A DNA stretch of 64,000 nt from a virus, in the IMG/VR virus record IMGVR_UViG_3300042013_000065; one strand, 5' to 3'. Shown here piece by piece: positions 1-64,000 of this stretch (the first letter of the stretch is position 1; every line of letters starts with the position of its first letter). Under the pieces are notes generated by a model. It had not been told where the DNA came from. It did not search any database and worked only from the letters and a program-made list of their open reading frames with translations. The translations under genes were made by a program, and so were the position numbers.

Positions 1-608
1 TAAATCGCGCTGACCAGATTGGAGCTGATACGCGAAACCAGTTCACGGCCTTCTGCTTTATGGGCAGCTTTTGCAGCCGGTGCTTTCACTTCAGCTTTTG
101 CAGTGGCCTTGGCAGCGGTTTTGGTAGCCGGTGCTTTTGGATCGAATTCGGCAACAGTGCGCAGGTTGCCACGGTTGTTGCGCTCCAGCATTACAACCGG
201 GATACGCAGACCGTTTTCGGTCACGGCTACTCGCACGCCTTCAGGCGATTTAACGACGCTGGCGATTTTGTCTTTGACGCGGCCGATCAGCAGGTCAGAA
301 CCTTTCAGTTCCGAAGTGGTGAATTCAGGCGCGGCATCTTTCGCCACAACTTTGTCGATTGCCTTGCCGACAGCTTTTGCAGTCGAAACGGCTTTTGCGC
401 TTGCAGCCACTTTTGCAACTGGTTTGGTTTCGACGTGAGCCGATGCACCGTTTTCCTTCAGCCAGTTTTTCAGGTCGCGGAATTTCACACCCGGCAGAAT
501 TTCGGAGCCGAGGCCCAAAGTTTCGATACCGGCTTTTTTCGCGATGGCAACTTGAGCAACCAGAGCGGTGATAGCGGCGTTCAGCAGAGCGTTAGTGCGA
601 GTAGTCAT
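1..608 (-). CDS. Ala/Lys-rich, histone H1-like protein (3'-truncated by window edge; absent from ORF track)
   Basis: Manual translation MTTRTNALLNAAITALVAQVAIAKKAG...KPVAKVAASAKAVSTAKAVGKA...KAPATKTAAKATAKAEVKAPAAKAA; AGGAAG RBS; open to position 1. Confidence 0.8.
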   Translation of the reverse strand, partial: MTTRTNALLNAAITALVAQVAIAKKAGIETLGLGSEILPGVKFRDLKNWLKENGASAHVETKPVAKVAASAKAVSTAKAVGKAIDKVVAKDAAPEFTTSELKGSDLLIGRVKDKIASVVKSPEGVRVAVTENGLRIPVVMLERNNRGNLRTVAEFDPKAPATKTAAKATAKAEVKAPAAKAAHKAEGRELVSRISSNLVSAI

Positions 609-625
609 GATTAACTTCCTTAGAT

Positions 626-699
626 CCGTGAGTTCAAATGTTGATGGGCGTAATTGCCGATCTGGAATCAATGTTGCCTTAGAGGCGCGTTAGTGTCAA
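626..699 (-). promoter_or_regulatory. sigma70-type early promoter with conserved leader cassette, copy 1
   Basis: TTGACA (699-694), N17, CAACAT, N5, CCAGATCGGCAATTACGCC, N12, AACTCACGG. Confidence 0.75.
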
Positions 700-734
700 C
701 CGGTTTACCAAAAAAACTTTTTAGGCCAACCCCA

Positions 735-764
735 TTAGCCGCTCCCTTATGGGCGAACGGCTAA
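735..764 (-). terminator. Stem-loop downstream of ORF 771-1043
   Basis: TTAGCCG...CGGCTAA arms with inner CCC/GGG stem; U-tract not immediately adjacent. Confidence 0.45.
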
Positions 765-770
765 AAAGGT

Positions 771-1043
771 TTATCTAAAGGCTGCGGCGCGATCCCTAAC
801 GTTTTGTTGGGCATCGTCAGAAAGCGTATAGATCGAAACGCAGGTAAGCGACGGCGCGGTACTGTTTATCGAAGCCGCGTAGGTACAAACCTGTTCCGTG
901 GTTTCGTTGAAGTAGGTCAGCACCGCCTGTTCACCCACGATCAGTTCCGAAACCACTTTAGCCGGTTCAGGTTGTGCCGGGGCAGAAGTTGCAGCGGACG
1001 CCAGAAAGGGAACGAACAGGATTGCGAGTAGGGCCAGTTTCAT
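771..1043 (-). CDS. Hypothetical secreted/periplasmic protein
   Basis: Signal-peptide-like N-terminus MKLALLAILFVPFLASA. Confidence 0.8.
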   Translation of the reverse strand: MKLALLAILFVPFLASAATSAPAQPEPAKVVSELIVGEQAVLTYFNETTEQVCTYAASINSTAPSLTCVSIYTLSDDAQQNVRDRAAAFR

Positions 1044-1312
1044 TTTTCTTTCTTCCAGTTGAGAAGTTCAATCGGCGTTTTCATCCAGCCGAACGCGATA
1101 GGCGCCCAGCAGAAAACCGTGTACCAGATTGCCACAAGCCAGATGTAGGCTTTTCCTTTCGGTAAGCATTCGCTGTACATCATAAGCAGGCGGGCGTGTT
1201 CTGGATTGTTTGGCGTTCCTTTGACGTAAAGGATTACGCAGGTAAGCAGAAAAGCGCCGCCAATCATGTAAGAGGCAATTGCGCCTCCTACAATGTATAG
1301 AACATATTCCAT
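1040..1312 (-). CDS. Hypothetical membrane protein (2 TM)
   Basis: Start moved to MEYVLY (RBS GAGG); two hydrophobic segments. Confidence 0.75.
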   Translation of the reverse strand: MEYVLYIVGGAIASYMIGGAFLLTCVILYVKGTPNNPEHARLLMMYSECLPKGKAYIWLVAIWYTVFCWAPIAFGWMKTPIELLNWKKEK

Positions 1313-1313
1313 T

Positions 1314-1547
1314 TCACTTGCCCTCAAATGTGGAGACGAATTCTTTGCCTTCTGCAATCCACTCAACCATCGACAGATGATTCAGACGCAGGACTTGAAC
1401 AGAATGCGTTTCATATTTGCCGCGCTGGTCATCGTATACGAAATACCAGTAACCAACGCCCTGCACCAATTCCAAATGCGGGCAACCGATTAACGTCGTC
1501 ACTTGTTTTGCGCGAGTCGGGTAAATCTTTGCACCGTCTGTGTTCAT
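1314..1547 (-). CDS. Hypothetical early protein
   Basis: First gene after promoter copy 2; AAGG RBS. Confidence 0.8.
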   Translation of the reverse strand: MNTDGAKIYPTRAKQVTTLIGCPHLELVQGVGYWYFVYDDQRGKYETHSVQVLRLNHLSMVEWIAEGKEFVSTFEGK

Positions 1548-1564
1548 GGTTAACTTACCTTTAT

Positions 1565-1638
1565 CCGTGAGTTCTAAGTTCTACAGGCATAATTGCCGAT
1601 CTGGAACCAAAACTACAGAACCGGGTTCATTACGTCAA
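1565..1638 (-). promoter_or_regulatory. sigma70-type early promoter with conserved leader cassette, copy 2
   Basis: TTGACG (1638-1633), N17, TAGTTT, N5, CCAGATCGGCAATTATGCC, N12, AACTCACGG. Confidence 0.8.
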
Positions 1639-1650
1639 GCGGTTTTATAA

Positions 1651-1677
1651 AAACAAAAAGGGCACCGAAGCGCCCTT
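1651..1677 (-). terminator. Intrinsic terminator
   Basis: AAGGGCGC-TTCG-GTGCCCTT followed by TTTGTTT. Confidence 0.85.
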
Positions 1678-1699
1678 AATGGTTTGTGTTGCCTGTGGA

Positions 1700-2050
1700 T
1701 TACTTGCGGCGTGCCCGTGTGGCCGGTTTAAGCAGGCCCGCAAGTTCTGCCAGCGCTGCGTGCGGGCACAGGTTGTATTCCGAACCGTGTTCGTTCAAAG
1801 GGCAGTACGTTACCAGCACGGCTTTAAAAACTCGGTGCCCTAGCTCGTTGTGATCCGTTCGCAGTTCCAGATTGAAATCTTCACCGCCCCGCGTGAGGGT
1901 GTTCGCACCGTCGTACTCGCTGAAATTGTATTCCTGCTTCAGCGCGAGCATGACTTCCTCGGTGTCGTCTTTTTCTTCGAATTCCAGAAACGGGAAAACG
2001 GTGTCGAGGTTACGTTCGGTTTTACCAACAACGGACAATTTAGCAGCCAT
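1700..2050 (-). CDS. Hypothetical protein
   Basis: 116-aa ORF ending before terminator. Confidence 0.75.
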   Translation of the reverse strand: MAAKLSVVGKTERNLDTVFPFLEFEEKDDTEEVMLALKQEYNFSEYDGANTLTRGGEDFNLELRTDHNELGHRVFKAVLVTYCPLNEHGSEYNLCPHAALAELAGLLKPATRARRK

Positions 2051-2093
2051 GATGAAAATCTCTTTTAGCGAAGGTTGGAAAGGAGGTTTGGAA

Positions 2094-2456
2094 TTAATGA
2101 ACGGCAGCGATGATTTGTTGCCCGGTTGCTTCGCTCAGCTTTTCGGCGAATTCGATAAACGCCTTTTTGCGCTGGCGCTCTTTCGCTGAATTCGTCGGCG
2201 TGCCGAAATACGTGCAACCGTCGATGCAGTCGATCAGGATTTCCAAATCTTCGTCAGTGGTAATCGTGATCGTTGTAGAACCTTGTTTGAAAGCATCGAG
2301 CATCGTCTCGGCAGCTTCCACCAACAAATCTTGATCAAGCTCTTCGTGTTCTTCGAAAAGCTCGGCAACGTGGCCGGGATCTTGTAGCACTTCCAAACGG
2401 TGCTGCAAAACGTCGATAACCAATTTGCTCAAAGTCAAAATCATGTGTTGGGCCAT
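2094..2456 (-). CDS. Acidic hypothetical protein
   Basis: 120-aa D/E-rich ORF. Confidence 0.8.
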   Translation of the reverse strand: MAQHMILTLSKLVIDVLQHRLEVLQDPGHVAELFEEHEELDQDLLVEAAETMLDAFKQGSTTITITTDEDLEILIDCIDGCTYFGTPTNSAKERQRKKAFIEFAEKLSEATGQQIIAAVH

Positions 2457-2596
2457 TTTGGGCGTTCCTGTTTTGGTAATGGTTTGGTTTCTGTCTTGGG
2501 TTGTGTGTAGCGGCGCCAGATTGCCCGCACGATGAAAAAACCCAAGATCAGAAAGATTAGACGGAAAACGTAGAACAGTGGGGATCGTTGATTCAT
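2441..2596 (-). CDS. Small single-TM membrane protein (51 aa; absent from ORF track)
   Basis: MNQRSPLFYVFRLIFLILGFFIVRAIWRRYTQPKTETKPLPKQERPKWPNT; fills the gap between neighbours. Confidence 0.7.
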   Translation of the reverse strand: MNQRSPLFYVFRLIFLILGFFIVRAIWRRYTQPKTETKPLPKQERPKWPNT

Positions 2597-2613
2597 ATAG
2601 CTACCGGACGAAA

Positions 2614-3333
2614 TTAGTAGCGCGGCAATTCTATGCGCGTGCCGTCGCTGACCATACGGACAAACTTTGTGTACTCGGCAAGCAAAGTGAAATCGTCACC
2701 TTGCCCGTGTTTCTTTGCAGACGGTTTGCAAAGCATATCTGCAACGCCATCGACCACTTTGTAAATCGTCACGTAGCCGTATGCCAGATGGTCAGGGCAA
2801 TCGAACACGAACGCTTTCAATTCGTCCAACGTATCGAAGCCGAAAGAATAATCCGGCACACCACGACGGCCCAAAATTAATTGGTAGCGTTTGTCGTCGA
2901 GAAAAGGCGGGCTGCTAATTGTGCCGCCTGAACCGGTAGCCCAACGCACCACACCGAATTCGCGTGCGTCTGCACCGATGCAGTAGTGAATTAATTTGTA
3001 GGCTTCCAAACGTCCACGCGTGTACAGGTGAACAATGATTTCGCCGATGTCCATTTGCGCTTCGTCGAAATCGTCTTCCAAGCCCAATGGATCGTCAGCA
3101 CTAAAAAAGCGACGGGCCAATTCTTTTTCTTTGCCGTCTTTCAAAACGTACGCATACACACCGGGTTTCTTTCCCTTGGTGATAAACGCGATGCGGCCCC
3201 ATGGCTTGTTCGCCAACTTCAGGTTGACAACGTTTTTGCTTTTGTCGATTTCTGAATCGAGGTCGATGTATTTCTTCAGGGTGACAGAACTGCCATCGTA
3301 GAAATCACCTATAACCAATTTCTTCTTAGCCAT
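2614..3333 (-). CDS. Hypothetical protein
   Basis: 239-aa ORF, start at MAKKK. Confidence 0.8.
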   Translation of the reverse strand: MAKKKLVIGDFYDGSSVTLKKYIDLDSEIDKSKNVVNLKLANKPWGRIAFITKGKKPGVYAYVLKDGKEKELARRFFSADDPLGLEDDFDEAQMDIGEIIVHLYTRGRLEAYKLIHYCIGADAREFGVVRWATGSGGTISSPPFLDDKRYQLILGRRGVPDYSFGFDTLDELKAFVFDCPDHLAYGYVTIYKVVDGVADMLCKPSAKKHGQGDDFTLLAEYTKFVRMVSDGTRIELPRY

Positions 3334-3365
3334 GATATTTCCGCCTGCGGTCATTAACTTGGTTC

Positions 3366-3395
3366 ACTACCGACAAACCCCGCACAGGGCGGGGT
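3366..3395 (-). repeat. Intergenic hairpin cassette copy 1
   Basis: ACCCCGC-CCTGT-GCGGGGT-TTGTCGGTAGT. Confidence 0.85.
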
Positions 3396-3404
3396 AAGTG
3401 GCTT

Positions 3405-3683
3405 TCATATTTCAACCGGGGCGAAGTTGGAATCCTTGGCGACAAACACAATGTTCGTGCCGAAGCTGATTACAAATTCCACGGAACCGCCGAGAACGCT
3501 TTCACGGAAATGACGGCGCATCATTGATTCGTCATATTTCTCGCAATGGCAAAACTTCTGCACCAGTGCGTAAAACTCTAGGTAGGTGAATGTTGCGCAG
3601 TCTCGCCCTTCTTTCAAAAGGCTTTGTCCGACGTGATCAGCGAACACTGCGTTTTGTGCATTGGTTGGATATCTGTTTCGCAT
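3405..3683 (-). CDS. Hypothetical protein
   Basis: Start moved to MRNRYP (GAGGA RBS). Confidence 0.7.
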   Translation of the reverse strand: MRNRYPTNAQNAVFADHVGQSLLKEGRDCATFTYLEFYALVQKFCHCEKYDESMMRRHFRESVLGGSVEFVISFGTNIVFVAKDSNFAPVEI

Positions 3684-3694
3684 TACTGCATTCC

Positions 3695-3997
3695 TCAATT
3701 CAAAGTCAGAACGTCGGCAATCTCGCCACCGAAAACGCCGAGGGTTGGAAAGCGTACATCGTCTAACGGCCAACCCGCTTGCGAACGCTGCGACCAATTT
3801 GTGTCAGCGTCCATTTCCAGAACAATCGTGGGCGGGCAATTCTGCCACACGCGAATATCTTTGACTGTACCGGTGCCTGTCGTGCCGTGGCGAGAATTCA
3901 CACGTACACGAAAGCCGGGTTTGATGAATGTGCCGCTTTCGAATTGTATTTCGGGAATTGAATTGCCGTGAATGATTTGTGGTTTGGCGTCGTTCAC
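3695..3997 (-). CDS. Hypothetical protein
   Basis: GTG start with AGGAGG RBS. Confidence 0.8.
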   Translation of the reverse strand: MNDAKPQIIHGNSIPEIQFESGTFIKPGFRVRVNSRHGTTGTGTVKDIRVWQNCPPTIVLEMDADTNWSQRSQAGWPLDDVRFPTLGVFGGEIADVLTLN

Positions 3998-4031
3998 GAA
4001 GTTGCCTCCTATGTACGCGAAATTGCGCTAG

Positions 4032-4059
4032 TACCGACAAACCCCGCACTTGGCGGGGT
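4032..4059 (-). repeat. Intergenic hairpin cassette copy 2
   Basis: ACCCCGC-CAAGT-GCGGGGT-TTGTCGGTA. Confidence 0.85.
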
Positions 4060-4068
4060 TGTTTTGAT

Positions 4069-4221
4069 TCACTGATAGTCGGGGTGAAGTTCCACGGATT
4101 TGATAGCGCCTTCGTGGGCGTAGCTGCGGGCGATGAATTCTCGCACGTCGGCTTCGTCCTTGCCGTGTTCTTCCTGCGTGTTGCCGCTGGTGTACGTGAT
4201 CAACCACAATGGTTCCTGCAT
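4069..4221 (-). CDS. Small hypothetical protein (50 aa)
   Basis: Start at MQEPLW with GGGAG RBS. Confidence 0.7.
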   Translation of the reverse strand: MQEPLWLITYTSGNTQEEHGKDEADVREFIARSYAHEGAIKSVELHPDYQ

Positions 4222-4223
4222 TT

Positions 4224-4385
4224 TTAGTCTCCCTTCCTCAAAACATAAATTCCGCAACCGAGTGCGATTAAAGCAGCGGACGCCGAAACGATGGCGCCGA
4301 TTGTTTGGTGTCCTGTTGCTATGCCGATACTCGCTGCACACGAAGCCACTACCGACATAATCCAAGCGATCAAATAAACGGCCAT
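4224..4385 (-). CDS. Small 2-TM membrane protein (53 aa; absent from ORF track)
   Basis: MAVYLIAWIMSVVASCAASIGIATGHQTIGAIVSASAALIALGCGIYVLRKGD; GAGGA RBS. Confidence 0.75.
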   Translation of the reverse strand: MAVYLIAWIMSVVASCAASIGIATGHQTIGAIVSASAALIALGCGIYVLRKGD

Positions 4386-4402
4386 CGTTTTATTCCTCGA
4401 CG

Positions 4403-4687
4403 TTAGTTAATCCTTACTGCTGGTTTTTGGCCCATCTTGCAAACGAGCGAGCCTTCTTCGTTGATGCGCGATTCTGGCGTACACATCCAGATTTGCACAT
4501 TGCTGGAACGCGTGGTGTAGCCGCGCTCTTTATCAGAGGCTGCAATCGCTTCTGACAGCGTGGCGCCCTTGCCCCAATAACCGCAATCGCACACAAAGAT
4601 AAAGTGCGTCAGGGTTGGGTCAACGGTAGTCGGGTCAACACGCAATTCGTATTTGCCCATTTTCAAAGCGGGGGTTTTAACTTTCAT
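4403..4687 (-). CDS. Hypothetical protein
   Basis: 94-aa ORF, AGGAG RBS. Confidence 0.8.
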   Translation of the reverse strand: MKVKTPALKMGKYELRVDPTTVDPTLTHFIFVCDCGYWGKGATLSEAIAASDKERGYTTRSSNVQIWMCTPESRINEEGSLVCKMGQKPAVRIN

Positions 4688-4699
4688 TGTCCTACTCCT

Positions 4700-5095
4700 T
4701 TAGCAGATTACGAAAACGCCAGACTTCAGCGTTGTGATCATTTCTTCACGGGTCATCATTGCTGCACCATTTTCAGATGCGCGGAAATTCTTGATGAACT
4801 CGCCGTAATTGCAACCGTAGCCCAAAATCGTTTCAACACTGTACGGCTCGGTTTCTACGTCCGGGTACTGCGCTTTGTGTTCGGCGCGAATCCGGTCGCA
4901 ATCTTTTTCATATCCGTCCATGTCGGAATCCAACGTGGTCATGAAAACGAACGCCTTGGGATTGGTCGCGGCGTCTGGCTTCAGCGAATCGAAAGAGAAA
5001 CGCAAATGCACATCGCCTATGCAAACAATCGCACCATCGTGCAATTCGTTAACGTGTTCGGGATTTTTTGCGAGGTCTACAATTTCCTTGTCCAT
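4700..5095 (-). CDS. Hypothetical protein
   Basis: 131-aa ORF. Confidence 0.8.
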   Translation of the reverse strand: MDKEIVDLAKNPEHVNELHDGAIVCIGDVHLRFSFDSLKPDAATNPKAFVFMTTLDSDMDGYEKDCDRIRAEHKAQYPDVETEPYSVETILGYGCNYGEFIKNFRASENGAAMMTREEMITTLKSGVFVIC

Positions 5096-5109
5096 GATTT
5101 GGTTCCTGT

Positions 5110-5478
5110 TCAGCGGCGCACACTGCGTTGGCGCGGGTATTTGTTTTGCGGCTTCTTAGCCCGCGTGAAAAGCAGCGCCATGTTTTCTGGCTTCGACTTT
5201 ATATAGTCGTCGTGCCAAAGAATGTTGCGCAGCGATGCAAGGTCGCACGGGCCTACATCATCCTTGCCCGGTGTAACGAACATGCAGCCGTTGCCTTCGT
5301 GCGGAATCACGATTGTGGCGCGGGTGAAAACGAATTGGCAAATATCAATTGCCACGTGATCCGCTTCCTGCCGGGTTTTCAATTCGAACACGATGTCGAA
5401 CTGCGACGGCGCGATATGCGGGTTAGGCGCAAACATCGCGTGGATTTGTGGCAGTTGCGAAAGCATTGGATTCTGCAT
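5110..5478 (-). CDS. Hypothetical protein
   Basis: 122-aa ORF, AGGA RBS. Confidence 0.8.
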   Translation of the reverse strand: MQNPMLSQLPQIHAMFAPNPHIAPSQFDIVFELKTRQEADHVAIDICQFVFTRATIVIPHEGNGCMFVTPGKDDVGPCDLASLRNILWHDDYIKSKPENMALLFTRAKKPQNKYPRQRSVRR

Positions 5479-5510
5479 GGCGCGTTTCCTGATTGAGTGT
5501 GGTTTATTCC

Positions 5511-5540
5511 ACTACCGACAAACCCCGCACATGGCGGGGT
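5511..5540 (-). repeat. Intergenic hairpin cassette copy 3
   Basis: ACCCCGC-CATGT-GCGGGGT-TTGTCGGTAGT. Confidence 0.85.
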
Positions 5541-5554
5541 CTGTTTTGTTGCTG

Positions 5555-5956
5555 TTAGAACGTCAGTTCACGTCCACGGCCAGTGCGGGCCAGCTTAACG
5601 ATTTTGCCGCCTTTATAGTAGACGGAAATGTTGGTTTCCAAACCCCACGCGTTGTACACGTAGAAGTCGATGATGGCGCGACCGTCTTCGGTCAATTCCA
5701 CGCCTTTGCGAAAGGTTGCCCACGGCACGAAATCGGAAAGGTCTGTATCCTCCCAATTTTCTTTCTTGGCAACGAGCGCGATGTTCAGCGAAGTCGGTAC
5801 GCTGCTGTCGTGCATGTTGTGGCGGGAACCACCTTCCAAACGTTTCATGCCGCTTACTTCACGTTTGGCGAATGCGCGAATCTGCGTGCATTCTTCGGCG
5901 GTAGGTTTCCACACGTTGACTTTCTTGGTGCTGCCGGTTGCGATTACGATATCCAC
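5555..5956 (-). CDS. Hypothetical protein
   Basis: 133-aa ORF. Confidence 0.8.
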   Translation of the reverse strand: MDIVIATGSTKKVNVWKPTAEECTQIRAFAKREVSGMKRLEGGSRHNMHDSSVPTSLNIALVAKKENWEDTDLSDFVPWATFRKGVELTEDGRAIIDFYVYNAWGLETNISVYYKGGKIVKLARTGRGRELTF

Positions 5957-5965
5957 TTTGTATTC

Positions 5966-6253
5966 CTAGCGTTTGATTGTGAGGTTATTGATTGCGCCGT
6001 TGCGGCCTACGATTTGAACCGAACGGGTGCCGCCGTTTTCTTCGCGTGCCTTGACGGCTTCCGTAATGAGGAAATCGTCTACAGCTTCTTTCGGGCTGGC
6101 TTTGTCATTGTAGTAATCGAACAGGTCGCTTTCTTCTTGGCTACCCATTGCAATGTCACGGCCCAACAACGTACGAACCTGCGCCATCCAGTTTTCGTAT
6201 TTGGCGTCTTCCGGGTCGGTGCCCATTTCGTTAGAGCGGAATTCGTGATCCAT
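5966..6253 (-). CDS. Hypothetical protein
   Basis: 95-aa ORF, AAGGAG RBS. Confidence 0.8.
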   Translation of the reverse strand: MDHEFRSNEMGTDPEDAKYENWMAQVRTLLGRDIAMGSQEESDLFDYYNDKASPKEAVDDFLITEAVKAREENGGTRSVQIVGRNGAINNLTIKR

Positions 6254-6264
6254 GGTACGTCTCC

Positions 6265-6414
6265 TTATGCTGCTTTACGAAAACGGCGTTGTGCCGCTTG
6301 AACTTCCTTGGCGCGTTTTTCAGCGGCCAGCAATTCGTCGCTGTTCCACTGCCAAGATTTCTTTACTGCTGTAGTTGCGGTGCGACGGGTTGCTGGGGCA
6401 TTGAATGCGCGCAT
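6265..6414 (-). CDS. Small basic early protein (49 aa)
   Basis: Start at MRAFNA after AAGGAAG RBS; first gene after promoter copy 3. Confidence 0.75.
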   Translation of the reverse strand: MRAFNAPATRRTATTAVKKSWQWNSDELLAAEKRAKEVQAAQRRFRKAA

Positions 6415-6433
6415 TTGGGAAACTTCCTTTGAA

Positions 6434-6507
6434 CCGTGAGTTAGTTTGGTAACAGGCATAATTGCCGATCTGGTAGCCACTATGCCTGAAACGCAATAAG
6501 GCGTCAA
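6434..6507 (-). promoter_or_regulatory. sigma70-type early promoter with conserved leader cassette, copy 3
   Basis: TTGACG (6507-6502), N17, CATAGT, N5, CCAGATCGGCAATTATGCC, N12, AACTCACGG. Confidence 0.8.
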
Positions 6508-6559
6508 CGGGTTTTGTTTACGCGGGCCGGGGCTATTGGTTTAAAGGGCCTAGAACGCA

Positions 6560-6596
6560 GAAAGGCCCCAAACCGTTTAATGGCGTGGGGCCTTTC
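6560..6596 (-). terminator. Terminator-like hairpin
   Basis: Perfect 11-bp stem GAAAGGCCCCA/TGGGGCCTTTC directly after a stop codon. Confidence 0.7.
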
Positions 6597-6598
6597 GT

Positions 6599-6973
6599 TT
6601 ACAGCGCGGGGAACTTGCCAGCTTTATAATCGGCGCGGGTTAGCTCGCCAATCACGTCGCCGTGAATGTCATAGATGCGAATCGTGTTTGCAAACATGCT
6701 GGAATAGAAAGCGCGGGACAACTGCTGCACATAATCGTCGTCGAGAATTTCCATGCCGCCGTAGAAATACAATTCACCTTGCTGTTTGATCAGGACACGA
6801 AACCATTTCATGTCCCGGCTGAATTCGTAGTTGTATTTCGACTGAGGGTAAACATTGGTGATCAGACATTCCATTTTGGAAAGGCTGTCGCTCTCCAAAC
6901 GTACACCGTCAACAATGGAACAGAAAACAGGTTTGTTGCCATTCGTGTTGCACGTGATGTCGATTACTTGCAT
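6599..6973 (-). CDS. Hypothetical protein
   Basis: 124-aa ORF. Confidence 0.8.
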   Translation of the reverse strand: MQVIDITCNTNGNKPVFCSIVDGVRLESDSLSKMECLITNVYPQSKYNYEFSRDMKWFRVLIKQQGELYFYGGMEILDDDYVQQLSRAFYSSMFANTIRIYDIHGDVIGELTRADYKAGKFPAL

Positions 6974-6988
6974 TACGATGATTCCTTG

Positions 6989-7216
6989 TCAGTATGCTTT
7001 CGCTGTGGAAGTACCAACGCCAGTTGTTTTTGCAGACAGGCCATAGTGGTGCCGCGTGGGTTTCTTTTTCGCCGGGACTTTCTTTGACCAGTGCACACGG
7101 AAACCATGACGGGCATACAGAGCAATTGTTTCTGCTTCTGCTTTCGTCTCTGCTTCGACTGTGAGCGTGGCACTGGCAAAGTGGGCGTTAGTTATGCGGA
7201 CTTGATAGCGGTTCAT
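6989..7216 (-). CDS. Small basic hypothetical protein
   Basis: Start at MNRYQ downstream of hairpin. Confidence 0.7.
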   Translation of the reverse strand: MNRYQVRITNAHFASATLTVEAETKAEAETIALYARHGFRVHWSKKVPAKKKPTRHHYGLSAKTTGVGTSTAKAY

Positions 7217-7236
7217 TTTACGGGCCTTAAATGCAA

Positions 7237-7263
7237 GAATCCCCGACACAAGGCCGAGGATTC
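7237..7263 (-). terminator. Stem-loop
   Basis: GAATCCTCGGC-CTTGT-GTCGGGGATTC, 11 bp with two G.U pairs. Confidence 0.55.
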
Positions 7264-7278
7264 ATTTAGCGGGTGCTT

Positions 7279-7776
7279 TTAGTTGGCGTGGTGTTCGCGG
7301 CGCAAATCTTCGTTATGCAAATCCGCAATGCTACCGGTGTTGTTCTTGCGGTCTTGGAAAGCACGCAACGCAGCGTTGATATCGTCCGCACTCATGTCTG
7401 CGGGTGCATCAATGGTGATGGTTTTCGTTTGCTTGCGTTTCGCGCTGCGTGTGGTCGTGTTGTAGAACATATTGCGGGTGCTGTCATTGACAGCCTGCAA
7501 ATCACCGGGTGCAGCCAAACGCACCATAACCCACATTTCACATTCGTATTCACACGCTACCCAATCACCGTATTTCTTGTGAAAGGCGCTGCCGGTCAAT
7601 TGCTCGGCAACCTGTGCGGTGAATTGTGCGCGGGTCATTTTGGAAAACTTCATTGCGTTGAACATCACACGCGTGTCGAAGAAAACCGTTGTCTTACCAG
7701 AAATCTTTGCGGCGTCTGCCATTGCAACGACTTGGGCTTCAACTGCTGCAATGTCTGCGGGATCATACTTAGCCAT
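7279..7776 (-). CDS. Hypothetical protein
   Basis: Start at MAKYDP with AAGGAAG RBS. Confidence 0.8.
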   Translation of the reverse strand: MAKYDPADIAAVEAQVVAMADAAKISGKTTVFFDTRVMFNAMKFSKMTRAQFTAQVAEQLTGSAFHKKYGDWVACEYECEMWVMVRLAAPGDLQAVNDSTRNMFYNTTTRSAKRKQTKTITIDAPADMSADDINAALRAFQDRKNNTGSIADLHNEDLRREHHAN

Positions 7777-7867
7777 CGTTTTACTTCCTTTGCCAACCAT
7801 ATAAGAATGCACCGGGCGTCATGCTGGTCAGCAGTAGCCAACGCCTAGTGTTTGTTGCAACTACTCT

Positions 7868-8155
7868 TTACAGTTTTGGAGCGGGGAACAATTTCAGCTC
7901 AAGGATTACGTCAACACCGGAACCAATTGTTGCTGTAGCGCCTAGCTGTACTAAACGATCAAGCATCCAATCAATGGTAAGAAGGTCGAAGTATTCGGCG
8001 TACATCGCTAACGCCTGTTCTTCAGAGCAATTCAGATAAGCCCGCATTTCGAAAACATCGCCACGGGCTTTCGTGGGAACCTGCGACCACAACAGTTCGT
8101 ATAGCTGCTGTTTTAGTCTCAGTGTGAATTGCGATCCTGTTTCAGCCATCGTCAT
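7868..8155 (-). CDS. Hypothetical protein
   Basis: 95-aa ORF. Confidence 0.75.
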   Translation of the reverse strand: MTMAETGSQFTLRLKQQLYELLWSQVPTKARGDVFEMRAYLNCSEEQALAMYAEYFDLLTIDWMLDRLVQLGATATIGSGVDVILELKLFPAPKL

Positions 8156-8170
8156 TCCCCTTTACAGTTT

Positions 8171-8380
8171 TTATTGCTGTACGTAAGGCCCGCCAACATC
8201 GTCGGGGTGTGCCTCGTATTCGTCGCGCATCTGGCGAACGAAATCTGAATCACGGTCGTTTGCGATTTCGATATCTTGTACAGTACCGTCTGGCATTTTA
8301 CGCAGTACGTGCGCGCTGATTCCGTCTACAAGAAGTGAAGCGGCTTGCGGTGCAAACGCCTTGAACAATTCTGAAAACAT
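8171..8380 (-). CDS. Hypothetical protein
   Basis: 69-aa ORF, GAGGT RBS. Confidence 0.75.
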   Translation of the reverse strand: MFSELFKAFAPQAASLLVDGISAHVLRKMPDGTVQDIEIANDRDSDFVRQMRDEYEAHPDDVGGPYVQQ

Positions 8381-8391
8381 TTCTACCTCAG

Positions 8392-8688
8392 TTAACGAAG
8401 TTGATGTTGCGATTCCATGATCTTGTGGCGCAATTGGTGAAACTCAAAATTGCGTTCCGCAATCGTGTTGTTGTAGTCCAGCAGGAAGTACAAACGTTCT
8501 GGCGTATAACGCAGACGTTGGTTTTCCGTTTTCACAGTGAATTCACCGTCTTCAAAAACGATGCTGTCTACCATGTCCATTGTTTGGCCGTGGTATTGCA
8601 GATACACCGAAGCCATTTTCAAATCCCCTACTGTGCGGATTTTCTTTTTCACTTCGGTGAGGATTTCAAAGCTGTTCAGCGCACGCAT
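8392..8688 (-). CDS. Hypothetical protein
   Basis: 98-aa ORF, TAATG overlap. Confidence 0.8.
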   Translation of the reverse strand: MRALNSFEILTEVKKKIRTVGDLKMASVYLQYHGQTMDMVDSIVFEDGEFTVKTENQRLRYTPERLYFLLDYNNTIAERNFEFHQLRHKIMESQHQLR

Positions 8689-9035
8689 TAAAAGCTTCCC
8701 GTTTGAATGACGATCAATTCTTGCGTCGGCACAGCGAACACCGTTCCGGCATTCAGTGATTCTGCGATGTCGATTCGGAACGGAACCAGCAAGTGCGCAA
8801 AACGGTTTTGATTGTTGCGGTCTTCTTTGTCGAGGTGATCCGGGTTAACGGTCATCGCGGCGCTGATGTAATCCCACGCTTTATAGAACGACTTTTTGAA
8901 ATCATCGCTATTGCAGTAAACGCCGTGCATTTTGTGAATTGCGCGCAGCAGGTTTTCAGGGATAACGCTTACGTCTGGAACGAAGTACAAATGACGTTCG
9001 TGTTCGACGTAATCAACGCTAAGTAGTAAGGACAT
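8688..9035 (-). CDS. Hypothetical protein
   Basis: 115-aa ORF, GGGAAG RBS. Confidence 0.8.
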   Translation of the reverse strand: MSLLLSVDYVEHERHLYFVPDVSVIPENLLRAIHKMHGVYCNSDDFKKSFYKAWDYISAAMTVNPDHLDKEDRNNQNRFAHLLVPFRIDIAESLNAGTVFAVPTQELIVIQTGSF

Positions 9036-9091
9036 GATTAAACTTCCCTAGATGTGTGAGTGTCATGCTTTGGGGTGCTGTGCGGCAGCGG

Positions 9092-9442
9092 TCAAGATAC
9101 CGCATCTACGTCCACTGTGTCAAGGGCGTTACGGGCGTCGTAGGCCGCTTGGTCAGTGCGTGCGCGGGCGACAGCAGCTTCGAATTCGTTGGTCATCATT
9201 CGCGGGAAACGGGTGTTCTCATACGTGCGTTGAATCACGATATGTTCCGGTGCGTGGAACTGCGCAGTCAAACCAACTTCTAACAACGCTTCCTGAAAGA
9301 TACCCTTTTCAATCGTGTGCATTCGTTGCTTGTTGAATAGCACCGACATTTCATAGGTGCCCATGGTGATGCCATCGGTGTTCAAAGTGTCCAACGTTTC
9401 TTTGAGTGCACTTGCTGCAAACTGCCAATACAATTCCATCAT
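9092..9442 (-). CDS. Hypothetical protein
   Basis: Start at MMELYW with GGAG RBS. Confidence 0.75.
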   Translation of the reverse strand: MMELYWQFAASALKETLDTLNTDGITMGTYEMSVLFNKQRMHTIEKGIFQEALLEVGLTAQFHAPEHIVIQRTYENTRFPRMMTNEFEAAVARARTDQAAYDARNALDTVDVDAVS

Positions 9443-9454
9443 TTCTCTCCGCAT

Positions 9455-9487
9455 AAAAAAGGGCCTGAACATTCCTGAACAGACCCT
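9455..9487 (-). terminator. Intrinsic terminator
   Basis: AGGGTCTG...CAGGCCCT then TTTTT. Confidence 0.75.
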
Positions 9488-9493
9488 GAAAAA

Positions 9494-9700
9494 TCAAACC
9501 CGGTAGTCACGATCAACCCAAGCAGGGCCGTAATGTGCATCCGGTGGAATGTACGCTGCGCAAACACGGTCAGCATCGGTTTCGGAATAGGTCACGTGGT
9601 GCGTTACCAATTCTTTTTCAATGATTCCGTTTTCGTTAACCTGCATTCGCGCAGACACTACCGCATACGCTTTCGTTTGTTTCTGTTGGACTAGGCTCAT
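9494..9700 (-). CDS. Hypothetical protein
   Basis: 68-aa ORF. Confidence 0.7.
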   Translation of the reverse strand: MSLVQQKQTKAYAVVSARMQVNENGIIEKELVTHHVTYSETDADRVCAAYIPPDAHYGPAWVDRDYRV

Positions 9701-10046
9701 TCTTCAACGCCTTTCTAACAAGTGGAACGAAACGGCGTGAAACAGGAAACACGAAATCTTTCATCACCACGTCATAGCGACAGCGCGCCACATCGCGTTC
9801 CAGACTATGCACAGCGGATTGGCGAACCAAAATCCCGCGATTGATTTGCATAAATTCTGGAAATTCTACCTTCAACCCTTTGATGGTGTCTTGATCTTGA
9901 CTCAGAAGAATCGCAGACCCGTCTACCAGAAAAGCATCGACGTATTTGTGGTTTGCTTGAAAGGCAACAATTTCATCGAACGTTACTTCGCGAACCTTGC
10001 GGCCTACGCGATGCGTGAACGAATTTCTGCGTGCAACCTGTTCCAT
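9636..10046 (-). CDS. Stand-alone LytTR-family DNA-binding protein
   Basis: VTFDEIVAFQANHKYV...TIKGL...EFMQINRGILV...FPVSRR matches the LytTR pattern (I.yiea..kY...tL..l...F.riHRs.iV...pVSR); no receiver domain. Confidence 0.75.
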   Translation of the reverse strand: MEQVARRNSFTHRVGRKVREVTFDEIVAFQANHKYVDAFLVDGSAILLSQDQDTIKGLKVEFPEFMQINRGILVRQSAVHSLERDVARCRYDVVMKDFVFPVSRRFVPLVRKALKNEPSPTETNESVCGSVCANAG

Positions 10047-10057
10047 GTCATTTCCAT

Positions 10058-10654
10058 TTATTTGGAGTTGAGTAGTTTCAGCAACGCGGCTTTTTCAGCG
10101 ACGGCACGGTCGGCCACGCTTTGTTGCACTTTTGCGCTGCTGCTTTTGAACCTTGTCTTTACAGTATCGCGACGGTAGTTCTGAACCTTCTCGATGAACT
10201 CCGCATCGGTGCCTTTGAAATTGGCGCCAACCGCTTGAACAATCAATGAAGTGTTCGGCCCGTATTGAACGCACACACTGAACACGCATTCGCCTACAGC
10301 GTCCGCACGTTTGGTGATGTCGATTCCGTTTTTCAACAGGATCGCCACTTGTGGATCGTAATGGGATACTGCGATGTACAGGAATTGGTTTACTTCGAAT
10401 TCCAGTGGTGTTTCTTTACAGATTTTTTTGTACACCTCATTGAATGCAGTTGTACCCGGTTCCAGACCGGCGAAACGTTGGCGATAAGCAGTACCAAATT
10501 TCGAAGCAAGAAACTTCGCCATGGTTCCGGTTTTTGTAGCGAGTTGGTGTGCACCGTAGCTCACACCGCCTGCATCACCTTTACCCGTGGAGATTGTCGA
10601 AACACCAGCACCAGCCGATTCGAAAATTGCAGAGATTTTTCCAGTAACAGCCAT
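10058..10654 (-). CDS. Lysozyme-like muramidase (VgrG3 C-terminal-like), probable endolysin
   Basis: SAIFESAGAG..TISTGKGDAGGVSYGAHQL motif; SVCVQYGP; AGGAGG RBS. Confidence 0.75.
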   Translation of the reverse strand: MAVTGKISAIFESAGAGVSTISTGKGDAGGVSYGAHQLATKTGTMAKFLASKFGTAYRQRFAGLEPGTTAFNEVYKKICKETPLEFEVNQFLYIAVSHYDPQVAILLKNGIDITKRADAVGECVFSVCVQYGPNTSLIVQAVGANFKGTDAEFIEKVQNYRRDTVKTRFKSSSAKVQQSVADRAVAEKAALLKLLNSK

Positions 10655-10686
10655 AACACATTCCTCCTTTGGATAAGTGTTATGAC

Positions 10687-10694
10687 TAAATTAC
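10687..10694 (-). promoter_or_regulatory. Candidate late-promoter motif GTAATTTA
   Basis: Intergenic, 33 nt upstream of lysozyme; same motif precedes both sheath genes. Confidence 0.45.
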
Positions 10695-11279
10695 TTAATA
10701 CTCAGGCAGCCAACCTTTATTGATTGAAAACGCAAGGTCGTAACCATCATCACTTGGAAATCTTGTGATGATTCCGTGGTAATCAATTTTCATGACGAAC
10801 CGATGCGCAATCATGTGACCCGGCAGAAAAATATCCGTAACCATAAGCACAGCCACGTTTTCGTCGTCTGGATCTTTTGGTGCACGCATCCAATCGTAAC
10901 GCATGTTCGTCTTGGTCATTTCCCCACGAAAATTTGACACGAATTGCATCGCCGAAATTTCATCAAAGACTTCATCGCGCAAAGGCAACAACGCATCACG
11001 TGCGCGAGCAATCACGTACTGTTCCGCCGCCAGTTTCATCAGCGTTAGCGACGATCCGTGAATGTTGTAGTCAACTGGCGATGCGCGGTAACTGATTGCG
11101 TATTGGTCGTGTGTTTTTGTGTCAGCCTTCGACAGACCACCGTACGCTTTCAAATCCTCAACGAATTTCAGATGCGTTTCTTTCATGGGCTTGAAATGCA
11201 AACGCGCATCCAGAATCGTGTGCATGTAGTCACGAACCAGCGCGGTCAGCGGGATCGTGACGTCCACGTTTCTGTTCAT
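10695..11279 (-). CDS. Hypothetical protein (194 aa)
   Basis: Start moved to MNRNVD to avoid the 560-nt overlap with 11299-11907. Confidence 0.7.
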   Translation of the reverse strand: MNRNVDVTIPLTALVRDYMHTILDARLHFKPMKETHLKFVEDLKAYGGLSKADTKTHDQYAISYRASPVDYNIHGSSLTLMKLAAEQYVIARARDALLPLRDEVFDEISAMQFVSNFRGEMTKTNMRYDWMRAPKDPDDENVAVLMVTDIFLPGHMIAHRFVMKIDYHGIITRFPSDDGYDLAFSINKGWLPEY

Positions 11280-11298
11280 GAGCAAACAAACTTCGGCG

Positions 11299-11907
11299 TT
11301 AAGGAAGTTTGCTGTCGGGTACGGTTGGCTTGGCGTCGTCACCAACAACATGTTGCGTAATTGATCCAGCATGCAGGAAAGCTCCGTTATAAACGATCCA
11401 GTTTGATTGGCGACCGCACTTGGAAAATTGGCACGTGTAAACCAGCGGTGTGTCTTCACCGAAATGATCGAAGTGCAAAGGAACAGACGGGCGAATATCC
11501 GTACGGTACGTATCGCAATGCGGACACTGAATGTCATCGTACGAACGACCGCGTGGGCCTTCCGCACCGGGTGTACCCATGTCGCCGCGAGCGCCTTGTA
11601 CACCGCAAGGGCCTGTGAATTTTGCACGAAGTTTTGCACGGATTTTATCGCGCAGGCTTTCGTATTCCACGGTGCCGAGGTAGTAGCCTTTGTGCGTGCG
11701 AGCATAGTAGGCAGCAAGGTCACGCATTTTCTGCAAACGATTGCGGTTTTCTTCGTACTCGTTTCCGTAATCGTATTCCTGTTCTTCCTCGAAAGCCAAG
11801 GTGAACCAGAAAAACGCATAGCGAACTTGTGCAATGTATTTGAAATCCCGTTCCAGTACACGGGTCAGACATTGCTTCTGTTTTAACAGCGTGTTCAACC
11901 AGCTCAT
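11299..11907 (-). CDS. Protein with short collagen-like repeat and C-terminal zinc ribbon
   Basis: 8 G-X-Y triplets GPCGVQGARGDMGTPGAEGPRGRS; CPHC...CQFSKC. Confidence 0.75.
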   Translation of the reverse strand: MSWLNTLLKQKQCLTRVLERDFKYIAQVRYAFFWFTLAFEEEQEYDYGNEYEENRNRLQKMRDLAAYYARTHKGYYLGTVEYESLRDKIRAKLRAKFTGPCGVQGARGDMGTPGAEGPRGRSYDDIQCPHCDTYRTDIRPSVPLHFDHFGEDTPLVYTCQFSKCGRQSNWIVYNGAFLHAGSITQHVVGDDAKPTVPDSKLP

Positions 11908-12110
11908 ATCATGCCCTCGAAACGCAGGACGATGTTACGTTTGCCCCGTGGGTAAACTTTGTCACGCAGACGACGGTGCATTTTCCAGTAGGATTTTCTG
12001 GTATGAATATCCGTGTTGATTTTGTCGCCTACAACACTGAGAAATTTTTTGTGTATTGAGTGCTGGTGCTGACGATAACGTTCAGCAAGTTCGTACGTTG
12101 CGCTAGCCAT
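11904..12110 (-). CDS. Small basic hypothetical protein
   Basis: 68 aa, overlaps both neighbours. Confidence 0.75.
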   Translation of the reverse strand: MASATYELAERYRQHQHSIHKKFLSVVGDKINTDIHTRKSYWKMHRRLRDKVYPRGKRNIVLRFEGMI

Positions 12111-12550
12111 CAGGAAAGCCCTACAGGAATTTTGTTCACGAATTGCGAACCGAGTGTTGTGTACTCAAACGTTTCGAGTTCACGTTCGGTCGGCTTCTCA
12201 AGCATGATTTTGCCGCGTAGCTGCCCAGCAGGCACCCACCACATTTCTTCGCGACGTTCCATGAGTTGTTGAATGTATTGAGCAGCCCATTCGTGTGCTT
12301 CACGGAAGGTGTTGAACGGCGAGAAAATCATCGTGTAATTTTCGCTGGCGCCTACCCATTTGAACGAAGGCAGAACCATGTTGCCGTTGCCATCGAGGCC
12401 AAATTGTTTGGTAATCGAGGCGATGCTCAATGCACCAGTACCTTCGCAGATACTGATAAAAAGCGTGTAGTGATCGTAAAGTTTCCACACTACTTTATTC
12501 GACACACGTTTGTTATTTATCGTGCGACGATTTCTTTTGTTGGCACGCAT
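12110..12550 (-). CDS. Hypothetical protein
   Basis: 146-aa ORF, TAATG overlap. Confidence 0.75.
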   Translation of the reverse strand: MRANKRNRRTINNKRVSNKVVWKLYDHYTLFISICEGTGALSIASITKQFGLDGNGNMVLPSFKWVGASENYTMIFSPFNTFREAHEWAAQYIQQLMERREEMWWVPAGQLRGKIMLEKPTERELETFEYTTLGSQFVNKIPVGLS

Positions 12551-13122
12551 TACACACCGCCTCGGATCAGGGCCACGGAACGTGGGTTGATATCGAAAGC
12601 ACCGAAGCCATGAAAGCGCGGCTCAGGTTCCATCGGTACATAATCGTGCGGGCGCACAGACATACCCATGGAAAACGTCGGCTCTTTGCTTTTAGGAATC
12701 GTAGCTTCCAGCGCGTCAAATTGTTGTTGATTCAAAACGATTTTGTCAGCGAGTACGTAAACTTCGTTGTTCGGTTTGGTTTCATAAGTGATGTCAAAGC
12801 GACGTTCTTTTTGAAAGCGTACGCGATGGCTCCACTTACGTTCCCGCATGTGTGCAACCTGTCGTGTCGTAGGCAACAGCGGAGAAACAACGAGAGGCAT
12901 ACCAAACAAAGATGCAGGATAAACGTTTCCGTTTTTATCAGGCATTGCTGGCTCGTTAAGTCTGCCGTGTGCTGCCATTTCCAGTTTCAATGCCATGATC
13001 GACGCAAGAATCGAAGCGGCGTCAGTGCCAGTCGGTGCGGAACTGGTGGCGCAGCCATTCGCCAAAGCAACAGGATCGAATTCTGGATTGATACCGCCAA
13101 AAAGCTTGCGAAAATCAGTCAT
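12550..13122 (-). CDS. Hypothetical protein, paralog of 13951-14367
   Basis: Shared RERKW...FQKE...YE.[KR]P segment. Confidence 0.8.
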   Translation of the reverse strand: MTDFRKLFGGINPEFDPVALANGCATSSAPTGTDAASILASIMALKLEMAAHGRLNEPAMPDKNGNVYPASLFGMPLVVSPLLPTTRQVAHMRERKWSHRVRFQKERRFDITYETKPNNEVYVLADKIVLNQQQFDALEATIPKSKEPTFSMGMSVRPHDYVPMEPEPRFHGFGAFDINPRSVALIRGGV

Positions 13123-13125
13123 GTT

Positions 13126-13413
13126 TTATGTCCACGATTTGTTCGGAATGGTTGCAGTAATGTGCAGGATTGCGCTGCGCATGTTCACAACACGATTCAG
13201 GCATTCGTTGTAAATTTGTTCTTCTTCGTTGTCTTCAGGAATCGAGTCGGATGCAGTAGACCAGACTGGATAGCCGTAGAAAGAAATCGTGTACTCTTCG
13301 GTGTTCGAATGAATCTCGAAAAGCTGCGCGTATTCTTCCTGCGCGTTCGGGATGTTGTCGAAGGTCAGAAGGGCATTCAGACGATCAGCAACTGCATAAA
13401 TAGTTTCGCGCAT
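13126..13413 (-). CDS. Acidic hypothetical protein
   Basis: 95-aa ORF. Confidence 0.75.
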   Translation of the reverse strand: MRETIYAVADRLNALLTFDNIPNAQEEYAQLFEIHSNTEEYTISFYGYPVWSTASDSIPEDNEEEQIYNECLNRVVNMRSAILHITATIPNKSWT

Positions 13414-13679
13414 TATTCAACCTTCCTTACGTCAGAATATTTAATGGGCATTGGTGCCCCTGTGAACCACTCAGAAACGTGGCGGCATTTCCCACACGTG
13501 TACAGCGCTTTCAGTTCTTCAGGGTTTTCTGTGTTCACGTAAGACGAAGCGAATGCCTCACCGTCAGTAAGGTCGCCGTACCACGTGTTGCAGTTTTCAC
13601 ACAGAATGAATTTTGGTTTTGGTTTTTCCTGCTTGGGCGATTTACGTAACAGTTCTTTGAGCCAGTGCCAAAGCTTCAC
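13413..13679 (-). CDS. Zinc-ribbon protein, paralog of the 11299-11907 C-terminus
   Basis: CENC...YTCGKC...SEW. Confidence 0.75.
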   Translation of the reverse strand: MKLWHWLKELLRKSPKQEKPKPKFILCENCNTWYGDLTDGEAFASSYVNTENPEELKALYTCGKCRHVSEWFTGAPMPIKYSDVRKVE

Positions 13680-13954
13680 AATGTTTCACCCATCTTTTCA
13701 GCCAGACGCATGATGGCGAGAACCGTACCCTGCGGATGAACGTCGATTTGTGCACGCAGACTGTGCATGCGGACGTAAGCGATTTCCAAATGATCTTTGA
13801 TTTCGCTAAGCGTTTCCGTCTTTGGGAATTCGTTAGGAATTACACGCTTGTGTTCTGGATTCGCCAGCAACGCCAAGTCATGTTCAAGAATTGCAACGCG
13901 ACCGAGAACGCGAATCAGCAGTGCACGTGCGCGGGTGTAATATCCATCGTTCAT
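13676..13954 (-). CDS. Hypothetical protein
   Basis: 92-aa ORF. Confidence 0.75.
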   Translation of the reverse strand: MNDGYYTRARALLIRVLGRVAILEHDLALLANPEHKRVIPNEFPKTETLSEIKDHLEIAYVRMHSLRAQIDVHPQGTVLAIMRLAEKMGETL

Positions 13955-14367
13955 TCTTTTTCTCCAAGCATCTGACGTAGAAAACCGGGACGTTCACTGG
14001 TAATGAGTAGTCTTTGGGCCATGTATGCGCCCATGCCACCGAAACCTGTGTGCATGCGTGTTGCAGTGCATGCGCGTACGTCATCGTAATAGTACGGGTG
14101 CATGATGATGCAGTCGTCTTGAATCAACGCCGTTTTACACGGACGATTTTCGTACTTCGTTGTATACTGCACTTCTTTTTGAAACTGCTTGCGGCGTGCC
14201 CACTTACGTTCCCGGACAATTTTCACAAGGGTGGTAAGGTCGCGGTTTTTTACAATCTTGTAGCCTTCGTAAAACGGCATTTCATTGCCGTACTGGTCAG
14301 CGGCATACACACCGTTGGTGCGCATGTCGGAATTACTGAACTTGATTTCAACGATGTTTTCGTTCAT
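13951..14367 (-). CDS. Hypothetical protein, paralog of 12550-13122
   Basis: RERKWARRKQFQKE...YENRP...IIMHP. Confidence 0.8.
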   Translation of the reverse strand: MNENIVEIKFSNSDMRTNGVYAADQYGNEMPFYEGYKIVKNRDLTTLVKIVRERKWARRKQFQKEVQYTTKYENRPCKTALIQDDCIIMHPYYYDDVRACTATRMHTGFGGMGAYMAQRLLITSERPGFLRQMLGEKE

Positions 14368-14942
14368 GCGAACAGCCCCTGTTTACGTAGTTCTTTCTCA
14401 AGCTTTACAGTTTTGATTCCGTGGTCGTTCAAATGGTCTAGCACCATTCGCATATGCTCACGGCGAGCGAGATTGTAGACAGGGACTTCGAATTCTTCGG
14501 CAATCATAATTGCAACGCCGGTTCCACCTGTCGTTCCATAATTATACGACTGTCTTCCGATACAACCATCCGGCGTCCAGCACAACACGAATGACGAAGG
14601 CTTGGCATCCTCGACACACGTAGCTAGACCGACGATTTGAAACGCGTTGCGACGAAACAGTTTCATGAAATTGTCAGGTATTACGACAGGGTAAACTTTC
14701 CACGCCAGATATTCAGCGAACATTATCTGCGCTTCAGTGTAATCCCACATGCCTGTTTTGTGGCCGTTGAAGTTACGCCAAGGCAAATACACTTCCTGCT
14801 TTTGCGCACCTTTTCCGAAGGCTTGGTCTGCACCTTCCGCGTACCCGTGACGACAAAACGTTTCCATGGTCGATGCAAACAACGTCATGACCTTTTGAAT
14901 CAGAAGTGGCGTCACACGGGCACCCACTCCCGTCCAAGGCAT
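14364..14942 (-). CDS. SLOG-superfamily (DprA/SMF-like) protein
   Basis: WTGVGARVTP...RHGYAEGADQAF..GA...EVYLPWRNFN...GGTGVAI..A....VPVYNL. Confidence 0.75.
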   Translation of the reverse strand: MPWTGVGARVTPLLIQKVMTLFASTMETFCRHGYAEGADQAFGKGAQKQEVYLPWRNFNGHKTGMWDYTEAQIMFAEYLAWKVYPVVIPDNFMKLFRRNAFQIVGLATCVEDAKPSSFVLCWTPDGCIGRQSYNYGTTGGTGVAIMIAEEFEVPVYNLARREHMRMVLDHLNDHGIKTVKLEKELRKQGLFA

Positions 14943-15286
14943 TACGAAATCCAGTCGTAAACGTCGTGCATTCCGGCAACCTCCAAGTCACCCAACAAAC
15001 GATTACGCGCTTTTGCAACGTTGTTCATTTGGTAATAGGCGATGCTTTCGCGCAGACTTTTGACTTTGTTGAGTTGGTCTTGAATCAGTGACAGCCAATA
15101 CAGCTCAGTGAAGTAGAAAGCTTCATACGAAAACCCGGTTGGCCCTACATAATCACGAAGAGGACTGACTGTATATTTCAGCGAGGCCAATTCTTTTTCG
15201 AGGTCTTCGATATGGCTACCCATCGCTGCCCACGCTGGATAATATTTGCGATAGACTTTTTCGTTTGCGTTTTCTGGCATGCTCAT
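14942..15286 (-). CDS. Hypothetical protein
   Basis: 114-aa ORF. Confidence 0.75.
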   Translation of the reverse strand: MSMPENANEKVYRKYYPAWAAMGSHIEDLEKELASLKYTVSPLRDYVGPTGFSYEAFYFTELYWLSLIQDQLNKVKSLRESIAYYQMNNVAKARNRLLGDLEVAGMHDVYDWIS

Positions 15287-15290
15287 ATTT

Positions 15291-15599
15291 TTACCACCGT
15301 AAAAGATCGCGAAAATTGTGTTCGAAAAGACGGTCAGTCAAATGGCGAGCAGGATCGGAACTGCGCAGGCGTTCCAACTGCGTGTTGATGTCAGCCAGTT
15401 GATCTAACGCTTTGTGTATCGCGTGAACCCAACCGAGTTCAGTCAGGAAAGGCGCGGTAGCGAGCGGGCCAGTTGCACCCTTGTTGAAAGGCTCTGTAGT
15501 CCAGATTATTTGTAGCAGTTTACGATGGCGCGAATCAATCTCACGGTTCACACGTTCCAATGCTTTTTGATACTTTTCAAATTCAGGGTTGATTTCCAT
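15291..15599 (-). CDS. Hypothetical protein
   Basis: 102-aa ORF. Confidence 0.75.
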   Translation of the reverse strand: MEINPEFEKYQKALERVNREIDSRHRKLLQIIWTTEPFNKGATGPLATAPFLTELGWVHAIHKALDQLADINTQLERLRSSDPARHLTDRLFEHNFRDLLRW

Positions 15600-15600
15600 G

Positions 15601-15888
15601 TTACACCGTGATCAATTTGAGTTCAGGAGTGTTCATCGCTTTTTTCACACACGCATGAATTTCACCGCGACAATTTGCACCGAGGTTCACAGTCTGCAAA
15701 GCGTAACTGCCTGTCGGTCGCCATAAGCCTGCGTAGGCCACGCACCAACCCAACATCGGTTGCACTAATGGATCTTCGCTTTCGATTCGGGCCACGTAAA
15801 AATCGTCAACTTTCAAAACGTCTTCGTCTTTGAAACCTGCACCACGTGTTTCGCTACGGTCGTTAAAAACCAACAGGTAGTGATACAT
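15601..15888 (-). CDS. Hypothetical protein
   Basis: 95-aa ORF. Confidence 0.75.
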   Translation of the reverse strand: MYHYLLVFNDRSETRGAGFKDEDVLKVDDFYVARIESEDPLVQPMLGWCVAYAGLWRPTGSYALQTVNLGANCRGEIHACVKKAMNTPELKLITV

Positions 15889-16850
15889 TACTTTTCGTCC
15901 CGTGTCTTTGCTGGCAAGGATGTGGCCGTGTTGTATTTGAAGTGGTAGCCGTTCTTACCGTATTCTGTTTGGTAGTGCGCAACGTTTCCGCAAATTGTGC
16001 AAGTGTCTTCACGACCGTAGCAATCATCGCTCGGATCGTAGTTGCCGGAGTTACCCCACGAATGGGATTTGATGGCTTCTTTCGGATGCGTGCAGCCTGT
16101 ACGGATGGCAACAATTTGTGCTTGCGCGTCTTCAATGATTTTCTGCTGCTGAAGAATTGCCAGCGTGATTTTGTGATCGCTGCCGACGTGCATAAAACGT
16201 TGTTCGTTGAAGTACGGATGCAGGCGGCGCATGTAATCTATTGCAGGCAACGTTCCGCAGTATTCCAATGCACTATCAACACGGAAACAGGCAGCATTCC
16301 ACGCGCTTTGTGAGCTGTATTGCAGGCGCGGGTTTTCCATGAAAATTGGAAAGATTTTCCACGCGTCAGAAACGCAACGTTGTGCTTTGAAGACGTGGCC
16401 GTCACCGCCTTTTGCTGTGCGTATTGTCATGACGTTTGGAATAGCCAAGTCAATGAACAGGGCCAGACATTCAACGCGGCGTTCCCATGCGCTGTCGCCG
16501 AGGTGTTGTGCTGCAACGTATGCACGAAACACTTGCAGATATTTGTGGCGTTCAATCGCAGGCGTATATTCCGCGTCTTTGATTTCTGTCATTGCCAGCA
16601 TAATTGCAACGTCGAATGTGGTTTCACGTTCCCAATCAGGAATTTCACGAATATCGTTGTCAACGGCAGTCAAGATTACGAGCGTGTACAGAAACGTGTA
16701 GACCGCTTCAAGGCTCAGCGCACAAGTTTCCTTGTCATATACACGCCACACGTAATTCGCGTTTACTTCGTCGAGAAAACTTGTGGTGTAATTCTGTATT
16801 TCAGGTTTGCCATCCAAACCAATTCGATCAATTACCGGAAACTGCTGCAT
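15888..16850 (-). CDS. Hypothetical protein with C-terminal Cys/His metal-binding motif
   Basis: 320 aa; GCTHP...GNYDPSDD...CTICG. Confidence 0.8.
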   Translation of the reverse strand: MQQFPVIDRIGLDGKPEIQNYTTSFLDEVNANYVWRVYDKETCALSLEAVYTFLYTLVILTAVDNDIREIPDWERETTFDVAIMLAMTEIKDAEYTPAIERHKYLQVFRAYVAAQHLGDSAWERRVECLALFIDLAIPNVMTIRTAKGGDGHVFKAQRCVSDAWKIFPIFMENPRLQYSSQSAWNAACFRVDSALEYCGTLPAIDYMRRLHPYFNEQRFMHVGSDHKITLAILQQQKIIEDAQAQIVAIRTGCTHPKEAIKSHSWGNSGNYDPSDDCYGREDTCTICGNVAHYQTEYGKNGYHFKYNTATSLPAKTRDEK

Positions 16851-17160
16851 AGGTTTTCACCGCGCATGAAAGACAAGAAATGGCGCGCTTGTCGCCGATG
16901 AAAGATTCTTTGCAACCGGGGCACGTTCCCATGTACCGGCCCGGTGCGTACCCACGGCCCAGCAGATAGGAAAGAGGGGCGCCGTACAGCTTGATTTCCA
17001 GTGCACGTACGCCCCCATGTTCTTCTACAAATGCCGAAAGTTTTTCACTGTCCGGTTCCTGTAAAAGTTTGTGGAATTCTAATGTTTCAGGTTTTGCATT
17101 GAAGTGGGATTCACTACCCAACCAACGCAGTAGCATTGCAACTTCTTGATGAATATCCAT
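16828..17160 (-). CDS. Hypothetical protein with C-terminal zinc finger
   Basis: GYAPGRYMGTCPGC...GDKRAISCLSC. Confidence 0.8.
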   Translation of the reverse strand: MDIHQEVAMLLRWLGSESHFNAKPETLEFHKLLQEPDSEKLSAFVEEHGGVRALEIKLYGAPLSYLLGRGYAPGRYMGTCPGCKESFIGDKRAISCLSCAVKTYAAVSGN

Positions 17161-17203
17161 TTAATTCTCCGTTGGAAAGGTGGCCGTCCTTGGCCTTTGT
17201 CAC

Positions 17204-17503
17204 TTAGGCTTCTGGTTCGTCAGTAGGGCCGGTGTCGTCATCGTCGTCATCGTCGGTTTCATGGAAAGCCGCGTCGGTGAAATGACCGTTTTCGAAAATC
17301 AGGTAATCACCGAAACCGATGAACTGGTCAGCGTCGAGTTGAACAGTTTGCAGAATGTCACCAGCGAAATACATCGCGGTAATGGTCGTGGTTTCTTCGT
17401 CGTCGCTGCCTTCTGCTGGAGTGTATTCGTACACGTCGGTAACGGTCATTGCGATTGCAGTGTTCTTCAGTGCAGTCAGGGAACCGATCAGATAATGTTT
17501 CAT
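17204..17503 (-). CDS. Highly acidic hypothetical protein
   Basis: 99 aa with DDDDDDD tract; AGGAG RBS. Confidence 0.8.
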   Translation of the reverse strand: MKHYLIGSLTALKNTAIAMTVTDVYEYTPAEGSDDEETTTITAMYFAGDILQTVQLDADQFIGFGDYLIFENGHFTDAAFHETDDDDDDDTGPTDEPEA

Positions 17504-17513
17504 GATTTCTCCT

Positions 17514-18995
17514 TTAGCGCTTAGCGCGTTTGTTACGGTTTTTGGTTTTTACTTTCTTTTGCTTCTTGCGTGCGTCTTGCGCATTCATTGCCGCAACGTA
17601 CGCAGGGGAAACGGTCGCGAGACTGCCGGATTCCTTACGCATTTCGGTAAGAAGTTCAGCAGTTTCATGGTGTTGCATTTGACGCGTTTGTTTATCGGTG
17701 ATTCGTGCAACGTCGTAGGCGCAGATGCTGTGCGTACTCAGCACAAACATGTTGCCGTCGAGGTCTTTACGCGTAACGGTTTGTACAGCATTGTCTTCAC
17801 GCAACGACACGTCGTAAGCGGTGATGATTTGACTGCCTTTCGGAGTGTTCACGGCGAACGGTGGTTTCTGACCTGAAAATTTACCAATGCCTACTTCGGC
17901 GGCGTATTTGAACAAGTCGATAACACGTGCATGGTTTTCACGTTTGGTTTCGCCTGCAACCAGCTTGCCGTCGATCAACGTAATCGGTTCAGGTTCAACA
18001 TCGTGATCATCACGCAATTGCAGAATGTGTTTCGCGTAACCGGCTGCGTATTCGTGGTCGATGTTCTGCGAGCTTCCGCCCTGCCAACTGATACCCATGT
18101 CGGAAAGCTTTGCAGAAATGTGATTCAGGTCGAGCAAAATATCGACGTTCAAGTCACCAGTTTCAACAACGTCAGGCGGGTTATTGCTTTCGTCGCAAAT
18201 CACTTGGAACGTTGCGGCACCGGATTTGGTTTCGTACAAACCTTTAGCCGTTTTGATTTCAACACCAGATTGCTCAGCAGCGAAAGCAGCGCGGCGTTCC
18301 TCAATATCGTTTGGGTATGCAGTTGCGGTAATTCCCGAAGCACCGGATAACACACCGGGACGAATACCTTCTTCAAGATATTTGTTAAGTGCTTCCAGAC
18401 CGAATGCTATTTGATCATCTTCAAGTTGCATGAGCATTTCGGTTGTGCGGCTGCGCGTCATTCCTCGGCCCAAACTCTCAGGAACTTCACCGGTCGATTT
18501 CATGATTTCCAAATCGGCTGGGTGCATTTCCCGTACAGCTTCTTGCAAGGCAGCTACTTCGGTATCGTGTGCAGTTACGCCGAGGGGAATTTCAGAACGT
18601 TTCAGCGATGGGTGATACACGAAGGATGGCATCATCGCCATGCGCGAATAAATGAGCATTTCGTCAATGCCTTTGCGCGTAGCGTTTTCACCGGCCAGCC
18701 ATTTCAGAAGCATGACGCCGGATACGTATTCGATTCCGAGCAGCGCGATATAGCGATCATTTGCAAACTTCAGAAATTCGCTGTCTACGTCGTTGATCGA
18801 AACGTCTGTTTTTACGCTGCCATCAAACGGCCAATTGCTTTCAGGGAATTCAGTGCGGCCAACGAGGTTGTATCCGTGCTGCGTTCCGTGCATCAAAAGG
18901 TCGCGATATTCTTCGTCGTTAAGCTTGCCCGTAGGATCGAGAAAACTACGAAGATTTTGCAGGCGTTGAATTTGTTCCGGTGTGGTGTTCATCAC
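17514..18995 (-). CDS. Hypothetical protein with basic C-terminal tail
   Basis: 493-aa ORF ending ARKKQKKVKTKNRNKRAKR. Confidence 0.85.
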   Translation of the reverse strand: MMNTTPEQIQRLQNLRSFLDPTGKLNDEEYRDLLMHGTQHGYNLVGRTEFPESNWPFDGSVKTDVSINDVDSEFLKFANDRYIALLGIEYVSGVMLLKWLAGENATRKGIDEMLIYSRMAMMPSFVYHPSLKRSEIPLGVTAHDTEVAALQEAVREMHPADLEIMKSTGEVPESLGRGMTRSRTTEMLMQLEDDQIAFGLEALNKYLEEGIRPGVLSGASGITATAYPNDIEERRAAFAAEQSGVEIKTAKGLYETKSGAATFQVICDESNNPPDVVETGDLNVDILLDLNHISAKLSDMGISWQGGSSQNIDHEYAAGYAKHILQLRDDHDVEPEPITLIDGKLVAGETKRENHARVIDLFKYAAEVGIGKFSGQKPPFAVNTPKGSQIITAYDVSLREDNAVQTVTRKDLDGNMFVLSTHSICAYDVARITDKQTRQMQHHETAELLTEMRKESGSLATVSPAYVAAMNAQDARKKQKKVKTKNRNKRAKR

Positions 18996-19318
18996 ATTTC
19001 CCCGTAAAGGTCGAGCATGTGCCGATAGCCGCCGTCTGGCTGTTTCTTGCGGCGCTGATTAAGCACAGTTAATTCAAGCGTAAAACCATCACCTTCAATG
19101 ATTACGTCATCGTCGGTGTAGTCCATATTTTGCATGGGCGTGTAGATATAAACTTTCATATCCAACGTACGTTTTTTCTTGTCCGCTGCCGTGAACGATT
19201 TCAGCGTAGCTTGGTACTCGCCGTTTTCGTGGAACAGACGCAGAACACTTGGGTTTTTCCCGGTGTCGAGCGCCATTAATTTCGGCAACAGCATCATGAA
19301 AGCTTGACTCTTTTTCAT
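18992..19318 (-). CDS. Hypothetical protein
   Basis: 108-aa ORF. Confidence 0.75.
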   Translation of the reverse strand: MKKSQAFMMLLPKLMALDTGKNPSVLRLFHENGEYQATLKSFTAADKKKRTLDMKVYIYTPMQNMDYTDDDVIIEGDGFTLELTVLNQRRKKQPDGGYRHMLDLYGEM

Positions 19319-19887
19319 TTCGACAATGCTCGGAATAATGCTGCACTTCCCAACGTCTCATAGACGTACGCAAGGTTTTGGCGGCGTTCGAATTCAGCCA
19401 GAATTTTATCCAGATGCAACGGCGCCATGTCTGTGTTTTCGAGACTCACATTCAGATAGCGACGATCTTTTACAAGCGTTCCGTGCAAGTGTCCGTGAAT
19501 GTTCCGCTTGCCGCGCAGATGGTCAGGGTGCAACGGTGCATGCGACAGCCAAGCCGTTTTGTATTTCATCAAACCATGAACAGCCTTTACAGTTTTCAGA
19601 CTGCTAATGTACTTGGCGTCAGCGTATTCTGTGCAGTGATTTCCAAGGATGATGGTTTTGTGTCCGGGCCAACTGTCGAGGCGTTCCCATCCTTCTCGGC
19701 TGAATGCGATGTCGCCCAAAATGTAGATCGTGTCCTGCTTTTCGACAATTGGGCTTTTAGCTTTCTTTGTGATGGTTTCAAGCCAGCGTTTCTCTACGAA
19801 GTCATCGTGTGCCGCTGTTGTATCGAAGCCACGATAAATATGGATTTGTTTGTGACCCAAATGCAGGTCGGCACACATGTACGTCAT
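19315..19887 (-). CDS. Calcineurin-like metallophosphoesterase
   Basis: DLHLGH, LGD, GNH, SHAP, HGHLH motifs. Confidence 0.9.
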   Translation of the reverse strand: MTYMCADLHLGHKQIHIYRGFDTTAAHDDFVEKRWLETITKKAKSPIVEKQDTIYILGDIAFSREGWERLDSWPGHKTIILGNHCTEYADAKYISSLKTVKAVHGLMKYKTAWLSHAPLHPDHLRGKRNIHGHLHGTLVKDRRYLNVSLENTDMAPLHLDKILAEFERRQNLAYVYETLGSAALFRALSK

Positions 19888-20243
19888 GGCAGTTCCAGCT
19901 CAAATTCGTACGTTGCTGTCAGCGCTGCAAAACCTTCGGCGTCGAAATGTAGATCGAGCGGCATTTCTTTTCCGGGGAACTTGAACACAACTTGTGGATC
20001 TTTTTCGATGTACGCATAGCAGTTGCGATCTTCGTACAGGTCGTGTACGTCTTTGAATTTCAGTTCGCCCGACTGCAACCGAATAGACAACTTACGCACG
20101 CGGCCTTCGTGAACGGTTACGCTGTCACACAAGGCTTCAATCGTTTCATCACGGGTCTGAATGATTGCCAAAACACGTTGCTGTTTCGCAAAGCTTTCAC
20201 GCAGACGTGCAACAAGTTTTTCGATGCGTGCTTTATCGTCCAT
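19884..20243 (-). CDS. Coiled-coil hypothetical protein
   Basis: Start at MDDKAR with AAGGA RBS. Confidence 0.75.
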   Translation of the reverse strand: MDDKARIEKLVARLRESFAKQQRVLAIIQTRDETIEALCDSVTVHEGRVRKLSIRLQSGELKFKDVHDLYEDRNCYAYIEKDPQVVFKFPGKEMPLDLHFDAEGFAALTATYEFELELP

Positions 20244-20703
20244 TTCCTTTCTCCGTAATTGCAGCAATTTCAGCGCCGATGTCGCCGAAACCGAGGGTGT
20301 GGAAACTGAACAAGGCCGTTGCATCAACGTTGATCGAAACCAAATCGCCTTGCAGCTCTGCTTCCTGTTGATACATGTAGATACGGAAATCAGTATTGTA
20401 GAACTGTTTCGATCCATCGGCCAACAGCGTGACATTGCGCGGCTGTTCCGTGCTTTTCAGAATACCGTTCCACGTTTTCTCTTTGATGATAACCGTGGTG
20501 CCAAAAGAAATGGCCCAAACTTCACGTCCGGCTTCGTCATCTTCCATACGCAGAAAACCAACGCGATAAATCGGAATGCTTACGCGATTGCCTTGGAATT
20601 TAGCAGGCACAGGGCTATACGGTTTCTGTCCCGCCACGCATTTGTTTGACAGGTACGTGGCTATATTTAGGAACGCAGAATCACTCGTTACGTATTCGCT
20701 CAT
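20233..20703 (-). CDS. Hypothetical protein
   Basis: Start at MSEYVT (ATGA overlap with upstream stop). Confidence 0.75.
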   Translation of the reverse strand: MSEYVTSDSAFLNIATYLSNKCVAGQKPYSPVPAKFQGNRVSIPIYRVGFLRMEDDEAGREVWAISFGTTVIIKEKTWNGILKSTEQPRNVTLLADGSKQFYNTDFRIYMYQQEAELQGDLVSINVDATALFSFHTLGFGDIGAEIAAITEKGNGR

Positions 20704-21086
20704 AACCACTCCGCAACCAGTTGAACCTCTACCGGAATTTTTGTTGTTTCCGCGAATTCGAATTCGTCCACGCCCATGACCACAAGCTTCTGATTGTGTG
20801 GCGCATAGCAGTGCATTTCGATCAGTTGGCCTGCGCGTTCGGTAGCCGACTCGATGAAATCTTTTGCGGTCTGTTCCGAAGCAGTCAGCTCCATACGAAT
20901 TACCAGAAGCGTGCAACGCTGGTCTTCGATTTCATGCAGTTTGTACGCCTGCACCAGACCAACAAACGGATAAGCAAGAATGCTCAATTGCACGGGCGCC
21001 CGCTGTGCTGCACTCAGCATGAACGGTGCGAACTTCGACGACACTTCAGGCAGTTGCAAACTAGGGAACGGTTTGGTCATGTTCAT
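20700..21086 (-). CDS. Hypothetical protein
   Basis: 128-aa ORF. Confidence 0.75.
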   Translation of the reverse strand: MNMTKPFPSLQLPEVSSKFAPFMLSAAQRAPVQLSILAYPFVGLVQAYKLHEIEDQRCTLLVIRMELTASEQTAKDFIESATERAGQLIEMHCYAPHNQKLVVMGVDEFEFAETTKIPVEVQLVAEWL

Positions 21087-21090
21087 TGTG

Positions 21091-21492
21091 TTATCCCATG
21101 AAACGTTTCAGAATTTTTTGACTGAGTTTACTGAGGCGGCGAGCGCTGTTATGTGCACGGATACGCACACTGACATGGGCACCGTTTTCGAAATGATCAT
21201 TACGCGGCACTGTTTCAATCCATACAACTTCGAAAGGAAACTCGCCGAAATCCATCACCACTTTCATTTCACCGGACTGCATGCGTTCCAGTTCATCGGT
21301 GGTGTACGCGTTGATATTCAATTCGATCAAAACGTCTGTGTTGTCTTTCGCGAATTGCACGTTGGTCAGATACGCACCGATGTAAAGTTCGCCAATCTGA
21401 ATCAACGTAGGGTATTGGTCGGCCATGAAATTGCGCCACACGTAGCGCTTCATACGTTCGAATTTGATTGGGTTTACATAAACTGGTTTCAT
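21091..21492 (-). CDS. Hypothetical protein
   Basis: 133-aa ORF, first gene after terminator and AAACTGTAAA motif. Confidence 0.8.
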   Translation of the reverse strand: MKPVYVNPIKFERMKRYVWRNFMADQYPTLIQIGELYIGAYLTNVQFAKDNTDVLIELNINAYTTDELERMQSGEMKVVMDFGEFPFEVVWIETVPRNDHFENGAHVSVRIRAHNSARRLSKLSQKILKRFMG

Positions 21493-21521
21493 CAACTTGC
21501 CCTGTATGTGTATGGCTCTTC

Positions 21522-21531
21522 TTTACAGTTT
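21522..21531 (-). promoter_or_regulatory. Candidate phage promoter motif AAACTGTAAA
   Basis: Intergenic, just downstream of a terminator, about 30 nt before ATG; same arrangement at 26146-26155. Confidence 0.5.
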
Positions 21532-21543
21532 TCAGCACCAACG

Positions 21544-21580
21544 AAAAAGCCCCCGAAAGCGTTAGCTAACGAGGGCCTTT
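21544..21580 (-). terminator. Intrinsic terminator
   Basis: GCCCTCG...CGGGGGC then TTTTT. Confidence 0.75.
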
Positions 21581-21581
21581 G

Positions 21582-22370
21582 TTATGCGTACAGCAATGCG
21601 GTTATGTCTTTATCGACAGAGTAATACTCGGTGTAATCAAAGTAATTGCTGGTGGTGTAAATCGTTGGGCCACCTGCTACGGCTTTGTTCACAACGTGAG
21701 TCAGTGGTACAGGCATGTCGGAGAAAACGAATGTCCATTTGTTGTTGCGACGAACCATAATCAGCGGTTCATCCACATTCATTTTACACGTACCGACTAC
21801 AACACCGTTTGCATCCACGAAGAACGAGAAAATATCTAGTCCGTCGAGGGTACTGGTGCCTTCTGATACAAGATTTTGTGCGGTGGTTCCAACCAATGTT
21901 TCCAGTGTTTCACCGACAAGGCTTGCGACAAAAAGTTTAGCGTTGTACGCAACTTTCAATTTGCCGCTCGATACTTTCTTACTTGTCCACGTTGGGCCAA
22001 CCCAAAGGTCGCCGTCCGTAGTTGCAAATATTGGAACACCGTTTGCGTCCACACCGTTTGTGAAAACTTGTGCGCTCGCTTGAACCAGTGTCCAAACATC
22101 CGCGTCGAGTGCGTAGATACCTTCGCCATCAACCGCTACGTAGAATTTACCAGCAGAGAAAATTGCAGCTTTGCACTCACCAAAACCAAATGGCATTTCT
22201 ACCCAAGTGGCTTTGTCTGTGGAAGAAAAAACAGAACCCGAACCTTCGCCGCCTACAGCCAACCAACGGCCTGCACCTGCGACGATATCTCTTATGGCCG
22301 TAGCCGGAGACATTTGATCAAAACTCCCTTGAGACGACTGTACAATTAAACCGTCAGACGTACCGACCAA
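21582..22370 (-). CDS. Beta-propeller-like (BNR/Ycf48-type repeats) protein; start uncertain, possibly a frameshift extension of 22394-23314
   Basis: Repeated WLAVG..G.VFSSTD..TW / FYVAVDG / IFATTDG..W blades; no ATG until 22313. Confidence 0.65.
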   Translation of the reverse strand: MVGTSDGLIVQSSQGSFDQMSPATAIRDIVAGAGRWLAVGGEGSGSVFSSTDKATWVEMPFGFGECKAAIFSAGKFYVAVDGEGIYALDADVWTLVQASAQVFTNGVDANGVPIFATTDGDLWVGPTWTSKKVSSGKLKVAYNAKLFVASLVGETLETLVGTTAQNLVSEGTSTLDGLDIFSFFVDANGVVVGTCKMNVDEPLIMVRRNNKWTFVFSDMPVPLTHVVNKAVAGGPTIYTTSNYFDYTEYYSVDKDITALLYA

Positions 22371-22393
22371 AAAGGTTTTTCGAGGAACGGGCG

Positions 22394-23314
22394 TTACTTC
22401 TTTTTTGTAATCGTTGCCAGCACTTCAACCGATACAGGCTCGCTGCCGCCATGCTTCGGTGTGGCTTCCAGACGCAGCGTGAAATTCCCAAGTGGTGCGC
22501 CAGCTTCGTTACGCTGCACATAACTCGGAATATATTTGCTGATAAACTGGAACGAATATTTCTGAATCATCTGCGTGACGGTCAGGTCTTCGTTCGTGGT
22601 GCCATCGACGACTACAGGTTCCACGCCTTTATACCAGACGTAGTTTTTAACCGGGTTGCCGTTGATATAACCTTCGACAAATTTCAGTTCGAAAACGAGA
22701 TTGGTGGTCTGGCCTTCGTACGAATTCAGGTCGAGGAAAAGTTTGACGTTGTACATGTCCGTGATGTTTGGAACATCAGCATTCATCGAACCAACGCTAA
22801 CAACGAAATTCCAGTTTTCGTTTTCTTCGACTGGAATCACAAAGCGGCCTGTGCCACTGTTGTAATTCGTCAGGTCTTGCGCTTTACGCACAGCCAAAGC
22901 CAGTTCAATGTTGGCGTTTGTACCAACCATCATACCGGTTGCCGGGTTGCCTGTACCGACCAGCAAATCACCACCATTTGCGAACGTAGTCGCTGCACTT
23001 GGATTGGTGGTCAGTGGTGGATAAGTCAATTCTGCAATTGGCCCCGTTGGATCTTCAGGCGCGAGTGCAATCAGAATGTGATTGAGATACAGCGAAATGA
23101 TATTGCCTTCGGTATCTGCGGTAATGGAGTTGTAAACCATCGTGGAACTATCGCCGTAGTATTTCGACACGGTTGTGCGGAAACTATGGTCGTTAATGAT
23201 GGTATCCATTTCTTCGCGTGTAACAAAAACAGCACGCACATCAGGCGGCTCGCCTGCATCACGAACAAGCGCGACGATTTCCGCCAGCTTACCCGTATAT
23301 TTTAGAATTTCCAT
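22394..23314 (-). CDS. Probable virion structural protein
   Basis: 306 aa, beta-rich; preceded by GTAATTTA motif; ends ACA AAA AAG AAG TAA. Confidence 0.7.
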   Translation of the reverse strand: MEILKYTGKLAEIVALVRDAGEPPDVRAVFVTREEMDTIINDHSFRTTVSKYYGDSSTMVYNSITADTEGNIISLYLNHILIALAPEDPTGPIAELTYPPLTTNPSAATTFANGGDLLVGTGNPATGMMVGTNANIELALAVRKAQDLTNYNSGTGRFVIPVEENENWNFVVSVGSMNADVPNITDMYNVKLFLDLNSYEGQTTNLVFELKFVEGYINGNPVKNYVWYKGVEPVVVDGTTNEDLTVTQMIQKYSFQFISKYIPSYVQRNEAGAPLGNFTLRLEATPKHGGSEPVSVEVLATITKKK

Positions 23315-23370
23315 GGTGTTTCCTTGGTGTAGGGGCTGGGGAACCCGTTAATACTTTCCCTTGTATTAAA

Positions 23371-23718
23371 TTACGACTTCGTTGTCATTGCATTGAATAT
23401 GTTTGCTATTCGTTCTTCCGTTGCAGCGATGTCTTCTGGTGTTTCACCGTGGAATTCCATAACGGGATTTCCGCATTTGGTACAGAATCGAATAGGGAAT
23501 GCAAAACCGGGATGCGGAATTGCTTGGCGACTTTCATTAAAGCTATCAATGCTGCGTTGCCACGCGTCAATATTTGCTTGCCATTCATCCATCGGTATTT
23601 CATGAGTACCGATCAAACCAACAATACATTTATTTGGTTCGCAAGGCTTACGCAAACCCTCTTTTACCCAACGGCGAATCGTGCCATTGTAAGGTGCATC
23701 TGGCGCGAACTTACTCAT
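23371..23718 (-). CDS. Hypothetical protein with CxxC motif
   Basis: IRFCTKCG. Confidence 0.75.
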   Translation of the reverse strand: MSKFAPDAPYNGTIRRWVKEGLRKPCEPNKCIVGLIGTHEIPMDEWQANIDAWQRSIDSFNESRQAIPHPGFAFPIRFCTKCGNPVMEFHGETPEDIAATEERIANIFNAMTTKS

Positions 23719-23727
23719 TTGTTTTCC

Positions 23728-24057
23728 TTATTGGTGTGGTGGATACCAGCCTTGCACAATTTCGTTGAAAGCTTTGTAACTTTCCCGTTCCAATCGCCAG
23801 ACATGCTCAACAGCGCCTTGCTGTTCTTCCGTCAACGTTTTGAAACGTTTATCACAGTCGCGCATACGTTGTGCGTACTCACGCAAAAGCGAAACGGCTT
23901 CTGCCATACTTTTGCACGGCGCGACTTCAGGAAAACGCAAACGAATAACGTGGCCTACCGACGTTGCACAATGAATAATGTTTTCTTTCTGCCAAAGGTA
24001 AATCGCCAAGTCCTTCAGATATTCATTTGCTTGATGCAATGACGTAATCTTTTTCAT
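23728..24057 (-). CDS. Hypothetical protein
   Basis: 109-aa ORF. Confidence 0.75.
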   Translation of the reverse strand: MKKITSLHQANEYLKDLAIYLWQKENIIHCATSVGHVIRLRFPEVAPCKSMAEAVSLLREYAQRMRDCDKRFKTLTEEQQGAVEHVWRLERESYKAFNEIVQGWYPPHQ

Positions 24058-24058
24058 A

Positions 24059-24493
24059 TCAGTGGCTCATTACCCAAGTGTACAAACGTTCATACCATTT
24101 CGTCCGCGATTTACGGATGGCCACCACAACCTTACTTGCTTCAGCTTCGTACTGTGCAAGAATATTTTGCAGATTCAGTTCACGAACGATTGACTGAAAC
24201 TCTTCTGCGAATTTCGGATCGTTGTCTGCTTTGCGGCACGCTTCTTTTGCAAGAGCTTCGTTGTGAATGTGGCACTGTAGTTCAACGATTGTGTTCCGCT
24301 GATTACGCAACGTATCCAGTGCTTCTTTCAAGCTTTTAGCATGGCCACAACCCACGCGGTCGCGAGGTTCCATGTCTCTGTCGTGTTGAATTCTATGCAG
24401 TGTATTTTTCAATTCGTTTATGCGACGTTGAGCTGCGGAATTCAGCTTGTTCATTTCTTCAAGCGACAGCATTTGACCTTCACCGAAATTCAT
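24059..24493 (-). CDS. Coiled-coil hypothetical protein
   Basis: 144-aa ORF. Confidence 0.75.
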   Translation of the reverse strand: MNFGEGQMLSLEEMNKLNSAAQRRINELKNTLHRIQHDRDMEPRDRVGCGHAKSLKEALDTLRNQRNTIVELQCHIHNEALAKEACRKADNDPKFAEEFQSIVRELNLQNILAQYEAEASKVVVAIRKSRTKWYERLYTWVMSH

Positions 24494-25116
24494 TAGTGTA
24501 TATCCTCAGAATACAGACGACCGGGCGTTGAATGCTTCAAACGAATGACGTTGATTTGACCTGAAGCTAACGCAACTTCGTATGCTTCTTCCCGTGTCAT
24601 GAAAACATCGTACTGGTCAATGAAACCTTCTTCGGCGCGACCCAATTTATCAGCCTCAAGCAAACGGTCTTCTTTCACGGCTTCCAACTGCGACCACATT
24701 GCAGGGCCACCGTGGCGCGTGCCCACACAAATCAAGTCACCATAACGGTTTGCAGCAGCAATTACACGGCGACCGGGAATGCGTACGCTGGAATCGCCAT
24801 CACATGCTGTGTAGTCAAGTCCGTTACGTTTTGCAAAAGCTTTCAGCGATGCGCTGGCGTAGTTATCCATTGCCTCGGCGTCGGTGGTGTTTTCGTCATG
24901 AGGCACCATGAATTCTTTACGTTCTTCGTGAGTCGTCGGCTTGTCAAACCCACCCTCAATAAAACGCACGCAATCGGCCAGTGTATCAAACCAAGTGACC
25001 GGCACGGGACAACGAATGTGCGCGCCGGGGAACATGTCTTGCAAAAGGCTTTCTTGCTTCTTGGTATGTTTAGCCAACAGCAGACGAACGATTTTATTTG
25101 CGGTATATCTGTTCAA
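24493..25116 (-). CDS. Conserved phage-type hypothetical protein
   Basis: TTG start overlapping upstream TGA; C-terminal EEGFIDQYDVFMTREEA...GQI...LYSEDI motif. Confidence 0.7.
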   Translation of the reverse strand: MNRYTANKIVRLLLAKHTKKQESLLQDMFPGAHIRCPVPVTWFDTLADCVRFIEGGFDKPTTHEERKEFMVPHDENTTDAEAMDNYASASLKAFAKRNGLDYTACDGDSSVRIPGRRVIAAANRYGDLICVGTRHGGPAMWSQLEAVKEDRLLEADKLGRAEEGFIDQYDVFMTREEAYEVALASGQINVIRLKHSTPGRLYSEDIH

Positions 25117-25361
25117 CGGAAAATTCCTACGGCAAGGGTTTTGAAAGTGTCGCGGACAAGACAGTATGCGCAGCCGCAAATGCCTGCTACGGCCATTACG
25201 CCTAACGTCCACTGCGCGATTGCGTGTTTATGTAGACCGCTTTCCCATTCCCACATTGCTTTCAAGTGCACGATGTAACCGAACAGCAGCGAGGCGCTTG
25301 CCAGTAACAAAGCGAAAACGAATACCACTGCAAGAATCAATATGTAGAATTTGCTTTTCAT
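25113..25361 (-). CDS. Small 2-TM membrane protein
   Basis: Two hydrophobic helices. Confidence 0.75.
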   Translation of the reverse strand: MKSKFYILILAVVFVFALLLASASLLFGYIVHLKAMWEWESGLHKHAIAQWTLGVMAVAGICGCAYCLVRDTFKTLAVGIFR

Positions 25362-25657
25362 TCTTTTCCCAATTGCTGCGAAAGAGTTTTTGTCAGGGAT
25401 TTCCAGATGCTTCGACAGGATTCAATACCACCGAACGCAAGCGCTCCCAAGAAAATAGTAATCGGTATAATGCGAATCAGAATTGCAGCGCCGGTCACGC
25501 TGGCGTCATATAGGCCCATGGTGAAAGCGCTACGAATAACGCTAACAACTATTGCCACGACTGCCAGCAGCGCACCAACTGTTGCACCGACTGCCATTAA
25601 GGTTGCTGTTGCCAAAACAAAGAAAGCTGCATACATGCACGCACGCGGAATATTCAC
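25358..25657 (-). CDS. Small multi-TM membrane protein
   Basis: Largely hydrophobic, basic C-terminus. Confidence 0.75.
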   Translation of the reverse strand: MNIPRACMYAAFFVLATATLMAVGATVGALLAVVAIVVSVIRSAFTMGLYDASVTGAAILIRIIPITIFLGALAFGGIESCRSIWKSLTKTLSQQLGKE

Positions 25658-25670
25658 GGTTATTTTTCTC

Positions 25671-26117
25671 TTATAGTTCTAATGCGCGCAGTGTCGGACG
25701 TGCATTCATTTGGAGGTTGCTTGCATCTATCGTCATTTCGTAATCGGTCAGATAGAATTCAACACCCAAGAAATTTATTGCTGCCGCATCCATCGCCATT
25801 TGTGTGTTGTTGTAGTTAAGGCATTTCGTGAGTTCGCGTGCAGCTTCGGCCAGACTTTTGAACACAGCGTATGGGTCAATAGGCATACGCATGCCGTGCA
25901 CGATACCGAAAGCCGTCACGTCAAAAGAAATCTCGCAAAAGGAAATGCGATTTGGGTAGTAAATATTATGGCGCAGTATGGGCGACGGGTTTAACATTGC
26001 CCGAATTTCTTGAATGTTTCGTACGCTCATATCAACGTCGTGACCAAACAGCGTGGTCTGCACTTTGAACGTGTCGTCCATTGAAATTCTATGGTACAGC
26101 TCAAGCACATCAGTCAT
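25671..26117 (-). CDS. Hypothetical protein
   Basis: Start at MTDVLE with AAGGGGG RBS. Confidence 0.75.
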   Translation of the reverse strand: MTDVLELYHRISMDDTFKVQTTLFGHDVDMSVRNIQEIRAMLNPSPILRHNIYYPNRISFCEISFDVTAFGIVHGMRMPIDPYAVFKSLAEAARELTKCLNYNNTQMAMDAAAINFLGVEFYLTDYEMTIDASNLQMNARPTLRALEL

Positions 26118-26145
26118 ATGTAATTCCCCCTTTATGTATGGTTCA

Positions 26146-26155
26146 TTTACAGTTT
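26146..26155 (-). promoter_or_regulatory. Candidate phage promoter motif AAACTGTAAA
   Basis: Downstream of terminator; followed by CCATACA as at 21522. Confidence 0.5.
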
Positions 26156-26167
26156 GGCCCACATATG

Positions 26168-26202
26168 AAAAAAGGGACGCCACGGTTAAATGGAGTCCCT
26201 TT
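26168..26202 (-). terminator. Intrinsic terminator
   Basis: AAAGGGAC...GTCCCTTT then TTT. Confidence 0.8.
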
Positions 26203-26205
26203 CTT

Positions 26206-26595
26206 TTACTGCTTGTTCAATGCGATTGCGTAGGCGCGAACCAGTCCGTACATCAGGTAACGCAGAGGCACAGGCACTTTCAAAACGCCCATTGCTTCCA
26301 AGAAAATTGCATCACCTTCAGCACGTGTGCACGTCTCGACAATGTTGCCATTCATGATGCGTTTGTTTTTGCACAAATCATCGTGCGTCACAGCAGCTTT
26401 ACCGTACTTCCCATTTGGTGGCAGCAGCCAACGGAAAGGCCACGTGCTAGCCAAGTCGGTCACGAAACCAACTTCAGTTTCTACGCGGCGCTGCGAATTA
26501 ACGTCGCCAATTCTGTAGACAAAACGTTCGTAGATTTTATACGAGACGCCATCGTCCAGAAGTTCACAAATCAGGGGTGTGGTAAAGCTGCTCAT
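26206..26595 (-). CDS. DUF1353-family protein
   Basis: GFVTDLAS.WPF..LLPP.GKYGKAAVTHD.L...AD.IF.EAM..L.V...MY..VR pattern. Confidence 0.75.
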   Translation of the reverse strand: MSSFTTPLICELLDDGVSYKIYERFVYRIGDVNSQRRVETEVGFVTDLASTWPFRWLLPPNGKYGKAAVTHDDLCKNKRIMNGNIVETCTRAEGDAIFLEAMGVLKVPVPLRYLMYGLVRAYAIALNKQ

Positions 26596-26602
26596 TTTTT
26601 CC

Positions 26603-26908
26603 TCATGAATGTTTAGACAAATATGCGTCGATAATGTCTTGGTTGTATTCGTAATCTTTGTTCTGCGCCTGCATCAGTTGCTCAGGCACCCATTGCCACG
26701 TGAACATGCCTTCATCACCGTCGTCGAGTTCCGATTCAGGATCGTAGGCTTTCAGTTCCAAAACTTGATAGGAACTTTGTTTGATTTCGTCACCGCCGAG
26801 ATTGTGTGCAGCGTGGCTCTGCATCACAATTGCTTCGAACGATGTACCGTTAAAACCTGCGGCAACAATAACGCGAGTGCCGTAGTAAAACTTCTGAAAT
26901 TCAGTCAT
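26603..26908 (-). CDS. Hypothetical protein
   Basis: Start at MTEFQ (ATGA overlap). Confidence 0.7.
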   Translation of the reverse strand: MTEFQKFYYGTRVIVAAGFNGTSFEAIVMQSHAAHNLGGDEIKQSSYQVLELKAYDPESELDDGDEGMFTWQWVPEQLMQAQNKDYEYNQDIIDAYLSKHS

Positions 26909-27096
26909 TTTGGTTTGTGTCCGCAACGGCGGCAATGGCCGTAATCGAAATGGTTAGCTGGCAGAGGTTTGCAGCCGAAACGCATCACGCAGAAAATTGA
27001 TTTGCGTTTGCGTTGCATTGCGCTACCCCACGTACGGAAACCGCCAGCAACGAAACAGATAAACAGGATCAATGCAACGACGATTATCCAGCCCAT
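26905..27096 (-). CDS. Membrane-anchored small Cys/His protein
   Basis: N-terminal TM; GC...HCRRCG. Confidence 0.7.
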   Translation of the reverse strand: MGWIIVVALILFICFVAGGFRTWGSAMQRKRKSIFCVMRFGCKPLPANHFDYGHCRRCGHKPK

Positions 27097-27815
27097 TACA
27101 GTCTCGGCACGGTTGGTTCTGCTGCTTGGCCCATGTATTTCCCGGCACGATCAGCGTACGAAGTTTCGCATTCTTCGTCGCTTTCGAAGAACAACATTTG
27201 TGCAACGCCTTCGCCTGCGTAAATCTTTGCAGGAAGCGTTGTTGTGTTGCTGAATTCTAAAGTAACCGAGCCGCGCCATTCCGGCTCTAATGGGGTCACG
27301 TTTACGATGATACCGCAACGCGCATAGGTTGATTTGCCGAGGCATACCACCAAAACATTGCGCGGAATTTCCATCCATTCCATCGTGTTCGCAAGCGCAA
27401 AACTGTTCGGCGGAATGATGCAAACGCCGTCGTGTTCGTCTGCGTCAACTTCAACGAAATTGTTTGGATCGAAATTCTTCGGATCGACAACGGTTGTGTT
27501 GATGTTGGTGAACACTTTGAATTTGTTGCCACAACGAACGTCGTAACCGTACGAAGAAACGCCTGCACTGATAAGCTTGTTGCCGTCTTTGTCGTGGCGC
27601 AGTTGCTGTTCAAGAAACGGCGAAATCATTGGGCCGTATTCGTAGGTTTTCGTATCCCACTTAGAATCGCTTTCGCGACGGCGCATATTCTTCCAACGCT
27701 CGCCCTGTATGCTGTCCAACCAGAACGCGAATTTGCCGTCGTGCATAACGGCTGTGCGAGTACGCCCTTCAGGACGGCACATGGAACGAATCCATTTATC
27801 CGATTTGATGCTCAT
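27096..27815 (-). CDS. dcd: dCTP deaminase with N-terminal insertion
   Basis: [61 protein letters not shown]. Confidence 0.95.
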
Positions 27816-28234
27816 GCAATTTTCCCATCGTCAAAATCTTTCTTGAATTTCCGCACCAGTTCAACTGCACTGGCGTGTGAGATTGTAGGATAACCCCACT
27901 CAGGCCCAAGCAATATTGTGCCTTGTTTTGGAAGCGCTACAATGGCGTCCAAAAGATCCTCAATGCCTTTTTGCATATTCAGGATCATGACTTGTTCGTC
28001 GGTGTACGGCGGAATTTCGCATTCCGGCACTGGCGCTTTGTAGTCTTCAGGCTGTGGCAAACCACGTTCCACAATTTCGTGTGGTTTGAAATCGGCGAGC
28101 GTATATTTTTGATTGTTCAAATCGAGGTTACGCACAAGTTCCGCGCCGTCTGGTGTGTAATACCAGCAAACGAAATCGCCAGTCTTTCGATCCAGAATTG
28201 CGGTGAAGAAATCAACGCCATCGACATCAAGCAT
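27812..28234 (-). CDS. Hypothetical protein
   Basis: About 140-aa ORF. Confidence 0.7.
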
Positions 28235-28673
28235 TTTGTGCAACCTCTTCTGGCAGTGGGAAACCGTGGTAATTCATTTCACCTTTCGACAGATACCACA
28301 CGCGCCAGAGCTTACCTTCGTCGCACAGTTTTTGTTCCAAATCTGCGTCGTAGTAGCCGACGAATTTATCGTCCACGGTAATGACGTGGTACGTTTCAAA
28401 ACCGTGGCGTGCAATCAGAGTTTGCAACCCGTCTTGTAGAACTTCCAATTGGCGCGATGCACCAAATGTCGCACTCTGTTCCAGTGCGTGTTTCAATTCC
28501 CGAACGAACTGCATACGCATGCTGTGTTGTGCACGGTGCAGGGTGTGTTCCCATTGACCGGTCATGATGTCGTCGCTTTCTTGCCATTCAACAATTTCAG
28601 CAGCGTGCGCAGTTTTCAAACGTTCAATTTCTGCCGCATGGTCTGCGAGCATTTCTTCTACGGTCGGCATCAT
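28227..28673 (-). CDS. Hypothetical protein
   Basis: 148-aa ORF. Confidence 0.75.
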   Translation of the reverse strand: MMPTVEEMLADHAAEIERLKTAHAAEIVEWQESDDIMTGQWEHTLHRAQHSMRMQFVRELKHALEQSATFGASRQLEVLQDGLQTLIARHGFETYHVITVDDKFVGYYDADLEQKLCDEGKLWRVWYLSKGEMNYHGFPLPEEVAQNA

Positions 28674-28849
28674 TGTGTTGTTCTCACAAATAATATGTCC
28701 AGCATTGCCAGACTGTTTGCAGCATTGACGTTAGGCACGATTATGCAACTAACGTCATCCGCGTGTTCGATTTCGTAATCACCTAACCTGTTTACAGTTT
28801 CCGTAATCAGGTCGGGATTGTCGTGATTGTCTATGTAGACTTCGATCAT
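28670..28849 (-). CDS. Small acidic protein (59 aa; absent from ORF track)
   Basis: MIEVYIDNHDNPDLITETVNRLGDYEIEHADDVSCIIVPNVNAANSLAMLDILFVRTTQ; ATGA overlaps at both ends. Confidence 0.7.
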   Translation of the reverse strand: MIEVYIDNHDNPDLITETVNRLGDYEIEHADDVSCIIVPNVNAANSLAMLDILFVRTTQ

Positions 28850-30108
28850 GTGAAGTTGCGACTGCTCGTATCGACGCCGGAATTAGACGCCTTTACTTTC
28901 GTTTTGGCAGCGCTTGTCCCGTTCGTGTTACCGGCTTCACCGATGAATGGGCGGTACATGTAAAAAACTTCTGAATACTTCGTGCCGTTTTTAATGACGA
29001 TGCACTTACCGCCGACAATGTATTTGCCGGTGACATCCGCAGGCGTTGGGGCCGCGCTGCCTTTCGCTCCCGCGCCCTGATTGAATTCAATTGATGTGAA
29101 ACTTCGCAACTCAGTAGCGCTATCGGTAATGGCAACAAGTCGCTCGCTAAAGAGCGAAAGTAAACGAACGTTTTGGTAGTATGCACGTTCGTAGTGTTCG
29201 TGAACATTGAAACCTTCCTCGGGGCCGGTGCCATAATCTAGGCCCGTGTACGAAACCCTTGAACCGCGTTCCTGCAATTGTGTGAGAACGTCCGGGTTAA
29301 CGGGGAGTCCTGCACCTTGTGCATTTATGTCGAGGGTTTCGATTGCTGAAAATTCATCCTCAAAACTATGTCCAAAGGATTTGTGCCCGTAGTTCACATA
29401 GTGCGTGAACAAACCGGCAACGCTTTTATCTTTTACGGCACGAACGTTGATTACTTTACCGCTACCGCCTGCGCCATCGGTGTTGTGAGCGAGCGAGAAT
29501 TTCGGTGTTTCATTCAGCAGTGCCATCAAATCTTTATAAATCAGTGTGCCGTCCATGGAAACGAGGCGAGCCATACAGCTTTGCTCATTCGCGTAACCAC
29601 GCATTGCAACGTCTTCAGAAAAAGCTAAACGTGTGGTGTTCAGGTTCAGCCAATTCTGATTATCGTCTGTAGTTTTTGCAGGGCCGTCGTATTTCAAACC
29701 ACTCAGTTCTGCCATTTGCTGCATGACCAAACTGGTAGAGCCTTCGAAGTATTCCGAATAGGCACCGGCACCGAATTTAGGAGCATCAAATATCAAAACG
29801 ATTGAGAGGATTTTACCGGTAGACGAACGCGTACGTGACCAACCAAACACACGGTATTTATACGACGGCGCTTCCTGTGCAGACTTCCCTAAACGGATCG
29901 TTACAAGCGTTCCGTTTTTCAGGTTTAAATCACGGCTAAGCTTGTCGTCCTCGTCATAAAGACGCATACGCATAACCGGCAGACCCATGCCGAAACCATC
30001 CATGATCAAAATCGTTTCAATCATGTTCATAGACGGCGGCACGCTGGCGTTTTCAATGTCCAGCGTACAGAAAGCAAGGCCGTCAATATTCAGCGCTGCC
30101 TGTGCCAT
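28846..30108 (-). CDS. Probable baseplate hub protein (gp27/gp44-like)
   Basis: Position after wedge gene; size and beta-rich N-terminus consistent with hub proteins. Confidence 0.5.
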   Translation of the reverse strand: MAQAALNIDGLAFCTLDIENASVPPSMNMIETILIMDGFGMGLPVMRMRLYDEDDKLSRDLNLKNGTLVTIRLGKSAQEAPSYKYRVFGWSRTRSSTGKILSIVLIFDAPKFGAGAYSEYFEGSTSLVMQQMAELSGLKYDGPAKTTDDNQNWLNLNTTRLAFSEDVAMRGYANEQSCMARLVSMDGTLIYKDLMALLNETPKFSLAHNTDGAGGSGKVINVRAVKDKSVAGLFTHYVNYGHKSFGHSFEDEFSAIETLDINAQGAGLPVNPDVLTQLQERGSRVSYTGLDYGTGPEEGFNVHEHYERAYYQNVRLLSLFSERLVAITDSATELRSFTSIEFNQGAGAKGSAAPTPADVTGKYIVGGKCIVIKNGTKYSEVFYMYRPFIGEAGNTNGTSAAKTKVKASNSGVDTSSRNFT

Positions 30109-30117
30109 GTTTATTCC

Positions 30118-30444
30118 TCAGAAAGTAATGACGGTACTAACGGCTGTTTCCGATTTTACGCGTTGCAGTCGTGTCGTCATTTCGTTGATATCGGGAATTC
30201 GAATTCTCATACCAGCTTTCAAATCCCAAATATCTTCAATTGCGTTGTAGACCATGATTGCACGCCACCACCGCACGTCGCGGTAATAGTTGAATGCAAT
30301 CAAGCCGGGGTTATATTCTTCTTGTGTCTTTACAGTTTGCGTCTGATAAGACGTGGTGCCTTCAATGGCTTCGTACGATTGATCCAGCAACGGATCAAAA
30401 CCGAATTCATCCACTCGCATAAAATCACGTTGTTCTGAAAGCAT
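30118..30444 (-). CDS. Baseplate wedge / LysM-like protein (T4 gp53-like)
   Basis: PGLIAFNYYRDVRWWRAIMVYN.I.D..DL..GM.IRIP. Confidence 0.65.
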   Translation of the reverse strand: MLSEQRDFMRVDEFGFDPLLDQSYEAIEGTTSYQTQTVKTQEEYNPGLIAFNYYRDVRWWRAIMVYNAIEDIWDLKAGMRIRIPDINEMTTRLQRVKSETAVSTVITF

Positions 30445-30453
30445 TTGTCCTCC

Positions 30454-31170
30454 TTAGAAGACGCCGAAGAATTTATCGAGGTCTTCTTTAGTGGTTGTCC
30501 AGTACGCTTCAAACGTCACGTTAATTGTCGCCGCAATCGGTTGCCCGTCTTTGTCGAACTGCGTATCGAACGTACAGTTCACGTCCGTAATGATGCACGG
30601 TGTGAACACAAGAAAACGTCCAATACTTAACGTGATGTCATCACCGCCCAATTGCACACCACCGCTGAAATCTCCCGAAAGCATTGCAGAAGCATTGCCA
30701 ACGTGCGGGCCGGGGGCCATAAGCATTCCGGCCACGCCTTCAGATGGTGCCACCAATTGCAAAAGCTTTTTCATTTTGTCGGTAACTTCTTCACGCGCAT
30801 TGTCGTAAGCAGTAACAACAAAAGGAATGGAAAGTGTGAGCGTCGAACCAGACGACCACACAGCACCACTCAAGTTTTTGTTAACCGATGTTGCGCCTGT
30901 AGTAGCACGCAAAATCGTTTCGGCACTTTGCGCACCGCCGCCAGCACCAGCAGCATCACCAGCGCTTTGCGACAAAGGTTGAGCAAACGGTCGATCATAT
31001 TGCGAAGCCAATTGCATCGAAAAGTTTTCGGGCAATGGCGTATCCATGTTGATGTAAGATTCCCCGTCACGTCGCACGTCCAATTGCGCAGTATAAATAC
31101 TGGAAATTTCAGGACGTGCACGCGGGGTACTCGGAGGTGGTGAAGGGTTGACCGTGTTAGCAGTTGCCAT
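30454..31170 (-). CDS. Probable tail tube initiator / baseplate cap (gp48/gp54-like)
   Basis: Tube-fold-like C-terminus PCIITDVNCTFD...PIAATINVTFE; synteny. Confidence 0.55.
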   Translation of the reverse strand: MATANTVNPSPPPSTPRARPEISSIYTAQLDVRRDGESYINMDTPLPENFSMQLASQYDRPFAQPLSQSAGDAAGAGGGAQSAETILRATTGATSVNKNLSGAVWSSGSTLTLSIPFVVTAYDNAREEVTDKMKKLLQLVAPSEGVAGMLMAPGPHVGNASAMLSGDFSGGVQLGGDDITLSIGRFLVFTPCIITDVNCTFDTQFDKDGQPIAATINVTFEAYWTTTKEDLDKFFGVF

Positions 31171-34100
31171 TAGCAATATCCTGAATTGATGAACAGTAAA
31201 CCGTAGTCGTCGAGCATTGCAGGAATTTCGTCGAGTTGTGGCATATCAGAACCACCGCCCGCGCCTGCGCCGCCACCAGCAGCACCAGAACCCGCAGCAG
31301 GCCCGCCAGCAACAGCCGGTGCGCTTTCTTGAGGTGGTGCACTAACAACGTTAACCGATTGCACTGGATCGTATGCTTGACGCGTTGCTTCGACCGGTGC
31401 TGTCGTTGTTTGCACTGGCATTACAGAAGCCGGTGCCATTGTCGCTGCTTTCGCCACGATTGGTTGTTCATTTGCATAATACGAAGGTGATGCAGGACTG
31501 GTAAAAGATTGCACTGGCGAAACAGTTGGTTCCATTGGTTTAGGACGATCCTGCGCCATGGAAAACAAACCACCAATTGCCGCCGATGCAGCCATATCAA
31601 TCATGCTGTCTTTGCCGGGTTTTTGGCCGCGTGTTAAGCCGTCAATAATTCCGCCAATTTGACCATTCATTCCGGGGATGCCCAAACCTTGAGAACCCAA
31701 TACACCAGACACAGACGGCGGCGTGTAGGAAACAGAACCTTTTCCGCGAACGCCTTTGTTCATGTTGATGCCGCCGAGAACGCCACCACTAATACCGCCA
31801 CCAACACCTGCACCGCTTTGATAAATCGTTGGTTTAATTCCGAATCTATCAAGCAAGCCCGGTTCCTTTTGAACTCCATTCGGCCCCATTACAGGCCCGT
31901 TAGGATTTGCACCAAAAGGATTGCCGCTTTGAACTGCCGCGCCGCCTTGTGGATTCTTGAACAATTCCGCAGTGCTTTGAATTTGTCCTGTCTGCACACC
32001 CGGCGTTGCCATCGTGTTGATTTTTCCGCCACGATAATTGAGGTCTTCGTACGGTTGACCATTCACGTCTAGCGCGACTTGTCCCGGCTTTCCGTCCAAT
32101 CCATATGCAGCACCGTTCGTGAAAATATCAGGATCATTTGGGCGTGGTGTTGTTTTCATTCCGTTGAGCGCAGGAGGCAAACCACCAGCCGTAACCATTG
32201 GTGGCATTGGCTCGCCGGGTTTCATCACCTTCTGCCCTTCAGCATCTTTTGCACTCAATCCATATGCAGCCGGATTGGTGAAAATATCAGGCGGAACTTT
32301 CCGTGGATCACCGCCAGAACTTTTCAGATACTGTTCATACATTGCTTGCTGTTCTGGTGTGCGATTTGCTGCGTCGATTTTCTCGGCACCGCCACCCTGC
32401 GCAGTTGTAGAAACTTCACCTTCTTTTCCAGCGCCAGCAGCAGGAGGTTCGCCGGTTGTGGTTGGATCAGCGCCGCCAGCAATTGCAGACTGCATGCTTT
32501 GCACTTCGGCTTCAGCTTTTGCATTCTCTTTCGTGACTGCTTGGCGTGTGCCTTCTTCAGCGCTAACAACTTGCGATTCGCCAACTTTATTCAGTTCCTG
32601 TTCCGCAGCTTTTTGCATTACTTGCGGACTTGGAGCCGAACCAGAAGTGGAAACACCGCCACCACCTTTACCAGCACCGACCATTTCAACGTGCCAAGGC
32701 TCGTTAGAAAGTGGGCGATGGAAACCGTATTTCTTAAACATTCCTGATTGCTCAAGTTTGCCAGCAGAATTACGGTCGATGTCGATTGCAAAACCAGATT
32801 CGTGGCGCGATGTACCCGGACGTGCAACACGTTTGGTATTTCGTCCGTATTTTACCCACAAAGCTTCTTGCTCAGCGCGGGTACGGAATGCAGAAGCAGA
32901 AGTAACTGTGCCACCACCGAAATTCGTTACCCAATCACCAACCATGGTGAAGAAAGCTTTCTGAAATTTCGGATTCAAACCAGCAAGGTTTACACTGGAG
33001 TCAGCAGGAACAACGTTCTTCACACCAATGTTGAAAAAGTTTCCGTTATCCTGATATTCCACACCAGCATTTGCGCCAGCTTCGTCAGCGTTACCAGATG
33101 CACCAGAAGCAGAACCGCCGCCCGGTGCCATAACGCCTACAGTGCCGTTTGAAGAACCACCGCCACCACCGCCGTTTCCAGAAGCGAGCATTAGGTTTGG
33201 TTTACCGCCGAAACTCTTTTGAGCAGCAGCAAATTCACCAGTACCGGCCATAGCCGATCCCATGCCTTTGTAATTCGATCCTGCAACAGAACCGTTACCG
33301 CTATTTTCCGTTTCCAGCAGGTTGTTCAATGCAGCGGTTTCTTTCCAGCCGCGTTCCTGCATTGCAACTTGTGTTTCTTTACTGCTGGAACGAAACAGAG
33401 AACCGACGTTGTACGTACGATATTTCTGAATGCGGTCAATGATTTCCTTGTCGCTCATTGACGCAGCATCACGGTTGCCGAACGCTTGCGAAATAATGTC
33501 CTGCGCGCCAGACGCACCGTGTTGAACAGAAAGCGAATACATCAATTCCTGTACAGCGCGGCTACGTTCGTTAACGTCGATACCGTATTGTTTGTTTACC
33601 CAGCTCGACAGCGGATCGAAATGCGTCTTTTTAATGAACGCTTTCTGTGCGCCTTCCATACCCTCTTTGTCGTTCTTCACAACGTCGAGGTATTTCTCGT
33701 TGAATTCTTTGGAGCCTGCTTTCAGACCACGGAATTCATTGTAATATTTCGAGCCTTCTTCAGAACGCAGGAACGCATTCATGGTGCCCGATTTAGAACT
33801 GAGTTGGTGCGTGCCGTAACTTACACCGCCGTTGTCGCCTTTCCCTGTAGAAACGGTTTCAACGCCGCGATTACCAGATTCAAAATAAGCAGATACAGAA
33901 CCGAGGCCACCTTCTTTTCCTTTCTTGGTAGCGCCTGCAATATCACCCGCGAATTTTGGATTCTGTGCCATCATCGCCATTTGATCGCCGCCGATGCCGC
34001 CAAGTGCGTCACCTACAACGTCTTTTGTCGATTGCCAACCGCGTGCAACTGTTCCTGCATTTTTCACATCATAACGGTAGTTGTCGCTGGCAGCTTCCAT

Positions 34101-34856
34101 TGCTTTGCCGCCGTAGAAAGCTGTAGCGAGCGCAAGAAGAGGGCCAGCCATGCGGAGCAAACCACCGGCACCACCACCCATACCTCCCAAACGACCACCG
34201 GCACCACCTAAGCGACCGCCGAAATCTTGAATCTTTGGAATCAAACCTTTTTTGCCACGTTGGAACCGACCGCGTTCGTCACGATCCATTCCGCGTGCAC
34301 GTTCGCTACGTTGACGGCGCAAGTCTTCGGAAATTTCACGACGACGTTGGCGCTGTTCCTGCATAGCCATTTGTTTTTCTTGAATGCGTTCGAACTGGCC
34401 TTCGTACGTATTCCCTTTTGCACTTTGCTGAACTTTGGGATTGAGTTTGTTCCCTTCTTTCTGCATGTATTCGTAAAGACGTTCCACCACTTGTGATACG
34501 TCTTTTGTCGCGCGGATTTGATCGTGCATCAGACCCGTTTGTTGTGCCAGAACTTGCGATTGTTTGTTGACCGCAACGCCTTGTGATTTCATGACATCGG
34601 TTTGATGCTCAATCAATGCGCTATTGTCCGGCCCGCGAATGTTCACCGATGGATGCGCGATACGTTCGGCACGGCCTGTAACATTTCGTGGGGCGTACTG
34701 CGAAGGGCGGCGTGTTCCGTTTCCTTGGCGTTCGCTGATTTCCACGTGATGTTCATTTGCACCGCGAGAATGCTGCATAAGCGCGCTGCCCTTTTGAGGC
34801 TTCGAACGCGGATCATGCTTTCCCGCAATTGCATTTAATTCTGACAGCTTTGCCAT
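31170..34856 (-). CDS. Tape-measure-like tail protein with VgrG3-type muramidase and M15 (VanY-like) peptidase domains
   Basis: SAYFESG..G.ETVSTGKGDNGGVSYGTHQL; SAFRT..EQ..LW...ARPGTSRHESGFAID...EPWHVE; long Gly/Ala/Gln-rich regions; follows tube and assembly genes. Confidence 0.75.
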   Translation of the reverse strand: MAKLSELNAIAGKHDPRSKPQKGSALMQHSRGANEHHVEISERQGNGTRRPSQYAPRNVTGRAERIAHPSVNIRGPDNSALIEHQTDVMKSQGVAVNKQSQVLAQQTGLMHDQIRATKDVSQVVERLYEYMQKEGNKLNPKVQQSAKGNTYEGQFERIQEKQMAMQEQRQRRREISEDLRRQRSERARGMDRDERGRFQRGKKGLIPKIQDFGGRLGGAGGRLGGMGGGAGGLLRMAGPLLALATAFYGGKAMEAASDNYRYDVKNAGTVARGWQSTKDVVGDALGGIGGDQMAMMAQNPKFAGDIAGATKKGKEGGLGSVSAYFESGNRGVETVSTGKGDNGGVSYGTHQLSSKSGTMNAFLRSEEGSKYYNEFRGLKAGSKEFNEKYLDVVKNDKEGMEGAQKAFIKKTHFDPLSSWVNKQYGIDVNERSRAVQELMYSLSVQHGASGAQDIISQAFGNRDAASMSDKEIIDRIQKYRTYNVGSLFRSSSKETQVAMQERGWKETAALNNLLETENSGNGSVAGSNYKGMGSAMAGTGEFAAAQKSFGGKPNLMLASGNGGGGGGSSNGTVGVMAPGGGSASGASGNADEAGANAGVEYQDNGNFFNIGVKNVVPADSSVNLAGLNPKFQKAFFTMVGDWVTNFGGGTVTSASAFRTRAEQEALWVKYGRNTKRVARPGTSRHESGFAIDIDRNSAGKLEQSGMFKKYGFHRPLSNEPWHVEMVGAGKGGGGVSTSGSAPSPQVMQKAAEQELNKVGESQVVSAEEGTRQAVTKENAKAEAEVQSMQSAIAGGADPTTTGEPPAAGAGKEGEVSTTAQGGGAEKIDAANRTPEQQAMYEQYLKSSGGDPRKVPPDIFTNPAAYGLSAKDAEGQKVMKPGEPMPPMVTAGGLPPALNGMKTTPRPNDPDIFTNGAAYGLDGKPGQVALDVNGQPYEDLNYRGGKINTMATPGVQTGQIQSTAELFKNPQGGAAVQSGNPFGANPNGPVMGPNGVQKEPGLLDRFGIKPTIYQSGAGVGGGISGGVLGGINMNKGVRGKGSVSYTPPSVSGVLGSQGLGIPGMNGQIGGIIDGLTRGQKPGKDSMIDMAASAAIGGLFSMAQDRPKPMEPTVSPVQSFTSPASPSYYANEQPIVAKAATMAPASVMPVQTTTAPVEATRQAYDPVQSVNVVSAPPQESAPAVAGGPAAGSGAAGGGAGAGGGSDMPQLDEIPAMLDDYGLLFINSGYC

Positions 34857-35818
34857 TATCTAAACCCCTTGCGATGCTGCGCGGCCCGTTCTTTTGCAGC
34901 TTGCTCAGACTTGCGACGGTCATCAACCAATGTGCTGTGGTGATACATCAGCATTTGTGCAGGCATTTTCAGGTTAGGACTCGCACCGAACTGCGCCATC
35001 AAATTGTACGTCATGTTGTACACGTCTTTGTCGCTATTGTCGGCGAAGAACTTCAGCAAACACGGCGTCGATTCGTGCATCTTGACATGGTTGCAGTCAG
35101 AGCAACGCAACTGAATCTCTTCAGTGATACCGTGGAAGTGCGCATTCTTTATGCGTTCGATTTCTTCCCACAATTTGAAATCCTTTTGGGAATCCAAATA
35201 CATGAGTTTTGCTTTGAGTGTTTTGCCTTTGCGAATCCACCGGGCCAAGTCTGCTTTGTACCGCATGTGCGGATTGTCATCGACGTATTCGTGAAAGTCA
35301 GCCAGCGTGCTTACGCGTGCGAAATCAATTTCAGGATGGTCAATGACTTGCAGATTTTCGTCTTCCAGCGTGTGAATTTTAATCGCCGTGCTTTTGATCA
35401 GGTTGACGTTATCACGACCGCACGCCTTCAACACGTAGCCTTTAATTTCAGCTTCTTTCCGTGAGAGGTCGCGGTAAATGTTTCCTACATCATCCTGATA
35501 AAGCATGTTCGTACAAATGTACTTTGCTTGCAGTGGCGTTTCAGGAAAAGATTGCCGACGAATCCATGCCATCACGTAGCACAAATCACCGTCAGTCAAT
35601 TGCGAAAGGTCAGCACTACAAGCCATTTGAACGGCACGGATAACGTGTTCATGTGCGCGCACTCGGGTGTTCATGCCGTAGTGCAGCAGCGGTAATTCTT
35701 CTGCCGCAAATTGACGAACATAAAACCTGTCGTAGTCGTATGTTTTACCGCCGCTGGGCATATCGCCGATATCGAAATACCGGGCGTCCGAGTAATAGGC
35801 ATTCTGGCTTGTAGTCAT
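34856..35818 (-). CDS. T4 gp26-like baseplate hub assembly protein, paralog 2
   Basis: MPSGGKTY...VRQF...L...QLTDGDL.YVMAWIR..S; Cys pairs. Confidence 0.6.
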   Translation of the reverse strand: MTTSQNAYYSDARYFDIGDMPSGGKTYDYDRFYVRQFAAEELPLLHYGMNTRVRAHEHVIRAVQMACSADLSQLTDGDLCYVMAWIRRQSFPETPLQAKYICTNMLYQDDVGNIYRDLSRKEAEIKGYVLKACGRDNVNLIKSTAIKIHTLEDENLQVIDHPEIDFARVSTLADFHEYVDDNPHMRYKADLARWIRKGKTLKAKLMYLDSQKDFKLWEEIERIKNAHFHGITEEIQLRCSDCNHVKMHESTPCLLKFFADNSDKDVYNMTYNLMAQFGASPNLKMPAQMLMYHHSTLVDDRRKSEQAAKERAAQHRKGFR

Positions 35819-35821
35819 TGC

Positions 35822-36604
35822 TTACTCCATAAAGAAAGAGTGAGCGTCAATCGCAACGTCGAAAGCATGGTCGATACCGCAACGTTCGCACGATTTATAA
35901 ACACGTTGCAAAATACCGTGTTCGTATTCGAAGTTTGCGCGTGCTGCTATGTCGAACAGTTCCATGGAATCCGATTCCAGAACGAGGTTCAATTTAGCGT
36001 GCAGTGTTTGACCTTCTTTGATGTAGCGCACTGGCCCAATCAATTTCTTGTAACGGTTTTCTTCCCGCAGTCCAACGTATTCAACCATGTGCATTGCACG
36101 TGGGTAATCCAGTCGTGGATCGAGTGGATCTTCTTTCATGAACTTGACAGAGAAATCTTCGAATTTTACTTCGACTTTGTTGTGATGGTGACAATCGTTT
36201 TCGATGAAATCAATTGTGCGTGGGTCTTCCATTTCGGCCTGTGCTTCAGTGCCTTCGGCGAGTTCCCATTGCTCAACCATTTGGTCGATGTCGGAGATTG
36301 TGTATTCTTTGTCGTCGTCTTTACGAGTGAAGTAAACACCACCACATTCCCAATCAGAATAGATCGGCAAGTCGCGGCTGTTGAAACGCAGCCATGCGAG
36401 AATGTAATAGAAATCACCATCGGTTAATTGCTTGGCGTCGAAATCCACAACCATGGAAACGGCTTCGATCAGCGGCGCGTTGTTCCGTGCGTAAATCGCT
36501 TCAGAAACAAACGACATGTGCACCGGACGGAAAGGAGAAACGTTGATTTCCTTAACTGCGTACGGGATGCCGCGAGACGGGAGTTTAGCGCATTCAAATT
36601 TCAT
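35822..36604 (-). CDS. T4 gp26-like baseplate hub assembly protein, paralog 1
   Basis: LPSRGIPY...INVSPF...QLTDGDFYYILAWLR.NS; CERC. Confidence 0.6.
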   Translation of the reverse strand: MKFECAKLPSRGIPYAVKEINVSPFRPVHMSFVSEAIYARNNAPLIEAVSMVVDFDAKQLTDGDFYYILAWLRFNSRDLPIYSDWECGGVYFTRKDDDKEYTISDIDQMVEQWELAEGTEAQAEMEDPRTIDFIENDCHHHNKVEVKFEDFSVKFMKEDPLDPRLDYPRAMHMVEYVGLREENRYKKLIGPVRYIKEGQTLHAKLNLVLESDSMELFDIAARANFEYEHGILQRVYKSCERCGIDHAFDVAIDAHSFFME

Positions 36605-37104
36605 TCAATTAACACTCCATCAGTTGCAAAGTTTACTTGTGTTTTCAGCGGTTGGCCGTCGGTGTTTGTCAAATCCCAACCAGACATTTGCGTCGGCCAG
36701 CATTCTTGCAAAGTGATTGTCAAAATCGGTGTGTCACGTGTCGTGCCGTCAGTCAAAGCGAATTTCATATCGCGTTTGTAGTGAGACGGCAAATAGTAAG
36801 TGCCTGTGTTCGGGTTACGAATTCGTTCCTGCCATGCCTGCGCCCATTTGCGGGAGCGAGCGCGAACGTCTTCGTAAAGCTGGACATCGAATGCACTTAC
36901 TTCAAGAAATCCGGGGTATTGCAAAAACTTGGCGCCAGCGAACAATGGTTTCATGTTCAGAGACGGGAAAGGAATATTCACCGTTTCTACGTAATCCAAA
37001 TCGCCGCCGAAAGGTAATTCTACGCAGTACCAATACATGTTCAGTAATGGGCTACGGTCGCCACTTCGACGTTTGTAAAATTCATCAAGGGTTAGAATGC
37101 CCAT
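36601..37104 (-). CDS. Tail-tube-fold protein
   Basis: Start at MGILTL (GAGGT RBS); tube-like ITLQECWPT...DL...VNFATD. Confidence 0.65.
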   Translation of the reverse strand: MGILTLDEFYKRRSGDRSPLLNMYWYCVELPFGGDLDYVETVNIPFPSLNMKPLFAGAKFLQYPGFLEVSAFDVQLYEDVRARSRKWAQAWQERIRNPNTGTYYLPSHYKRDMKFALTDGTTRDTPILTITLQECWPTQMSGWDLTNTDGQPLKTQVNFATDGVLIE

Positions 37105-37120
37105 GTATACCTCACAAGCG

Positions 37121-37155
37121 AAAAAAGCCCGATACAAAAAGATGCACCGGGCTTC
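37121..37155 (-). terminator. Intrinsic terminator after tail tube gene
   Basis: GAAGCCCG...CGGGCTTTTTT. Confidence 0.8.
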
Positions 37156-37170
37156 GTTCATTGGCTGCGA

Positions 37171-37680
37171 TTAACTGTTACGTTCAACGTAGCCGTAAGC
37201 GAATTGCGCATCGCAACGAAGGGCTTGACCACCGCTACCTTCAAACGCATATTCTGGCAGCTCAGTCGGGAACATCCGATGGATATTCCACGCCATTGCT
37301 GGATCGCCTTTTTGGTTGTAAATGGTGAGTACAGCAGTACGCATGTATTCAGCCGAGAAACCACCGGTTTGGGTTTGGGTTGCGCGACCGAGGGCCATCC
37401 AACCTTTGATTGCCACGTACGTACGACCGTCCCACACTTCGTGCAGGGCGACAGTCATTTGGTGGCTGAAAGTTTTACGCGCTGCGTAAATCAGTTTGTG
37501 GCCGAACAATTCGACTTCAACCGTTTGCAGAGTGGCACCCGGAAGTGCAGCACTCAAGGTTTGAATGCGAAGTTGACGACCGTTCCCGCCGCCCGGAATG
37601 TCAGTAAAAACGATATCGTAGTTATCGTTCAACATCGGATCGGGCAAGCTATACGTTTCGTTAAGCGTTACCTTTGGCAT
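37171..37680 (-). CDS. Major tail tube protein (gp19-like)
   Basis: Directly downstream of sheath; LPG...Y.ARKTF...T...WNIHRMFPT.L....F. Confidence 0.8.
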   Translation of the reverse strand: MPKVTLNETYSLPDPMLNDNYDIVFTDIPGGGNGRQLRIQTLSAALPGATLQTVEVELFGHKLIYAARKTFSHQMTVALHEVWDGRTYVAIKGWMALGRATQTQTGGFSAEYMRTAVLTIYNQKGDPAMAWNIHRMFPTELPEYAFEGSGGQALRCDAQFAYGYVERNS

Positions 37681-37693
37681 GTCAATGCTTCCC

Positions 37694-39298
37694 TTAAATG
37701 TTCGTGTCAGCAGTCACGTAATCGACAGCGGTACTCAGTTGCCCGGTGGCCGCTACGGTAGTCGTGAACAGAATTCGTTTCGCGTACCGCATCGGCTGAA
37801 TGATGTAGACAGCGGCAATATCACCGTTAGCAACTTGTGCAGGCGGGTTAGTGTCTTTGTCACATTTCACAGCGTAGAAATACAGGCCACGGGCGTTCAT
37901 GATCGGACGCAGAATCGCTTCGATCAAACCTTTCAACTGGCCCCACAAGAATTCATCGTTCGGATCGAACAGAATCACAAGCCCGTCATATTTCGCAGTC
38001 GTTTCAATCGTGTTGATCAGGCGACGTACCGGAATATCTTGCAGTGCGGACTTTTGTGCTTGCAGAGTTTGTGCACCCCAAACGCAGAAGCCGTAGCCGC
38101 TGAATTTGTGAATGAAGTTGATTTGGTTCTGGTCGAGAATGTTACGCTCGTTCTGCGAATACTTGTGGCGAATACCGTTGATGTTTTTGATCACACCACG
38201 GGTCACACCAGCAGGCGCCCACCATTCAGCTTCAGCGGCGTCGGACTGTGCGAACACAGCAGCGATTGCACCGGAGCATGGAACGTAAATTTCTTGGCCT
38301 TCGTCCGTCACTTCCAGAATGTCAGAGCAATAAATCGCACCGAAACTGGTGTTGGCGTTCAGGATGTTACGGCGGTAATCGACAGCACGTGCAACGGTTT
38401 GCATATCCGATGGAATGTCGAGAATTGCGAAACAGTCGCGACGTTCTTCGCACAATTGCAGCATGCGGTTTTGAACGCCCGTGTCGGTGTAACCTGCGTT
38501 GATCAGAATGCGGATTTCGAAATCGTCTTCGTTGGAAAACTCTTCCCACGCGTTCATGATGTCGCCGTTGTTTGCTTTGCGACCGTTATCACCGTAGCTC
38601 AGGTCTTGCGTTACGATGGCGTTAACCAAACGCAGCTTACCTTCGTTCGCAATCCATTGTGGATTGTCTACGTTGATTTTCGCACGGATGCGCGTGCTTT
38701 CATTTTCCAAAACGTATTCGACGTTCAATTGCTTGTTGACGCCGTTTACTTTGTCGCGCAGAACAACACGGTGTGTTTCAACCGGGGCATTCATGTTGGT
38801 TTCGAACACTTGCAAAATGAACAATTCGTTTTCGATATCGTTCGTGTCCGGGTAAAGCAGAACGCGCAGATTGTTGTTCCACGAACCGGGGTTGGCCCCG
38901 TAGATCAGCAGAATTTCGTCTGGCAATTGGTTGTGTTCGGTGACTGGATCGAGGTAGCCATTTGTAGCAGCTTTCCCGGTAGCGAAACCGTTCACGGTGC
39001 GGATACTGCACGAACCGTAATTCGCCTCGGTATCAACACGAATGAACCACATTGTTTGTGCAATTTCGAGGAAACGTTCTGCACAGAAGTGGGCATAGGT
39101 AAGGGTAGCGTCACGACGGCCAAAAAGGCTGCGCCATTCTTCTTTGCTTGTTAAGCGAACAGGAATGCCGACTTGACCGCGATTTGCTTCGCCTACCATT
39201 GCGCCCGTGCTTGGGTAACGTTGCGTTGGAGAAAAAGAATTGTCTTCCTCTCCGCCGTACATACCCGGAGCAGTATTACTGCCGTTGTAAAGGGGCAT
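37694..39298 (-). CDS. Tail sheath protein 1
   Basis: WWAPAGVTRG, NQINFI, WGAQTL, IPVRRL, FDPND sheath C-terminal motifs. Confidence 0.92.
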   Translation of the reverse strand: MPLYNGSNTAPGMYGGEEDNSFSPTQRYPSTGAMVGEANRGQVGIPVRLTSKEEWRSLFGRRDATLTYAHFCAERFLEIAQTMWFIRVDTEANYGSCSIRTVNGFATGKAATNGYLDPVTEHNQLPDEILLIYGANPGSWNNNLRVLLYPDTNDIENELFILQVFETNMNAPVETHRVVLRDKVNGVNKQLNVEYVLENESTRIRAKINVDNPQWIANEGKLRLVNAIVTQDLSYGDNGRKANNGDIMNAWEEFSNEDDFEIRILINAGYTDTGVQNRMLQLCEERRDCFAILDIPSDMQTVARAVDYRRNILNANTSFGAIYCSDILEVTDEGQEIYVPCSGAIAAVFAQSDAAEAEWWAPAGVTRGVIKNINGIRHKYSQNERNILDQNQINFIHKFSGYGFCVWGAQTLQAQKSALQDIPVRRLINTIETTAKYDGLVILFDPNDEFLWGQLKGLIEAILRPIMNARGLYFYAVKCDKDTNPPAQVANGDIAAVYIIQPMRYAKRILFTTTVAATGQLSTAVDYVTADTNI

Positions 39299-39336
39299 AG
39301 CAGCTCTCCGTATATCTCCCTTTGTGGGATTACTTA

Positions 39337-39344
39337 TAAATTAC
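39337..39344 (-). promoter_or_regulatory. Candidate late-promoter motif GTAATTTA
   Basis: About 40 nt upstream of sheath 1; overlaps upstream stop. Confidence 0.45.
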
Positions 39345-40687
39345 GCTTTTATGATTGTGCAACGAACCAAATCCGGCGCACTCAATTTAATTGTCCCTGC
39401 AAAGGAACCATTCAGCGTGAACAATCCGTTAATGTTGAACACAACGGGATTAGAAACAGGCGCGCTAGGCACGACTTCTTTGCATTCTTCGGTTTGCGAC
39501 ATGATCAACGAAACGTTCTTTTGCACGGTCAAACCTTGTGCAGTTTCGTACGACATAACGAGCAATTGACCCGGCAAACCGAAGTACGTAAGCGAATCCA
39601 ATTCCAAAGAGAATTGACCGCTATTCGGATACGCTTCAATCATGCCCATTTCGGAAACGTTCGAAGTATTACCGTTCGTGATTTTTACACGTGCTGTCGC
39701 AGGCAGATTGTCGTCCTGCACTTTGATCAGAAACCGTTGCTTTACGTCGGCAACAGAAGCAACATCAATCGTTGCAACAACCGGCGCATTTGCAATGTGA
39801 ATATTTCGACTAATGATTTGATCTTGACCAAAGCTGTCTTTGCCCAGCGTGGTAATCATCAGTGTGTCGTTGTCCTGCACATCCATTACCAGCGGCCCGT
39901 CTTCGTAGGCCATCAGAATTGGTTGATAAGTTCCGATATGTTGCTCAATGGAATAGAGCGTGCGCAAGTTCTGCACTTTCACACGGGAACCAACAGGATT
40001 CAAAACACGAATTGCCAACAGGGCATTGAATGGAATCGTTTCGGGGCATTCCAGAACGGTCGGTTTGAAATCCAATGTGACAACAACTTCTTGAACCACT
40101 TCGCGACTTTTGCCATTCGCTGCAAATGCTTCGTTGTATGTGATGCGCAGTGTATCCGATTCGCGCACGTACAGAACGCCGTCGAAGTTGGTGCCGGTTG
40201 CATCGTTGTTTTGCGTCTGGAAAAACCCTGCGTAAATGCCTTCGCTTTCTTTGCGAATCTCAAAGTATTCCGTTTCGCCTGTGCGCATGTTCACGACTTC
40301 GCATTCAAGCGGTGCCTCTGTGAACATATCCAAATCTTCGACAAAGACTTGCACAAAACGGCCTGCATCTGCGCGGCCTACAGTCAGTACAGCGTCGAAA
40401 AAGATTTGTTCGGTTGTGCTTTCCTCTTCGGGAATTGTGCCGAAGCCTACGAATTCTGCAACGATTGGATGCGGTGCAAAAATAGAAACGATATTGTGAA
40501 CGTCTTTCAACGTGTAGGTTTTATCAGGGCCTACAATCACTTCAGTTTGCGACAGAATATCGCGGCTGATTTTCGTTGCTACGGTGTGATGCGATTGGCC
40601 CACACGGCGCACGGTATCAACAATTGCATGCTTGATTTCAGTGACGACTGTTTTAGCCAGCGGCTTATAAACGGGTTTATTTTTCAT
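39341..40687 (-). CDS. Probable virion protein with Ig-like domains
   Basis: V.D.D...V.N..TGE.E...GIY.G...DGVL.V...D.L.ITY pattern typical of extracellular Ig-like folds. Confidence 0.6.
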   Translation of the reverse strand: MKNKPVYKPLAKTVVTEIKHAIVDTVRRVGQSHHTVATKISRDILSQTEVIVGPDKTYTLKDVHNIVSIFAPHPIVAEFVGFGTIPEEESTTEQIFFDAVLTVGRADAGRFVQVFVEDLDMFTEAPLECEVVNMRTGETEYFEIRKESEGIYAGFFQTQNNDATGTNFDGVLYVRESDTLRITYNEAFAANGKSREVVQEVVVTLDFKPTVLECPETIPFNALLAIRVLNPVGSRVKVQNLRTLYSIEQHIGTYQPILMAYEDGPLVMDVQDNDTLMITTLGKDSFGQDQIISRNIHIANAPVVATIDVASVADVKQRFLIKVQDDNLPATARVKITNGNTSNVSEMGMIEAYPNSGQFSLELDSLTYFGLPGQLLVMSYETAQGLTVQKNVSLIMSQTEECKEVVPSAPVSNPVVFNINGLFTLNGSFAGTIKLSAPDLVRCTIIKA

Positions 40688-41411
40688 GAACGTCTGCCGT
40701 TTTGATATGAGAAGTTTCCGTGTCGATTATTTGAAGTGTGTCCGCGTCAGTAGCGATGCTAACGTTCAATTCCACTTCGCCATTGTTATTCACTTTCGCT
40801 GTTTCACGACTAACACCAGTCCACGTATCAATACTGAAGTTACAAACAATATCGAACGATTCAGGGTCAACTTCGTTTTCTTTATCAGCACGCGGCAGTT
40901 GCAGATCCTTCGATTCCGGTGTGATAGTTACAAAGCCTTCAACGTCTCCCGTTCTCAATGTGAAAGTCAGCACCTTCGTTTGACTGAGGATCAGCGCTTC
41001 AGACATGAACTGAATTGCTTTCAAGAAATCATCAGTGATGAAATGCAGTTCAACCTTCAAAGTGATCGGGAAAAAGTAGTGCTTTGTTAACGTGGAGTTT
41101 GCTTGATGCACTGTGTGCCCGCCACCGTGACGGCGAATACGTGCAACGTCCACATTGTTCTCCGAAATCCCCATGCTTGTGATACTCACGTAAGCATACG
41201 GGAAGCTCGGTTCAAACTTCCCTCGCTGAAGCACTTTTACGTCGTTTGAGTGCACGAATGGCAGTTCGCTAAGCTTGAAAAATCGCTTAAATACTTTGCG
41301 GATGCCAGCGAAAGAAGCAAATAAATGGGTTTGTTTGAATTCAGTTGTGCCTAACAAATCTTTCCGGCGCAGAGCTGAAAGTATCGAGGGATTTTCCTGT
41401 TCTTCTGACAT
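40677..41411 (-). CDS. Probable tail terminator / neck protein
   Basis: Position between capsid and sheath; FPYAYVSIT...PITLKVELHF. Confidence 0.45.
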   Translation of the reverse strand: MSEEQENPSILSALRRKDLLGTTEFKQTHLFASFAGIRKVFKRFFKLSELPFVHSNDVKVLQRGKFEPSFPYAYVSITSMGISENNVDVARIRRHGGGHTVHQANSTLTKHYFFPITLKVELHFITDDFLKAIQFMSEALILSQTKVLTFTLRTGDVEGFVTITPESKDLQLPRADKENEVDPESFDIVCNFSIDTWTGVSRETAKVNNNGEVELNVSIATDADTLQIIDTETSHIKTADVHEK

Positions 41412-41430
41412 TTTTTGCCCCAGAAAGACA

Positions 41431-41464
41431 AAAAGGCCGATACGAATAATCGCGTCGGCCTTTT
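41431..41464 (-). terminator. Intrinsic terminator
   Basis: AAAAGGCCGA...TCGGCCTTTT. Confidence 0.8.
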
Positions 41465-41467
41465 GGT

Positions 41468-42004
41468 TTAAATCTTGATCGTGAGTCGGCCCGGTTTCAG
41501 CGTTGCGGGTTTCTCGTTTGCACTTGCGGTTGCCAGCGTAGGCACAAGCGCATGATCGTCGTAAAGCTCCAAAACATCAGAAGCAGTTGCAGCGTACTGC
41601 GGGTCAACGATAATGTCTTCACCGTCGTACAAATATTTCGACTGCGCGTAAACGGCAGAAGCGACGGCAATTACTTGTCCAAGTGCAACAGCGTCATCAC
41701 CGTGAAGCGATGGGTTCCACGTATTTTCACTTGCGGGCATGTCGCCTTGAGGGGTTGGCATTATTTCGCCTTTATCAGCAACGAAACTATCCAAACCATC
41801 TAAGCCACCTTCATTGCCCGTTGCTTCATTACACGCGGGTGCTGTGAGGATCGGCGAAGCTGGAAACACAGGCTGCACACTTCGATTAAAACCGTCGTTA
41901 AAACTTGCATCTTCGCACGCTTGTTCAAGAATGCTACATGCCAAATCTTTACGACCGTTTTTGCAACACATCGCTGCCATGTAAAGCAGAGCCTGAATAT
42001 CCAT
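41468..42004 (-). CDS. Probable head-associated protein
   Basis: Follows capsid gene; three A-x-A-S motifs. Confidence 0.7.
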   Translation of the reverse strand: MDIQALLYMAAMCCKNGRKDLACSILEQACEDASFNDGFNRSVQPVFPASPILTAPACNEATGNEGGLDGLDSFVADKGEIMPTPQGDMPASENTWNPSLHGDDAVALGQVIAVASAVYAQSKYLYDGEDIIVDPQYAATASDVLELYDDHALVPTLATASANEKPATLKPGRLTIKI

Positions 42005-42028
42005 CTTTATTCTCCAAAGTGTTTCTAA

Positions 42029-42060
42029 CGTGGTAATCAGGGGCGCTCCTAATTACCACG
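42029..42060 (-). other. 13-bp RNA hairpin after major capsid gene
   Basis: CGTGGTAATTAGG-AGCGCC-CCTGATTACCACG; a G.U pair that works only on the minus-strand RNA. Confidence 0.7.
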
Positions 42061-42073
42061 CCGGAGAGTAAAG

Positions 42074-43156
42074 TTAGATCAGACGCTGACCTTTAGCAAC
42101 CGAACGGTTGTTGGTCAGGATGAACGAGAACATTTCGCTCAGCAACCAACCTTTCGAAGTGGTGCCTTCGAAGGCGCCGTCTACTGGAGTGGAGGTGATG
42201 CCGCCACGGGTCGAATATGCAGCGTGGTTTTGTGCGTCGGAAACAACGTAGATTTCGCCTTTGTTCAGAACCTTCTGATTTGGCTGACGGAATGCGTCAG
42301 TGATCAGGTTCAGACCAACCAGCGTACCGAGTTGGCCGTTCAGGGCCAGATCGTATTTGGTGATTGGATCGAGGAAGGTTGCGAAATCGTTCGAACCGAT
42401 GATGTCCGACCAGTAATCGTTCGCGATAATCGCGGTCGAAGCTGGCAGGTTCCATTGGGCTACGGCTTGACGCAGTTTGCCGAGGTTTTTGGTGGTCAGT
42501 TCACCGGCGATGTATTCCAGTGGGTTAACAACACCCACGGTCATATCGGCAGCTTTTTTCCACAGTTTGTCTTCGGCAACCATGATGCTTTGCAGACCAT
42601 CGTTGTAAGCGTGTTCCAGCAGATCGCCGTTCACTTGTTGCATGTCGAGTTGCGAAACGCGCACGTTGGCGATGATTTCGAATTCTTCAGGCTGGAAAAC
42701 TTTCTGGCGAATGTGCTGATAACCAACACCAGCGTTAGCGGTGGCGATTACAGCGAAGGTATCGTGCGGAGGCATTGGAACGCGCTGCACTTCACCTTGA
42801 CGCAGAGTGTTACCTACGGAAATTTTACGCAGGAAACCGTCGCGGTCTGCTTGTTCGTAAATTTGTTGAGCGATGTTCGCGCCCAACGCTTTCCAGTTTG
42901 CTTCGGAAGCCAGTGCGTCAGCGAGAATTTCGCGATGGTTCGCAACAGCGATTTCGTCTTTTTGTTGAACGATTTCGCCGGAAGCGAAAGCGGCCATCAG
43001 GTTGCCGATTTGGCGGGCAAGGTCTTTCTTGTCGCTGGCGTTGAACTCGCCGGTCGAAGCCGACAGAGCCATTTCGCGGCCCTTACCGAAGCGCAGGTCT
43101 TCGAGTGGGGCGCCGTTCTTCAGTACCATACGAGCGCTTTTGAATGCAGTAGTCAT
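42074..43156 (-). CDS. Major capsid protein (HK97-fold, jumbo myovirus type)
   Basis: 360 aa, strong codon bias, downstream of scaffold/protease; G.LGTLVGLNLITDAFR A-domain-like motif. Confidence 0.8.
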   Translation of the reverse strand: MTTAFKSARMVLKNGAPLEDLRFGKGREMALSASTGEFNASDKKDLARQIGNLMAAFASGEIVQQKDEIAVANHREILADALASEANWKALGANIAQQIYEQADRDGFLRKISVGNTLRQGEVQRVPMPPHDTFAVIATANAGVGYQHIRQKVFQPEEFEIIANVRVSQLDMQQVNGDLLEHAYNDGLQSIMVAEDKLWKKAADMTVGVVNPLEYIAGELTTKNLGKLRQAVAQWNLPASTAIIANDYWSDIIGSNDFATFLDPITKYDLALNGQLGTLVGLNLITDAFRQPNQKVLNKGEIYVVSDAQNHAAYSTRGGITSTPVDGAFEGTTSKGWLLSEMFSFILTNNRSVAKGQRLI

Positions 43157-43199
43157 GCTGGTGTTACTCCAAAAAGAAAAGAATTTTTTGTATCGCGAA

Positions 43200-43937
43200 T
43201 TAAGCCGCGATTACTTTGACTGGCAGAGCGCCGTAGGAAGCTGCGTCACCCACAGGGCCACCCATTACGATGCACTGAGTAAGCAGGGTGCCGCTGCCAT
43301 CGGTGGTCAGTTTGCCGTCAACGCCCAAACGAGGGTGAGTAACACCAGACCAATCTTTCGAAGCGTCGTAGTAGGTAGTACCTACTTGTTCGGTGCGAGC
43401 AGTAACGCCGATGCGTTCCTGATAGGTCGAAGGCAGGCCGCCGATTGGAGCGTCACCGATAATGGTGCGAGCTTCCATTACGCTTGGTTCGTAAACGAAT
43501 TGAACGTAAAGTTCGTGACCTTGATCGCCCGGTACTGCCGGGGTAGCGCCATCGGCTGGAGTGCCGGTGAAGAAAAACAGTTTTTGACCAACCAGTTGAA
43601 CCGAACCAGCAGCCGGAGCGTTGGCGGAAATGGTTTGTACATCGCCCGCGATTTTCACGAGGATTTGACCATTCAGTGGAACACGGGCCAGATCAACAAC
43701 GCCGCTTTCTGGAACAACAACGTCAGTGATAACGCGTGGCAGATAACGTGGTGGGCTGTTACGCGACAGGGAGAAACCTGCGAACACTTCACCGGCTGCG
43801 CCAGTCGAAGGTTTTACGTAGGTTTTGTTGCCGACGTGCGAGTAAACCAGTGCGATACCTTCTTCTTCGATGATAACGCCCGGCTCAACGTCGCGGTGTT
43901 CGGTGTTGTGAAAACGAGTGTATTTTTGTACGAGCAT
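43200..43937 (-). CDS. Probable capsid decoration/cement protein
   Basis: Start MLVQKY (GGAG RBS); directly upstream of capsid gene; GEVFAGFS motif. Confidence 0.6.
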   Translation of the reverse strand: MLVQKYTRFHNTEHRDVEPGVIIEEEGIALVYSHVGNKTYVKPSTGAAGEVFAGFSLSRNSPPRYLPRVITDVVVPESGVVDLARVPLNGQILVKIAGDVQTISANAPAAGSVQLVGQKLFFFTGTPADGATPAVPGDQGHELYVQFVYEPSVMEARTIIGDAPIGGLPSTYQERIGVTARTEQVGTTYYDASKDWSGVTHPRLGVDGKLTTDGSGTLLTQCIVMGGPVGDAASYGALPVKVIAA

Positions 43938-43950
43938 GGTATTTCTCCGA

Positions 43951-45837
43951 TTAGAAACGCAGGGTCGCCAGTTTGGCGGCAAAGTCAGTAGGGACAGAAG
44001 CTGCGGTAGCAATTTCCTGTTCCGGTTTTACGTGTGGTTTAACTGGCTGGCTAACCGGACGGCCAATGCTCATGGACGCAGCAGTTGCTACGCTCACTTC
44101 TTGTACGTCGTTGATGGCTGTTGCCAATTGATTTTGCACGGTCAGATCAAACTTCATGATTTCACAAGCTTTCGCGAGGATTTGCTTGTGATGATCGTCG
44201 GCGTGATCAGCGAACGCACGTTGCAGCAGTTCGTCGCCACCTTCAAAACCGAGGGATTCGAGGGTAGAAGCGAGAGCCAAACGAACAGGGTTTTTCAGGT
44301 CAGGGAAGAAACCACGATTGATGCCCTGTGCGGCGGTTGCGATTGCAGCTTCGAAACGTTGTGCGAGTTCTTCGGTATCGCGAGTTGCAGCTTGTGCAAT
44401 TTCGGCGGTAGCTTCTTGAACGCGGGTTTCGATTTGTGCAGCAACCAATTGATCAACGTTGACGACTGGACGAATTTCTTCGAACTTCATCTGTTCCATT
44501 GCAGCCTGCACACCTTGTTCAGATGCGAGTGCTTTGAAAGCGCGACCAAAAGAAGCATCAGCAAATTGCGTTGGGTTTTCTGCATTCGATGCAGTAGCTT
44601 TTGCAAACGGCACGCCGTCGTGGAAAGCCAACCAAGTGCTGTCGCCTTGAACGGAACCAACGTAAGCAACTTCAACGCTGGTGTCAGTCATTGCGTTTGC
44701 AGCGGATGCAATTGCAACGAGCGATGCAGTCAGCGGAACAGTTTCAACAGGAGTTTGAACGGTTGGTTCAACCACTGGTGCTACGGCTGGCGCTGCTGGA
44801 GTAGAAGATGCGGTAGCCACTTCTTTTTTCTCCTTGGATTTGCGACGGACGCCGCCTTTTTTGGTTTTGGATTTCGCGGGCTTTTCAGACGCGAGGCTCA
44901 ACGACAAATCTTCGTCGTCTTCTTCCTCTTCTTCTTCGTCTTCGTCGTCCTCGTCTTCATCCTCGTCGTCTTCTTCCTCTTCCTCGTCGTCGTCTTCTTC
45001 GTCGTCTTCGGATTCTTCGTCGTCCTCTTCTTCCTCTTCTTCGTCTTCGAAATCAGAGGCAGCAACAGCACGTTCTTGTTCGGTCATTGCTTCGATTGGA
45101 TCGACCAAACCGGACGAAGTAGCAGGGCAGAAAATTGGCGATTCGTCAGAGCAAATCAGGTGCAATTGTTCATCGGTGCCTTCGGTGGCAGCGGTGGTCA
45201 GGTAATGAGCCTGAATTTTGCCTTCAGCATTTGCAGCTACGGCCAATTGCGGTACGTAACCATCGACAGCAACGGCAGGAGTGCCTTTGTAAATGTCGTA
45301 GGTCAGCGGCTGGTTAGAAATAACCTTTACGCCGTCGCATTCAGCGGTGAAAGTTTCGCAATCACCAGAAGCGAGCGCTTTGTAAGCCACGGCGGCTTCT
45401 TTGCGCGAACTTGCAACGGCAAGCAGAATTTCTTTGACTGGTTGTGCAGGTGTGTTTTTCAATTCAGCGTCTTCCATTGGGGGTAGTGCGGAAGCGCAGG
45501 ACGGGCATTGCATCAGAATTTCTTCTTGATCGGCAATGACGTGAGAACCGCAACCACTTGCACAAACTTTGTAGAAAACATCCATATCCGAACCAGCGGA
45601 TGCGGTTGCGACCATATCGTGTTTTTCGTCTTCTGGTACAACAACCATTTCTTCGCCGTTCAGCGGATTCATGATTTGAATGCCTACCGTGTCCGAAGTT
45701 GCAAAGGCGTATTGACCGTCTTTACTTTCGAGCGTTTGGTAGTTACCAGATGCAACGGCACGGAAATGATCCAAAGCCTGTTCTTGGGTGTCGGCTGCCA
45801 CGACGATTCCGCGCAACTGCGAGTTTCGTTTCGACAT
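43951..45837 (-). CDS. Probable prohead core/scaffold protein
   Basis: 628 aa, Cys clusters, 47-residue acidic tract, coiled C-terminus, many A-x-A-S motifs; GGGAG RBS. Confidence 0.65.
   Translation of the reverse strand: MSKRNSQLRGIVVAADTQEQALDHFRAVASGNYQTLESKDGQYAFATSDTVGIQIMNPLNGEEMVVVPEDEKHDMVATASAGSDMDVFYKVCASGCGSHVIADQEEILMQCPSCASALPPMEDAELKNTPAQPVKEILLAVASSRKEAAVAYKALASGDCETFTAECDGVKVISNQPLTYDIYKGTPAVAVDGYVPQLAVAANAEGKIQAHYLTTAATEGTDEQLHLICSDESPIFCPATSSGLVDPIEAMTEQERAVAASDFEDEEEEEEDDEESEDDEEDDDEEEEEDDEDEDEDDEDEEEEEEDDEDLSLSLASEKPAKSKTKKGGVRRKSKEKKEVATASSTPAAPAVAPVVEPTVQTPVETVPLTASLVAIASAANAMTDTSVEVAYVGSVQGDSTWLAFHDGVPFAKATASNAENPTQFADASFGRAFKALASEQGVQAAMEQMKFEEIRPVVNVDQLVAAQIETRVQEATAEIAQAATRDTEELAQRFEAAIATAAQGINRGFFPDLKNPVRLALASTLESLGFEGGDELLQRAFADHADDHHKQILAKACEIMKFDLTVQNQLATAINDVQEVSVATAASMSIGRPVSQPVKPHVKPEQEIATAASVPTDFAAKLATLRF
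44908..45048 (-). repeat. GAA/GAC-rich low-complexity tract encoding 46 Asp/Glu in 47 residues
   Basis: Direct reading of sequence. Confidence 0.9.
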
Positions 45838-45902
45838 GGTTAAGCTCCCATTAAAGGTATGAGATTGTCTCTCACATTAAAAAATTACAAAGAACAAAAA
45901 CA

Positions 45903-46265
45903 TTACAACAACATTTGAGCCATTCCACGAACCTTTCGGCACGCTGATTGAATGGATGAATGCGCGGTATCGCCTTCGTAATCTGTCGTTTCACCATTAA
46001 TGACGGTTTCGCCGGTGTAATGCCATGCGCGTTCACCTAAAACGAGTTCTAACCACCCCGTTCCCATGTCGCCGGTTAACTGTACACGTGCACTATGGTG
46101 CGGCTTTGAATTGCCTACGGAATCATAATGAACTTCCCATTTGATTTTCCCTTGCCGAAGCTCTGGAATGTCTACCAAATGGTGGCGCAAACTCTTCAAA
46201 TCGAATGTTTGCGGCAAATGCAATTCCGTTAATGGTGATGCTGCTAAAGCGATGAACACTTTCAT
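45903..46265 (-). CDS. Probable head protein
   Basis: Start moved to MKVFIALAAS (AAGGAG RBS; annotated longer start crosses a terminator). Confidence 0.75.
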   Translation of the reverse strand: MKVFIALAASPLTELHLPQTFDLKSLRHHLVDIPELRQGKIKWEVHYDSVGNSKPHHSARVQLTGDMGTGWLELVLGERAWHYTGETVINGETTDYEGDTAHSSIQSACRKVRGMAQMLL

Positions 46266-46317
46266 AGCAAACTCCTTAACGCTATAGGTATAAATTAGTC
46301 CAAACAGAATTTTGGAC

Positions 46318-46355
46318 AAAAAAAAGCCCACGCGGGCGGGGGCACCGAGTGGGCT
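46318..46355 (-). terminator. Intrinsic terminator
   Basis: AGCCCAC...GTGGGCT then T7. Confidence 0.8.
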
Positions 46356-46404
46356 AAAGGTAAACACACAGAGGTTAAGCAGTTATTCACTACTTACCAA
46401 TAAA

Positions 46405-46683
46405 TTACGGTTGCAGAATGAATTCAAATGTAGCGAGTTTAAAGCCGAAACGCGGCGTTGTGTAATAGCTCAATGGTACGCTGGATTCCATTAAACGATT
46501 AAACGTTTCAATATCTTCCTTTGAACCATCACCAATGCTGACCTTAACGCTTTTACTGAAACGTTTAGACGCTTCAATTGTCATACGTAGCTTTTCGCGT
46601 GGGTTAGACATCGTTATTTGTCTGTGCCAGTCAGCGGTCATTCCTTTGACTGACGCAGTTACTTTAAAACGCCGCGTTTCCAT
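46405..46683 (-). CDS. Hypothetical protein
   Basis: 92 aa, AAGGA RBS. Confidence 0.75.
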   Translation of the reverse strand: METRRFKVTASVKGMTADWHRQITMSNPREKLRMTIEASKRFSKSVKVSIGDGSKEDIETFNRLMESSVPLSYYTTPRFGFKLATFEFILQP

Positions 46684-46692
46684 GCTATTTCC

Positions 46693-46803
46693 TTAAACCC
46701 ATTCTTCTTCGTTAGTGCAGCCTTCGCCTACACCACTGATTTCATCGCAACCAATTTCGTCACAACCGATGCTATCGCCGAAACCACTATTCATTTCTTT
46801 CAT
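46693..46803 (-). CDS. 36-aa acidic Cys-containing peptide (absent from ORF track)
   Basis: MKEMNSGFGDSIGCDEIGCDEISGVGEGCTNEEEWV; TAATG overlap with protease stop. Confidence 0.6.
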   Translation of the reverse strand: MKEMNSGFGDSIGCDEIGCDEISGVGEGCTNEEEWV

Positions 46804-47612
46804 TAACGCATACTCCGAGGGTCGAGAATTGTGTCACCAATTGCAGACACGTAAGAAGGATCGCCGAAACCAGAACGGTAGCCATCAACGCCGCTACGAC
46901 CACCTAAGTTTTCAAGCAATGAAAGCTCAAAACCAGTAATGTTTTCGCAACGACGATAAGCCAAACGTCCATCCATTTGACGATACGTTGGTTTGCGCGG
47001 GCGTGTATGCAGGCATGGAGAACCAACACCTTTACCAGCGCGGGCACTGCAAATGGAACACGTATAAGCACTATAAAACATGCCCATGGAATACGTATTC
47101 AATTCACCACTGATTACACGGGCAATACGTTGTGGGTCGCGGGTACGATCCATTGCCGCCAGCATTACCAGCTTTTGAATGCCTTTGAACTTTGTCGGAC
47201 GCATGTACGTGCCGAGAATCAAACCACGAACCCATTCAGGACTGTGTTGATGCTCGACGTACATTGGCGCGCCTTCCCAAGTTTTATACGCCATTTGTTT
47301 CTGATCGCCATTCCATGCAAGGAATTCTTTCAGCGAAACAGAATCACCATTCGTATTAGGAATGTCGGTGATCATTGCAGGAACAGGAACGAGAATGTAA
47401 TCGTTAATGTCCTTCGAAAGTCCGTGATATTCAGCAGCTTTTGGCAGCCAAATGTTTGCAGACAGTGTATGTGCGCCGCCATCTGGATCGCCTGCTACGC
47501 CACCACTAACGGTAATGGAGCCATCACCATTCTTTGTAATGCCGTGCAATTCAGTCGGAGCGCTAGGAGGTTCACCCAACGAAAAGGCCATTGCTTCGTA
47601 TTGATTTTGCAT
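46803..47612 (-). CDS. Prohead maturation protease (clan SH-like)
   Basis: PNTNGD, YVEH (candidate His), TYSMG (candidate Ser), CSIC...CLH; start MQNQYE via TAATG. Confidence 0.7.
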   Translation of the reverse strand: MQNQYEAMAFSLGEPPSAPTELHGITKNGDGSITVSGGVAGDPDGGAHTLSANIWLPKAAEYHGLSKDINDYILVPVPAMITDIPNTNGDSVSLKEFLAWNGDQKQMAYKTWEGAPMYVEHQHSPEWVRGLILGTYMRPTKFKGIQKLVMLAAMDRTRDPQRIARVISGELNTYSMGMFYSAYTCSICSARAGKGVGSPCLHTRPRKPTYRQMDGRLAYRRCENITGFELSLLENLGGRSGVDGYRSGFGDPSYVSAIGDTILDPRSMR

Positions 47613-47947
47613 TAGTCTTTTGCTCCCGTGTATACGTCGCGTACCCACTGGCGCGCAGAAGAAATGTCCATTTTTGTTGGGTTGTGCAGCGATACCAAAC
47701 CTTCTTCAGAAGCTGCAACGTGAACGTTGTTTTCTTCTTCATTTGGTTCATGATCGTGCATGAAAGGATCGAATTGTTTGTGGTGCACGCGAGCCGTCCA
47801 CATTGCGGTTGACTCGCTGCGATCTTCTGATTCATCGTCGGTTGCACTGAGTGTCGCAATTCGCTTAGCACCGTCACACACGTGTACTACCGTGCGTTGG
47901 TGCATTGGCAAATGGCGCTCAGTTGGATCGCAAAGAAATGAGAGCAT
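47612..47947 (-). CDS. Hypothetical head-module protein
   Basis: 111 aa, GAGGT RBS. Confidence 0.7.
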   Translation of the reverse strand: MLSFLCDPTERHLPMHQRTVVHVCDGAKRIATLSATDDESEDRSESTAMWTARVHHKQFDPFMHDHEPNEEENNVHVAASEEGLVSLHNPTKMDISSARQWVRDVYTGAKD

Positions 47948-47949
47948 TT

Positions 47950-49377
47950 TTACCTCAATTCGCCATCATAGCGAACGTAATAGCGCCCGTCACACGAACC
48001 AATGGAAACAAAAGCATCATCCTTTTTGAATGTATGCACGTGTTTTTCACCGTCCGCTTCAGCTTGGTACGAATAACCCAAACCTTGGAAAATGTCTTTC
48101 ACGTGTTTCATGCCAATACCCTGAAAATACATGCCGTCGCCGCTCGGTTTGAAACCGTAGCAATGTGCAAGCGTTAACAGGTATTCCATTTGGTGGTGCG
48201 TGCTATCGGATGCGGATGCGGTGGAGAACATATGGTCGCGACTATCTTTAAAATCGCGGGCAGTGTGAAATTGCATGATATCTGCAACCTGCTCTACGAT
48301 TAAATTAATAGTGTCGTCATGCTCTTCAAATTCCGAACCTTGAGGCTGCAAATTGTTGCCTGCAACTGCCAATTCTTTAGACTTCGATTTGGAACGCTTT
48401 TGGTGGGCATCGCGCAGACTGATTTGTTTTGCGAATTCTTTATCCGCATCAGACAGCGATTTACCTTCTTTCTTGCGTGACATAATCTTTTCATGACGTT
48501 TACGCTCAGCATCGGATACAGGCTGCTTAACGTTTGGTTTACTTGGTTTCCCTTCTTCCTGATCGTCGTTGAATTCGTCGGCAATTTTCAAACGTTCTTT
48601 GCGTTTCTTCTCACGTGCGCGTTCAAGCGTTTGCAAGTCTTCACGCAATTGTTTGCCGCCGCTACCTTTCGACCACATATCAAACAACAGGCGACCAGCC
48701 AGAACGCCTAGAGGCGCCGCTGCTACACCCATCGCCAGAACACCAGCGCCCATGATTGCCATGGTTGCAATGCCGGTTATAACGCGTTCGGCTGCGTGGC
48801 GTTCTGTAATGCTGTGATCTTCTGGTTCGCGTTGACCAGACAACAAATCTTTAATGACGCCCAAACCGCGTTTATACATATGCGGTTGTTTTTCTGCCTG
48901 CTTTTTAACAGCATCAACAATTACAGGCTGATTCTGCTTGATTGCTACGCTGCTTTTCTTCAGGTCGTCATCTTTGATTTGGTCTACGGCGTCCAAACTC
49001 GCTTTGTTAATCACCAAAGCATTCGACTTGTTATGGTCGGAAATATCCTTGGCAATTCGGCGACGTTCTTCAGCCTTTTTCTGCATGTATTCTTCAGTGG
49101 GTTTGGTGCGACCCGATTCCACTTTCTGAACGACTGTCTTTTTGCTGTTAACGATGTTCTTCAAATGTCCGCTGAAATCATCGGCATTTTCTTCACCGTC
49201 TTTCCCTTTGCCAGCCATCAAAAAGCGGTGACTGGAATGCGGGTACAGCTCGATATAACGTTTACGCGTGGCGTTAGGCAGCTTCAAAAACTCTGCCTTC
49301 GACAAACGTTTACGCCACGTGGATTGATCCTTGTGGCCTTCGTCGTCTTTAAACGCCCAAGCAAGTGCTATAAACAT
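47950..49377 (-). CDS. Probable internal head/ejection protein with hydrophobic hairpin
   Basis: N-terminal MFIALA; YIELYPHSSH motif; central VITGIATMAIMGAGVLAMGVAAAPLGVLAG segment; start uncertain. Confidence 0.65.
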   Translation of the reverse strand: MFIALAWAFKDDEGHKDQSTWRKRLSKAEFLKLPNATRKRYIELYPHSSHRFLMAGKGKDGEENADDFSGHLKNIVNSKKTVVQKVESGRTKPTEEYMQKKAEERRRIAKDISDHNKSNALVINKASLDAVDQIKDDDLKKSSVAIKQNQPVIVDAVKKQAEKQPHMYKRGLGVIKDLLSGQREPEDHSITERHAAERVITGIATMAIMGAGVLAMGVAAAPLGVLAGRLLFDMWSKGSGGKQLREDLQTLERAREKKRKERLKIADEFNDDQEEGKPSKPNVKQPVSDAERKRHEKIMSRKKEGKSLSDADKEFAKQISLRDAHQKRSKSKSKELAVAGNNLQPQGSEFEEHDDTINLIVEQVADIMQFHTARDFKDSRDHMFSTASASDSTHHQMEYLLTLAHCYGFKPSGDGMYFQGIGMKHVKDIFQGLGYSYQAEADGEKHVHTFKKDDAFVSIGSCDGRYYVRYDGELR

Positions 49378-50437
49378 GGAAGGCATCCTGTACTTTTTGC
49401 TGAAGCAGTAGAATGTCAGCGCGAAGTGCATCCGTCATAGGCGAATCAGGTTGCTGAAATTCACGCATGATTTTGATCGCTTCACGAAGATTCCCTGCTT
49501 GCTGGTAACTCGCCAGCAGCATGTGACGGCACCAGATAGGGCCGTAATAAACATCCGAATAAATCATTCGATAATTGGGACGTTCGATGGTGAGCGCCGT
49601 ACGCAAACTTGCGATGGCATGTTCATATTGTTTGTGTTTGAAATAAAACGATGCAAGATCGCAATGCGATTCGCGAATGTCAGAACAGTATTGCACTGCC
49701 TGTTTGTACCACCATTCGGCATTGTAGTAATCCGTACACATGCTGCCAATTTTGCGTGCTGCATCGGATTTGAATGGAGCATATGTTTCAAGCTCCAAAT
49801 ATTTCCGGTACAGTGCATCGGCCATTTGCCAGTTCTGCATCCCGTAATATTCACGCGCCAAATACGACGCGGAACGTGCACAGGTTGGATCGTCTTCGTG
49901 CGCCATTTTCAGCAGGTCGAAATAGTGACCCGGTGCTTTTGGTTCGCCGTAGTGAACGCAGGCCAGCGTGATATCTTGCGTTGCGGTTCCTTCAGGCACG
50001 GTTAAAACTTCGTGCACTGGATATTGCCATGTACCAATACCACGCCGAGTAATTGCCATGCGCGGATAGGAAATTGTTACGTTCCCTTGTTCGTCATGAT
50101 CGTAAATCAGCGTGTAGTTTGCAGCATCACACGTGAATTGTTCTTCGATGATTTGGCGCCAACCATTCATCAACATTTCATCAAAATCCAACGTGACAAG
50201 CACGTCGAATTCTTCAGGTACAAGGTTCATCGCCTCGTTACGTGCGTGATCGAATCGGAACGGTTTGTGTGCGGACATTTTACTGACCGTTGCACCGCCC
50301 TGTTCCAGCAAAGAAACTGTGCCGTCTGTACTGCCTGTATCCAGTACAAAGATCCCATCTGCATCCTTGATATTTTCCAGCCAACGAACCACGTTATGGC
50401 TTTCGTTTTTCGCAATTGCGTACACGGCAATTTTCAT
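49349..50437 (-). CDS. GT2-family glycosyltransferase with TPR-like C-terminus
   Basis: AIAKNE, VLDTGSTDGT, FDHARN, LDFDE (DxD), YPVHE; helical repeats. Confidence 0.88.
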   Translation of the reverse strand: MKIAVYAIAKNESHNVVRWLENIKDADGIFVLDTGSTDGTVSLLEQGGATVSKMSAHKPFRFDHARNEAMNLVPEEFDVLVTLDFDEMLMNGWRQIIEEQFTCDAANYTLIYDHDEQGNVTISYPRMAITRRGIGTWQYPVHEVLTVPEGTATQDITLACVHYGEPKAPGHYFDLLKMAHEDDPTCARSASYLAREYYGMQNWQMADALYRKYLELETYAPFKSDAARKIGSMCTDYYNAEWWYKQAVQYCSDIRESHCDLASFYFKHKQYEHAIASLRTALTIERPNYRMIYSDVYYGPIWCRHMLLASYQQAGNLREAIKIMREFQQPDSPMTDALRADILLLQQKVQDAFHVYSTCLGV

Positions 50438-50440
50438 CTT

Positions 50441-50749
50441 TTATGCAACTCCGTCGTGCTGTACGACGCACTCAATCAATCCCTCTATCAGATGGAGAGC
50501 GCCGTCAACGTTGGGCGCAGCAGTAACCGTTTCCGGCCACTTTGCTGTGCGATAGTGGTTGTCTTTCGAAATGTGTGCAATACGCCACAGGTCATCACGC
50601 TCCAATGTTGCCACGGCCAAACCAGCACCGTAAAGCATCACGCTAATGCGAGCGGGAATCCCTTCTTTTTCGTGGTGTTCAACAACCAAAACATCCTTCG
50701 GAAATTTACGGCTGTTGCGCAACTCATGAACTCGGGCGGTAATGTTCAT
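50441..50749 (-). CDS. Hypothetical protein
   Basis: 102-aa ORF. Confidence 0.75.
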   Translation of the reverse strand: MNITARVHELRNSRKFPKDVLVVEHHEKEGIPARISVMLYGAGLAVATLERDDLWRIAHISKDNHYRTAKWPETVTAAPNVDGALHLIEGLIECVVQHDGVA

Positions 50750-50752
50750 TGG

Positions 50753-52711
50753 TTAAATCCTGTTAGTCTTTCGGAATTGGGCTATTGGTACAATAGGAAT
50801 CCCTTTGCTAACAGCAGCTTTCGTCTTATCGTTACTCGCGTTTTCGTCTTTCACAATCAACGTTGTTGCTTGGTTGACTGTCGTTGCGATCTTGCCACCA
50901 TTTGCAATAATCCACGCTTGTACTTCAGCGTCACGAATTGACGTGAACAGGAAACGTTGTCCTTCCATTGCGGAGCTGACCACTTCCTGTTTTTCGGCTG
51001 CTGCTAAGGTGATCCCATTTCGTTTGCAAAACTTATTAAACGTTTTCAGGTTCGCGGCAATCTGTTCGGCGAGTTTATCCAAACCTTTAACGGTCTTGAC
51101 CAGCTTCGTCAATTCTTCAACAGATTTATCCGTGTGATCCATGAAATCTGGCACGGTTTCCATCAACGCAGTTAAGCGAGATTGTCCAATGCCTTCACCG
51201 AAAGCGGCTGACCCACGTGCGACGTTCAAGAATGTCATGCGTGGTTTGCAGGCTTTCAATGCCTTATGTAATTGTGCGCCGCTCTTATCGGCAAAACCCG
51301 GTAGGCTTTGCGCTTCGACACGCGACATTTTCAGAATCTTTTTAACAGTGTCATAACCTGAATCAACGAGGATTTGCACACCGCCACGTTTGAGGCCGTC
51401 TACTTCCAGTTCTGAAAAGAAATGGGCTAGCTCTTTGACCACACGTGTATTTGTCTTTCCTTCTTCGTGGGAATAAACAACGCGCAAATGCACGCCGTCT
51501 TCTGCGTAGTTGGCTTTAGGCTTAGACGCTTTTTTAGCGCCCTTCACTACTTGCATGACATAGGGGATTACGTCGCCGCTACGTACAGCAAGAATCACAG
51601 CTCCTTTATTGATCGGGCGCGGTTCGTGTGGAACCTTTGCAACTTTCTCGCCCTTTTTCTTTTTCGGTTTCAGATAACCGTGTTCGATGTAGAAGTTGTT
51701 ATGACCGGTGAAGAACTCAACTTCCACACCGCCGATTATGGTCGGTGGAATCATGATGCGGGGGAACCATTTGCCGTATCGTGTTTCTTCCCAAACAACA
51801 TCTTCGACCACAATACGCACAGCGGTTTCAAGGCTGTTTATTTTGAATGCGTATGAATAATCGGGATAGCCGGGAGTAACCACGTACGGTTGGTTTTTGG
51901 CGACGACAATGCCGTCGATGTCGCGGCCTGCATCCTTCTTGCGTTGGTTGTGCAGGTCGGTTAACAATTCTTCGTTGATCTTGTCAACGACAATGTAGGG
52001 CACAACATCGAAACCATATTTCTTGAGCAATTCAAGCTGGTCGCTAAGTTTGTGCCCCGCATTTTTACCCATGAGGATTTCGTAACAAATGACGCGGAAC
52101 TTGGCAATATTTTTGTCTGGTACGTCGCGGTTCAACAAACCACCGGCTGTGTTACGGCCAGTTTTATCGTCAGGAAAATGCTTCTTAAACACCTTCGTGT
52201 CGATGGTGAATTCTGCGCGAACCATAAAGCGTTTTTTGTAAGCGATTTTCTTCGGTATGTTCAGGAGCGGAATAACCTTGCTCACGTTCTTACCGACTAA
52301 ACCAGTTTCACCGCGTGTTGTTGCCAAAACAGGAACGCCACCGTCATACGTAATCGCCAAACTAATCCCGTCTTCCTTGTCGGAAATAACGTAGCTTGTC
52401 GCACGCATAAAGATGGCTTGTTTATTGGCAGAAACAGTTCGGAATTTGTCCAGACTATTCATCGGAACTTCAAGGGTGATGTCAACGTTCTTAACACCGC
52501 CCACTTTCTTCGCAGGTTTCTTTCTGCCCTTCCAGTAATAATCGTGAATCAAATCGTATTGTTCATCCGACAAAGGCGATTCCTGTTCCGGGTCGCTGTA
52601 ACGGGCTTCCAATTCGTCGATTATTTGTCCTAGCTTTTTCCGAGGTGTCGCGGCAGCAAACCCCAATGGGTCTGCTTTCATCGCACGCTTTTCTATTGCC
52701 GTGAATTTCAT
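50753..52711 (-). CDS. ligA: NAD-dependent DNA ligase (no zinc finger; HhH and BRCT present)
   Basis: SDEQYD, MNSLDK, KEDG, TRG, RAEF, RNTAGG, IDGIVV, AFK, SGDVIP, C-terminal BRCT. Confidence 0.92.
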   Translation of the reverse strand: MKFTAIEKRAMKADPLGFAAATPRKKLGQIIDELEARYSDPEQESPLSDEQYDLIHDYYWKGRKKPAKKVGGVKNVDITLEVPMNSLDKFRTVSANKQAIFMRATSYVISDKEDGISLAITYDGGVPVLATTRGETGLVGKNVSKVIPLLNIPKKIAYKKRFMVRAEFTIDTKVFKKHFPDDKTGRNTAGGLLNRDVPDKNIAKFRVICYEILMGKNAGHKLSDQLELLKKYGFDVVPYIVVDKINEELLTDLHNQRKKDAGRDIDGIVVAKNQPYVVTPGYPDYSYAFKINSLETAVRIVVEDVVWEETRYGKWFPRIMIPPTIIGGVEVEFFTGHNNFYIEHGYLKPKKKKGEKVAKVPHEPRPINKGAVILAVRSGDVIPYVMQVVKGAKKASKPKANYAEDGVHLRVVYSHEEGKTNTRVVKELAHFFSELEVDGLKRGGVQILVDSGYDTVKKILKMSRVEAQSLPGFADKSGAQLHKALKACKPRMTFLNVARGSAAFGEGIGQSRLTALMETVPDFMDHTDKSVEELTKLVKTVKGLDKLAEQIAANLKTFNKFCKRNGITLAAAEKQEVVSSAMEGQRFLFTSIRDAEVQAWIIANGGKIATTVNQATTLIVKDENASNDKTKAAVSKGIPIVPIAQFRKTNRI

Positions 52712-54000
52712 ATACGTTTTCCAGCAGTGAGGTCACGTTCTACGGCTTCGTCCCGTATCTTCTCGAATTTTGGCCCGCTCATAACTCGATCAGGTGTAAC
52801 GGTCTTCATATTCCGCAAGTCTTCACCGGCTGGCACTCGATAGTTTCGAAGCGATTTGTTTTCCACGTCGTAAAGCAACAGGTTATCTGACAAACCTTCT
52901 TCTTCAACCGCAACAACAACCCATTCCGCGCCCGCTTTGGTTTTGAGTACCAAACCTTCTTCGGCATAAACTGCGTCTTCGTCTTCGATTGGTTCGCCTG
53001 TTTCTTCGTCGTGTTCGACATCCTGCAAATGATCCATATCAGGGTCATCTTCTTCTTCGCCAACTTCTGTATCAAGGGCCGGTGCACCCTGTGTATTTAC
53101 AGTTTCGTCGTCTTCAAATTCGAATTCGTCTGGTGGATTTAGCAGTTCTTCTTCGTCTTCTGGTTCGAAATCAAAGGCTTCGTCGAACTCTTTGTAATCG
53201 AACTGTGAAACGAGCGGTTTGTTTTGCTCATGGAATGGGCGATCAGTTACCGAACCCTTTTCCGTTTTGCGTGGTGTTTTAACGATTGGCGTTTTCGGAA
53301 TACGGGGCATTCGAATACGCGTACCTTTCGGCAAGTTGCGGGCAATGTCGTTCAAATCCACGATGCCTTTTTCCTGTCGCGCTCGCGGCAAGATGTCCGA
53401 ATTGAGTGTTAACTCTTCGTACTTATCGTGGGAAATCATCACGCGTTCACCGCTCGGCATGATTACATAACCGCCGTGGGATTTACGCAGGTAACGCACA
53501 CCAACAATTTCATGCTCTTTCAAGCTTTGGCGTGTGGCACCGTGTGTCTTCGTGGTGATTTGAACTGTGCGAACAACCTGTCGCCATTGGTAATCATTTT
53601 TATCGTAGGAGCCTTGTTCCCGTGGGGAGTTTGGCGCTACAAAATACTGCGACGATTGCTTATCGGATTTCTCCAACACGTCTCTACGAATTGGTGCGCG
53701 GCGACCGCCTTCAAACCCCGGCTTGTCCGGTACGCCAGCGAACGGTTTCAAGTGTTCGAAAAACGTGTCGATTTCGTGCTGCTTAATCGAACGGAAAACA
53801 AGTTGGGGATATTTAGCCAACACAACCTGATAAGAACCAGCGGTTGGCCCACGTGTGGTTTTCTTCAACCCGATAAGATCATCAGGCTCTACGCGAATTG
53901 GCGTGTGGCCTGCCAGCTTCAATTGGAAGTCGGCGCCTGCATTCGAAAACCATTCGAATATTTTGAAGTCTACCTGTGCGGCTGCGAGTCCAATAATCAT
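52708..54000 (-). CDS. Probable virion protein with repeated SH3/KOW-like domains and acidic linker
   Basis: N-terminal MIIGLAAA; repeated [DE]..[IL]G...R...GG?Y units. Confidence 0.65.
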   Translation of the reverse strand: MIIGLAAAQVDFKIFEWFSNAGADFQLKLAGHTPIRVEPDDLIGLKKTTRGPTAGSYQVVLAKYPQLVFRSIKQHEIDTFFEHLKPFAGVPDKPGFEGGRRAPIRRDVLEKSDKQSSQYFVAPNSPREQGSYDKNDYQWRQVVRTVQITTKTHGATRQSLKEHEIVGVRYLRKSHGGYVIMPSGERVMISHDKYEELTLNSDILPRARQEKGIVDLNDIARNLPKGTRIRMPRIPKTPIVKTPRKTEKGSVTDRPFHEQNKPLVSQFDYKEFDEAFDFEPEDEEELLNPPDEFEFEDDETVNTQGAPALDTEVGEEEDDPDMDHLQDVEHDEETGEPIEDEDAVYAEEGLVLKTKAGAEWVVVAVEEEGLSDNLLLYDVENKSLRNYRVPAGEDLRNMKTVTPDRVMSGPKFEKIRDEAVERDLTAGKRI

Positions 54001-55664
54001 GACACGGTTATCTCAATTGTTGCGGTTACTGTTTCGTGTTGCAGCGTGTACGTAACGGACACGTGATAGGTTCCGGGGGCTGTTGCTTTAACGCGTCCCA
54101 ACATCACGTTTACATGATCGTCAGCACAGAACCACAACGGCGAAACCGGGCGTTCTGTTCCATCGGAAAACAATGCAAGCGCAGTGTAAGAAGTTGCCAT
54201 GCCTACACGGATACTTTCAGGGCCGCTAATGCTTATCGACATCGGATACGTTTTATTGTCGATCAACGTCACCGGCAATTCCGCGTTCAATGCAACACCG
54301 CTAATGTTCAAAGATGCACGCACAACAAGTTCGGCAGTTTCCACAACCTCAATCGCGTGCAGCACGCCGCCTTCACTGATTTCCGCAATGTGCGTGTTCG
54401 ACAGCGACCACGATGCAGGAAGCACAATGTCCGTTCCGTCTTCATAAACGACATGGAATTTCAGCGATTGATATTCACCAACATACATCGGCGAACGCAG
54501 CTCGATATAACAACGAACGGGCAAAACTGGCGACGGAATAACTTCAACAAAACGCTGTGAAGTCAAAGTCTCATGAACTGCAAACAGCATTACGTCTGTC
54601 GGTGCACTCACTTGAGAAGCCGCATGGAATTGACAGCCTGCATCCAAATAACCGCCTGCGCTATCACTGGCCTGCAAATTCGCCAGAACAGATTTACGCG
54701 TGCCGTTAGAAAAACGAAGTGTTGTGTAATACTGAACTACCAAACCTTCACGAATCTTTTCAGGGCCGTCGATGGTCAGGCTTTCCGGGTAAACGGTGAT
54801 GTCCAGCACACTCAGTTCTAGCGAAGCCGAAGTAATTGTCCCTTCGTATTCGTACGATGCAATAATTGTGGTTGTTTCTACGCCTTCAACAGACGCAGCA
54901 CAAAAATGTCCGTTACAATCCAATTCACCGGCTTTCGGGTTTGACGAATGCCAGTTAGCAATCACTTGCTGATTTTTTCCGTTCTCGAAAACAACATTCA
55001 ATCCAAATTGCGCCTTACCGTTTTCGGTTATGACCGCTGGGCCGAACACGTTCCCGCGAACTGGATAAATCGCCGAGTCAATTACTTGGATGCTCAGCGT
55101 GGCTTCGAATGTATCGGCGCCGTTTACGTATTGCGCTGTAAAAACTACGGTCGCATTGCCGCGAATCGCTGCAAAAGTCGCGTTACCGTTTAAATCAATT
55201 GTCGCAACAGCAGGTCGGCTGGATACAAGCGACGTAGGCTCAACAGAAACAGTTGTACCGTTACTGTAGCGCGCTGTTACAACGTATTCTGCTTCTGAAT
55301 TCTTGGGAACTTCAGTAGGCCCGTCCAAATGCAAAGACAAAAGAACCGGTGGGGTATCAGTGTCTTTCACGGTGAACGTTTGTTGCGCTGCTAAGACGTA
55401 GCCAGCTTGTGGGTCGAGGTACGAACATTGCGCCTCAACGCTACGTGTTCCAGTTGGAACGCTACCAGCGGTGAAAACCCCGTCCGGTGTGATTGTGCCG
55501 AATTCATTCGACGTCAAAAACCATTCAGCAGGAACAATTTTTGTGGATTCATCGTCGTACAAAAGGCGTGCACGAAACGTAAAGCTTGTGCGTTCTGGAA
55601 TTGTTTGCGATGGCCCGATTATTTGTAGCTCTACCGGCCATGGAACTTCGTCTATACCGGCCAT
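53997..55664 (-). CDS. Tandem Ig-like domain virion protein (fibre/hair candidate)
   Basis: About six repeats of I.GP..[IV].E......Y.[DN]G....V...W; AGGAGG RBS. Confidence 0.8.
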   Translation of the reverse strand: MAGIDEVPWPVELQIIGPSQTIPERTSFTFRARLLYDDESTKIVPAEWFLTSNEFGTITPDGVFTAGSVPTGTRSVEAQCSYLDPQAGYVLAAQQTFTVKDTDTPPVLLSLHLDGPTEVPKNSEAEYVVTARYSNGTTVSVEPTSLVSSRPAVATIDLNGNATFAAIRGNATVVFTAQYVNGADTFEATLSIQVIDSAIYPVRGNVFGPAVITENGKAQFGLNVVFENGKNQQVIANWHSSNPKAGELDCNGHFCAASVEGVETTTIIASYEYEGTITSASLELSVLDITVYPESLTIDGPEKIREGLVVQYYTTLRFSNGTRKSVLANLQASDSAGGYLDAGCQFHAASQVSAPTDVMLFAVHETLTSQRFVEVIPSPVLPVRCYIELRSPMYVGEYQSLKFHVVYEDGTDIVLPASWSLSNTHIAEISEGGVLHAIEVVETAELVVRASLNISGVALNAELPVTLIDNKTYPMSISISGPESIRVGMATSYTALALFSDGTERPVSPLWFCADDHVNVMLGRVKATAPGTYHVSVTYTLQHETVTATIEITVS

Positions 55665-55690
55665 GTTGAATCCTCCTTTTTACAGGGAAA

Positions 55691-55718
55691 GGGCCAGCTA
55701 CCTTTCGATAACTGACCC
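55691..55718 (-). other. 12-bp GAAA-tetraloop RNA hairpin
   Basis: GGGTCAGTTATC-GAAA-GGTAGCTGGCCC with three G.U pairs. Confidence 0.7.
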
Positions 55719-55727
55719 GTCCTTTAT

Positions 55728-58055
55728 TTATGGAACATAGCTGATTTTGTACGTGAACGTTTGTGTTGCGTTTGGTGTGTCATCAGCACGCACAACAATC
55801 CACGGAATTTCACCAGTGCCATCGTCGTACATAACTTCGACAAACTTAGGCAAGTTCGGATCGTAACCCGGCAAGCCATCAGAGTTACCAAGGATTTCGT
55901 TGCGGTACAGAACGCCGCCCATGATTTCGTTGAAATCGCCCGGCTGCAACAGAGTGACAATTGCAGAACCTTTCGACTTCGGCCACATGATGTAAACGTA
56001 TTCGCCGTTATCAACGGTGACGCTTACCGGTGTGGTGCCGTCAACGGTTGTCACAGTTTGAGTCATTTTGTCGGCAGCAAATTCTGCGAAACCGGCCCAA
56101 TGATCATACGGGCGACCGTACGGCGATGGATCAGCGATTACATCGTATTCAGCTTCTTCAGGAGTGATTTCAGAAGCGATTGGGCCACCCGTGAACAACC
56201 GGTTAGCGAACATTGCAGAACCAATGCGCATTTCTGGAACAACTACAGGCGGAACAGCGATGGTTACAACTTTGTTGGCATTCAGATTGATTCCGTCTTC
56301 TGTGTAAACTGCGCGAACAGTCACAGTCGATTCGATGGTGTTGTATGTAGCCACACCAGTCGCAGCATCAATCGTCATTTTGGTTTCGTCGGAACTAGAC
56401 CAAACAGGCGTTTTCAGAACTTTCGAACCGTCCGTGTATGTCACTTCGTACGTGTAAGTTTCTGTAGCGCTAGGAGCAACAGTTGTTTTACCGAGAACTT
56501 GTGCAGTTGTCGGCCAGTTTTTGGTGTCAGCAATTGCAATTGCTTTCGACGCAGTTTTGGTCACGCCATTCTGCGTAAACGAAACGTTAACAGTCACGGA
56601 TTTAGAACCCGGAGTGGTCAACGGTTTAGCAGTCAGGACGCCAGCCGGAGTGGTGATGGTCGCAAACACAGTCGATACAACAGACCATGCAGCGGTGTTC
56701 ACATCGGCTTCAGAACCGTCAGTGAAAACAACGTGAGCCAGCAAAGTGATCGAATCATCTTGATCAACTTGTACCGGGCCATTGATTGTAATCGTCGCCG
56801 GATAAATTGCAGGATCTTTCACGGTCACGTCAATGAATGCCGTGCGTGTAATTCCGTTGGCGGTATACGTCGCAGTCAGGCGTGTAGAAAGATCGCCAAT
56901 TTGCGAAGAGCGCGGAGTCAATACGCCATTGCTGAATGTACCGGCAGCGCTATTGCTCGATTCATAAACATTCGGCGTTACGACAGCGGTAGAACCGTCA
57001 GTGTAATGCGCGGTGACAGGATACGTACCGGTTTCCGATTTCTGGATTTCGGTAGGGCCACCAATGCTGATAAAGTCGAGAATAACCAACGATGGATCGC
57101 CGATAATTGTGATGATGTAATCTTTGAAAACTACTTCGCCACTATCAACGTGAGTCCATGTTGCGCGAACAGTTACAGGCGTATCGACAGCAACCAAACC
57201 AGCTTTGAAAACGCCGGTAGCTGCATTGATTTGCGCCCATTCGGCATTGTTGCCGAGAGTCCAAACAGCTTTAACGCTATTCAGAGTTGTATCGTCATCC
57301 ATCAGAACGTCAGCACGCAAAACGTGATTCGTTCCGCCGAGAACTGGAACCAGTGGGCCGATTACATCAAGGCTTACCGGAACCGGGCCAATGTACGGGA
57401 ATTCAGCGGTTGGATATTTCCATTCACCAACATAATTGCCGTCGCCATCGGTGCCCGTAACAAACAGCATTTGACCGGCAACAGGATCGTTTACCGTCGA
57501 AATGTTTACGTATTTTTCCAGACTGTCACCAGCGCTAAGCATGGTGGCCGGGGTTTGTACGTGGCTGTGTGTTTTCGGTGGGCGTGCGTTGCTCATGCGC
57601 GGGTCGCTGGTTTCAACAACAACCGGTGCCAGTTCAGAACCAGCGGCAACATGAGAAACGAAGAAACCGCCGTATGCTTTGTCGGTAGCAATTGGCGGTC
57701 GGAATTGTTCAACTTCACCAAGAATTGGATCGGAATCTTTCTTGAAGAATTGAGGTTCGTTGTAAATTTCTTCGACAGTCGAAAGAACTGCCCACGAACC
57801 GCGATAGCCGTTGCCATCGTAGTTTTCAGCATCGACGCGGCGCATCAATACTTTGTAATCAGGGTGTTCGGGATCGGACATAATCCACGAAACGTTGTAA
57901 GGAACTGTGAGGGTATCCGGCTCAAGATGCGAAACGAGAACAACGAACGTATGCCCGTTGCCCTCGACCACAATCTCAACCGGGTTGTATTTGCTCAAAC
58001 CGCGATAATCCAACGCAATCGCAAGTTTGGAATCTACAAACTCGGTTAATGTCAT
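55728..58055 (-). CDS. Fibre-like virion protein: shared N-terminal module plus four Ig-like repeats
   Basis: N-terminus paralogous to 58065-58709; GP.....YTDGS repeats. Confidence 0.8.
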   Translation of the reverse strand: MTLTEFVDSKLAIALDYRGLSKYNPVEIVVEGNGHTFVVLVSHLEPDTLTVPYNVSWIMSDPEHPDYKVLMRRVDAENYDGNGYRGSWAVLSTVEEIYNEPQFFKKDSDPILGEVEQFRPPIATDKAYGGFFVSHVAAGSELAPVVVETSDPRMSNARPPKTHSHVQTPATMLSAGDSLEKYVNISTVNDPVAGQMLFVTGTDGDGNYVGEWKYPTAEFPYIGPVPVSLDVIGPLVPVLGGTNHVLRADVLMDDDTTLNSVKAVWTLGNNAEWAQINAATGVFKAGLVAVDTPVTVRATWTHVDSGEVVFKDYIITIIGDPSLVILDFISIGGPTEIQKSETGTYPVTAHYTDGSTAVVTPNVYESSNSAAGTFSNGVLTPRSSQIGDLSTRLTATYTANGITRTAFIDVTVKDPAIYPATITINGPVQVDQDDSITLLAHVVFTDGSEADVNTAAWSVVSTVFATITTPAGVLTAKPLTTPGSKSVTVNVSFTQNGVTKTASKAIAIADTKNWPTTAQVLGKTTVAPSATETYTYEVTYTDGSKVLKTPVWSSSDETKMTIDAATGVATYNTIESTVTVRAVYTEDGINLNANKVVTIAVPPVVVPEMRIGSAMFANRLFTGGPIASEITPEEAEYDVIADPSPYGRPYDHWAGFAEFAADKMTQTVTTVDGTTPVSVTVDNGEYVYIMWPKSKGSAIVTLLQPGDFNEIMGGVLYRNEILGNSDGLPGYDPNLPKFVEVMYDDGTGEIPWIVVRADDTPNATQTFTYKISYVP

Positions 58056-58064
58056 AACAGCCTC

Positions 58065-58709
58065 TTAACGATTCACGTCGGCGGTGGTTACTTGGCGCCA
58101 TACGGCGGAATTTGGACTGGTTGCGAACAGCGTAGCGCCAACAACTGGAGCAGCACTGTTTTCAATTGTCACAATGCCCGTGCGCGTTTTCAATTGCGAT
58201 GCAGGACGTTCCGCGTGCGTGTGTTCGGTTGGTGTGCGTGCGTCAGTCAAACGCGGATCGCCTTCACCGACAACCGTTGGCGTGGCGCCATTCAATGCAG
58301 CAACGCTCAGTTTCGCGATACCCATAACGGTTGTCGAAGCAACAGGCAACGGCGCTTGAGTGTTCAGAATTTCCGCGTCTTCTGCATCGTAGAATTGATC
58401 TTCGATGAATTGAGCGTAAGTGTCGATTACTTCCCACGTGTGGAGAGTACCGGCACCAACGTCTGCGTTTTTCGAAACACGACGGCGAGCTGTTTTGTAA
58501 TACTTGCTTTGCGGATCGAAGTCGAACCAAATCACGTTCAAAGGAACGATCAATTGCGTAGGTTCGCGAACAGCAGCAACGGTGGTTGTTACCTTTCGAA
58601 CAGTCGCGTTACTCACGCGGTGTACGATTGGATTGGTTTCATCCATGTTCTGGATGTCGGAAATAACGCGAAGTGCATCGCGAATTTCCTCGATTTTTTT
58701 CTCAGCCAT
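58065..58709 (-). CDS. Short fibre/adaptor protein
   Basis: VPLNVIW...RRV and DPRLTDARTPTEHTH motifs shared with 55728-58055. Confidence 0.75.
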   Translation of the reverse strand: MAEKKIEEIRDALRVISDIQNMDETNPIVHRVSNATVRKVTTTVAAVREPTQLIVPLNVIWFDFDPQSKYYKTARRRVSKNADVGAGTLHTWEVIDTYAQFIEDQFYDAEDAEILNTQAPLPVASTTVMGIAKLSVAALNGATPTVVGEGDPRLTDARTPTEHTHAERPASQLKTRTGIVTIENSAAPVVGATLFATSPNSAVWRQVTTADVNR

Positions 58710-58712
58710 TTA

Positions 58713-60353
58713 TTAGGACTCCCGGAAGCTGATCGAATCGCCGAAGTTGCGGATATCCGCACCAATATGCGCGCGTTTTGCAGGAATGGTCGGATCAAGA
58801 ATCAGGTCAATGACCATATCGTTGTTCGCGATTACATCCCGCGTGTTGTTACGTTCGTCACAAATGGTTTCCCATTCGTTTACACCGCGTCCGGTTTTGA
58901 TGGTACGCACTTCGGCATCAACGAGGTTCTTCAGCTTGAGGCGTTCGAATTCATCGTTCGGATTAAATACCGATGGCAAGAAAGCTTTGCGAACCATGGA
59001 TTTAATACCGTTGACCAAACGGCGTACGTTTACGTTCTGGAAACCAGACGCAAAAGCTTGCAGTGTGGACTGGTCGAAAATCACGAAACCACGGCCCGGA
59101 ATACGGCGAATCACGTTGACTTGCGCCTGTTCCAAAGCGTTGCGTTCCTGCTTGTTGTATTTCTTGAACAAGTCAGTGACTTTCATTTGACCACGCGAAA
59201 TACCAGCCGGTGCCCAATAGTACGCACGCACGCGGTCGGTGTATGCGAATTGAGCGCCTACCAATGCAGATGGCGGGCAGAAGAAACGACGGCCTGTGAT
59301 TTCGTCGGTCACTTCCACATACGGGGCATACATCGCGCCGTAGGAGCTGGAAACGTTCAGGATATTCCGACGATAGTTCACTGCGCGGGCAGCTTCGGCG
59401 TATTCTTTCGGCAGGTCGATAATTGCGATTGCGTCACCACGCTTTTCAGCGGTGGTAATCATTTTCTGTTGAACGTTTGGAGTCGTGTAACCCGCGTTCA
59501 AAAGAATTTGTACTTCGTACGTGTCCGTGTCTTCCAGACCATCCCATGCTTCAGCAATTTGCTGGGCAGTTGGGCGCTTGCCGTCTTCACCGCCGTCGAT
59601 GTATTCGAAAGCAGTTGTACGGATTTGCACAGGTGGGCACAGTTTGTTGTTTTTCACTTTGATGTATTGCGAAGCCGCGTTAATGCGATCCTCGACGTAC
59701 ATCTGACCGCCTTCCCCATCAATTTCCGAAGTCCGCGAACACAAATAGGATTCGACCGGAACAGAAGCATCACCCTTGTAGTTCAGGAAAACTTCAAGGT
59801 AGAAATGGTACGGGTCAGAAAATTCGCCAACTTCTGTACCCATTTGGGCGGATGGACGAACGCGGATACTCAGTTCATCAGACCATTCACCCGGCGAGTT
59901 CGCGCAAACGAACAAAAGGGCATTTTTTGCCCCCGGATTAGATGCGAGAAAATCGACTGTTTCCATTGGATCGCCAAGCACGCCTTGCGGCTGATTGTCG
60001 CCATTGTCGAAACAAACGAGTTTCAGAACTGGATTGGTTGCGGTTACATCATCAACCGAAAGCCATGCGCCAGCAGTGCGGGCGGTGGCCGGGTCAACAA
60101 CGCGTTTAACCATCATGCGCGATTCACGCAGATATTGCTCTGTGCAATACATGCCGAAACCGTATTTGCTCAGAGACTTTGTGCCGAAAGTTTGTTTGGC
60201 ATTTTCTTTGTCGAAAACATCAATCCACTCACCGACTTTACCTTTTGCAGCTTCAGTAACCAGTGCCGCAATGGAACTGATTACGGTGCCGCCACGCTGG
60301 CTAAGGTCACGATCCTGATCGTAGACCCCGGCACTTGTATTGGGAAATGCCAT
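58713..60353 (-). CDS. Tail sheath protein 2
   Basis: YWAPAGISRG, AQVNVIR, QNVNVRRL, VFNPNDE sheath motifs. Confidence 0.92.
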   Translation of the reverse strand: MAFPNTSAGVYDQDRDLSQRGGTVISSIAALVTEAAKGKVGEWIDVFDKENAKQTFGTKSLSKYGFGMYCTEQYLRESRMMVKRVVDPATARTAGAWLSVDDVTATNPVLKLVCFDNGDNQPQGVLGDPMETVDFLASNPGAKNALLFVCANSPGEWSDELSIRVRPSAQMGTEVGEFSDPYHFYLEVFLNYKGDASVPVESYLCSRTSEIDGEGGQMYVEDRINAASQYIKVKNNKLCPPVQIRTTAFEYIDGGEDGKRPTAQQIAEAWDGLEDTDTYEVQILLNAGYTTPNVQQKMITTAEKRGDAIAIIDLPKEYAEAARAVNYRRNILNVSSSYGAMYAPYVEVTDEITGRRFFCPPSALVGAQFAYTDRVRAYYWAPAGISRGQMKVTDLFKKYNKQERNALEQAQVNVIRRIPGRGFVIFDQSTLQAFASGFQNVNVRRLVNGIKSMVRKAFLPSVFNPNDEFERLKLKNLVDAEVRTIKTGRGVNEWETICDERNNTRDVIANNDMVIDLILDPTIPAKRAHIGADIRNFGDSISFRES

Positions 60354-60415
60354 GGAATAAACCCCTTGTATCGTTGGTATATGGGAATGTGCATTTACTG
60401 CCTTTCCACTATATC

Positions 60416-60423
60416 TAAATTAC
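60416..60423 (-). promoter_or_regulatory. Candidate late-promoter motif GTAATTTA
   Basis: Purely intergenic, between terminator and sheath 2. Confidence 0.5.
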
Positions 60424-60464
60424 TTAAAGGGATTTAAACGAAACATTTGCGTATTTTGGGCAAT

Positions 60465-60486
60465 AAAAAAGGGGCACTAGGCCCCT
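60465..60486 (-). terminator. Intrinsic terminator
   Basis: AGGGGC-CTAGT-GCCCCT then TTTTT. Confidence 0.8.
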
Positions 60487-60510
60487 GATTAGGTATTGCA
60501 TTTGATTGTG

Positions 60511-61374
60511 TTATTCGTCTTCTTTTTCTTCGTCTTCTTTTTCTTCGTCTTCTTCATCATCGTATTCGAAATAGACTTCGCCGTCTTCATCAACGAACGC
60601 ATCCCATTCCTCTGCTTTCTCTGCCTTTTGTTTCTTCAGATAAGCAGTAAACAAACGCTTTGCCAATTCCTTTTCACCACGATACAACGCTTCAATTGCG
60701 TTAATGTATGGGCGCGCTGCCAAATAATTCATATGGTGCAGAATGGCATTGTGCCGTTCCTTTGCCAATTGATACATCTTTGGCGTAATCTTGAATGCTT
60801 CACCACGCAACAAATAAACGCGAATGTAGCAAAGGATTAATGCACTAACATCCTCTTCAGCGTAATAGGTTTTGGCATTGAAAAAGCATTCGAGAATTTC
60901 TTTCTTTATGTCTGCGCTGAAACGCATGATCTTGTCAGGATGCGATGCCTGCTTAATCTTTTTGAATAGCAAACGACATGACATTTCCGCAGGATCTTCG
61001 TCGGCGTCTTCGTCTGTCGATGCACCACCTTTACCGTCAAGGGAAAGGCTGCGCTTTTTCTTTTTCTTTTTCGGCATTGAAAGATCAAGGCCGGTGTGTA
61101 CGCATTTCAATGCTTTGTCGAGGCTGATTAGTTCTTTTGAATCGGACATTTCTTCGTCGTCATCATCAGATTCAGCTTCGTCGTCGTCTTCCATTGGATG
61201 CGCGCACAATGCACACAAAGCTGCGTAACCACGTTCGATTTTCAGCTTTAATGCCGCGAGCTTATCTTCGTCTTCGGCAATTTCCTGAAGGTCTTTCAGC
61301 GTCATTTCCGTTTCAGGAAGTTCGACGTATTCTTCTTCGTCTACAACGTCGGGCAATCCAGTAAGGTCGGCCAT
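60511..61374 (-). CDS. J-domain (DnaJ-like, HPD) protein with acidic tracts
   Basis: LFKKIKQASHPDK...F..AK.YY; flanking D/E and poly-K tracts. Confidence 0.7.
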   Translation of the reverse strand: MADLTGLPDVVDEEEYVELPETEMTLKDLQEIAEDEDKLAALKLKIERGYAALCALCAHPMEDDDEAESDDDDEEMSDSKELISLDKALKCVHTGLDLSMPKKKKKKRSLSLDGKGGASTDEDADEDPAEMSCRLLFKKIKQASHPDKIMRFSADIKKEILECFFNAKTYYAEEDVSALILCYIRVYLLRGEAFKITPKMYQLAKERHNAILHHMNYLAARPYINAIEALYRGEKELAKRLFTAYLKKQKAEKAEEWDAFVDEDGEVYFEYDDEEDEEKEDEEKEDE

Positions 61375-62039
61375 TAGATCATGCTCAATAGGTCTTGTTT
61401 CGAACTGCGCTTGCTATTCAGAAAGATCGCAAACTGCATTGTCATTCGGATTTTCTCAACGAAGAACGACACAGGATCGGCGCCATTCATTACGACGATT
61501 CGCGGAATATGATCGTAGATTTCCAGAAGGTCGCGCACCTTTTCAATCTTTTGCGGTGTACTATCTGGCGCCACATTGGTGATTACCAACATGGAAATAT
61601 TCTTTCGTTCTTTCAGGTCACGCAAATTGTCTTGATAACCACCTAACACCCGATGCCACAAAGGCAGAAGTTTTCCCCGGTGTGATTTGGTGGATTTCTG
61701 TTGATCAATCGCCGCTGCCATAAACGACAACGCCAGAAACTTTGCGCGATCATCTGTAGCCATGGAACCGATACCAATAATCGGGCTACCGTGCAAAGGA
61801 TTGGTCAACATCCGCTGGCAAGCTTCAATCTGTCGGCGAACACTCAAGCGCGGCAAATCGTAGTCTTCAGGAAGCCATGCGGGTACGTGCGGCGTAATGG
61901 ATGTCAGAGTATCGTCGAGTAGAAACGGGCTACGCATTACCTGAAACGCGGAACCATCAACGCCCTGCATTTTTAGAGTTTTCACCCTGTCTGAATCAAT
62001 GCGGAAATTCAGGTGTGGTGCTGGTGGACGACTGCTCAT
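61374..62039 (-). CDS. Possible degenerate DnaC/IstB-like AAA+ protein
   Basis: beta-loop-helix IIGIGSMATDDRAKFLA and SMLVITNV at Walker A/B-like positions but lacking GK[TS] and DD/DE. Confidence 0.35.
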   Translation of the reverse strand: MSSRPPAPHLNFRIDSDRVKTLKMQGVDGSAFQVMRSPFLLDDTLTSITPHVPAWLPEDYDLPRLSVRRQIEACQRMLTNPLHGSPIIGIGSMATDDRAKFLALSFMAAAIDQQKSTKSHRGKLLPLWHRVLGGYQDNLRDLKERKNISMLVITNVAPDSTPQKIEKVRDLLEIYDHIPRIVVMNGADPVSFFVEKIRMTMQFAIFLNSKRSSKQDLLSMI

Positions 62040-62069
62040 ACGAACCTCAGTTAGTGCTATACAACGTAT

Positions 62070-62252
62070 TTACAGTTTCGCGTGTACAGGGAATATACGT
62101 TCGTTCAGGTGTATCTGCGCGCACTGCATATAGATACGCTTTACTTTTCTGGTGTGATAGTCGTCCGGCTCAAACTGGAATTGTTTTTCCAATGAATGTA
62201 GCTGTGCAGCCATGATGATTTTCACACGACGGTGGCTGATTCGACGTTTCAT
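62070..62252 (-). CDS. Small basic hypothetical protein
   Basis: 60 aa, ATGA overlap. Confidence 0.65.
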   Translation of the reverse strand: MKRRISHRRVKIIMAAQLHSLEKQFQFEPDDYHTRKVKRIYMQCAQIHLNERIFPVHAKL

Positions 62253-62371
62253 TCTTCTTCCCCGGAATCAGGAATTTCATTTGCGCTCATGCACTCTTCG
62301 CATTCTACTTGGTTGAAGTAGTTGCCGTGTTCGCACATTGCGTCTTCGTGATCTTCGTCGTATTCCATCAT
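62249..62371 (-). CDS. 40-aa acidic zinc-knuckle-like protein (absent from ORF track)
   Basis: MMEYDEDHEDAMCEHGNYFNQVECEECMSANEIPDSGEEE; ATGA overlaps both sides. Confidence 0.7.
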   Translation of the reverse strand: MMEYDEDHEDAMCEHGNYFNQVECEECMSANEIPDSGEEE

Positions 62372-62565
62372 AATACCCGTGTACCTTTCTTGACTGCGCT
62401 CGGGCGCGCAATGATGTGCAATTCAGTGCCGTCAGGCAATGTGCTTTTTGCGTAGAACCGCCGATCATTGAAGCGAGGAAAGAACGGTTCTTTTTCGCGA
62501 AGTTCTTCCAACGCTTTGGTGCTGGCGTCTTTCATGTACTGCACACTTTCTGGATCAAGATTCAC
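62368..62565 (-). CDS. Hypothetical protein
   Basis: 65 aa. Confidence 0.7.
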   Translation of the reverse strand: MNLDPESVQYMKDASTKALEELREKEPFFPRFNDRRFYAKSTLPDGTELHIIARPSAVKKGTRVL

Positions 62566-62774
62566 AATGGCACCCCAAACAATTTGCGCAAGGTAGACAG
62601 TTTGTCAGCAACGAATGCCTTGATGTCTGCTTTACCTTCAGGGCTATTCAGATACTCGGTCAGCTTCGGTTGCAGTGTGCAATCTTTCTGCATTTGCATA
62701 CGGGCCGCTTCGTCGATTTCAAACTGTTTCATCACAGCTTTTGCACGCGCACGATCTTGTTTCGTTATGCTCAT
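62562..62774 (-). CDS. Hypothetical protein
   Basis: 70 aa. Confidence 0.75.
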   Translation of the reverse strand: MSITKQDRARAKAVMKQFEIDEAARMQMQKDCTLQPKLTEYLNSPEGKADIKAFVADKLSTLRKLFGVPL

Positions 62775-62777
62775 GGT

Positions 62778-63293
62778 TTATTCACCTTGCAGAAGGTTAG
62801 CGATTTGCTCGGCCTGTGCGTCGATCTTTTTGGCGTTTTCTTCGATGTGGTATTTCATGTTTTCAATCAGCACCAAATGTGGCGCGTCTTGTGGCCGAAG
62901 GTCGCCGTCACACACGTGGCCGTCTTCACGGTCATGCAGTGGTTTACCTATTCCATCGTCATAATCGAAATGCTGCGCATAAATACTGCCGATGTATTTG
63001 TAGTCGCGGTAGTATTCCAACACAGCATCGTCGCATTCTTCGTAAAGCGATTGCGGATCGAAAGCAATCAATTCTTTGCAAAGTTTTTCGATATGGTCGA
63101 TACGCCAGTGCGGTTCCGCTTCGGCGAGATACTTTACCATGTCGAACAGTACAAGCGTTTTGAAACTGAAATAGCTGTATGGATAAAACGGCACCGATTC
63201 CCACGATCCAAGCATTTCAATGACCGTGAAAGATTTTCCGATGTGGTACGCCTCTTTACGGTCGTGATTTAAAACGCAATATACGTTGCCCAT
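62778..63293 (-). CDS. Hypothetical protein
   Basis: Start at MGNVYC (TAATG overlap). Confidence 0.75.
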   Translation of the reverse strand: MGNVYCVLNHDRKEAYHIGKSFTVIEMLGSWESVPFYPYSYFSFKTLVLFDMVKYLAEAEPHWRIDHIEKLCKELIAFDPQSLYEECDDAVLEYYRDYKYIGSIYAQHFDYDDGIGKPLHDREDGHVCDGDLRPQDAPHLVLIENMKYHIEENAKKIDAQAEQIANLLQGE

Positions 63294-63532
63294 TAGTGGT
63301 TCCACCGTGGATCTTGAGGATCAGGAATATTCAGGCGAATCAGTTCACGCGCCATACCTTTGTCGAACGGGGAATTATCAATCGCACCGTCGCATTCGGC
63401 CCACAAACGATTCATTTCTTCGGTGTTGGTAGCACCGTGTTTTTCTACTTCTGCACTCACGTATTCAGCACCAGCACGAAACGATTCTTCTGGTGTACGA
63501 ATGCCCAGCAATTTGCGAAAGATTTCCCACAT
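63293..63532 (-). CDS. Hypothetical protein
   Basis: Start at MWEIFR with AAGGA RBS. Confidence 0.75.
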   Translation of the reverse strand: MWEIFRKLLGIRTPEESFRAGAEYVSAEVEKHGATNTEEMNRLWAECDGAIDNSPFDKGMARELIRLNIPDPQDPRWNH

Positions 63533-63536
63533 AGGA

Positions 63537-63722
63537 TTATTCCTTTTTATTGTATTGTTCGAAAGCCGTGTGGTTGTCGTACTGGAATTTATTGTACTGC
63601 ATGCGTTCCAGTTCATTTTGCGCGTCTTGCATGTCGAGCCATTCGCGGAAAATTGCGATAGCTCCAACGACAACAATCACAGCGCCTATACCAATTGCGA
63701 TCCAGCCGCCAGTTGTAATCAT
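63537..63722 (-). CDS. Small single-TM membrane protein
   Basis: GWIAIGIGAVIVVVGAIAIF. Confidence 0.75.
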   Translation of the reverse strand: MITTGGWIAIGIGAVIVVVGAIAIFREWLDMQDAQNELERMQYNKFQYDNHTAFEQYNKKE

Positions 63723-63910
63723 TTTTTGTGCTTCTGTGCGCGACGTTGGGCGCGGTTCAATTTCGGTTGGTACGTCTTCGGCTTGCCATGATCAATATGT
63801 CCAATGGTGCCGACATCGGGATTCAACATTGCTTTGAGCTTCGCTTGAAATGCGGCTTCCGCTTCTGCAATGTTGCCAAGGTGCACCGGTGTATCTGCTT
63901 CGAAATTCAT
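63719..63910 (-). CDS. 63-aa protein containing an isolated EF-Tu G1 (P-loop) motif
   Basis: NPDVGTIGHIDHGKP versus EF-Tu HVNVGTIGHVDHGKT; ATGA overlaps at both ends. Confidence 0.75.
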   Translation of the reverse strand: MNFEADTPVHLGNIAEAEAAFQAKLKAMLNPDVGTIGHIDHGKPKTYQPKLNRAQRRAQKHKK

Positions 63911-63999
63911 TTCTTATTTCTCCATAGCCAATAAATAAGAAACAGCAACCCTAAAAGAACCACAGAAACCCACGCAACGTAGGTAACATCTTTCAACGG
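63907..63999 (-). CDS. Membrane protein, 5'-truncated by window edge
   Basis: ...PLKDVTYVAWVSVVLLGLLFLIYWLWRNKK stop. Confidence 0.6.
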   Translation of the reverse strand, partial: PLKDVTYVAWVSVVLLGLLFLIYWLWRNKK

Positions 64000-64000
64000 G

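Follow-up and report, generated by a model that had tools for sequence, protein, structure and literature searches.

A 63-residue accessory protein of a Lu11-like jumbo phage carries an EF-Tu N-terminal peptide that recurs on other phage proteins

The occurrence of a nearly exact copy of the P-loop region of bacterial EF-Tu inside a very small phage protein raises the question of what such a peptide does there. The protein is encoded in a stretch of 64,000 nucleotides of virus DNA (IMG/VR record IMGVR_UViG_3300042013_000065), which is referred to here as the window. In its conserved genes, the window has approximately 67% nucleotide identity to the Pseudomonas phages Lu11 and HRDY3, and the stretch, or most of it, is present in several metagenome runs, which come from rhizosphere and soil and from more than one study; no RNA run is listed among them. 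The gene, an accessory gene of this Lu11-like jumbo phage, occupies positions 63719..63910 on the minus strand, stop codon included, and encodes 63 amino acids. Residues 33-43 (63782..63814, minus strand) read VGTIGHIDHGK and correspond to EF-Tu residues 14-24, namely, the end of strand beta-1 and the P-loop. A first-pass annotation, made from the sequence alone, had reported this peptide at this place and its identity to EF-Tu VGTIGHVDHGK at 10 of 11 residues, and position, letters and identity were all confirmed. It had also described GHIDHGK as a natural EF-Tu variant; indeed, this form is found in 13 of the 30 full-length EF-Tu genes among the IMG/VR matches listed.

The open reading frame (ORF) has the marks of a genuine gene. 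A Shine-Dalgarno-like GGAG, read from the sequence, lies at 63920..63923 on the minus strand, 9 nt 5′ of the ATG. ATGA overlaps, claimed earlier for both ends, are present on the same strand at 63907..63910, where the start of the 63-aa ORF meets the stop of an upstream small membrane-protein ORF (75 aa on contig L004), and at 63719..63722, where its stop meets the start of a downstream membrane-protein ORF of 61 aa (63537-63722). The dN/dS ratio, proposed as a check by the first-pass annotation, is 0.053 against the L005 homologue at a nearly saturated dS of 1.74 and indicates purifying selection; the two neighbouring small genes have higher ratios of 0.13 and 0.15. Because of this low dN/dS, the Shine-Dalgarno sequence, the ATGA coupling and homologues in which the position is kept, the ORF is counted as a real gene, small, accessory and translationally coupled, on which purifying selection acts, and the earlier claim that it is translated gains support from the same features.

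The family of the 63-aa protein consists of four members, which came from five samples. The closest relative, P0131, has 95% identity and sits on a 1.6-kb contig that is too short to show synteny. P0002 has 87% identity by BLASTP and 86% in alignments, and P0126, a protein of 79 aa with 65% identity, is the most distant. Three members have enough flanking sequence, and all three are found at the same genomic position; the P0002 and P0126 loci, on contigs of related Lu11-like jumbo phages of soil and rhizosphere, lie among co-directional small genes that are flanked by a ResIII helicase and the tail sheath. Lu11 and HRDY3 are without the gene, their locus being occupied by a different and shorter set of small genes, and for this reason the gene is considered an accessory one in a variable small-gene block. 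In IMG/VR, neither a close relative of the family nor the string GTIGH[VI]DHGKP was found. A search of the window for tRNA genes that could explain a co-capture with tufB gave none.

The 63-aa protein is not a GTPase, as had already been concluded at the first reading. The Thr of G1 is replaced by Pro44 (63779..63781, minus strand; GKP for GKT). An intact Walker A motif, GxxxxGK[ST], is absent, the sequence being GHIDHGKP in the 63-aa protein and GKV in P0126. Neither G3 (DxxG) nor G4 (NKxD) follows the GK, and the Thr of G2 (RGITI) and domains II and III are likewise missing within the 63 residues. The resemblance to bacterial EF-Tu (tuf; PF00009, TIGR00485) falls within residues about 4-25 and amounts to the 10 of 11 residues at 14-24, whereas the motifs G2-G5 and domains II and III are lacking and the segment is predicted to be coil.

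Profile searches place the resemblance in the same short region. EF-Tu models are the only Pfam and NCBIfam families touched by the 63-aa protein, and none is matched above its cut-off: PF00009 gives E = 0.073 and 13.1 bits (cut-off 26.5), four NCBIfam EF-Tu models give E = 0.008-0.03 at profile positions 14-26, and TIGR00485 gives 13.5 bits (cut-off 522). In hhalign, a profile of the four-member family matches EF-Tu N-termini across 15 columns, with 96% probability and a pairwise E of 2e-9. In a hand estimate from rough residue frequencies, the full 11-mer has a chance of ~1.5e-14 per position and ~2e-9 per 64-kb window in six frames, so that by this estimate the match far exceeds chance for a window of this size. 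The PHROG search returned weak matches only, among them phrog_27465 (E = 0.0015, over the motif). No PADLOC-DB model matches the protein, its homologue or its neighbours, and the Atlas feature search gave nothing at ≥0.9. A likeness of the tail to bL34, bS21 or RMF, suggested by eye, was rejected for want of profile support; no ribosomal-protein family was found for the 63-aa protein at E ≤ 1 (Pfam) or E ≤ 0.1 (NCBIfam).

Within the family, the pattern V-G-T-x-x-H-x-D-x-G-K is kept in all four members, and 7 of its 11 residues are thus invariant down to 65% identity. The codons of the invariant residues differ synonymously among the four genes, which places the selection at the level of the peptide, not of the DNA. 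In P0126, 9 residues are inserted directly before the motif and 2 further upstream, and 4 residues together with substitutions follow it; despite these changes on both flanks, this protein retains the pattern and a basic tail with N-R-x-Q-R-R-A-x-K-H-K-K. In P0002, the stretch equivalent to residues 43-63 is identical. The idea of a retained EF-Tu-like peptide is upheld by the persistence of the motif in all four homologues. The related expectation that the 11-mer would be the conserved core was borne out in part: the motif is kept throughout, but the N-terminal 31 residues and the tail are likewise conserved, giving three conserved blocks in the family (n=4). As judged from these four sequences, the motif does not appear clearly better conserved than the tail or the N-terminal helix. 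The equivalent of EF-Tu Ile17 is I, L, P and P across the four members, and that of Gly18 is G, G, G and C, whereas both are among the best conserved positions in other carrier families. Because these positions vary, the peptide of the 63-aa family is not a faithful copy of strand beta-1, and the variation speaks against the idea that its members strictly require pairing as a beta-strand.

The AlphaFold2 model of the 63-aa protein, obtained from a two-row alignment (mean pLDDT 71, pTM 0.27), agrees with the earlier description of a motif held between a helical N-terminus and a basic tail. An amphipathic acidic helix is predicted at residues 14-29 (63824..63871, minus strand; pLDDT 76-81) and is conserved in all four homologues. 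Residues 30-52 are modelled as coil, and the motif inside them has a pLDDT of about 57-68. The Arg/Lys-rich C-terminal tail, residues 50-63 (KLNRAQRRAQKHKK; 63722..63763, minus strand), contains a predicted helix at 53-62, which with a pLDDT of up to 88 is the most confident part of the model. The model contains no strand-loop-helix P-loop unit, and the EF-Tu-like peptide is therein predicted to be displayed, unfolded, in a flexible linker between two helices. A prediction of the 63-aa protein in complex with P. aeruginosa EF-Tu had a score of 0.00, with a partner pLDDT of about 31-33, and speaks neither for nor against binding. The composition and predicted helix of the tail (NRAQRRAQKHKK) would fit an arginine-rich-motif (ARM) peptide of the lambda N type, a short Arg-rich helix by which an RNA hairpin is bound.

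The same segment of EF-Tu recurs on other phage proteins. In tblastn, the 63-aa protein matched, via the peptide alone, small proteins encoded by Vibrio phage henriette, Pseudomonas phage PaBG and Erwinia jumbo phages. The N-terminal 26-mer of EF-Tu, used as a tblastn query, matched 143 of 50,697 phage records in its true EF-Tu form and 86 in the henriette version, and most of these matches are ORFs other than EF-Tu. Among the matches listed, approximately 100 phage genomes carry the segment after exclusion of bacterial tuf contamination and of real GTPases such as Tet(M/O/W). The carriers include phages of Vibrio, Erwinia, Aeromonas, Pseudomonas, Serratia, Cronobacter, Shewanella, Aggregatibacter and Burkholderia. 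When 15 of them were translated, the core (K)PHVNVGTIGH proved the best conserved part, GH[VI]D[HY]G was less so, and the G1 Thr was usually gone; in Vibrio phage henriette VPDG_00052 it is replaced by Pro, as in the 63-aa protein. The segment mostly occupies the extreme N-terminus of these 15 proteins, which then start like EF-Tu, while in some it is internal or near the C-terminus, and many of them end in a very basic tail. In the proteins of Va2, 150E35-1 and Aeromonas D3, the switch I stretch ERGIT[IV] is retained as well. The carrier genes sit in early or accessory regions, such as the nin region of Aaphi23 and S1249 and the nucleotide-metabolism and early regions of T4-like and Vibrio phages.

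A scan of IMG/VR for DNA coding for NVGTIGH gave at least 103 matches, including 30 full EF-Tu genes and 7 ORFs cut at a contig end. Among the matches listed are 66 other complete ORFs, 48 of which have at least 3 further matches to EF-Tu; the 16 non-EF-Tu ORFs with fewer than 3 may be due to chance. In the 48 carriers, the motif takes an N-terminal, an internal or an extreme C-terminal place, the last in several families; one carrier joins it to a terminase large subunit and another to a YbcO nuclease. The EF-Tu block shows no or almost no variation within each of five independent families, three of which have it as their longest conserved block. Of the carriers, 23% have a net charge of at least +5 in their last 20 residues, against 7.8% of the control ORFs taken at these loci (Fisher p = 0.0013), a modest enrichment from counts that are not independent, as some carriers are related.

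As a control, the G3 26-mer of EF-Tu, which is equally conserved and lies 60 codons downstream, matched 19 phage records. Nearly all of these are true tuf, bacterial contamination or real GTPases, with no clear phage mimic among them. Since the G3 segment is not copied, phages do not carry random pieces of tuf. The recurrence is explained either by a bias in the capture of the 5′ end, or by selective retention of the N-terminal segment, or by both. Capture of the tuf 5′ end fits the MSKEKFERTKP... starts of many carriers; selective retention fits the conservation seen inside families and the occurrence of the segment at internal and C-terminal positions.

The carriers have little in common apart from the segment. 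A comparison of the 63-aa family with the Jeremy-like family by hhalign aligned 16 motif columns only and left the tails unaligned. As shared ancestry is not detectable beyond the motif, the carrier class is probably polyphyletic, or at least modular. A common origin of the basic tails (AQRRAQ here, LQRRAF in the Jeremy-like family) was rejected, since the alignment comprises the motif alone. The copied EF-Tu segment and the non-GTPase nature are common to the 63-aa protein and to henriette VPDG_00052, Pseudomonas phage Jeremy, PaBG_00294, gp386 of Burkholderia phage FLC9, the gp214 family of Erwinia jumbo phages and Aaphi23 ORF27; frequent loss of the G1 Thr, an often very basic C-terminal tail and location among early or accessory genes are further shared traits. 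In contrast with other carriers, the 63-aa family has the 11-residue core only, in an internal position that KFERTKPH does not immediately precede; Pro or Cys is accepted at two positions of the core, and homology to the other carriers is not detectable outside the motif. If the class is defined informally as non-GTPase phage ORFs with at least 10 residues of EF-Tu 13-24, the 63-aa protein belongs to it, as a minimal and diverged member of a class not previously described.

The function of the 63-aa protein probably rests on mimicry. The first-pass annotation had proposed a decoy that would titrate a host factor or defence protein, or else a ribosome-directed modulator, and both are candidate functions here. 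The reading preferred here, with a probability of about 0.4, takes the protein as a mimic of EF-Tu by way of a portable linear motif; it would compete for a factor that recognises the segment, and its basic helix would add affinity for RNA or the ribosome. The predicted linker presents a copy of EF-Tu residues 14-24 without GTPase ability. The peptide would compete with EF-Tu, or with nascent or unfolded EF-Tu, for a factor of the host or of a rival element, for example, an EF-Tu-directed immune or toxin component, and the Arg/Lys-rich C-terminal helix would concentrate the protein where EF-Tu works. This reading is favoured because the peptide is predicted to lie in a flexible linker, is portable among carriers, is under selection and is encoded by early or accessory genes. 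The recurrence of the segment on unrelated proteins, together with the G3 control, indirectly supports the idea of a retained mimic. In folded EF-Tu, most of residues 14-24 form a buried central strand of the G domain; therefore, a reader of the segment would see the P-loop only, or else nascent or unfolded EF-Tu. The variation of the Ile17 and Gly18 equivalents within the 63-aa family weakens the reading, and a bias to capturing the tuf 5′ end may be part of the reason for the recurrence. A broader version, in which many phage lineages graft the EF-Tu arm/beta-1/P-loop peptide onto carriers so as to engage one host factor or immune sensor that reads this part of EF-Tu in its nascent or unfolded state, and in which the 63-aa protein is the minimal two-helix display form, is rather doubtful.

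A competitor role has parallels among small phage proteins. Ocr is a phage mimic of DNA. DSAD1, which competes for the DSR2 sensor (PMC11087589), is like the 63-aa protein a small early accessory protein that resembles a recognition surface. The 63-aa protein differs from both in that it copies a short linear host peptide, and a role as competitor would be its counterpart by analogy.

EF-Tu is moreover an established hub of the conflict between phage and host, which also speaks for a mimic. Lit cuts it at G59-I60 when the Gol peptide of the T4 capsid protein is bound to it, Gol lying in the first quarter of T4 gp23 (PMC3014915). The caspase of type IV Thoeris cleaves EF-Tu after R45 and R59 (bioRxiv 10.1101/2024.10.24.620036), and Avs7 recruits EF-Tu via domains II-III (PMC13581612). 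It had been remarked at the first reading that the Lit and Doc sites lie elsewhere in EF-Tu. This holds for Lit (G59-I60) and for T382, both off residues 14-24, and it extends to the newer EF-Tu-linked defences, namely, the Thoeris caspase (R45/R59) and Avs7 (domains II-III). That the known EF-Tu-directed systems act on switch I, T382 or domains II-III weakens the preferred reading. The ERGIT[IV] of the Va2, 150E35-1 and Aeromonas D3 proteins spans the Lit and caspase cleavage sites, whereas the 63-aa protein has neither this stretch nor domains II and III, and for that reason Lit, type IV Thoeris and Avs7 are not evident partners. A decoy or pseudosubstrate of the Lit site was rejected, as the 63-aa protein lacks RGITI (the R58-G59-I60 region). 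A mimic of T4 Gol in the N-terminal helix was rejected as well, there being no similarity to gp23 above shuffled controls. If the broader version is true, the peptide would mark a further node in the phage-host conflict around EF-Tu and be the prokaryotic equivalent of the linear-motif mimicry seen in viruses. An EF-Tu segment other than those named above, copied under selection and repeatedly on unrelated phage proteins, points to an interaction not yet mapped. The identity of the partner could reveal a new mechanism of defence or host takeover and would give a clear example of phages that mimic a short linear motif, in a protein that at about 60 aa is easy to test.

The capture bias mentioned above leads to an explanation in which the EF-Tu likeness is irrelevant. 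A piece of the tuf 5′ end would have been captured, and the gene would be what is left of it, domesticated or neutral, with the peptide kept for its own fold or interaction; the recurrence would reflect frequent 5′ capture of a very highly expressed host gene. As expected of a 5′ gene fragment, many carriers start exactly like EF-Tu (MSKEKFERTKPHV...), and longer forms retain remnants of EF-Tu to about residue 65, including ERGIT[IV], which suggests progressive decay. The 63-aa family may itself keep the arm (EKFE...P at the N-terminus), with no significance by hhalign; as a second EF-Tu-derived piece, it was rejected since hhalign did not recover it. This explanation is considered unlikely, because synonymous change reveals purifying selection on the peptide, the block is fully or almost fully invariant in the five independent families, the motif also stands in internal and C-terminal positions and in fusions to unrelated domains, and the G3 segment, so close downstream, is not found in phage ORFs. 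A modulator directed at the ribosome or RNA, in which the basic helix binds rRNA or tRNA while the P-loop residues His19, Asp21 and Gly-Lys contact the sarcin-ricin loop or GTPase centre, tuning factor binding or shielding the site, would account for a tail that is conserved in the family, modelled with the highest confidence and enriched in its basic form among carriers. It would also fit the 63-aa family, in which the P-loop residues H, D, G and K never change whereas the strand positions do. The SEC-C motif binds SecB and ribosomes, and one IMG/VR carrier (L099) ends in a SEC-C motif of the SecA type. Such a modulator is nevertheless quite unlikely: many carriers have no basic tail, many have lost GK or the whole P-loop after GH, and across families the buried strand NVGTIGH rather than the ribosome-facing loop is best conserved. 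Moreover, the tail matches no ribosomal-protein family, and a block of the GTPase centre would harm phage translation too.

The remaining explanations concern the peptide as a structural element. A minimal loop for binding phosphate, nucleotide or metal could be a natural analogue of beta-(P-loop)-alpha polypeptides, whose ligands are phospho-compounds and nucleic acids, or a His/Asp(/Cys) metal site of the type H-x-D-H/Y. Engineered P-loop polypeptides are reported to bind phospho-ligands (PMC10119929). The carriers L111, L045 and L021 keep an intact GHIDHGKTTL with the following helix, and several families have a Cys or Met next to the His/Asp (GHCDHG, GHMDH, CHVDYGK). Loss of the Walker A Thr in the 63-aa protein and of GK in many carriers makes this decidedly improbable. 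In addition, AlphaFold2 gives no strand-loop-helix unit for the 63-aa protein and no folded P-loop unit for the L111-type family, whose model is of low confidence (pLDDT 59.6), and the upstream EF-Tu-specific residues NVGT are left unexplained. Fragments engineered from essential bacterial proteins can act as inhibitors through titration. This precedent, and the origin of the copied segment in the central strand of the G domain, would suit a dominant-negative fragment, whose free beta-1-like strand disturbs the folding or assembly of new EF-Tu or of other translational GTPases as a means of host shut-off or as a weapon between phages. Such an effect is very improbable, given that the phage needs EF-Tu itself, that pre-existing EF-Tu is abundant and stable, and that Pro at the Ile17 position in 2 of the 4 family members disfavours strand pairing.

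Some further observations concern the carriers at large. In Serratia phage Muldoon, gp023 joins a capsid-like fragment to the EF-Tu peptide. Its N-terminus matches T4 gp23 250-278, which is not the Gol region, and a Gol mimic was therefore rejected in this case too. A henriette-based search of a database of 5.8 billion proteins yielded mostly EF-Tu fragments at contig ends. A literature search for these carrier proteins found no paper describing them, and in GenBank they are labelled as "hypothetical," "putative elongation factor Tu" or "putative GTPase."

The 63-aa gene of the window, which carries the EF-Tu-like peptide, is flanked on each side by a small gene encoding a single hydrophobic helix, and its ATGA overlaps join it to both. 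The downstream neighbour (63537-63722, minus strand) encodes 61 aa and is absent from the related contig L125; the upstream one (63907-64000, minus strand) encodes 75 aa on contig L004. Because the L125 relative is devoid of the downstream gene, neither flanking small gene is a fixed partner of the 63-aa gene.

Copies of the EF-Tu N-terminal segment are also found on phage proteins of other kinds. The longer carriers of Vibrio phage Va2 (L015:1489-2076), Vibrio phage 150E35-1 (L006:1489-2208), and Aeromonas phage D3 (L017:1495-1905) retain the N-terminal motif and, in addition, the switch I stretch E(K)xRGIT[IV], which in D3 reads CGITI. Both the Lit site G59-I60 (PMC3014915) and R59, the site of the type IV Thoeris caspase (10.1101/2024.10.24.620036), fall within this stretch of EF-Tu. 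As they keep this stretch, these three carriers could be pseudosubstrates of the two proteases.

In Serratia phage Muldoon, the 141-aa gp023 (L013:1198-1623) combines an N-terminal stretch resembling residues 250-278 of the T4 major capsid protein gp23 with a C-terminal EF-Tu motif, HVNVGTIGRVNLGK. The capsid similarity scores 57, versus 27±4 for shuffled sequences, the Pfam Gp23 match has E=0.0085, and tblastn returns matches in many jumbo-phage capsid genes. The same protein is found in Serratia phage SP1, and the EF-Tu motif occurs in PS2 and Cronobacter VP8 too. The matched capsid residues lie outside Gol, the gp23 region triggering Lit cleavage of EF-Tu.

The motif is joined to other domains as well. 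A 558-aa terminase large subunit (Terminase_6N) on an IMG/VR contig (L110:3546-5219, minus strand) has an EF-Tu-like N-terminus with a nearly intact P-loop, NVGTIGHVDNGKTTL, which matches PF00009 across 38 residues at 29.7 bits, above the family cut-off. In Aggregatibacter phages S1249 and Aaphi23, a 59-aa nin-region gene flanked by ninB and ninG (L007/L008:1486-1665) consists of the EF-Tu N-terminus alone (MSKEKFERTKP.VNVG.IGHVDHG); an IMG/VR relative (L051:3053-3634, minus strand) combines it with a YbcO nuclease domain in a single fusion protein. Another IMG/VR protein, of 74 aa (L099:6241-6462, minus strand), carries the motif INVGTIGHIDHGR and a C-terminal SecA-type SEC-C zinc motif, CPCRSGKKFKKCHG. 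The 92-aa protein P0127 consists of the N-terminal 45 residues of EF-Tu present twice in tandem; either a genuine duplication or an artefact of sequence assembly at tufA/tufB could account for this.

RimI reportedly acetylates the EF-Tu N-terminus. In Erwinia phage Stratton (gp213-gp214, L002:859-1749), a gene for a RimI-like "ribosomal-protein-alanine acetyltransferase" lies immediately upstream of the motif-bearing gp214, an adjacency seen in this phage clade.

Elsewhere in the window, a 221-aa ORF (61374-62039, minus strand) is strongly conserved, with 94% amino acid identity to the related contig L005 and a dN/dS of 0.06. Its counterparts in the distantly related Pseudomonas phages Lu11 (gp084) and HRDY3 are labelled "DNA polymerase", an annotation that looks doubtful because they are only about 250 aa long and adjoin the tail sheath.
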